Positions 1-10,330 of a stretch of DNA of 10,330 bases are shown here, piece after piece. The position numbers and the translations under genes are program-made. The notes under the pieces were generated by a model. It did no database searches and was not told the origin of the DNA. It saw only the letters and a list, made by a program, of their open reading frames with translations. The stretch is from a virus. Each line of letters starts with the position of its first letter. Positions within the stretch are counted from its first letter, which is position 1. The stretch lies in UHGV virus genome UHGV-1624697; one strand, 5' to 3'.

Positions 1-30
1 CGTGGGCTCGGAGATGTGTATAAGAGACAG
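1..30 (+). other. Synthetic sequence: Illumina Nextera read-2 adapter tail ending in the 19-bp Tn5 mosaic end (AGATGTGTATAAGAGACAG at 12-30)
   Basis: Positions 1-30 (CGTGGGCTCGGAGATGTGTATAAGAGACAG) match the 3' 30 nt of the Nextera transposase read-2 adapter as I recall it. It sits at the extreme window edge with no IS50/Tn5 interior following. Confidence 0.9.
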
Positions 31-605
31 TGGCAGATGCGAAATTATTTATTGGCGGTACGCCGAACCCGAACTACCCGAACTGTAATGGCGCGTATGA
101 GTTTGCTGAACCTCATGCGCGTCGTATCGCGTTCGAATATGCGAACGGGTATTTCACGCTGGGCTGGCCGTTGCAACCATCCGAAAAGAATTACCAGTTT
201 CAGGAACTGATGAATGCAGAAACCGGATTGAACGACCACATCATGATGTATGTTGTACCGGAACAGCATTTACTGACTGGTGTTCTGTTTGAAGTACTGG
301 AAGGTGATGCGCGTATGGCAGGTGCAGCATTACGTCCAAGTGGCATGTTGTATGACCATACGACGAAGCAATACACACCTGATACGGTGCTGGATAAGTT
401 GTTTACCAATACGGCAATTACTGCGCCATTTGAGAAGTATGGGCATCTGGCAGAGCCGTATTATGTGCCGAAGGGTAAAACCCTTGTGTTGACGCTGCGG
501 GTAAACGCGGTGCCGACTGATAAGGATGTGAAGCTGTATACCACAACCGCGAAGGCACAATTGGTAGCTAAGGTTCAGGGCTTCGACGTCCCGACCGAAG
601 TATAA
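30..605 (+). CDS. 5'-truncated CDS, hypothetical structural protein (possibly a capsid-type protein; function not recognised)
   Basis: Open frame from the adapter junction to TAA at 603-605. The track's GTG start at 30 lies in adapter sequence and the in-frame codon before it is a stop inside the adapter, so the real N-terminus is missing. Capsid guess rests only on position at the head of a virion-like operon and the downstream hairpin. Confidence 0.65.
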   Translation: MADAKLFIGGTPNPNYPNCNGAYEFAEPHARRIAFEYANGYFTLGWPLQPSEKNYQFQELMNAETGLNDHIMMYVVPEQHLLTGVLFEVLEGDARMAGAALRPSGMLYDHTTKQYTPDTVLDKLFTNTAITAPFEKYGHLAEPYYVPKGKTLVLTLRVNAVPTDKDVKLYTTTAKAQLVAKVQGFDVPTEV

Positions 606-611
606 GCGTCC

Positions 612-651
612 CGGCGGGTGGCGGCCTTATCCCCGCCGCTGCCTGCCATTT
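612..651 (+). terminator. GC-rich hairpin (7-bp all-GC stem CGGCGGG / CCCGCCG, 13-nt loop) with a distal TTTT; possible attenuator or RNA stability element
   Basis: Inverted repeat 612-618 / 632-638 read directly from the sequence, in the only real intergenic gap of the window (606-663). The T-tract (648-651) is 9 nt beyond the stem, so this is not a canonical intrinsic terminator. Confidence 0.3.
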
Positions 652-663
652 TCGGAGCATATT

Positions 664-879
664 ATGAAAAAGATTGGTTTGAACGGTGATGCCACGAAAA
701 CGCCTAAAGGTAAGCCATCCACTAAACTGAAAGCAGGTAAGCTGGCGCATGGTGGTAAAGGCCGTGATGCATCTGCGATTACGAAGCTGAAAGCCGGTAA
801 GCTGGGGTCCACATCCAAAGGTCGTGGTCCAGAGGCCATTACTAAACTTCGTGCTCCTAAAGGTAAGGTAGGAATCTGA
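664..879 (+). CDS. Small lysine-rich basic protein (71 aa) made of ~20-aa tandem repeats (TKLKAGKL...); possible DNA-binding, internal or decoration protein
   Basis: ATG 664 preceded by GGAG at 653-656; stop TGA 877-879. Protein is about 18% Lys plus Gly-rich, with in-frame repeat units at 721-780, 781-840 and a partial unit at 841-876. Confidence 0.6.
   Translation: MKKIGLNGDATKTPKGKPSTKLKAGKLAHGGKGRDASAITKLKAGKLGSTSKGRGPEAITKLRAPKGKVGI
721..876 (+). repeat. In-frame tandem repeat, ~60-nt unit, about 2.6 copies (a degenerate extra partial unit may lie at about 694-720)
   Basis: Unit 1 (721-780) encodes TKLKAGKLAHGGKGRDASAI, unit 2 (781-840) encodes TKLKAGKLGSTSKGRGPEAI, unit 3 (841-876) encodes TKLRAPKGKVGI. 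Units are diverged at the nucleotide level but clearly related. Confidence 0.75.
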
Positions 880-880
880 T

Positions 881-1504
881 ATGGTTACAGCAGTTACACA
901 TGACGAAGCGGATATCCGTAATGAAGGTATCCTGGCAGAGCGTCAGGCTGAACTGGATACCCTGGCGACGAAGATGCCGAAGCCAATTCCAGGCCGTCCT
1001 CCATATCTGATGGAGAAAGCAACCGGGATTATTCATCCGTTCTCTGATGGACTGGCACAGCGTTCTGACCTTGTGGTGGCATGTTATAACCTGCAAGGGT
1101 CCATGAACCCCGCTGATGCAAATCCTGATTATGATCCGCAGGGTATTACCATCGCCGAAGAACGCCAGCGTCGTCTGCGTGATTTACCGCCGGGGAATGT
1201 GGCGGAGATGAAGGCGTCACTGTCTGACGAGATTGCTGCTATTCGCGCGAAAATGCTGGAAGAGATTGAACTGGAACGCCAGGCAATGCGTGATGATATG
1301 GCTGTTGAGTACGAGTCATTTAAAAAAGAACTGGCGGCGATGCGTGGCGATGTTACAACGGCGAAGGCAGCAAAGAAAAAAGATAAGAGCAAGGCATCTG
1401 AGAAAGCAGTATCAGAACCGGAGACACCAGTTACTGATGCAGCGATTACCGGAACCGGGGAAACCTTTGACACAGCACTGGATAACGCGTTGAAGGATAG
1501 CTGA
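881..1504 (+). CDS. Hypothetical acidic protein (207 aa) with helical/coiled-coil-like central region and Lys-rich segment; possible assembly/scaffold-like or internal virion protein
   Basis: ATG 881 one nt after the upstream stop, with AGGTAGGA upstream; stop TGA 1502-1504. Composition Glu/Asp/Ala/Arg/Lys-rich with heptad-like stretch EIAAIRAKMLEEIELERQAMRDD. Function is inference. Confidence 0.7.
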   Translation: MVTAVTHDEADIRNEGILAERQAELDTLATKMPKPIPGRPPYLMEKATGIIHPFSDGLAQRSDLVVACYNLQGSMNPADANPDYDPQGITIAEERQRRLRDLPPGNVAEMKASLSDEIAAIRAKMLEEIELERQAMRDDMAVEYESFKKELAAMRGDVTTAKAAKKKDKSKASEKAVSEPETPVTDAAITGTGETFDTALDNALKDS

Positions 1505-2196
1505 TGATTACACAGGCACTGGTATTAAGTATATCCGGTGACCTGAATGACAATGAAGACGGCTACCACAATCAGACGTGGAGCGAGCAGCAAATCCGGG
1601 AGTGGGTCGCAGAAGGGGTTAACCTGGTATTCGACAAACGCCCGGATTTGTTTATGGAGAAAAAGGTTATTCCTGTGACTCCATGCAGCGTCATTCAGGA
1701 CACATGCGATTGCGGCGCTATCCGTCGCGTGCTTGGGCACGCCACGAAGGATGGCCGGTTATTGTCGGTAATGCGCAAACAGGGACTGGAGTCCAGCCTC
1801 CAGTGGCGTGGCACGTCGTGTCGTCGGGCAACGGGTAAGTACAAGCCAACCAGTTATGCACTGGATGCGATGACGGATGCATTGTATGTGTGGCCGGAAA
1901 TGCCACCCCATGAAGAGGCGTATATTCTGGTTGAGTGCGCAGTGCGCCCTGATGCGGACAGTATTCAGAGTGAAGTCGACGACGCATATGTGACTGCGGT
2001 TAAGCAGTGGGTGTTATGGCGTGCCAGAAGTATTGATGCGGAAGTCTCGCCAGCGGCTGGGAATGCTGCACAGATGCACTATAAAGCGTTCTTCGACGTG
2101 CTGGGCGTGGCGGAGAAAGCGACGGTTGTATGGCATAGGAGCGAGAAGGATGCCAGTGAACCAAAGGGGTGGCGTAATGCAAACGGTAGTATTTGA
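1504..2196 (+). CDS. Hypothetical protein (230 aa), virion/morphogenesis operon member
   Basis: ATG 1504 overlaps the upstream stop (TGATG), with AAGGA 7 nt upstream; stop TGA 2194-2196. No motif recognised. Confidence 0.7.
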   Translation: MITQALVLSISGDLNDNEDGYHNQTWSEQQIREWVAEGVNLVFDKRPDLFMEKKVIPVTPCSVIQDTCDCGAIRRVLGHATKDGRLLSVMRKQGLESSLQWRGTSCRRATGKYKPTSYALDAMTDALYVWPEMPPHEEAYILVECAVRPDADSIQSEVDDAYVTAVKQWVLWRARSIDAEVSPAAGNAAQMHYKAFFDVLGVAEKATVVWHRSEKDASEPKGWRNANGSI

Positions 2197-2815
2197 AGCA
2201 TATCCGAAGGTGCCGCTTGATGCGTTCCTGCCGGAGCTGTCTCTGGAGATACCGGAGTTGTCAGATGATATTCTGGCACATTATGTCCGTAATGCCGCGA
2301 TTGAGTTTGCGGAACGGTCACTTGCACTACAACGGGAGATTACGATATGCCTACAGTCATGTGTGCCGGATTACATTCTGGAAGCGCCGGACTGTATGCG
2401 TATCGTGTCACTGCATAAGGTGAAGAAAAACGGCGACCGTGCTTATGCGGATTGCGCAGGCTTCTGTCAGTTTGATGACCTGCATGTGGTCTGGAAGCAG
2501 CCGAACGAGCTATGGGTGAAGCCTGTACCCGTTGAGCCGCAGGATATCACTGTGATTGTGTCGGTGGCACCACATCATGACGCGTGCGAACTGGATGAGA
2601 TATTACTGACGCGCTACAAAGAAGCAGTCCTGGCTGGCGCGCGTGCACAACTGTATGGGTTACAAAGACGTCCGTGGACGAGCCTGGTATCGGCTACAGC
2701 GCAGCGAAAAGAGTTCGATCGACGGATTGCCGCAGCGGGAACTGACAGGTTGTTACAGGGCCGCACAGGACGCGTACGGATGCAGACGGTTTTTAACGGG
2801 AGACGGACACGATGA
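2177..2815 (+). CDS. Hypothetical protein (212 aa)
   Basis: Preferred start ATG 2177 (MQTVVFEAYP...) has AAAGGGG 7 nt upstream and overlaps the previous gene by 20 nt. The track's 2021 start would overlap the upstream gene by 176 nt and lacks an RBS. Stop TGA 2813-2815. Confidence 0.7.
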   Translation: MQTVVFEAYPKVPLDAFLPELSLEIPELSDDILAHYVRNAAIEFAERSLALQREITICLQSCVPDYILEAPDCMRIVSLHKVKKNGDRAYADCAGFCQFDDLHVVWKQPNELWVKPVPVEPQDITVIVSVAPHHDACELDEILLTRYKEAVLAGARAQLYGLQRRPWTSLVSATAQRKEFDRRIAAAGTDRLLQGRTGRVRMQTVFNGRRTR

Positions 2816-4083
2816 ATAAATGCCGCAAGACACCGAAGAATGCGCGATGTGCACCTGAGCCTGTGGAGGCTGTGCCACCGCTATGTGACCCGTTCAGTGT
2901 GTGTCTGTCGTTCGGACGTACGCTGTCGTACGATGGCGCGTGCGTAAGGCTGAACGGACAACCTGTTATCCCGGATGGCTGGTACGGCGAGGTGCATGTT
3001 GTCAACGGTTGTATCGTTGATGCGCGGGAAGCCCCGGTGCCGCTGTATACCCCGCCGCCGTGTGCCCCGGCAGCGACTCCATGTGGCGAGGGTGGCGGTG
3101 AAGGCGGCGTTACGTTGTCACCTGATGCAGCTAACCTGAGTCGGCTTATCGGTAATCAACTGATGACGAAGTTGTATCTGGGGCAGAATGAGGGCGTCAC
3201 TGTCACGGGTGATGGCACGCAGAATAACCCGCTAACAATTCGTCTAGTCGCCGGAGATGGCGACGGTATTTTCATGACGTCTGGTTCGCCGGATGCACTG
3301 ACTATTTCGGGTAGTGGTGAACAGGCAGACCCATTTATCCTGAAACTGACTAACAGTCCGTTAGGTGCAGGGACGTTCGGGGCACTGGAACTGGACAGTC
3401 TTGGCAGAGTTGTCGGGTATAATGAGGATGCCGGGGGTGACGCCCTGCGGCAGCTTATCGATGGTAACGGTACTAAGGGTGTCACTGTCGGGCCGGGTGT
3501 TGGCCGTATAGACCTGGAAGAAGTGGAGGGCGTTAAGGGTAGTTACACAATGGGTGGCTACTCGTTATCTGTGGATGATACCGGACGTGTGGAGGGTGTG
3601 AAGCGCGGCATCACACTGACTGCTGGCACATACACGCTGGGTAATTACAGAGTGACGATTAATGCCTATGGGTCCATCACTAAGCTGGAGAAGGTTACTG
3701 TTCCGGTAGAGCCGAATGTGTTTGTCGCGCAATACGCAGCAGGAGAGCCAAGTCAGGCTGCTGTGATGAGTTTCACCACGGAAGTACCTGGTCGGCTGCA
3801 TATTGAGTATATCGGGTATCTCGGAACGGCCACCGCACAGACACCGGGACTGGCAGAGAATGTTACAGGAACAGCTATCGCAGTGGACGGGAGTGATGTG
3901 CCGCGTGTACTGACCACGCTGATGCCGTCGGGAACGCCGGGAACGATGGTCAGCACCGGAGTACGTGGTATCACACCAGGCATTATCCCGGCAGGGCCGC
4001 ATACCGTTGCGGTGCGTGGACCGGAGATTATGGGGCAACATGCCGCAATTCTTAAGTGTACGGTGGTCGGGGTCGGCACATGA
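2812..4083 (+). CDS. Hypothetical virion protein (423 aa): Cys-rich N-terminus (8 Cys in the first ~91 aa) followed by a Gly/Thr/Val-rich beta-rich region; candidate fibre/spike or receptor-binding protein
   Basis: ATG 2812 overlaps the upstream stop (ATGA); stop TGA 4081-4083. Composition and repeated G-x-G/GDG stretches resemble fibre/spike proteins; this is inference, not homology. Confidence 0.75.
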   Translation: MNKCRKTPKNARCAPEPVEAVPPLCDPFSVCLSFGRTLSYDGACVRLNGQPVIPDGWYGEVHVVNGCIVDAREAPVPLYTPPPCAPAATPCGEGGGEGGVTLSPDAANLSRLIGNQLMTKLYLGQNEGVTVTGDGTQNNPLTIRLVAGDGDGIFMTSGSPDALTISGSGEQADPFILKLTNSPLGAGTFGALELDSLGRVVGYNEDAGGDALRQLIDGNGTKGVTVGPGVGRIDLEEVEGVKGSYTMGGYSLSVDDTGRVEGVKRGITLTAGTYTLGNYRVTINAYGSITKLEKVTVPVEPNVFVAQYAAGEPSQAAVMSFTTEVPGRLHIEYIGYLGTATAQTPGLAENVTGTAIAVDGSDVPRVLTTLMPSGTPGTMVSTGVRGITPGIIPAGPHTVAVRGPEIMGQHAAILKCTVVGVGT

Positions 4084-5702
4084 TACTGAAAGGGTTTAAG
4101 GGCATATCACCACGTACGCCGGAGCATATGCTTGGCGAAGGTATGGCGACGGTGGCCCGTGATGTGAATTTGCAGCATGGGACGCTTCGGCCGTGGCGGG
4201 AGCCGCGCTTTGTCACGCAGCTACCGGACACAACACTGACGGTTGAAGCGTATGGTTGTTGTTATTTCGCGTGGGATAGTTGCGTCTCTGTCGCACGATG
4301 GCTGCCGGATGTGCCACGGTTGTACCTGACAGGACGTTCGCCATATCCGGAAGTGGCTGCCATTGGTAAAGACTGTACACTGGACTATGCCAGACTTGGC
4401 GTGCCAGCGCCAGATACCACACCGCTGGTCGCATACATTACGGTACCGGATAAGAATATTGAGACGGCATTCAGGACGTATGTGTTCACGTATGTGAACT
4501 GGTTGTCGGAAGAGAGTGCGCCCAGTTATCCTGGTACAGAACTGGCGGTTAATGACGGGCAGTCTGTGACGGTGTCTGGCTGGGAGGCGCAGCCTGCGGA
4601 ATACCGGGTGCAGAAGGTCCGTATCTACCGGAGGACGACGGGGTTGCGGTCCGGTGCCGAGGAAGAGCAGAATATCATCACGGAATACCTGCTGGTTGAC
4701 GAGATTGATATCACGCAGAAGACCTATGTGGATACCCGTAAGGATATGGACCTGGGCTGGCAGTTACCGACACGTGAGGTCCGGGAGCCTCCTGCGGGGC
4801 TACGGGGGATTCTGGCAATTGACGGTACGTCCGTACTGGCAGGTTTTGTCGGGAACCGTCTGTTGTTCACGAAGAACGGACAGCCGTGGAACTGGCCGCT
4901 GGCGCTTGAGATGACGCTGGATGACAACATCGTTCATATTGCGCAGGATGACGGTAACCTGTTTGTATCCACCACGGGGCGGTCATATGTGGTGGACGCG
5001 TCACTGGTCTGCGATGAGCGCCCGTGTCGTTCCGTGGTACAGGCGGATTATCCGATGCCGGACATAGGATGCGGCTATGCGCATTCCGCAATTATGACGC
5101 CGTTCGGTATGGTATATGCCAGCACCGATGGTCTGGTACTGCTGAACCAGTCGCAGCCTACCCGGCTTCTGACAGAAGGTGTTCTTGCCGCTGATGACTG
5201 GATTAAGCTGCGACCGGAAACCACACGACTGGCATACTATAAGGGTTATCTGTTTTGCGTGACAGATGCAGTGTCGTTTATGTTATTGCTGGACACGCAG
5301 TCATACAGTGTTGCGGCACAGGTTGCTGCAATGAGCACGTTCTCGGATACGCCAGTGGATATGGTGCTTAGTGATTCCGGTGAATTACTGATGCTGGATG
5401 ACGAGGGCAAACTACACCAGTGGAATGCCGGGGATAAACTACGACCATATCTGTGGGTCAGCGGGGTTATCATGACAGGCTTTCAGAGCTGGTTACCTGT
5501 GGCACAGATAGGTGTGGATGGCACGGTTACATACACGATTAAGTCGGGGCCGTATAAAGTGTATTCGCGTCCTGTCGCGCACAACCGTCCGTTCCGCACA
5601 CGGCGATTAATGCGCAATACAGAACACCGCATTATCCTGGAAGGCACGGGCGAGGTACGCTGGTTGCGGCTGGGTGCGACGATGCAGGAAGCGGTTAAGT
5701 GA
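4080..5702 (+). CDS. Hypothetical large virion protein (540 aa)
   Basis: Preferred start ATG 4080 overlaps the upstream stop (ATGA, MILKGFKG...); the track's 4056 start is an upstream extension. Stop TGA 5700-5702. Longest ORF in the window; no motif recognised. Confidence 0.75.
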   Translation: MILKGFKGISPRTPEHMLGEGMATVARDVNLQHGTLRPWREPRFVTQLPDTTLTVEAYGCCYFAWDSCVSVARWLPDVPRLYLTGRSPYPEVAAIGKDCTLDYARLGVPAPDTTPLVAYITVPDKNIETAFRTYVFTYVNWLSEESAPSYPGTELAVNDGQSVTVSGWEAQPAEYRVQKVRIYRRTTGLRSGAEEEQNIITEYLLVDEIDITQKTYVDTRKDMDLGWQLPTREVREPPAGLRGILAIDGTSVLAGFVGNRLLFTKNGQPWNWPLALEMTLDDNIVHIAQDDGNLFVSTTGRSYVVDASLVCDERPCRSVVQADYPMPDIGCGYAHSAIMTPFGMVYASTDGLVLLNQSQPTRLLTEGVLAADDWIKLRPETTRLAYYKGYLFCVTDAVSFMLLLDTQSYSVAAQVAAMSTFSDTPVDMVLSDSGELLMLDDEGKLHQWNAGDKLRPYLWVSGVIMTGFQSWLPVAQIGVDGTVTYTIKSGPYKVYSRPVAHNRPFRTRRLMRNTEHRIILEGTGEVRWLRLGATMQEAVK

Positions 5703-5706
5703 GGGG

Positions 5707-6162
5707 ATGATGGCAAGTTGTAAGATTATGCAGTATCCGAAGACTGCGGATGAGATGGAGCGGTTTTTCACGAAAGTGATTGGTCCGTTACTGGTGCGGC
5801 ACTGGTCGGAGGAAGACCAGCGCACCGGGCAGCCACACGGTTTGGATGTTCCGGCGTTCCTTGCAGCATGGGAGCAGCGGGGTGTTATGGTTATTATGGC
5901 GTTTGAAGGCGACACGCCTGTGGGCTTTATGTTCGTTTACGTGTTCCGTCCGTTGTTTCTGGCGGGTACAGTAATGCAGGTTGAGCGCTGGCACGCAGAG
6001 CATGATGGCGTGGATAAGGAGATGTTTGACTATCTGTCTGCGATAGCGCCAGCGATGGGCATTAACCACATTCATGCGATAGCCTGTGACGCGCGCCCTG
6101 TACCGGAGGGCATTGAGACAGATGCCGCAGACAGTTATCAGATGGTGAAACTGGTGGTGTGA
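5707..6162 (+). CDS. Hypothetical protein (151 aa)
   Basis: Preferred start ATG 5707 (or 5710), immediately after the upstream stop, with AAGTGAGGGG upstream; the track's 5674 start overlaps the previous gene. Stop TGA 6160-6162. No motif recognised. Confidence 0.6.
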   Translation: MMASCKIMQYPKTADEMERFFTKVIGPLLVRHWSEEDQRTGQPHGLDVPAFLAAWEQRGVMVIMAFEGDTPVGFMFVYVFRPLFLAGTVMQVERWHAEHDGVDKEMFDYLSAIAPAMGINHIHAIACDARPVPEGIETDAADSYQMVKLVV

Positions 6163-6163
6163 T

Positions 6164-6979
6164 ATGGCAGACGAAGAAGAACTCGCACCGGAAGGTGAAG
6201 AAGGCGCAGAGGGCGAAGAAGAGGTTGCGGCAAGCGAGCCGGGAAAAGGTGTGACTGATGACGGCCTCACATGGTCTGCGCGCATTGCGCAGATAGCTGC
6301 TATTGCCGTGGCGGTCATTAACACTAAGGCCGCCATTGATATCGCTAAAAAGCAGGAGAAGATGGCGAAGAAGTACCTGCAAATGGCGAAGGAGCGGCAG
6401 CAGTATTACTACGACGTCTATGTGCCTTGCGAGAATACAGAGATTCAGGAAGCCTGTAGTGCTGAACTGTATGAGATGCACAAGGATGTACAGGTCGGTC
6501 GTGCGAAGGCATCGGTGCGGCATGAACTGACCGGGAAGACGGAACGTGAGTTGCAGTGTATCAGCCGTTACTGTACAGGTAAGCGCGCTGCAATTGTCCG
6601 TGACCGTGAAGTGGAAGAGGCTACGGCGCTGGCGTTGTCTGCGAACTTTGCACGCAGGTATGAAGAGAAGATTAAGGATGCCCGTGACGATACCCGCTGG
6701 GCACGACGGGCAGAAGCCCTGAATCGCGGTCGTGACATTATGGCACGGGCACAGACGTTCAGTGGTTTCGCTATGGGTATGTTCGGGCGTCTCGGGGAGC
6801 AGGCAGCGAATGCCGCAGCGGGGGCAATGGGGTATCTCGGATATTCAATGGAGCGTCGGGAAATGCAGCCACGTGAGCCGTTGAAACGTCCGCAGCGTAT
6901 GGGTATCTCGTATCCGTTACCGTCGCCGGAACTGGAGGTGATACCGCCGAAACCGCAACCTGTTAAAGTTCTTGGCTAA
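6164..6979 (+). CDS. Hypothetical protein (271 aa), paralog A of a tandem pair; highly acidic Glu-rich N-terminus, amphipathic hydrophobic segment, conserved PCE...EACSA and NFARRYEE...RDD.RW.RR...LNRGR blocks
   Basis: ATG 6164 one nt after the upstream stop; stop TAA 6977-6979. By-eye alignment with the next ORF shows several colinear conserved blocks. Confidence 0.8.
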   Translation: MADEEELAPEGEEGAEGEEEVAASEPGKGVTDDGLTWSARIAQIAAIAVAVINTKAAIDIAKKQEKMAKKYLQMAKERQQYYYDVYVPCENTEIQEACSAELYEMHKDVQVGRAKASVRHELTGKTERELQCISRYCTGKRAAIVRDREVEEATALALSANFARRYEEKIKDARDDTRWARRAEALNRGRDIMARAQTFSGFAMGMFGRLGEQAANAAAGAMGYLGYSMERREMQPREPLKRPQRMGISYPLPSPELEVIPPKPQPVKVLG

Positions 6980-6993
6980 GGGAGCGCGACATT

Positions 6994-7953
6994 ATGGCCG
7001 CATGTGCTATGGCGATGGGTAACTGGGATACCGGGATGGTGAAGTCTCAGGAAGTGAAAACGGAATCCATTGAAAAGATTGAGAACTTCCTGGGTATGTC
7101 GAAGAAGAACGGTGGCGAGGATGGCTTCTGGCCCGAGCCGCAGGTCACTGATACCGGGGTAAAAAGTAATGCCAAATGGGCGCGACTTGCGGCAGTTGCT
7201 GTTGCCACGTTTAACACGCTGGCGATGATTGATATTGCCGAAAAACAGCTTGGCATTGCGGAAGACTATTACAAGATGGCACGCCGGGACTGGGACCGTT
7301 TCAGGGAAATCTTCGAACCCTGCGAGCGAAAGGAAGTTGCGGAAGCGTGCAGCGCGCCACTGTATGACCCGAAACATGACCAGCAGGCGGCAGATTATAT
7401 GAACGAGGTTGACCGCACGTTTGGCATGGCAGAACGACGCATTCATGACCTGTACGGACGGTATGGCATATGTCCTGACCCGTCGCTCAATCGTGATGTG
7501 GCGCTGGCGCGGTCACAGGTGGCGGGTGATTCCGGTAACTTCGCATACCGCTATGAAGAGGGGCGTCAGATTGCGCGTGATGATGTTCGCTGGAATCGTC
7601 GACAGCAGGTGCTGAACCGTGGGCGAAACATCCCGACAGATGCTGTCCGGTATGCAGAGGCAGCAGCGGATGCATTTAACAATCAGGGCAAGATGTTAGG
7701 TAATGCCGCACAGGGTGCGATGAAGGCGTTGGGGTATTTTTCAACACGTAATGAGACACGGTATCCGCAGGGGCGGCGTGACCGCCGGAACAGCCCGTAT
7801 CTGGTCGGGCAGCCAGAGAATGGCGTGTTTGGTTTTATTAGTTCTTCACCTGCATATATCGGCGGTGGCGGGGGGATGGAGTCGGTCTGGTATACAGGGC
7901 ATGATTCCATCGGTAGTAATATCGGGTCGCAGAATCCGGGTACGGGGGTGTGA
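6994..7953 (+). CDS. Hypothetical protein (319 aa), paralog B of the tandem pair, with a Gly/Ser-rich C-terminal tail
   Basis: ATG 6994 with AAGGGAG 8 nt upstream; stop TGA 7951-7953. Shares VTD.G, AA.AVA..NT.A.IDIA.KQ, PCE..E..EACSA.LY, NFAYRYEE...ARDDVRW.RR...LNRGR and GNAA.GAM..LGY blocks with the preceding ORF. Confidence 0.8.
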   Translation: MAACAMAMGNWDTGMVKSQEVKTESIEKIENFLGMSKKNGGEDGFWPEPQVTDTGVKSNAKWARLAAVAVATFNTLAMIDIAEKQLGIAEDYYKMARRDWDRFREIFEPCERKEVAEACSAPLYDPKHDQQAADYMNEVDRTFGMAERRIHDLYGRYGICPDPSLNRDVALARSQVAGDSGNFAYRYEEGRQIARDDVRWNRRQQVLNRGRNIPTDAVRYAEAAADAFNNQGKMLGNAAQGAMKALGYFSTRNETRYPQGRRDRRNSPYLVGQPENGVFGFISSSPAYIGGGGGMESVWYTGHDSIGSNIGSQNPGTGV

Positions 7954-7956
7954 TAA

Positions 7957-10330: not shown

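Follow-up and report, generated by a model that had tools for sequence, protein, structure and literature searches.

The synthetic 19-bp mosaic end (ME) of Tn5, AGATGTGTATAAGAGACAG, is the hyperactive in vitro substitute for the wild-type OE and IE ends (PMC4248319). It forms the 3′ part of the 34-nt Nextera Read-2/B adapter Tn5ME-B (Illumina FC-121-1031), which is given as 5′-GTCTCGTGGGCTCGGAGATGTGTATAAGAGACAG-3′ along with Tn5MErev, CTGTCTCTTATACACATCT, by Picelli et al. (2014, PMC4248319). The same 34-mer is named the Nextera adaptor R arm elsewhere (PMC6265951) and occurs in 3,533 papers of the literature collection searched.

Here, we compare these sequences with the left edge of the window, by which we mean the whole stretch of 10,330 nucleotides analysed, and the window with related loci from other assemblies. 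Positions 1–30 of the window are almost certainly library-preparation DNA, namely a remnant of the Nextera-type Tn5ME-B adapter.

The adapter remnant at positions 1–30

The window begins with CGTGGGCTCGGAGATGTGTATAAGAGACAG at positions 1–30, and genomic TGGCAGATGCG... adjoins it directly at base 31. These 30 bases are identical (30/30) to bases 5–34 of the 34-nt Tn5ME-B oligo. An adapter screen, which the preliminary description had proposed, was run with both window strands against seven adapter and transposon-end sequences and placed Tn5ME-B at 1–30. The Read-1/A adapter agrees with the same bases at 20/30, through the common mosaic end alone, and the TruSeq adapters stay at noise level. The preliminary description had named positions 1–30 as synthetic Nextera/Tn5 ME adapter, and both its identification and its coordinates proved exact.

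Two parts make up the remnant on the + strand. The outer one at 1–11, CGTGGGCTCGG, is the last 11 nt of the 15-nt Illumina B (Read-2) tail, as fixed by the match of 1–30 to oligo bases 5–34. The inner one at 12–30 is the 19-bp synthetic hyperactive ME, exact over its length; its 3′ ...CAG borders directly on genomic sequence. When up to 3 mismatches are allowed, neither strand of the window holds a second ME match, and 0.01 matches are expected by chance (200 shuffles). The identity of 12–30 is 19/19 to ME versus 16/19 to the wild-type OE and 15/19 to the IE.

The adapter runs on the + strand from window base 1, which is assumed to be the contig end, with the ME 3′ ...CAG facing inward. The likeness to the oligo therefore comprises the whole ME and 30/30 bases, with the 3′ CAG joined to target DNA as in a transferred strand. 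The difference lies at the outer edge, where GTCT (oligo bases 1–4) is absent and the window begins inside the adapter. The window thus has 30 of the adapter's 34 bases, and the index and P7 sequences beyond them are missing.

The same 30-mer was sought in IMG/VR and lies in at least 120 contig stretches, with 124 copies among the matches listed. All but one of the listed copies (123/124) are within 46 nt of a stretch end, and the contig ranges make these ends true contig ends in 118 of the 120 listed stretches. The listed copies are on the + strand at left ends and on the − strand at right ends, so they point inward as in the window. One counterpart is IMGVR_UViG_3300045988_044373, with the adapter at its bases 1–30 in the same orientation and at the same extreme-end position. 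GTCT precedes the 30-mer in 118 of the 124 listed copies, and the median listed copy has 17–18 further bases outside it. Most listed copies hence keep GTCT and outer bases, whereas the window ends within the adapter.

Because the listed copies cluster by dataset, the adapter retention is a property of particular assemblies, which lends indirect support to the suggestion in the preliminary description that the assembly was probably untrimmed and that further contig ends may be affected. Indeed, 74 of the 120 listed stretches are from one metagenome dataset, 3300045988, and three further datasets give 20. Some of the IMG/VR contigs (L015 and L076) carry the adapter at both ends, which could mimic terminal inverted repeats. 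The sole internal copy among those listed is at 3701–3730 of a stretch from IMGVR_UViG_3300010234_000504, at ~68.56 kb of a viral contig of 190,684 bp; it may be the point at which two sequences became fused into a chimera through the adapter.

The junction and the first gene

The related loci number 12. Ten are contigs of 50–62 kb (NCBI, ENA and Logan), found by an exact-protein look-up with the 230-aa SU10-adaptor-like protein encoded at window 1504–2196. An exact look-up with a strain-specific 247-aa protein returned six contigs of 50–200 kb and added one contig to the set; in this one of the six, which was displayed, the junction site is internal. The twelfth is a circular record in PLSDB.

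In megablast of the window against the ten contigs, every alignment begins at window base 31. The contig L004 (ENA ERZ27297158 k119_57256, 62,529 bp) is 100.000% identical over 10,300 bases, window 31–10330, and the nine others show ~97–98% identity where they align. Upstream of the junction, 12/12 relatives have the 30 bases GTTGGTTATTGGGCCTTCGGAGATTAATCA and read ...GGAGATTAATCA directly before TGGCAG.... These upstream bases agree with the window at 8/30, a chance level, versus 29–30/30 for window 31–60. The adapter/genome junction, which is the Tn5 strand-transfer site, is therefore at 30/31: G30 belongs to the adapter and T31 is the first genuine base, as the 12 relatives have A at the base equivalent to 30 and identity sets in at 31.

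The relatives run on upstream. Each fetched locus has more than 8.5 kb before the junction, and the L004 contig has ~17 kb. None of the 11 related contigs ends at the junction, each having at least 7 kb of further contig sequence beyond the fetched locus. The upstream neighbour is a gene for a 315-aa major head protein (phrog_267, E = 5.7e-17), whose TAA stop precedes the next gene's ATG by 2 nt, and the junction sits within a co-directional head-gene operon. Since the relatives continue upstream with the major head protein gene, the left edge is no genome terminus; judging from these sequences, a terminus there can be excluded for practical purposes. A 40-nt pattern across the junction has no match in IMG/VR, the JGI metagenomes or the GTDB genomes.

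These results bear out two earlier statements, that the left boundary is not biological and that no terminal-repeat or genome-end inference should be drawn from it, as the relatives pass through the site without an end and the deposited record is circular. The other end, which was also to be inspected, carries no adapter; the window is genuine to its last base and stops inside a gene. An internal partial adapter match near 9093 (21/34) was dismissed, since that region is 100% identical to the independent contig.

The adapter and the true upstream sequence have in common an 8-mer, TCGGAGAT, at window 8–15 and at 8513–8520 of the L004 locus, with GGGC just before it. Because of these two, MAFFT aligns a portion of the adapter with genomic sequence. 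Mispriming by an index-PCR primer or a microhomology join through this 8-mer was considered and rejected: its distances to the junction differ (15 nt versus 6 nt), a mispriming product would be without ME, and ~2% of the shuffled or real 60-nt controls reach such sharing. From this sequence comparison, the shared 8-mer is judged coincidental.

The first ORF at 30–605 (+) is a 191-aa virion-module gene (phrog_34200). Its GTG at 30–32 is chimeric, as G is the adapter's last base and TG is genomic, and an in-frame TAA stop at 21–23 is supplied by the adapter. The true start codon, present in 12/12 relatives, is an ATG whose A corresponds to window base 30; it was read directly in two of them (L132 and L004). 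Both the gene caller on the relatives and the NCBI annotation of CP061838.1 begin the 191-aa gene at this base, the annotated CDS being UIU63854.1. The translated ORF is identical at 191/191 residues to UIU63854.1 of the E. coli plasmid pSTEC648_2. The relatives also have a Shine–Dalgarno GGAG 7 nt upstream of the ATG; pSTEC648_2 accordingly differs from the window in having ATG in place of GTG and a GGAG ribosome-binding site in place of adapter.

The preliminary description held that the GTG start at 30 is an artefact. This stands for the codon, whose G comes from the adapter, but fails for the spurious or truncated ORF that it implied, as ATG is there in 12 relatives and the product is identical throughout. 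The ORF is full length and its product correct, with the start codon's first base and the ribosome-binding site alone lost. Tn5 cut after the first base of the ATG and the adapter ends in G, so the ORF finder still recovers the whole 191-aa product. Start codons span ~0.4% of positions in a 60.5-kb genome with 79 genes, and the Tn5 cut was made inside one by coincidence. Another ORF, of 64 aa at 16–210 (+), is spurious; it starts at a GTG on adapter bases 16–18 and overlaps the real gene in another frame.

Route to the contig edge and its alternatives

In the window, the transferred strand of the Tn5ME-B transposome (...AGATGTGTATAAGAGACAG-3′) is joined to genomic T31, and this joined geometry is that of tagmentation as described (PMC4248319). 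In a Nextera-type tagmentation, a Tn5 transposase dimer loaded with Tn5ME-B linked the ME 3′ ...CAG to the 5′ end of the phage-plasmid DNA at T31. Illumina sequencing primers bind to the adapter, and synthesis from them proceeds away from it. Because of this direction, a read acquires adapter solely by running through an insert shorter than itself.

The fragment bearing this end would accordingly be a short one: we infer that it was shorter than the read length and that Read 1 passed the genomic insert into the adapter reverse complement, CTGTCTCTTATACACATCTCCGAGCCCACG..., which is the reverse complement of window 1–30. Past the junction, the read-through would proceed in the order of ...CCGAGCCCACGAGAC, the i7 index and ATCTCGTATGCCGTCTTCTGCTTG. 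Adapter trimming of the reads was probably absent or incomplete. The read-through may then have formed a dead-end branch of the assembly graph, kept by the assembler as the only extension at a contig break and leaving an inward adapter tip. Low coverage or strain variation may have caused this break. The loss of GTCT points to partial trimming or a read-length limit.

Other origins can be considered for a mosaic end beside a gene. An engineered ME transposon of the EZ-Tn5 or Tn-seq type might have been physically inserted into the element, the contig then stopping within it. Transposons of this kind have the 19-bp ME as their terminal sequence (PMC4248319), and the window displays one end alone, leaving room outside it for a second end and for the 9-bp target duplication of TGGCAGATG that this insertion entails. 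The 11 bases outside the ME, however, are the Illumina B sequencing-primer tail rather than a transposon interior, the 12 other copies of the element have no insertion at the site, and the extreme-edge, inward position is the signature of a library artefact. Such an insertion is thus very improbable. A natural Tn5/IS50 end, which would put a real mobile element beside the gene, has the smallest probability among the alternatives and is close to negligible. The natural OE and IE are likewise 19-bp transposase-binding ends, from which the ME derives and which it resembles, yet they match window 12–30 imperfectly (16/19 and 15/19) and the synthetic hybrid ME perfectly (19/19). Moreover, Illumina rather than IS50 sequence lies outside the ME, and the relatives have no IS at the site. 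The preliminary description had named a real Tn5 insertion as the alternative to an adapter, and the ME identity and the Illumina B tail exclude it.

The two remaining alternatives accept the adapter but change what it adjoins. It could be the 5′ overhang of a locus-specific PCR primer in an amplicon protocol, as the same 34-mer is in wide use as a primer overhang and the junction adjoins a gene start, a plausible primer site. A gene-specific primer would, however, begin at ATG and not at TG, and a contiguous 10.3 kb identical to shotgun assemblies is no amplicon product, so this origin is as improbable as the engineered insertion. Its practical consequence would be equal, since the edge would still be synthetic and non-biological. 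Or the adapter could merely adjoin a genuine phage genome end, a cos, pac or DTR terminus, where coverage discontinuities arise and contigs can break. The site is instead internal to a co-directional operon, with the major head protein gene on one side and the next virion gene on the other; the deposited record of the element is a circle of 60,552 bp, and 0/11 related contigs end there. In addition, a Tn5 target must be flanked by duplex DNA on either side, so the ME junction marks an internal site. A genuine end here is slightly less probable still than the primer overhang, although not as remote as the natural Tn5/IS50 end. Tagmentation followed by read-through would account for the edge far better than any of them.

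The underlying element and what the edge means

From position 31 to 10330 (+), the window is genuine: by its complete identity to L004 and its PHROG hits, it is part of a phage-plasmid-like E. coli element of ~60.5 kb and carries virion-module genes, each of them on the + strand. The one complete record is the E. coli STEC648 plasmid pSTEC648_2 (CP061838.1), a circle of 60,552 bp, to which window 31–4000 is 98.6% identical in DNA. This plasmid also encodes ParB, RelE/ParE-HigA (a HigB/HigA addiction module), ArdA, a DUF927 protein, a DEAD-box helicase, holins and lysozyme. Judged by these predicted products, its gene set is phage-plasmid-like.

The virion module in the window includes the SU10-type adaptor of 230 aa (1504–2196, +; PF24175), structural proteins of phrog_399 and phrog_437, a 541-aa internal virion protein (phrog_511, E = 1.9e-90) and a lysozyme-like protein. 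Two adjacent genes on the + strand, at 6164–6979 and 6994–7953, are paralogous; both are phrog_37635, share 39% identity over 232 aa (E = 3e-43) and show weak similarity to virion or DNA-ejection proteins. They are a tandem duplication within the virion module. At the right end, 9803–10330 (+) encodes the N-terminus of a protein of 2,311–2,320 aa that runs on past the window, with an LPD38 hit and a faint YkuD hit. It is a giant polyvalent virion protein and probably an ejected one. As the window ends inside this gene, the right edge is no biological boundary either.

Positions 8593–9108 are hypervariable relative to the relatives, which are otherwise 97–98% identical, and the megablast alignments break there in four of them (L002, L003, L005 and L007). 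A tandem repeat, (ACTGGT)x4.3 at 8892–8917, encodes a Thr-Gly run in the 247-aa protein. The gene calls differ for the next gene, giving either 238 aa with a 29-nt overlap or 228 aa.

The element is present in many enterobacterial assemblies, and the index of the assembly collection lists its 230-aa SU10-adaptor-like protein in 155 blocks. Near and distant searches of the window DNA against 50,697 deposited phage records found no match, nor did a search of the complete RefSeq E. coli genomes, PLSDB being the only one of these DNA databases with a match. The 541-aa protein, the one virion protein compared with those of deposited phages, has a best match of 28% identity, and peptide patterns found no relatives of it in the GTDB representatives or IMG/VR. 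Pfam gave no match for seven virion proteins, and no papers were found on STEC648 or CP061838. The element is probably a phage-plasmid lineage with too little description so far. More strongly, the window may come from a lineage of circular ~60.5-kb E. coli phage-plasmids that is essentially undescribed and combines ParB, HigB/HigA, ArdA and a DUF927 replication protein with a podovirus-like virion module that includes the SU10-type adaptor and the ~2,311-aa LPD38 protein; this latter reading we put forward tentatively and hold at somewhat below even chances.

The adapter remnant itself is an artefact without biological novelty. Untrimmed adapter at an end can fake a genome terminus and distort tests of terminal repeats or circularity. 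It can also seed spurious ORFs, as at 16–210, change a start codon, as from ATG to GTG, and create false shared sequence between unrelated contigs. Its retention is common in public viral collections, in view of the 120 or more IMG/VR stretches with one 30-mer, mostly from a few datasets; therefore, adapters should be masked before termini are inferred or contig ends are clustered. For this window, positions 1–30 should be masked, and the first CDS should stay as a complete gene, annotated with ATG as its true start. The window is damaged only minimally, since its first gene is whole and all from base 31 is genuine.

Follow-up and report, generated by a model that had tools for sequence, protein, structure and literature searches.

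g71, a small and very basic protein with an old 20-residue repeat, encoded in the structural module of an uncultured E. coli podophage

Coding status and distribution of g71

Is the short, lysine-rich open reading frame between the capsid and adaptor genes of this podophage a real gene, and if so, what could its product do? The frame, g71, occupies positions 664-879 on the + strand of the window, by which we mean the whole 10,330-nt stretch of DNA analysed. It begins with ATG and encodes a protein of 71 aa and 7.2 kDa with a pI of 11.05 (MKKIGLNGDATKTPKGKPSTKLKAGKLAHGGKGRDASAITKLKAGKLGSTSKGRGPEAITKLRAPKGKVGI). An initial annotation described the product as rich in Lys (about 18%) and Gly. Both enrichments were found, with the Lys figure corrected: Lys makes up 16 of the 71 residues (22.5%), and 18.3% is the share of Gly. 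Only three residues are acidic, and the net charge is +16. The same annotation placed the gene directly after the first structural gene. g71 starts 58 nt past the stop codon of the first ORF of the window (30-605), whose product resembles a cement or decoration protein and not the MCP.

We compared g71 with its orthologues in three relatives sharing about 80% nucleotide identity. The dN/dS ratio was 0.05-0.11 at a dS of 0.9-1.5, indistinguishable from the values for the flanking genes encoding the 191-aa protein, the adaptor and a 423-aa protein. The g71 frame was the only one open in 10/10 loci, and the other frames were broken. A Shine-Dalgarno sequence, GGAG, can be read from the sequence 6 nt 5′ of the ATG (654-657, + strand) and is invariant in a 4-sequence alignment. 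g71 is a genuine gene under purifying selection. The reading of 664-879 as a spurious ORF or a non-coding repeat, to which a short, low-complexity gene annotated nowhere beyond 'hypothetical protein' might lend itself, is already refuted by the low dN/dS at saturating dS and by frame conservation; the conserved ribosome-binding site and start and conservation of g71 down to 40% identity also speak against it, and it retains practically no probability. The same analyses confirm the earlier call of a real ORF for a very basic mini-protein in a phage structural module, and the gene was present at the same position in every related locus recovered.

The family is small. A word-seeded search of 5.8 billion proteins returned three clusters with the single g71 sequence and ten with a profile, and when 1.84 billion representatives were scanned exhaustively with HMMER there were seven matches, one of them doubtful. 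Walking from the 191-aa gene upstream of g71 led to further members, and three loci came from a metagenome scan. A protein identical to g71 is encoded on 111 public contigs, the longest of 62.8 kb, that carry the label E. coli; its annotation is always 'hypothetical protein'. No match was found among INPHARED phages (megablast with the whole window; tblastn with g71 and the 191-aa protein) or in complete RefSeq E. coli genomes (blastn). Scans of IMG/VR with the g71 alignment and with the adaptor gave no relatives, and a GTDB genome scan with the g71 alignment gave none. g71 is a previously unannotated, very narrow family carried by a recurrent, uncultured E. coli podophage of about 60 kb. In draft assemblies labelled E. 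coli, the phage appears as a contig of its own, about 60 kb long, and in no other form; it could be an extrachromosomal or carrier-state phage or have entered the cultures as a contaminant.

Sequence and profile searches of Pfam, PHROGs, NCBIfam and PDB gave no g71 match even at E <= 10. At the same threshold, none of the 10 family members tested matched Pfam, and the family profile had 0 matches among all PDB chain sequences. AlphaFold2 (AF2), run on the family alignment, returned two short, tentative helices at a pLDDT of 57 and a pTM of 0.14. Judging from this model, the isolated protein is probably disordered, or acquires a fold only when bound to a partner.

Gene neighbourhood and the intergenic hairpin

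The window is a podophage structural module, with matches to SU10_adaptor and to an internal virion protein. The 191-aa protein encoded upstream of g71 (30-605, + strand) belongs to phrog_34200, which has no assigned function. Its gene in relatives directly follows that of a 315-aa major head protein (phrog_267). The AF2 model of the 191-aa protein is a beta-sandwich (pTM 0.71), and its best compact Foldseek match was 8h89_J (155 aa) from the capsid of Ralstonia phage GP4 (TM 0.52, rmsd 4.3); 7eel_H from the Pam1 capsid matched as well. Cement proteins of the GP4, Pam1 and phi24B type are folded Ig-like or beta-sandwich trimers (preprint 10.64898/2026.04.10.717836). These structure matches, in which we infer the cement identity of the matched chains, and the position after the MCP gene suggest that the 191-aa protein is a cement or decoration protein. 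Its N-arm (residues 1-39) is highly conserved, yet disordered in the model. In some relatives about 30 aa are inserted near residue 141. An N-arm and an insertion of this kind are typical of a capsid-anchored cement or decoration protein with an exposed loop.

A decoration role had also been offered for g71 itself, whose gene shares the neighbourhood of these cement genes, just after the MCP gene. The cement and decoration trimers are folded, whereas g71 has no confident fold; the role fits the 191-aa protein instead. With that slot filled by a beta-sandwich, and with a hairpin separating g71 from the capsid genes, the decoration option is not supported.

The first 30 nt of the window are a remnant of a Nextera transposase adapter (CGTGGGCTCGGAGATGTGTATAAGAGACAG), so the contig starts at a tagmentation site. 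The adapter has clipped the A from the native ATG of the 191-aa gene, and the ORF therefore reads GTG at 30.

The hairpin lies at 613-647 on the + strand, between the 191-aa gene and g71. It is GC-rich, with 13 bp, the loop CTTATCCCC and an MFE of −28.8 kcal/mol. Across four relatives, all 13 pairs are kept, three of them with compensatory double changes and none broken, and the loop is invariant. Distant clades have at the same position an unrelated GC hairpin followed by TTTTT, which is the canonical shape of a terminator. The cement gene and g71 abut in the L015 lineage, with neither spacer nor hairpin; in every other locus with both flanks, a hairpin separates the two genes. A simple terminator scan did not call the hairpin of the window because its T-run is only 4 long, and an Rfam search of the whole window returned nothing; the case for the element comes from folding and covariation. 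A good T-run is absent in three of four E. coli-clade relatives, so that termination at this hairpin is not assured. The element may be a Tphi-like terminator or may stabilise mRNA. T7 has a terminator after its capsid gene, and the arrangement of cement gene, hairpin and g71 resembles it. A terminator-like hairpin closing the MCP and cement block points to lower expression of g71 and the connector genes than of the genes for the shell proteins.

Downstream, g207 (881-1504, + strand; phrog_31421, function not assigned) starts 1 nt after the g71 stop codon (TGAtATG), and the two genes are probably translationally coupled, as far as this spacing indicates. The g71 stop codon abuts the g207 start in most lineages. 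The gene for an SU10-type adaptor (1504-2196; Pfam PF24175 SU10_adaptor) comes next, so that g207 lies ahead of the adaptor and nozzle genes. The order from cement gene through g71 and g207 to SU10-type adaptor is kept in every locus with both flanks. Further on, the window encodes a protein of the PHROG family 'internal virion protein' (4056-5702), internal/ejection proteins (phrog_511) and the start of a giant ORF (9804-10330) that runs off its end. The corresponding proteins of relatives have 2300-2453 aa and an LPD38 polyvalent-protein domain. In relatives, the genes for a terminase, a portal, the 315-aa major head protein and this giant protein occur in the same order. The giant ORF resembles gp47 of phi24B, proposed to be packaged in the capsid and to act as an ejection protein (preprint 10.64898/2026.04.10.717836). 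The annotated or solved structural modules of two related podophages, Ralstonia phage Cimandef and Stx phage phi24B, have no gene in the g71 slot, indicating that the function is dispensable or done otherwise in those phages. Neither g207 nor the 191-aa protein has sequence similarity to its positional equivalents there.

Two other kinds of repetition were seen in the window. The genes at 6164-6979 and 6994-7953 encode paralogues (39% identity over 232 aa, E 3e-43; both phrog_37635), a tandem duplication among presumed internal or ejection proteins. Tandem Repeats Finder (TRF) also called micro-repeats in frame within structural genes, namely ACTGGT x4.3 and GAAGGCGAA x3.4 (8892-8917 and 6191-6221).

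A 20-residue repeat in the protein

We divided g71 into four parts, all on the + strand. The N-terminal segment (aa 1-18; 664-717) contains the conserved M-x-x-I-G and T-P-K-G-(K/R)-P, with I4, G5, T13, P14 and K15 invariant in the family. It is followed by repeat unit 1 (aa 19-38; 718-777; STKLKAGKLAHGGKGRDASA), repeat unit 2 (aa 39-58; 778-837; ITKLKAGKLGSTSKGRGPEA), in which a weak AF2 helix covers residues 36-45 of the protein, and a partial unit 3 (aa 59-71; 838-876; ITKLRAPKGKVGI). The layout common to the family is M-x-x-I-G, then T-P-K-G-(K/R)-P-S, two full units of the form (S/V/I)-T-x-L-(K/R)-A-G-x-(L/M)-G ... G-(R/T) ..., and a terminal (V/I)-T-x-L-R-A-(P)-K. The 12-nt sequence CCTAAAGGTAAG, encoding PKGK, occurs twice in g71, at 703 and 856.

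When the protein was compared with itself at an offset of 20, 21/51 positions were identical, and 0/5000 composition-preserving shuffles reached this score at any offset from 3 to 39. The same offset ranked first in three distant homologues, and the 20-residue register is held down to 40% identity. The repeat is much weaker in the DNA: a 25-nt core is 88% identical, the two 60-nt units are 62% identical overall, and TRF called no repeat in g71. The 60-nt in-frame tandem repeat that had been reported for this gene is upheld for the protein but weak in the DNA. The reported unit, TKLKAGKL followed by 12 further residues, does recur about 2.6 times; the exact octamer is present twice, and the third copy reads TKLRAPKG. 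The conserved form of the motif is (S/V/I)-T-x-L-(K/R)-A, in three copies 20 residues apart. The C-terminal copy, (V/I)T-x-LRA(P)K, is the most conserved stretch of the family; among 10 sequences T60, L62, R63 and A64 are invariant, and A58 and P65 are nearly so. The linkers between the motifs are basic, rich in Gly, Ser and Thr, and almost devoid of acidic residues.

It had also been proposed that recombination might vary the number of repeats between isolates. Nearly all relatives have about 2.6 units in 65-71 aa, and 15/15 listed members of the cluster to which the g71 of the window belongs have 71 aa and about 2.6 units. The two exceptions by length are a distant member of 76 aa with a complete third unit and one of 53 aa that lacks the N-terminal segment. 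Homologues of 65-67 aa lack the last 5 residues of g71. A 91-aa homologue, P0002, was considered as a form with an extra unit and rejected, since its length comes only from an upstream start call running through the hairpin. Nucleotide identity between units of one genome is 62% in the window and 40-53% in relatives, and orthologous units of close relatives share 72-82%. The units are thus less alike within a genome than between orthologues, indicating that the duplication is old and predates the family. The comparison of units in the window and its relatives gave no sign of ongoing expansion or contraction, and with a copy number close to constant the proposed variation finds no support. We likewise rejected g71 as a variable-number tandem repeat locus of the contingency type, given the low DNA identity between units and the stable copy number.

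The richness in Lys is not a family property. Lys ranges from 8.5 to 22.5% and is 8.5-14% in distant members. The conserved features are a net charge of +9 to +17 and a count of 0-3 acidic residues, and the pI was at least 11 in 14/14 members tabulated. Identity was 56/55/46% for g71, 63/57/47% for the cement-like protein and 55/51/48% for the adaptors. g71 diverges at the pace of these two and more slowly than g207 and g423. Such slow divergence is unusual for a purely electrostatic disordered protein, which argues for specific contacts.

A 761-aa metagenomic protein from outside the window, P0033, was recovered in the exhaustive search with E 3.5e-4. Its tandem repeats, about 17 of 20-22 aa each (TAQAITKIKYYAIGQASETD), can be aligned to the g71 unit without a shift of register (A-x-A-I-T-K-[IL]-K ... 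[IL]-G), and no informative annotation of P0033 was found. Comparison of the two units by hhalign gave a probability of only 7% (P 0.005), and homology is not established. The likeness of the units may reflect convergence or very remote kinship.

Possible roles and related systems

The best reading of these results is that g71 is a clade-specific small virion or virion-assembly protein, polycationic and disordered when alone. What is new in it is the anciently fixed three-motif architecture; small, basic, disordered virion proteins are a known kind of component. An internal or injected protein that contacts DNA, one of the roles suggested at the outset, is still viable and is the most plausible of them.

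Our tentative preference, to which we give somewhat less than an even chance, is that g71 is a putative low-copy internal virion protein, anchored by its motifs and contacting DNA through its basic linkers. On binding, the motifs would become folded and attach the chain to neighbouring or symmetry-related subunits of a structural oligomer, most likely the portal-adaptor-nozzle channel or an internal core. The cationic linkers would touch the packaged DNA or its leading end, and the protein would be present in few copies and probably be expelled at infection, as is gp7.3 of T7. The reading is based on the net positive charge, the lack of a stable fold, the three motifs at a fixed distance from one another, conserved most strongly at the C-terminus, and the position with the connector genes, 3′ of a terminator-like element. 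Specific Thr and hydrophobic positions at a period of 20 point to sequence-specific docking rather than generic DNA condensation. The internal/ejection proteins (phrog_511) and the giant LPD38 protein encoded alongside provide a supporting context. Several results weigh against it: g71 resembles neither gp7.3, gp6.7 nor any PDB chain in sequence, three of four E. coli-clade relatives lack a good T-run at the hairpin and the L015 lineage lacks the spacer altogether, and phi24B and Cimandef do without the gene.

Next in likelihood, though unlikely, is that g71 lines the inner face of the HK97-type shell in many copies. Its motifs would then staple neighbouring capsomer subunits or the region under a cement trimer, with the linkers facing the outer DNA layer. 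The model is gp21 ('Arstotzka') of Staphylococcus phage P68, an inner capsid protein of 55 residues that has almost no secondary structure, is the product of a gene next to that of the major capsid protein and mediates contacts between capsid and DNA (PMC6795507). Like it, g71 is small, basic, largely unstructured and encoded near the capsid and cement genes; it also evolves at the rate of the cement protein, and three motifs would suit a three-fold environment. Against this reading, the gene of a protein made in shell stoichiometry would be expected 5′ of the hairpin with those of the MCP and cement protein, and g71 lies 3′ of it, coupled to g207, a position that argues mildly against such amounts. 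g71 also shows no similarity to any PDB capsid chain, and in the related T=9 phage phi24B the loops of the MCP suffice (preprint 10.64898/2026.04.10.717836).

It is rather unlikely that g71 is an assembly factor not retained in the virion, leaving before or at maturation. As such it could be a chaperone or scaffold that joins g207, the adaptors and the nozzle to DNA-filled heads or, in a variant, a cofactor for packaging or for loading the giant polyvalent protein. Disordered polycations are often assembly chaperones, and the operon position of g71 and its coupling to g207 would fit this role. T7 gp7.3 has also been described as required for assembly rather than present in the mature particle (PMC11784390). 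The evidence does not separate an assembly factor from a retained component, and three strongly conserved motifs suggest a stable multivalent interface.

A more specific proposal, which we consider quite unlikely, makes g71 a single-chain multivalent tether. Its three ancient docking repeats would bind three equivalent subunits, either at a three-fold capsid or cement site or on three neighbours in a 6- or 12-fold ring, and the polycationic linkers would clamp DNA. Under this proposal g71 might be distant kin of 20-aa beta-hairpin-like repeats such as those of P0033. To our knowledge, repeat-encoded matching of one polypeptide to a symmetric partner has not been described for phage particles, and the proposal, if true, would provide a case in which repeats fit a single chain to a symmetric assembly.

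A non-structural function is improbable. Phage small ORFan genes are often accessory, and g71 could in principle act on membranes as a cationic peptide, assist lysis, counter host defence or serve as a regulator, and lie in the late operon by chance. The TKLKAGKL of the window's clade presumably resembles amphipathic cationic peptides such as the designed KLAKLAK and the 'disruptin' of phage phiKT. Yet the cationic face is not conserved, distant homologues having VTGLKAQSLG and STSLKTGNMG, Gly breaks the putative helix, and AF2 confidence is low. We set the lysis peptide aside, since relatives do not keep the amphipathic Lys face and the gene occupies one fixed place in the structural module throughout the clade, outside any lysis or early region.

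Very unlikely, finally, is a generic condenser of the H1 or protamine type, packaged in bulk with the genome and making no specific protein contacts. The very positive charge, low hydrophobicity and predicted disorder of g71 would be in keeping with it, and the initial annotation had seen a resemblance to the basic repeats of histone H1 and Pseudomonas AlgP. High Lys content and low complexity are indeed shared with histone H1 tails and AlgP, though by the window's copy only. Those proteins have units of 4-6 aa of the KPAA, AKKA or SPKK type, whereas the g71 unit has 20 aa and keeps certain hydrophobic and Thr positions; short KPAA/AKKA-type repeats were absent from the g71 sequence, and no profile match of the H1 or AlgP type was obtained. 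Since Lys is not conserved while specific Thr, Leu, Ala and Gly positions are, the likeness does not hold for the family. The rate of divergence, equal to that of folded structural proteins, and the location after the terminator-like hairpin, which speaks against bulk amounts, also weigh against a condenser.

Small disordered virion proteins are routinely missed: they are annotated as 'hypothetical', destroyed by trypsin and averaged out in symmetrised cryo-EM maps. In T7, such small proteins secure the end of the DNA and direct tail assembly and ejection. The three-motif design of g71 provides concrete residues for mutation and for a search of density maps. Were g71 absent from the virion, it would be one more lineage-specific ORFan.

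For the preferred reading of g71 as a low-copy internal protein, the most instructive comparison is with T7 gp7.3, a protein of 99 aa present in six copies and ejected at infection (PMC11784390). The first 83 residues, basic and disordered, enclose the end of the DNA, and neighbouring subunits of the nozzle anchor the C-terminal loop where they meet the adaptor (PMC11784390). A structure is also available for gp6.7, another small ejected virion protein of T7 (PMC11784390), whose composition, like that of gp7.3, is of a similar kind to that of g71. Both gp7.3 and g71 are small, basic, mostly unstructured podophage proteins (99 vs 71 aa), rich in Lys and Gly, with 16% Lys and a net charge of +10 in gp7.3 and 22.5% and +16 in g71. 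The anchor of gp7.3 is C-terminal, and the best-conserved motif of g71 is likewise C-terminal, in a protein encoded with the connector genes. Unlike g71, gp7.3 is acidic in its middle segment and lacks a period of 20 aa, and the genes of gp7.3 and gp6.7 lie upstream of the portal gene, whereas g71 lies between the capsid and adaptor genes. BLASTP gave no match of g71 to T7 gp7.3 or gp6.7, and the family HMM scored 0.8 bits against gp7.3. P68 gp21 differs from g71 in having no internal repeat, and g71 is parted from the capsid genes by the cement gene and the hairpin; the family profile, empty against PDB chains, gave no homology to gp21.

By function, T7 gp7.3 and P68 gp21 would be the closest analogues of g71, as an analogy of mechanism and not of family membership, and T7 gp6.7 and P68 gp21 may serve as alternative models. 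If g71 is a protein of the channel or the DNA end, the principle of gp7.3 would extend to an unrelated podophage lineage.

Follow-up and report, generated by a model that had tools for sequence, protein, structure and literature searches.

The two tandem genes in the middle of this virion operon, A and B, are ancient and stably retained paralogues, and on balance we favour reading their products as proteins of the virion interior (ejection or pilot proteins) in a podophage of the GP4/Bcep22/phi24B type. The window, i.e. the whole stretch of 10,330 nucleotides that was analysed, is the virion module of such a phage, Table 1. Both open reading frames were found exactly where the original prediction had placed them, on the plus strand, and the 14 nucleotides between them contain a GGGAG ribosome-binding site. 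The suggestion that the two are internal or ejection proteins receives indirect support from the synteny, from remote homologues (Bcep22 gp70, JC1 gp64, GP4 gp71 and phi24B gp51) that mass spectrometry detected in virions and from the absence of these homologues in solved tail structures; that they may be two subunits of one complex is a possible extension of this.

Table 1. Features of the window, with position, strand and the evidence for each.
Feature	Position	Strand	Evidence or remark
Hexameric tail nozzle, 548 aa	4056..5702	+	phmmer to PDB 8jov_A E 1.3e-34; phrog_511 E 1.7e-90
GNAT-like gene, 150 aa	5710..6162	+	BLASTP E 3e-8 to the same-position PF00583 acetyltransferase of single-copy L012
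Paralogue A (A-type hairpin protein)	6164..6979	+	ORF, 271 aa; phrog_37635 E 4.5e-35
9-bp tandem repeat GAAGGCGAA x3.4	6191..6221	+	Tandem Repeats Finder; encodes the (E-G-E)n part of the acidic N-terminal extension of A
A residues 36-60, beginning of helix 1, a conserved hydrophobic stretch rich in Ala and Val	6269..6343	+	Candidate membrane-interacting segment
A residues 88-137, hairpin tip: P-C-E motif, Cys89/Cys98, CxxxxC (C132, C137) of A-type	6425..6574	+	
A residues 161-190, NFA.RYEE...DD.RW.RR..LNRGR, return helix	6644..6733	+	Most conserved block
A residues 191-227, charge-poor Gly/Ala/Ser-rich end of return helix	6734..6844	+	Pairs with residues 36-60 at the hairpin open end (predicted)
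Paralogue B (B-type hairpin protein)	6994..7953	+	ORF, 319 aa; phrog_37635 E 5.2e-34, phrog_8003 E 2.7e-8
136-aa protein, HExxH motif (HECAH in translation)	7957..8367	+	phrog_1365 E 7.9e-23; weak TIGR04267 HExxH match E 0.087
247-aa protein, next position after the hairpin genes	8367..9110	+	BLASTP L014_338 E 1.4e-11; L012_477 E 2.3e-11; L005_200 E 3.8e-7
Virion-module lysozyme, 228 aa from ATG at 9112	9112..9798	+	phrog_17230 E 2.1e-48; phrog_90 E 1.6e-37

The similarity between A and B is, at the sequence level, far beyond chance, because BLASTP with composition-based statistics aligns them over 232 residues with 39% identity, 52% positives, four gaps and an E-value of 3e-43. All four colinear blocks that had been noticed by eye (AA.AVA..NT.A.IDIA.KQ, PCE..E..EACSA.LY, NFA.RYEE...ARDD.RW.RR...LNRGR and NAA.GAM..LGY) lie within this alignment. 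The termini do differ as described, with an acidic N-terminus in A and a Gly/Ser-rich C-terminus in B. We identified 37 close homologues of A and 22 homologues of B. The matches to PHROG 37635 cover residues 25-225 of A and 49-247 of B, i.e. most of the profile core, and the same profile is matched by the protein of the single-copy relative L012 (E 9.5e-62) and by the pair in L005. The family had not been recognised from the sequence, and neither Pfam, NCBIfam nor the PDB yielded a relative; PHROG 37635 itself is labelled 'unknown function'. Clustered at 50% identity, the family comprises 620 clusters.

From first to last, the module encodes an adaptor, a fibre, the hexameric nozzle, a probably degenerate GNAT-like protein, A, B, a small protein with an HExxH motif, the 247-aa protein and the lysozyme. 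What follows the lysozyme in the closest relatives is a polyvalent protein of 2318 aa (LPD38/YkuD) and then a holin; the lysozyme is also called at 228 aa in L002-L004. The nozzle is the last tail-body gene and lies just upstream of the A/B module. Its PDB match, 8jov_A, has 577 aa and six chains and carries the title 'Virion-associated phage protein'; its phi24B homologue, gp57, is a hexameric nozzle with 29% identity to the GP4 nozzle (phi24B preprint). For the 423-aa fibre candidate no PDB relative was found. Downstream of B, the N-terminal 60-90 residues of the 247-aa protein are common to the corresponding proteins of two-copy relatives (192-338 aa) and of a single-copy relative (477 aa).

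The GNAT-like gene accompanies the hairpin gene or genes on their upstream side as a conserved partner; in Bcep22, GP4 and Skulduggery, too, the gene right before the remote homologue is a GNAT. The copy in the window is probably catalytically degenerate, judging from its sequence: it has no Pfam match at an E-value of 0.1 or better, and in the alignment HDGV replaces the RGRG of L012 at the acetyl-CoA motif R/Q-x-x-G-x-G/A. The idea that A and B are N-acetylated by the adjacent GNAT, which the usual Met-plus-small-residue start of the family would allow, is weak for this phage, since both the cofactor motif and the Pfam signal are missing; it may hold for single-copy relatives.

For both A and B the prediction is a long antiparallel hairpin of alpha-helices, with a hydrophobic, small-residue open end and disordered termini. 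The AlphaFold2 models are monomeric and of moderate confidence: A (pLDDT 72, pTM 0.44) has a helix at 32-99, tip helices at 107-131 and a helix at 138-230, while B (pLDDT 61, pTM 0.36, with pLDDT above 90 at roughly residues 120-200) has helices at 54-119, 128-157, 163-208 and 212-245. The order of the helices is identical in the two models. B has an N-terminal extension of roughly 50 residues and a disordered Gly/Ser-rich C-terminus. The acidic N-terminal extension of A is restricted to its closest relatives; most A-types begin directly at MA..G(I/V)TDxG, and nearly all members of the family start with a Met followed by a small residue. Neither protein is predicted to contain a beta-rich C-terminal domain, a beta-prism, a beta-helix or an S74 domain.

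The middle and the tip of the hairpin are highly charged, and the hydrophobic small-residue open end is conserved family-wide. Both A and B contain a single, marginal hydrophobic segment (Kyte-Doolittle 1.5-1.6) and a single charge-poor one rich in Gly and Ala. Averaged over the family, residues 36-60 of A have a Kyte-Doolittle value of about 1.5 and 4-8% charged residues, and residues 191-227 consist of 45-55% Ala, Gly and Ser with 7-15% charged residues; the top 19-residue window of A reaches 1.59. As a transmembrane helix the hydrophobic segment would be marginal, which counts against an ejection role.

Conservation peaks in the return helix, where R165, D176, R178, W179, G189 and R190 are invariant or near-invariant. 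E90 is found in 185 of 187 sequences at the hairpin tip, where P88 also hardly varies. The pair Cys89 and Cys98 co-vary strongly, both being present in 77 sequences, both missing in 103 and only seven being mixed; this suggests a disulfide or a shared role as ligands. A four-Cys metal site at the tip was considered and rejected: Cys89 and Cys98 are replaced by Leu or Val in more than half of the family and are therefore non-essential. Cys132 is specific to A-types (77/92) and is a Leu in B-types. Such type-specific residues make the proposed subfunctionalisation of the two copies plausible.

The evidence for a place of the family in the virion comes from its remote homologues. PHROG 8003, which includes Bcep22 gp70, GP4 gp71 and Skulduggery gp25, is matched by A (hmmscan E 2.9e-4) as well as by B, Table 1. 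The profile of the A/B family finds it with hmmsearch at E 4.8e-8 (in a very small database) and with hhalign at a probability of 83.7% and an E-value of 8e-6 over 121 columns, and Foldseek against BFVD matches the SopranoGao homologue with probability 1.00 and E 2e-3. The similarity covers the hairpin tip and the return helix, with the motifs Y-K-x-x-F/Y-x-P-x-E and R-x-x-A-L/I-N-x-G, and in Bcep22 gp70 it is carried by the block at A residues 161-190 together with the P-x-E block. The gene order is also alike. Nozzle, GNAT or GNAT-like gene and hairpin gene follow each other in the window, Bcep22, GP4 and Skulduggery, and the PHROG 8003 gene lies right after the GNAT, with the nozzle on one side and the giant polyvalent protein on the other. 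However, PHROG 8003 members are single-copy, have about 23% identity to A/B over roughly 120-145 aligned residues and share neither the Ala/Val-rich helix at the N-terminus nor the Cys motifs. Bcep22 gp70 carries an N-terminal transmembrane or signal-like segment, and Skulduggery-type members a C-terminal Peptidase_S74 domain. The profile and fold matches support a link at the superfamily level rather than membership.

A second step leads to phi24B gp51 (vb_24B_44, PHROG 611), which is linked to PHROG 8003 by hmmscan (E 2.2e-9) and hhalign (94% probability). The A/B profile has no direct match to phi24B, so that the link to gp51 is transitive via PHROG 8003. At 218 aa, gp51 is shorter than A and B, single-copy and without a detectable adjacent GNAT, but it occupies the same module, between the nozzle/needle and the giant gp47. 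PHROGs 37635, 8003 and 611 are thus a probable superfamily. For two of these remote relatives the detection in virions comes with figures: JC1 gp64, the homologue of Bcep22 gp70, is among the best-scoring virion proteins with nine unique peptides and 45% coverage (PMC9144972), and gp51 accounts for 523 PSMs in the phi24B virion proteome. The protein gp51 is not among the tail components described for phi24B (phi24B preprint), and GP4 gp71 is not found among the GP4 chains in the PDB, though the GP4 nozzle is deposited.

If A and B are ejection proteins, they would hold the slot of the small first protein in the ejection operon, as gp14 does in T7 and gp7 in P22. The canonical order is a small, a medium and a large protein together with a cell-wall hydrolase (PMC8954989). 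In this module and its relatives the order is A/B, a protein of 247 aa here and of 477-684 aa where the hairpin gene is single-copy, a lysozyme or SLT and a protein of 2100-2900 aa; for phi24B, the giant gp47 has been proposed as an ejection protein (phi24B preprint). We infer that A and B would lie close to the portal and the tail lumen, packaged along with the DNA, and would exit through the nozzle ahead of it. Oligomers would form next, probably with A and B mixed, and the open ends of the hairpins would insert into the envelope. This assembly would make up the first section of a trans-envelope conduit, close to the outer membrane; the products of the next genes (247-aa protein, lysozyme, giant polyvalent protein) would extend and service this conduit.

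A bolder version, which we regard as rather doubtful, is that the family represents an unrecognised class of ejectosome subunits across the T=9 podophages of the GP4/Bcep22/Stx-phage supergroup as a whole. It would have been duplicated, in one large branch, into an obligate two-component A/B channel, with the B copy taking over a part of the periplasmic-tunnel function. The logic of such a channel would be comparable to that of bi- or tripartite alpha-pore-forming toxins. The pattern behind this idea comes from four loci of each kind: in phages with two copies the next operon protein has 192-338 aa, in those with one copy 477-684 aa, and therefore the combined length is roughly constant.

A and/or B could instead form a distal tail structure, i.e. 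a needle, plug or short fibre in the nozzle, built as trimeric coiled-coil bundles like P22 gp26 or phi24B gp56. We consider this unlikely. In its favour, the two genes closely follow the nozzle, the place of the needle gene (gp56) in phi24B; the window contains no other gene that was recognised as an obvious needle, and the long helices could form a six-helix bundle. Skulduggery gp25 and the remote relatives in SopranoGao and Parlo have a trimerisation chaperone, the intramolecular-chaperone domain Peptidase_S74, at their C-terminal end, and their annotation at times reads 'tail fiber domain-containing'. This domain, found in some PHROG 8003 relatives, is typical of trimeric fibres, so an external or needle-like role fits it at least as well, and it counts against the ejection reading. 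However, phi24B has both the needle gp56 and the remote family member gp51, and the needle and the family member are therefore distinct proteins there. The missing gp71 among the GP4 chains, the lack of any sequence or fold match to P22 gp26 or another PDB needle, and the all-helical prediction, with no S74 domain, beta-prism or beta-helix, also argue against a needle, for which a hydrophobic small-residue hairpin end and disordered termini would be unusual. A search of the PDB for the needle of GP4, using gp73 and Bcep22 gp68, found nothing.

Alternatively, A and B might be head-internal accessory proteins that form no channel and whose main task concerns the giant polyvalent (DarB/LPD-type) protein and the DNA in the capsid, which they would recruit, organise or stabilise; we give little credence to this reading. 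The model for it is the DarA-Hdf pair of phage P1, in which Hdf is a homologue of a fragment of DarA. Our paralogous pair does share an operon with the 2318-aa LPD38 polyvalent protein. In P1, DarA and Hdf, which are linked to a giant DarB-type protein, line the inside of the capsid as 55 pairs and depart together with the DNA on ejection (PMC12810830). The authors of the JC1 study expected unidentified analogues of the Dar accessory proteins among the virion proteins of Bcep22-like phages (PMC9144972). DarA and Hdf have other folds, belong to a myophage and line the capsid, and no search detected any similarity between them and A/B.

The history of the pair bears on whether both copies matter. 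Among 145 distant representatives of the family, 73 are A-type and 72 B-type, with a bimodal distribution of the score differences, and a neighbour-joining tree separates a clade of A-types alone (88) from one of B-types alone (72). An A-type gene followed by a B-type gene, both intact, was found at every two-copy locus inspected (the clade of the window, L005, L013 and L014). Single-copy homologues, which the original prediction had proposed to look for in related phages, form a third group of intermediate type at the same position (L012, L017, L018, L019). Because of the even split, the fixed order and this third group, the duplication is, on sequence grounds, old and both copies are stably retained, which bears out the old in-situ duplication that had been proposed. 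We found no earlier description of the split into A-type, B-type and single-copy subfamilies. That one copy is redundant or decaying, without a distinct function, after a neutral tandem duplication is highly improbable, because both types are retained broadly, at about 1:1 across lineages diverged to roughly 30% identity, with intact reading frames, type-specific conserved residues and terminal extensions, even though single-copy relatives exist that are presumably functional.

The arrangement in L005 (GNAT-like, A, GNAT, B) prompted the idea that a GNAT-plus-hairpin cassette had been duplicated as a unit. This is unsupported, as the two GNAT-type genes of L005 have no detectable similarity (E 0.29); the second may be an insertion. 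The phage itself occurs in a few E. coli assemblies, such as GCA_043584025.1, and IMG/VR yielded only three loci. Nucleotide or translated searches with the window, B and P0022 gave nothing among 50,697 phage records, and the element was not found in 5,426 complete E. coli genomes or, by a pattern scan, in the GTDB species representatives.

Ejection proteins are structurally understood only for T7-like, P22-like and N4-like podophages. The tails of Shiga-toxin phages (phi24B, 933W), Burkholderia Bcep22-like and Ralstonia GP4-like phages have been solved, whereas of their injection machinery only the giant polyvalent protein has a proposed assignment. If our preferred reading as ejection proteins holds, the A/B family supplies a specific candidate for the first, small component of this machinery. 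Three unannotated PHROGs are, in any case, tied into one probable superfamily. One of its branches keeps two diverged copies in a fixed order across a deep divergence, so that heteromeric assembly becomes a prediction that can be tested. The present picture of how phages infect is unchanged by this: the kind of phage protein is known, A and B form a branch of it that is not yet characterised, and their function is a candidate one only.

Compared with characterised ejection systems, the position of A/B resembles that of the T7 gp14/P22 gp7 class, which is all-helical and encoded by the first and smallest gene of the operon (PMC8954989). By analogy, packaging and first ejection would be expected for A and B. 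Searches by sequence and fold gave no significant similarity to gp14, gp7 or gp11 proteins, and models of 'internal virion protein B' showed a weak structural resemblance (E 0.15-0.25). The gp14-like proteins are single-copy, with about 180-240 aa and four to five predicted transmembrane helices (PMC8954989), whereas A and B are duplicated, longer and do not share this hydrophobicity. A parallel in shape is N4 gp51/DEV gp72, and it is an analogy only. These are larger tunnel proteins that form 9-10-mers and have no detected sequence relationship to A/B. However, they too are encoded adjacent to a giant ejected protein, and in N4, DEV and other phages such alpha-helical hairpins surround the portal of full particles and are gone from empty ones (PMC13434306).

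A and B, whose ORFs lie exactly where the original prediction had placed them, are 39% identical across 232 residues in BLASTP (E 3e-43). This is far beyond chance, every motif block proposed to be shared by the two proteins is visible in the alignment, and the paralogy is thereby confirmed. The termini differ as described. The Glu-Gly-Glu run of the acidic N-terminus of A comes from a 9-bp tandem repeat, a recent slippage-type expansion that, like the acidic N-terminus itself, is confined to the closest relatives. All sizeable ORFs of the window are on the forward strand.

Positions of the features discussed in the text
Feature	Position	Strand	Description
SU10-type adaptor	1504-2196	+	Sole Pfam recognition in the window
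Nozzle	4056-5702	+	548 aa
GNAT-like gene	5710-6162	+	Homologous to the genuine PF00583 acetyltransferase of single-copy relatives, E 3e-8
A	6164-6979	+	271 aa; ATG one base after the preceding stop codon
9-bp repeat in A	6191-6221	+	GAAGGCGAA x3.4
Cys pair of the PCE..E..EAC motif	6428-6430, 6455-6457	+	A 89/98; equivalents in B 110/119
B	6994-7953	+	319 aa; GGGAG ribosome-binding site upstream
136-aa protein	7957-8367	+	phrog_1365, E 7.9e-23; HExxH motif in LVHECAHAAFH
247-aa protein	8367-9110	+	(Thr-Gly)n linker from ACTGGT x4.3, repeat at 8892-8917
Lysozyme	9082-9798	+	Start at 9082 would overlap the end of the preceding gene

A profile of both paralogues was searched against 1.84 billion proteins, with clusters represented at 50% identity. 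At a cut-off of E 1e-3 the hairpin family comprises 620 clusters, and nearly all of the best 150 of these have a length of 200-350 aa. When 145 distant representatives were scored with separate A-type and B-type HMMs, 73 scored better as A and 72 as B; the score differences were bimodal, and about 20 of the representatives fell in between. In a neighbour-joining tree built from 187 near-full-length members, 88 form a clade of A-types alone and 72 a clade of B-types alone, and most of the intermediates lie in a central group; the tree is without bootstrap, its internal branches are short, and it is not independent of the A/B typing.

An A-type gene directly followed by a B-type gene is found in the clade of the window and in three IMG/VR loci. 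In two distant metagenomic phages (L013, L014) the order is nozzle, a protein of about 150 aa, A-type, B-type, and in a third two-copy locus, L005, a PF00583 GNAT gene stands between the two copies, which share 32% identity (E 7e-32). Four intermediate members (L012, L017, L018, L019) are present as a single copy each. Upstream of it are the nozzle and GNAT genes, adjacent in three of the four and with five small genes between in L018; downstream follow a protein of 477-684 aa, an SLT or other gene of about 230-320 aa, and the giant protein. The clades, the nearly 1:1 typing and the conserved contexts bear out the claim of an old duplication: the comparisons support retention of both copies in a fixed order, alongside lineages with one copy. 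As for the subfunctionalisation also proposed, divergence of roles is argued for by type-specific features, namely C132xxxxC137 in A-type proteins against Leu132 in B-type proteins, and the N-terminal extension and Gly/Ser tail of the B-type.

Neither A nor B, as a single sequence or as a profile, has a match in Pfam, NCBIfam or the PDB sequences. Both match PHROG 37635 (unknown function, E about 1e-35) and, more weakly, PHROG 8003 ("virion structural protein"), and A has a very weak match to PHROG 21132 ("DNA ejection"). AlphaFold2, run with the family alignments, models A as a helix (32-99) that leads through short tip helices (107-131) into a return helix (138-230), the termini being disordered (pLDDT 72). 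The elements of B follow in the same order (54-119, 128-157, 163-245), with a pLDDT of 61 that exceeds 90 around the tip. On family average, residues 36-60 (A numbering) are hydrophobic and almost without charge, residues 191-227 have few charges and about 50% Ala/Gly/Ser, and 30-50% of the residues in between are charged; in a hairpin the first two segments would be neighbours at the open end. P88-x-E90, R165, D176, R178, W179 and G189-R190 are invariant or nearly so across the family. Cys89 and Cys98 are gained or lost jointly (77 members with both, 103 with neither, 7 mixed, out of 187; Fisher p about 2e-43), which suggests that in some members the two form a disulfide or jointly act as ligands.

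The genes form a module in the order adaptor, second adaptor-like protein, 423-aa fibre candidate, nozzle, 150-aa GNAT-like protein, A, B, 136-aa HExxH protein, 247-aa protein, lysozyme, giant polyvalent protein. The 548-aa protein matches PDB 8jov chain A, present in six copies, with E 1.3e-34, and has relatives in Stx2 phages, Vibrio, Ralstonia, Burkholderia and Pseudomonas phage Skulduggery; according to the phi24B preprint, its homologue is a hexameric nozzle, compared there with that of Ralstonia phage GP4. E. coli samples have yielded 48-63-kb contigs that encode proteins identical or nearly so to A and B. The element was not found among INPHARED phages at the nucleotide level, in 5,426 complete E. 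coli genomes, or by a pattern scan of GTDB representatives. Downstream of the lysozyme, the closest relatives (L002-L004) encode a 2318-aa protein (12822-19778) that carries LPD38 and gives a weak signal for YkuD (L,D-transpeptidase-like), then a holin. The 2318-aa protein corresponds to gp47 of phi24B and to the DarB-like proteins that Bcep22 and GP4 have.

The GNAT-like gene looks degenerate, since its product no longer has a Pfam signal or the RGRG cofactor motif. The signal is likewise lost in two-copy L005 (153 aa), L013 and L014, and a detectable GNAT is mostly kept in single-copy lineages. The intergenic GNAT of L005 (8928-9392) is bona fide; a comparison with the GNAT-like gene that precedes the A-type copy in that locus gave no detectable similarity (E 0.29), and it may stem from either a cassette duplication or an insertion. 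The 136-aa protein may be a small metallopeptidase set among the internal proteins of the module; it did not turn up at the equivalent position in the more distant loci L005, L013 and L014. The protein after the hairpin gene(s) varies in length: the window has the 247-aa form, other two-copy loci have 192-338 aa and single-copy loci 477-684 aa, so that the combined length of hairpin and next protein is roughly constant in this small sample. Its first 60-90 residues are conserved with the two-copy proteins and, among the single-copy ones, N-terminal similarity is found only in the 477-aa and 684-aa members. In related contigs the lysozyme is called with 228 aa, from the ATG at 9112 directly after the upstream stop codon.

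In CHARACTERISED phages, Skulduggery gp25, Bcep22 gp70 and GP4 gp71 (PHROG 8003) occupy the place of A/B: a GNAT gene immediately precedes them, and they stand between nozzle and DarB-like giant protein. They match the A/B profile across the hairpin tip and return helix. The similarity is seen with BLASTP (E 3e-5), hmmsearch (E 4.8e-8 and 8.5e-7, in a tiny database) and hhalign (probability 84%, E 8e-6), and Foldseek matched the SopranoGao member in BFVD (E 2e-3). Strengthened by the synteny, this makes it probable that the two families form one superfamily. A homologue, JC1 gp64, is among the best-scoring proteins of purified virions (PMC9144972); GP4 gp71 is not among the PDB chains, whereas the GP4 nozzle is. 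The A/B profile has no direct match in phi24B, but gp51 of that phage (218 aa, PHROG 611; 523 PSMs in the virion proteome) matches PHROG 8003 (E 2.2e-9; hhalign 94%). A Peptidase_S74 intramolecular-chaperone domain (E 1.9e-8) lies at the C-terminus of Skulduggery gp25 (L001, 11972-13135) and of the proteins of SopranoGao, Parlo and others; by implication these remote relatives trimerise, at least in their C-terminal part. An internal protein would not be expected to have such a domain.

On the best-supported reading, A and B are pilot proteins, which would be packaged and ejected and, by means of the hairpin's hydrophobic open end, would form the first section of a trans-envelope conduit, probably as a mixed assembly. 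That the two are subunits of one ejection or membrane complex, as originally proposed, is plausible. Against the pilot-protein reading, the hydrophobic segment is marginal, gp14-type proteins have no significant similarity to A/B, and the S74 chaperone of some PHROG 8003 members hints at fibre-like assembly. A DarA/Hdf-like pair of head-internal paralogues serving the giant protein (PMC12810830) would be an attractive analogy, although no similarity supports it. The gene position and the S74-bearing relatives would also fit a needle or plug, a possible role weakened by phi24B, which has the remote family member gp51 as well as a needle (gp56, part of a tail model that otherwise consists of portal, two adaptors, nozzle and lateral fibres), and by the lack of any needle-like fold or match for A/B. 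Neutral redundancy of the pair is contradicted by the deep 1:1 retention of both types.

For the pilot-protein reading, the comparison is with the canonical podophage ejection operon, where the small protein (T7 gp14, P22 gp7) forms an outer-membrane pore, the medium one a periplasmic tunnel, and the large one has cell-wall hydrolase activity (PMC8954989). Here the order is hairpin protein(s), variable-length protein, lysozyme or SLT, and giant polyvalent protein, for the last of which ejection has been proposed by the phi24B authors. In N4-like phages, helical-hairpin ejection proteins are absent once the particles are emptied (PMC13434306). The A/B family is uncharacterised, and functionally it would belong to a known kind, the internal or ejection proteins of podophages.
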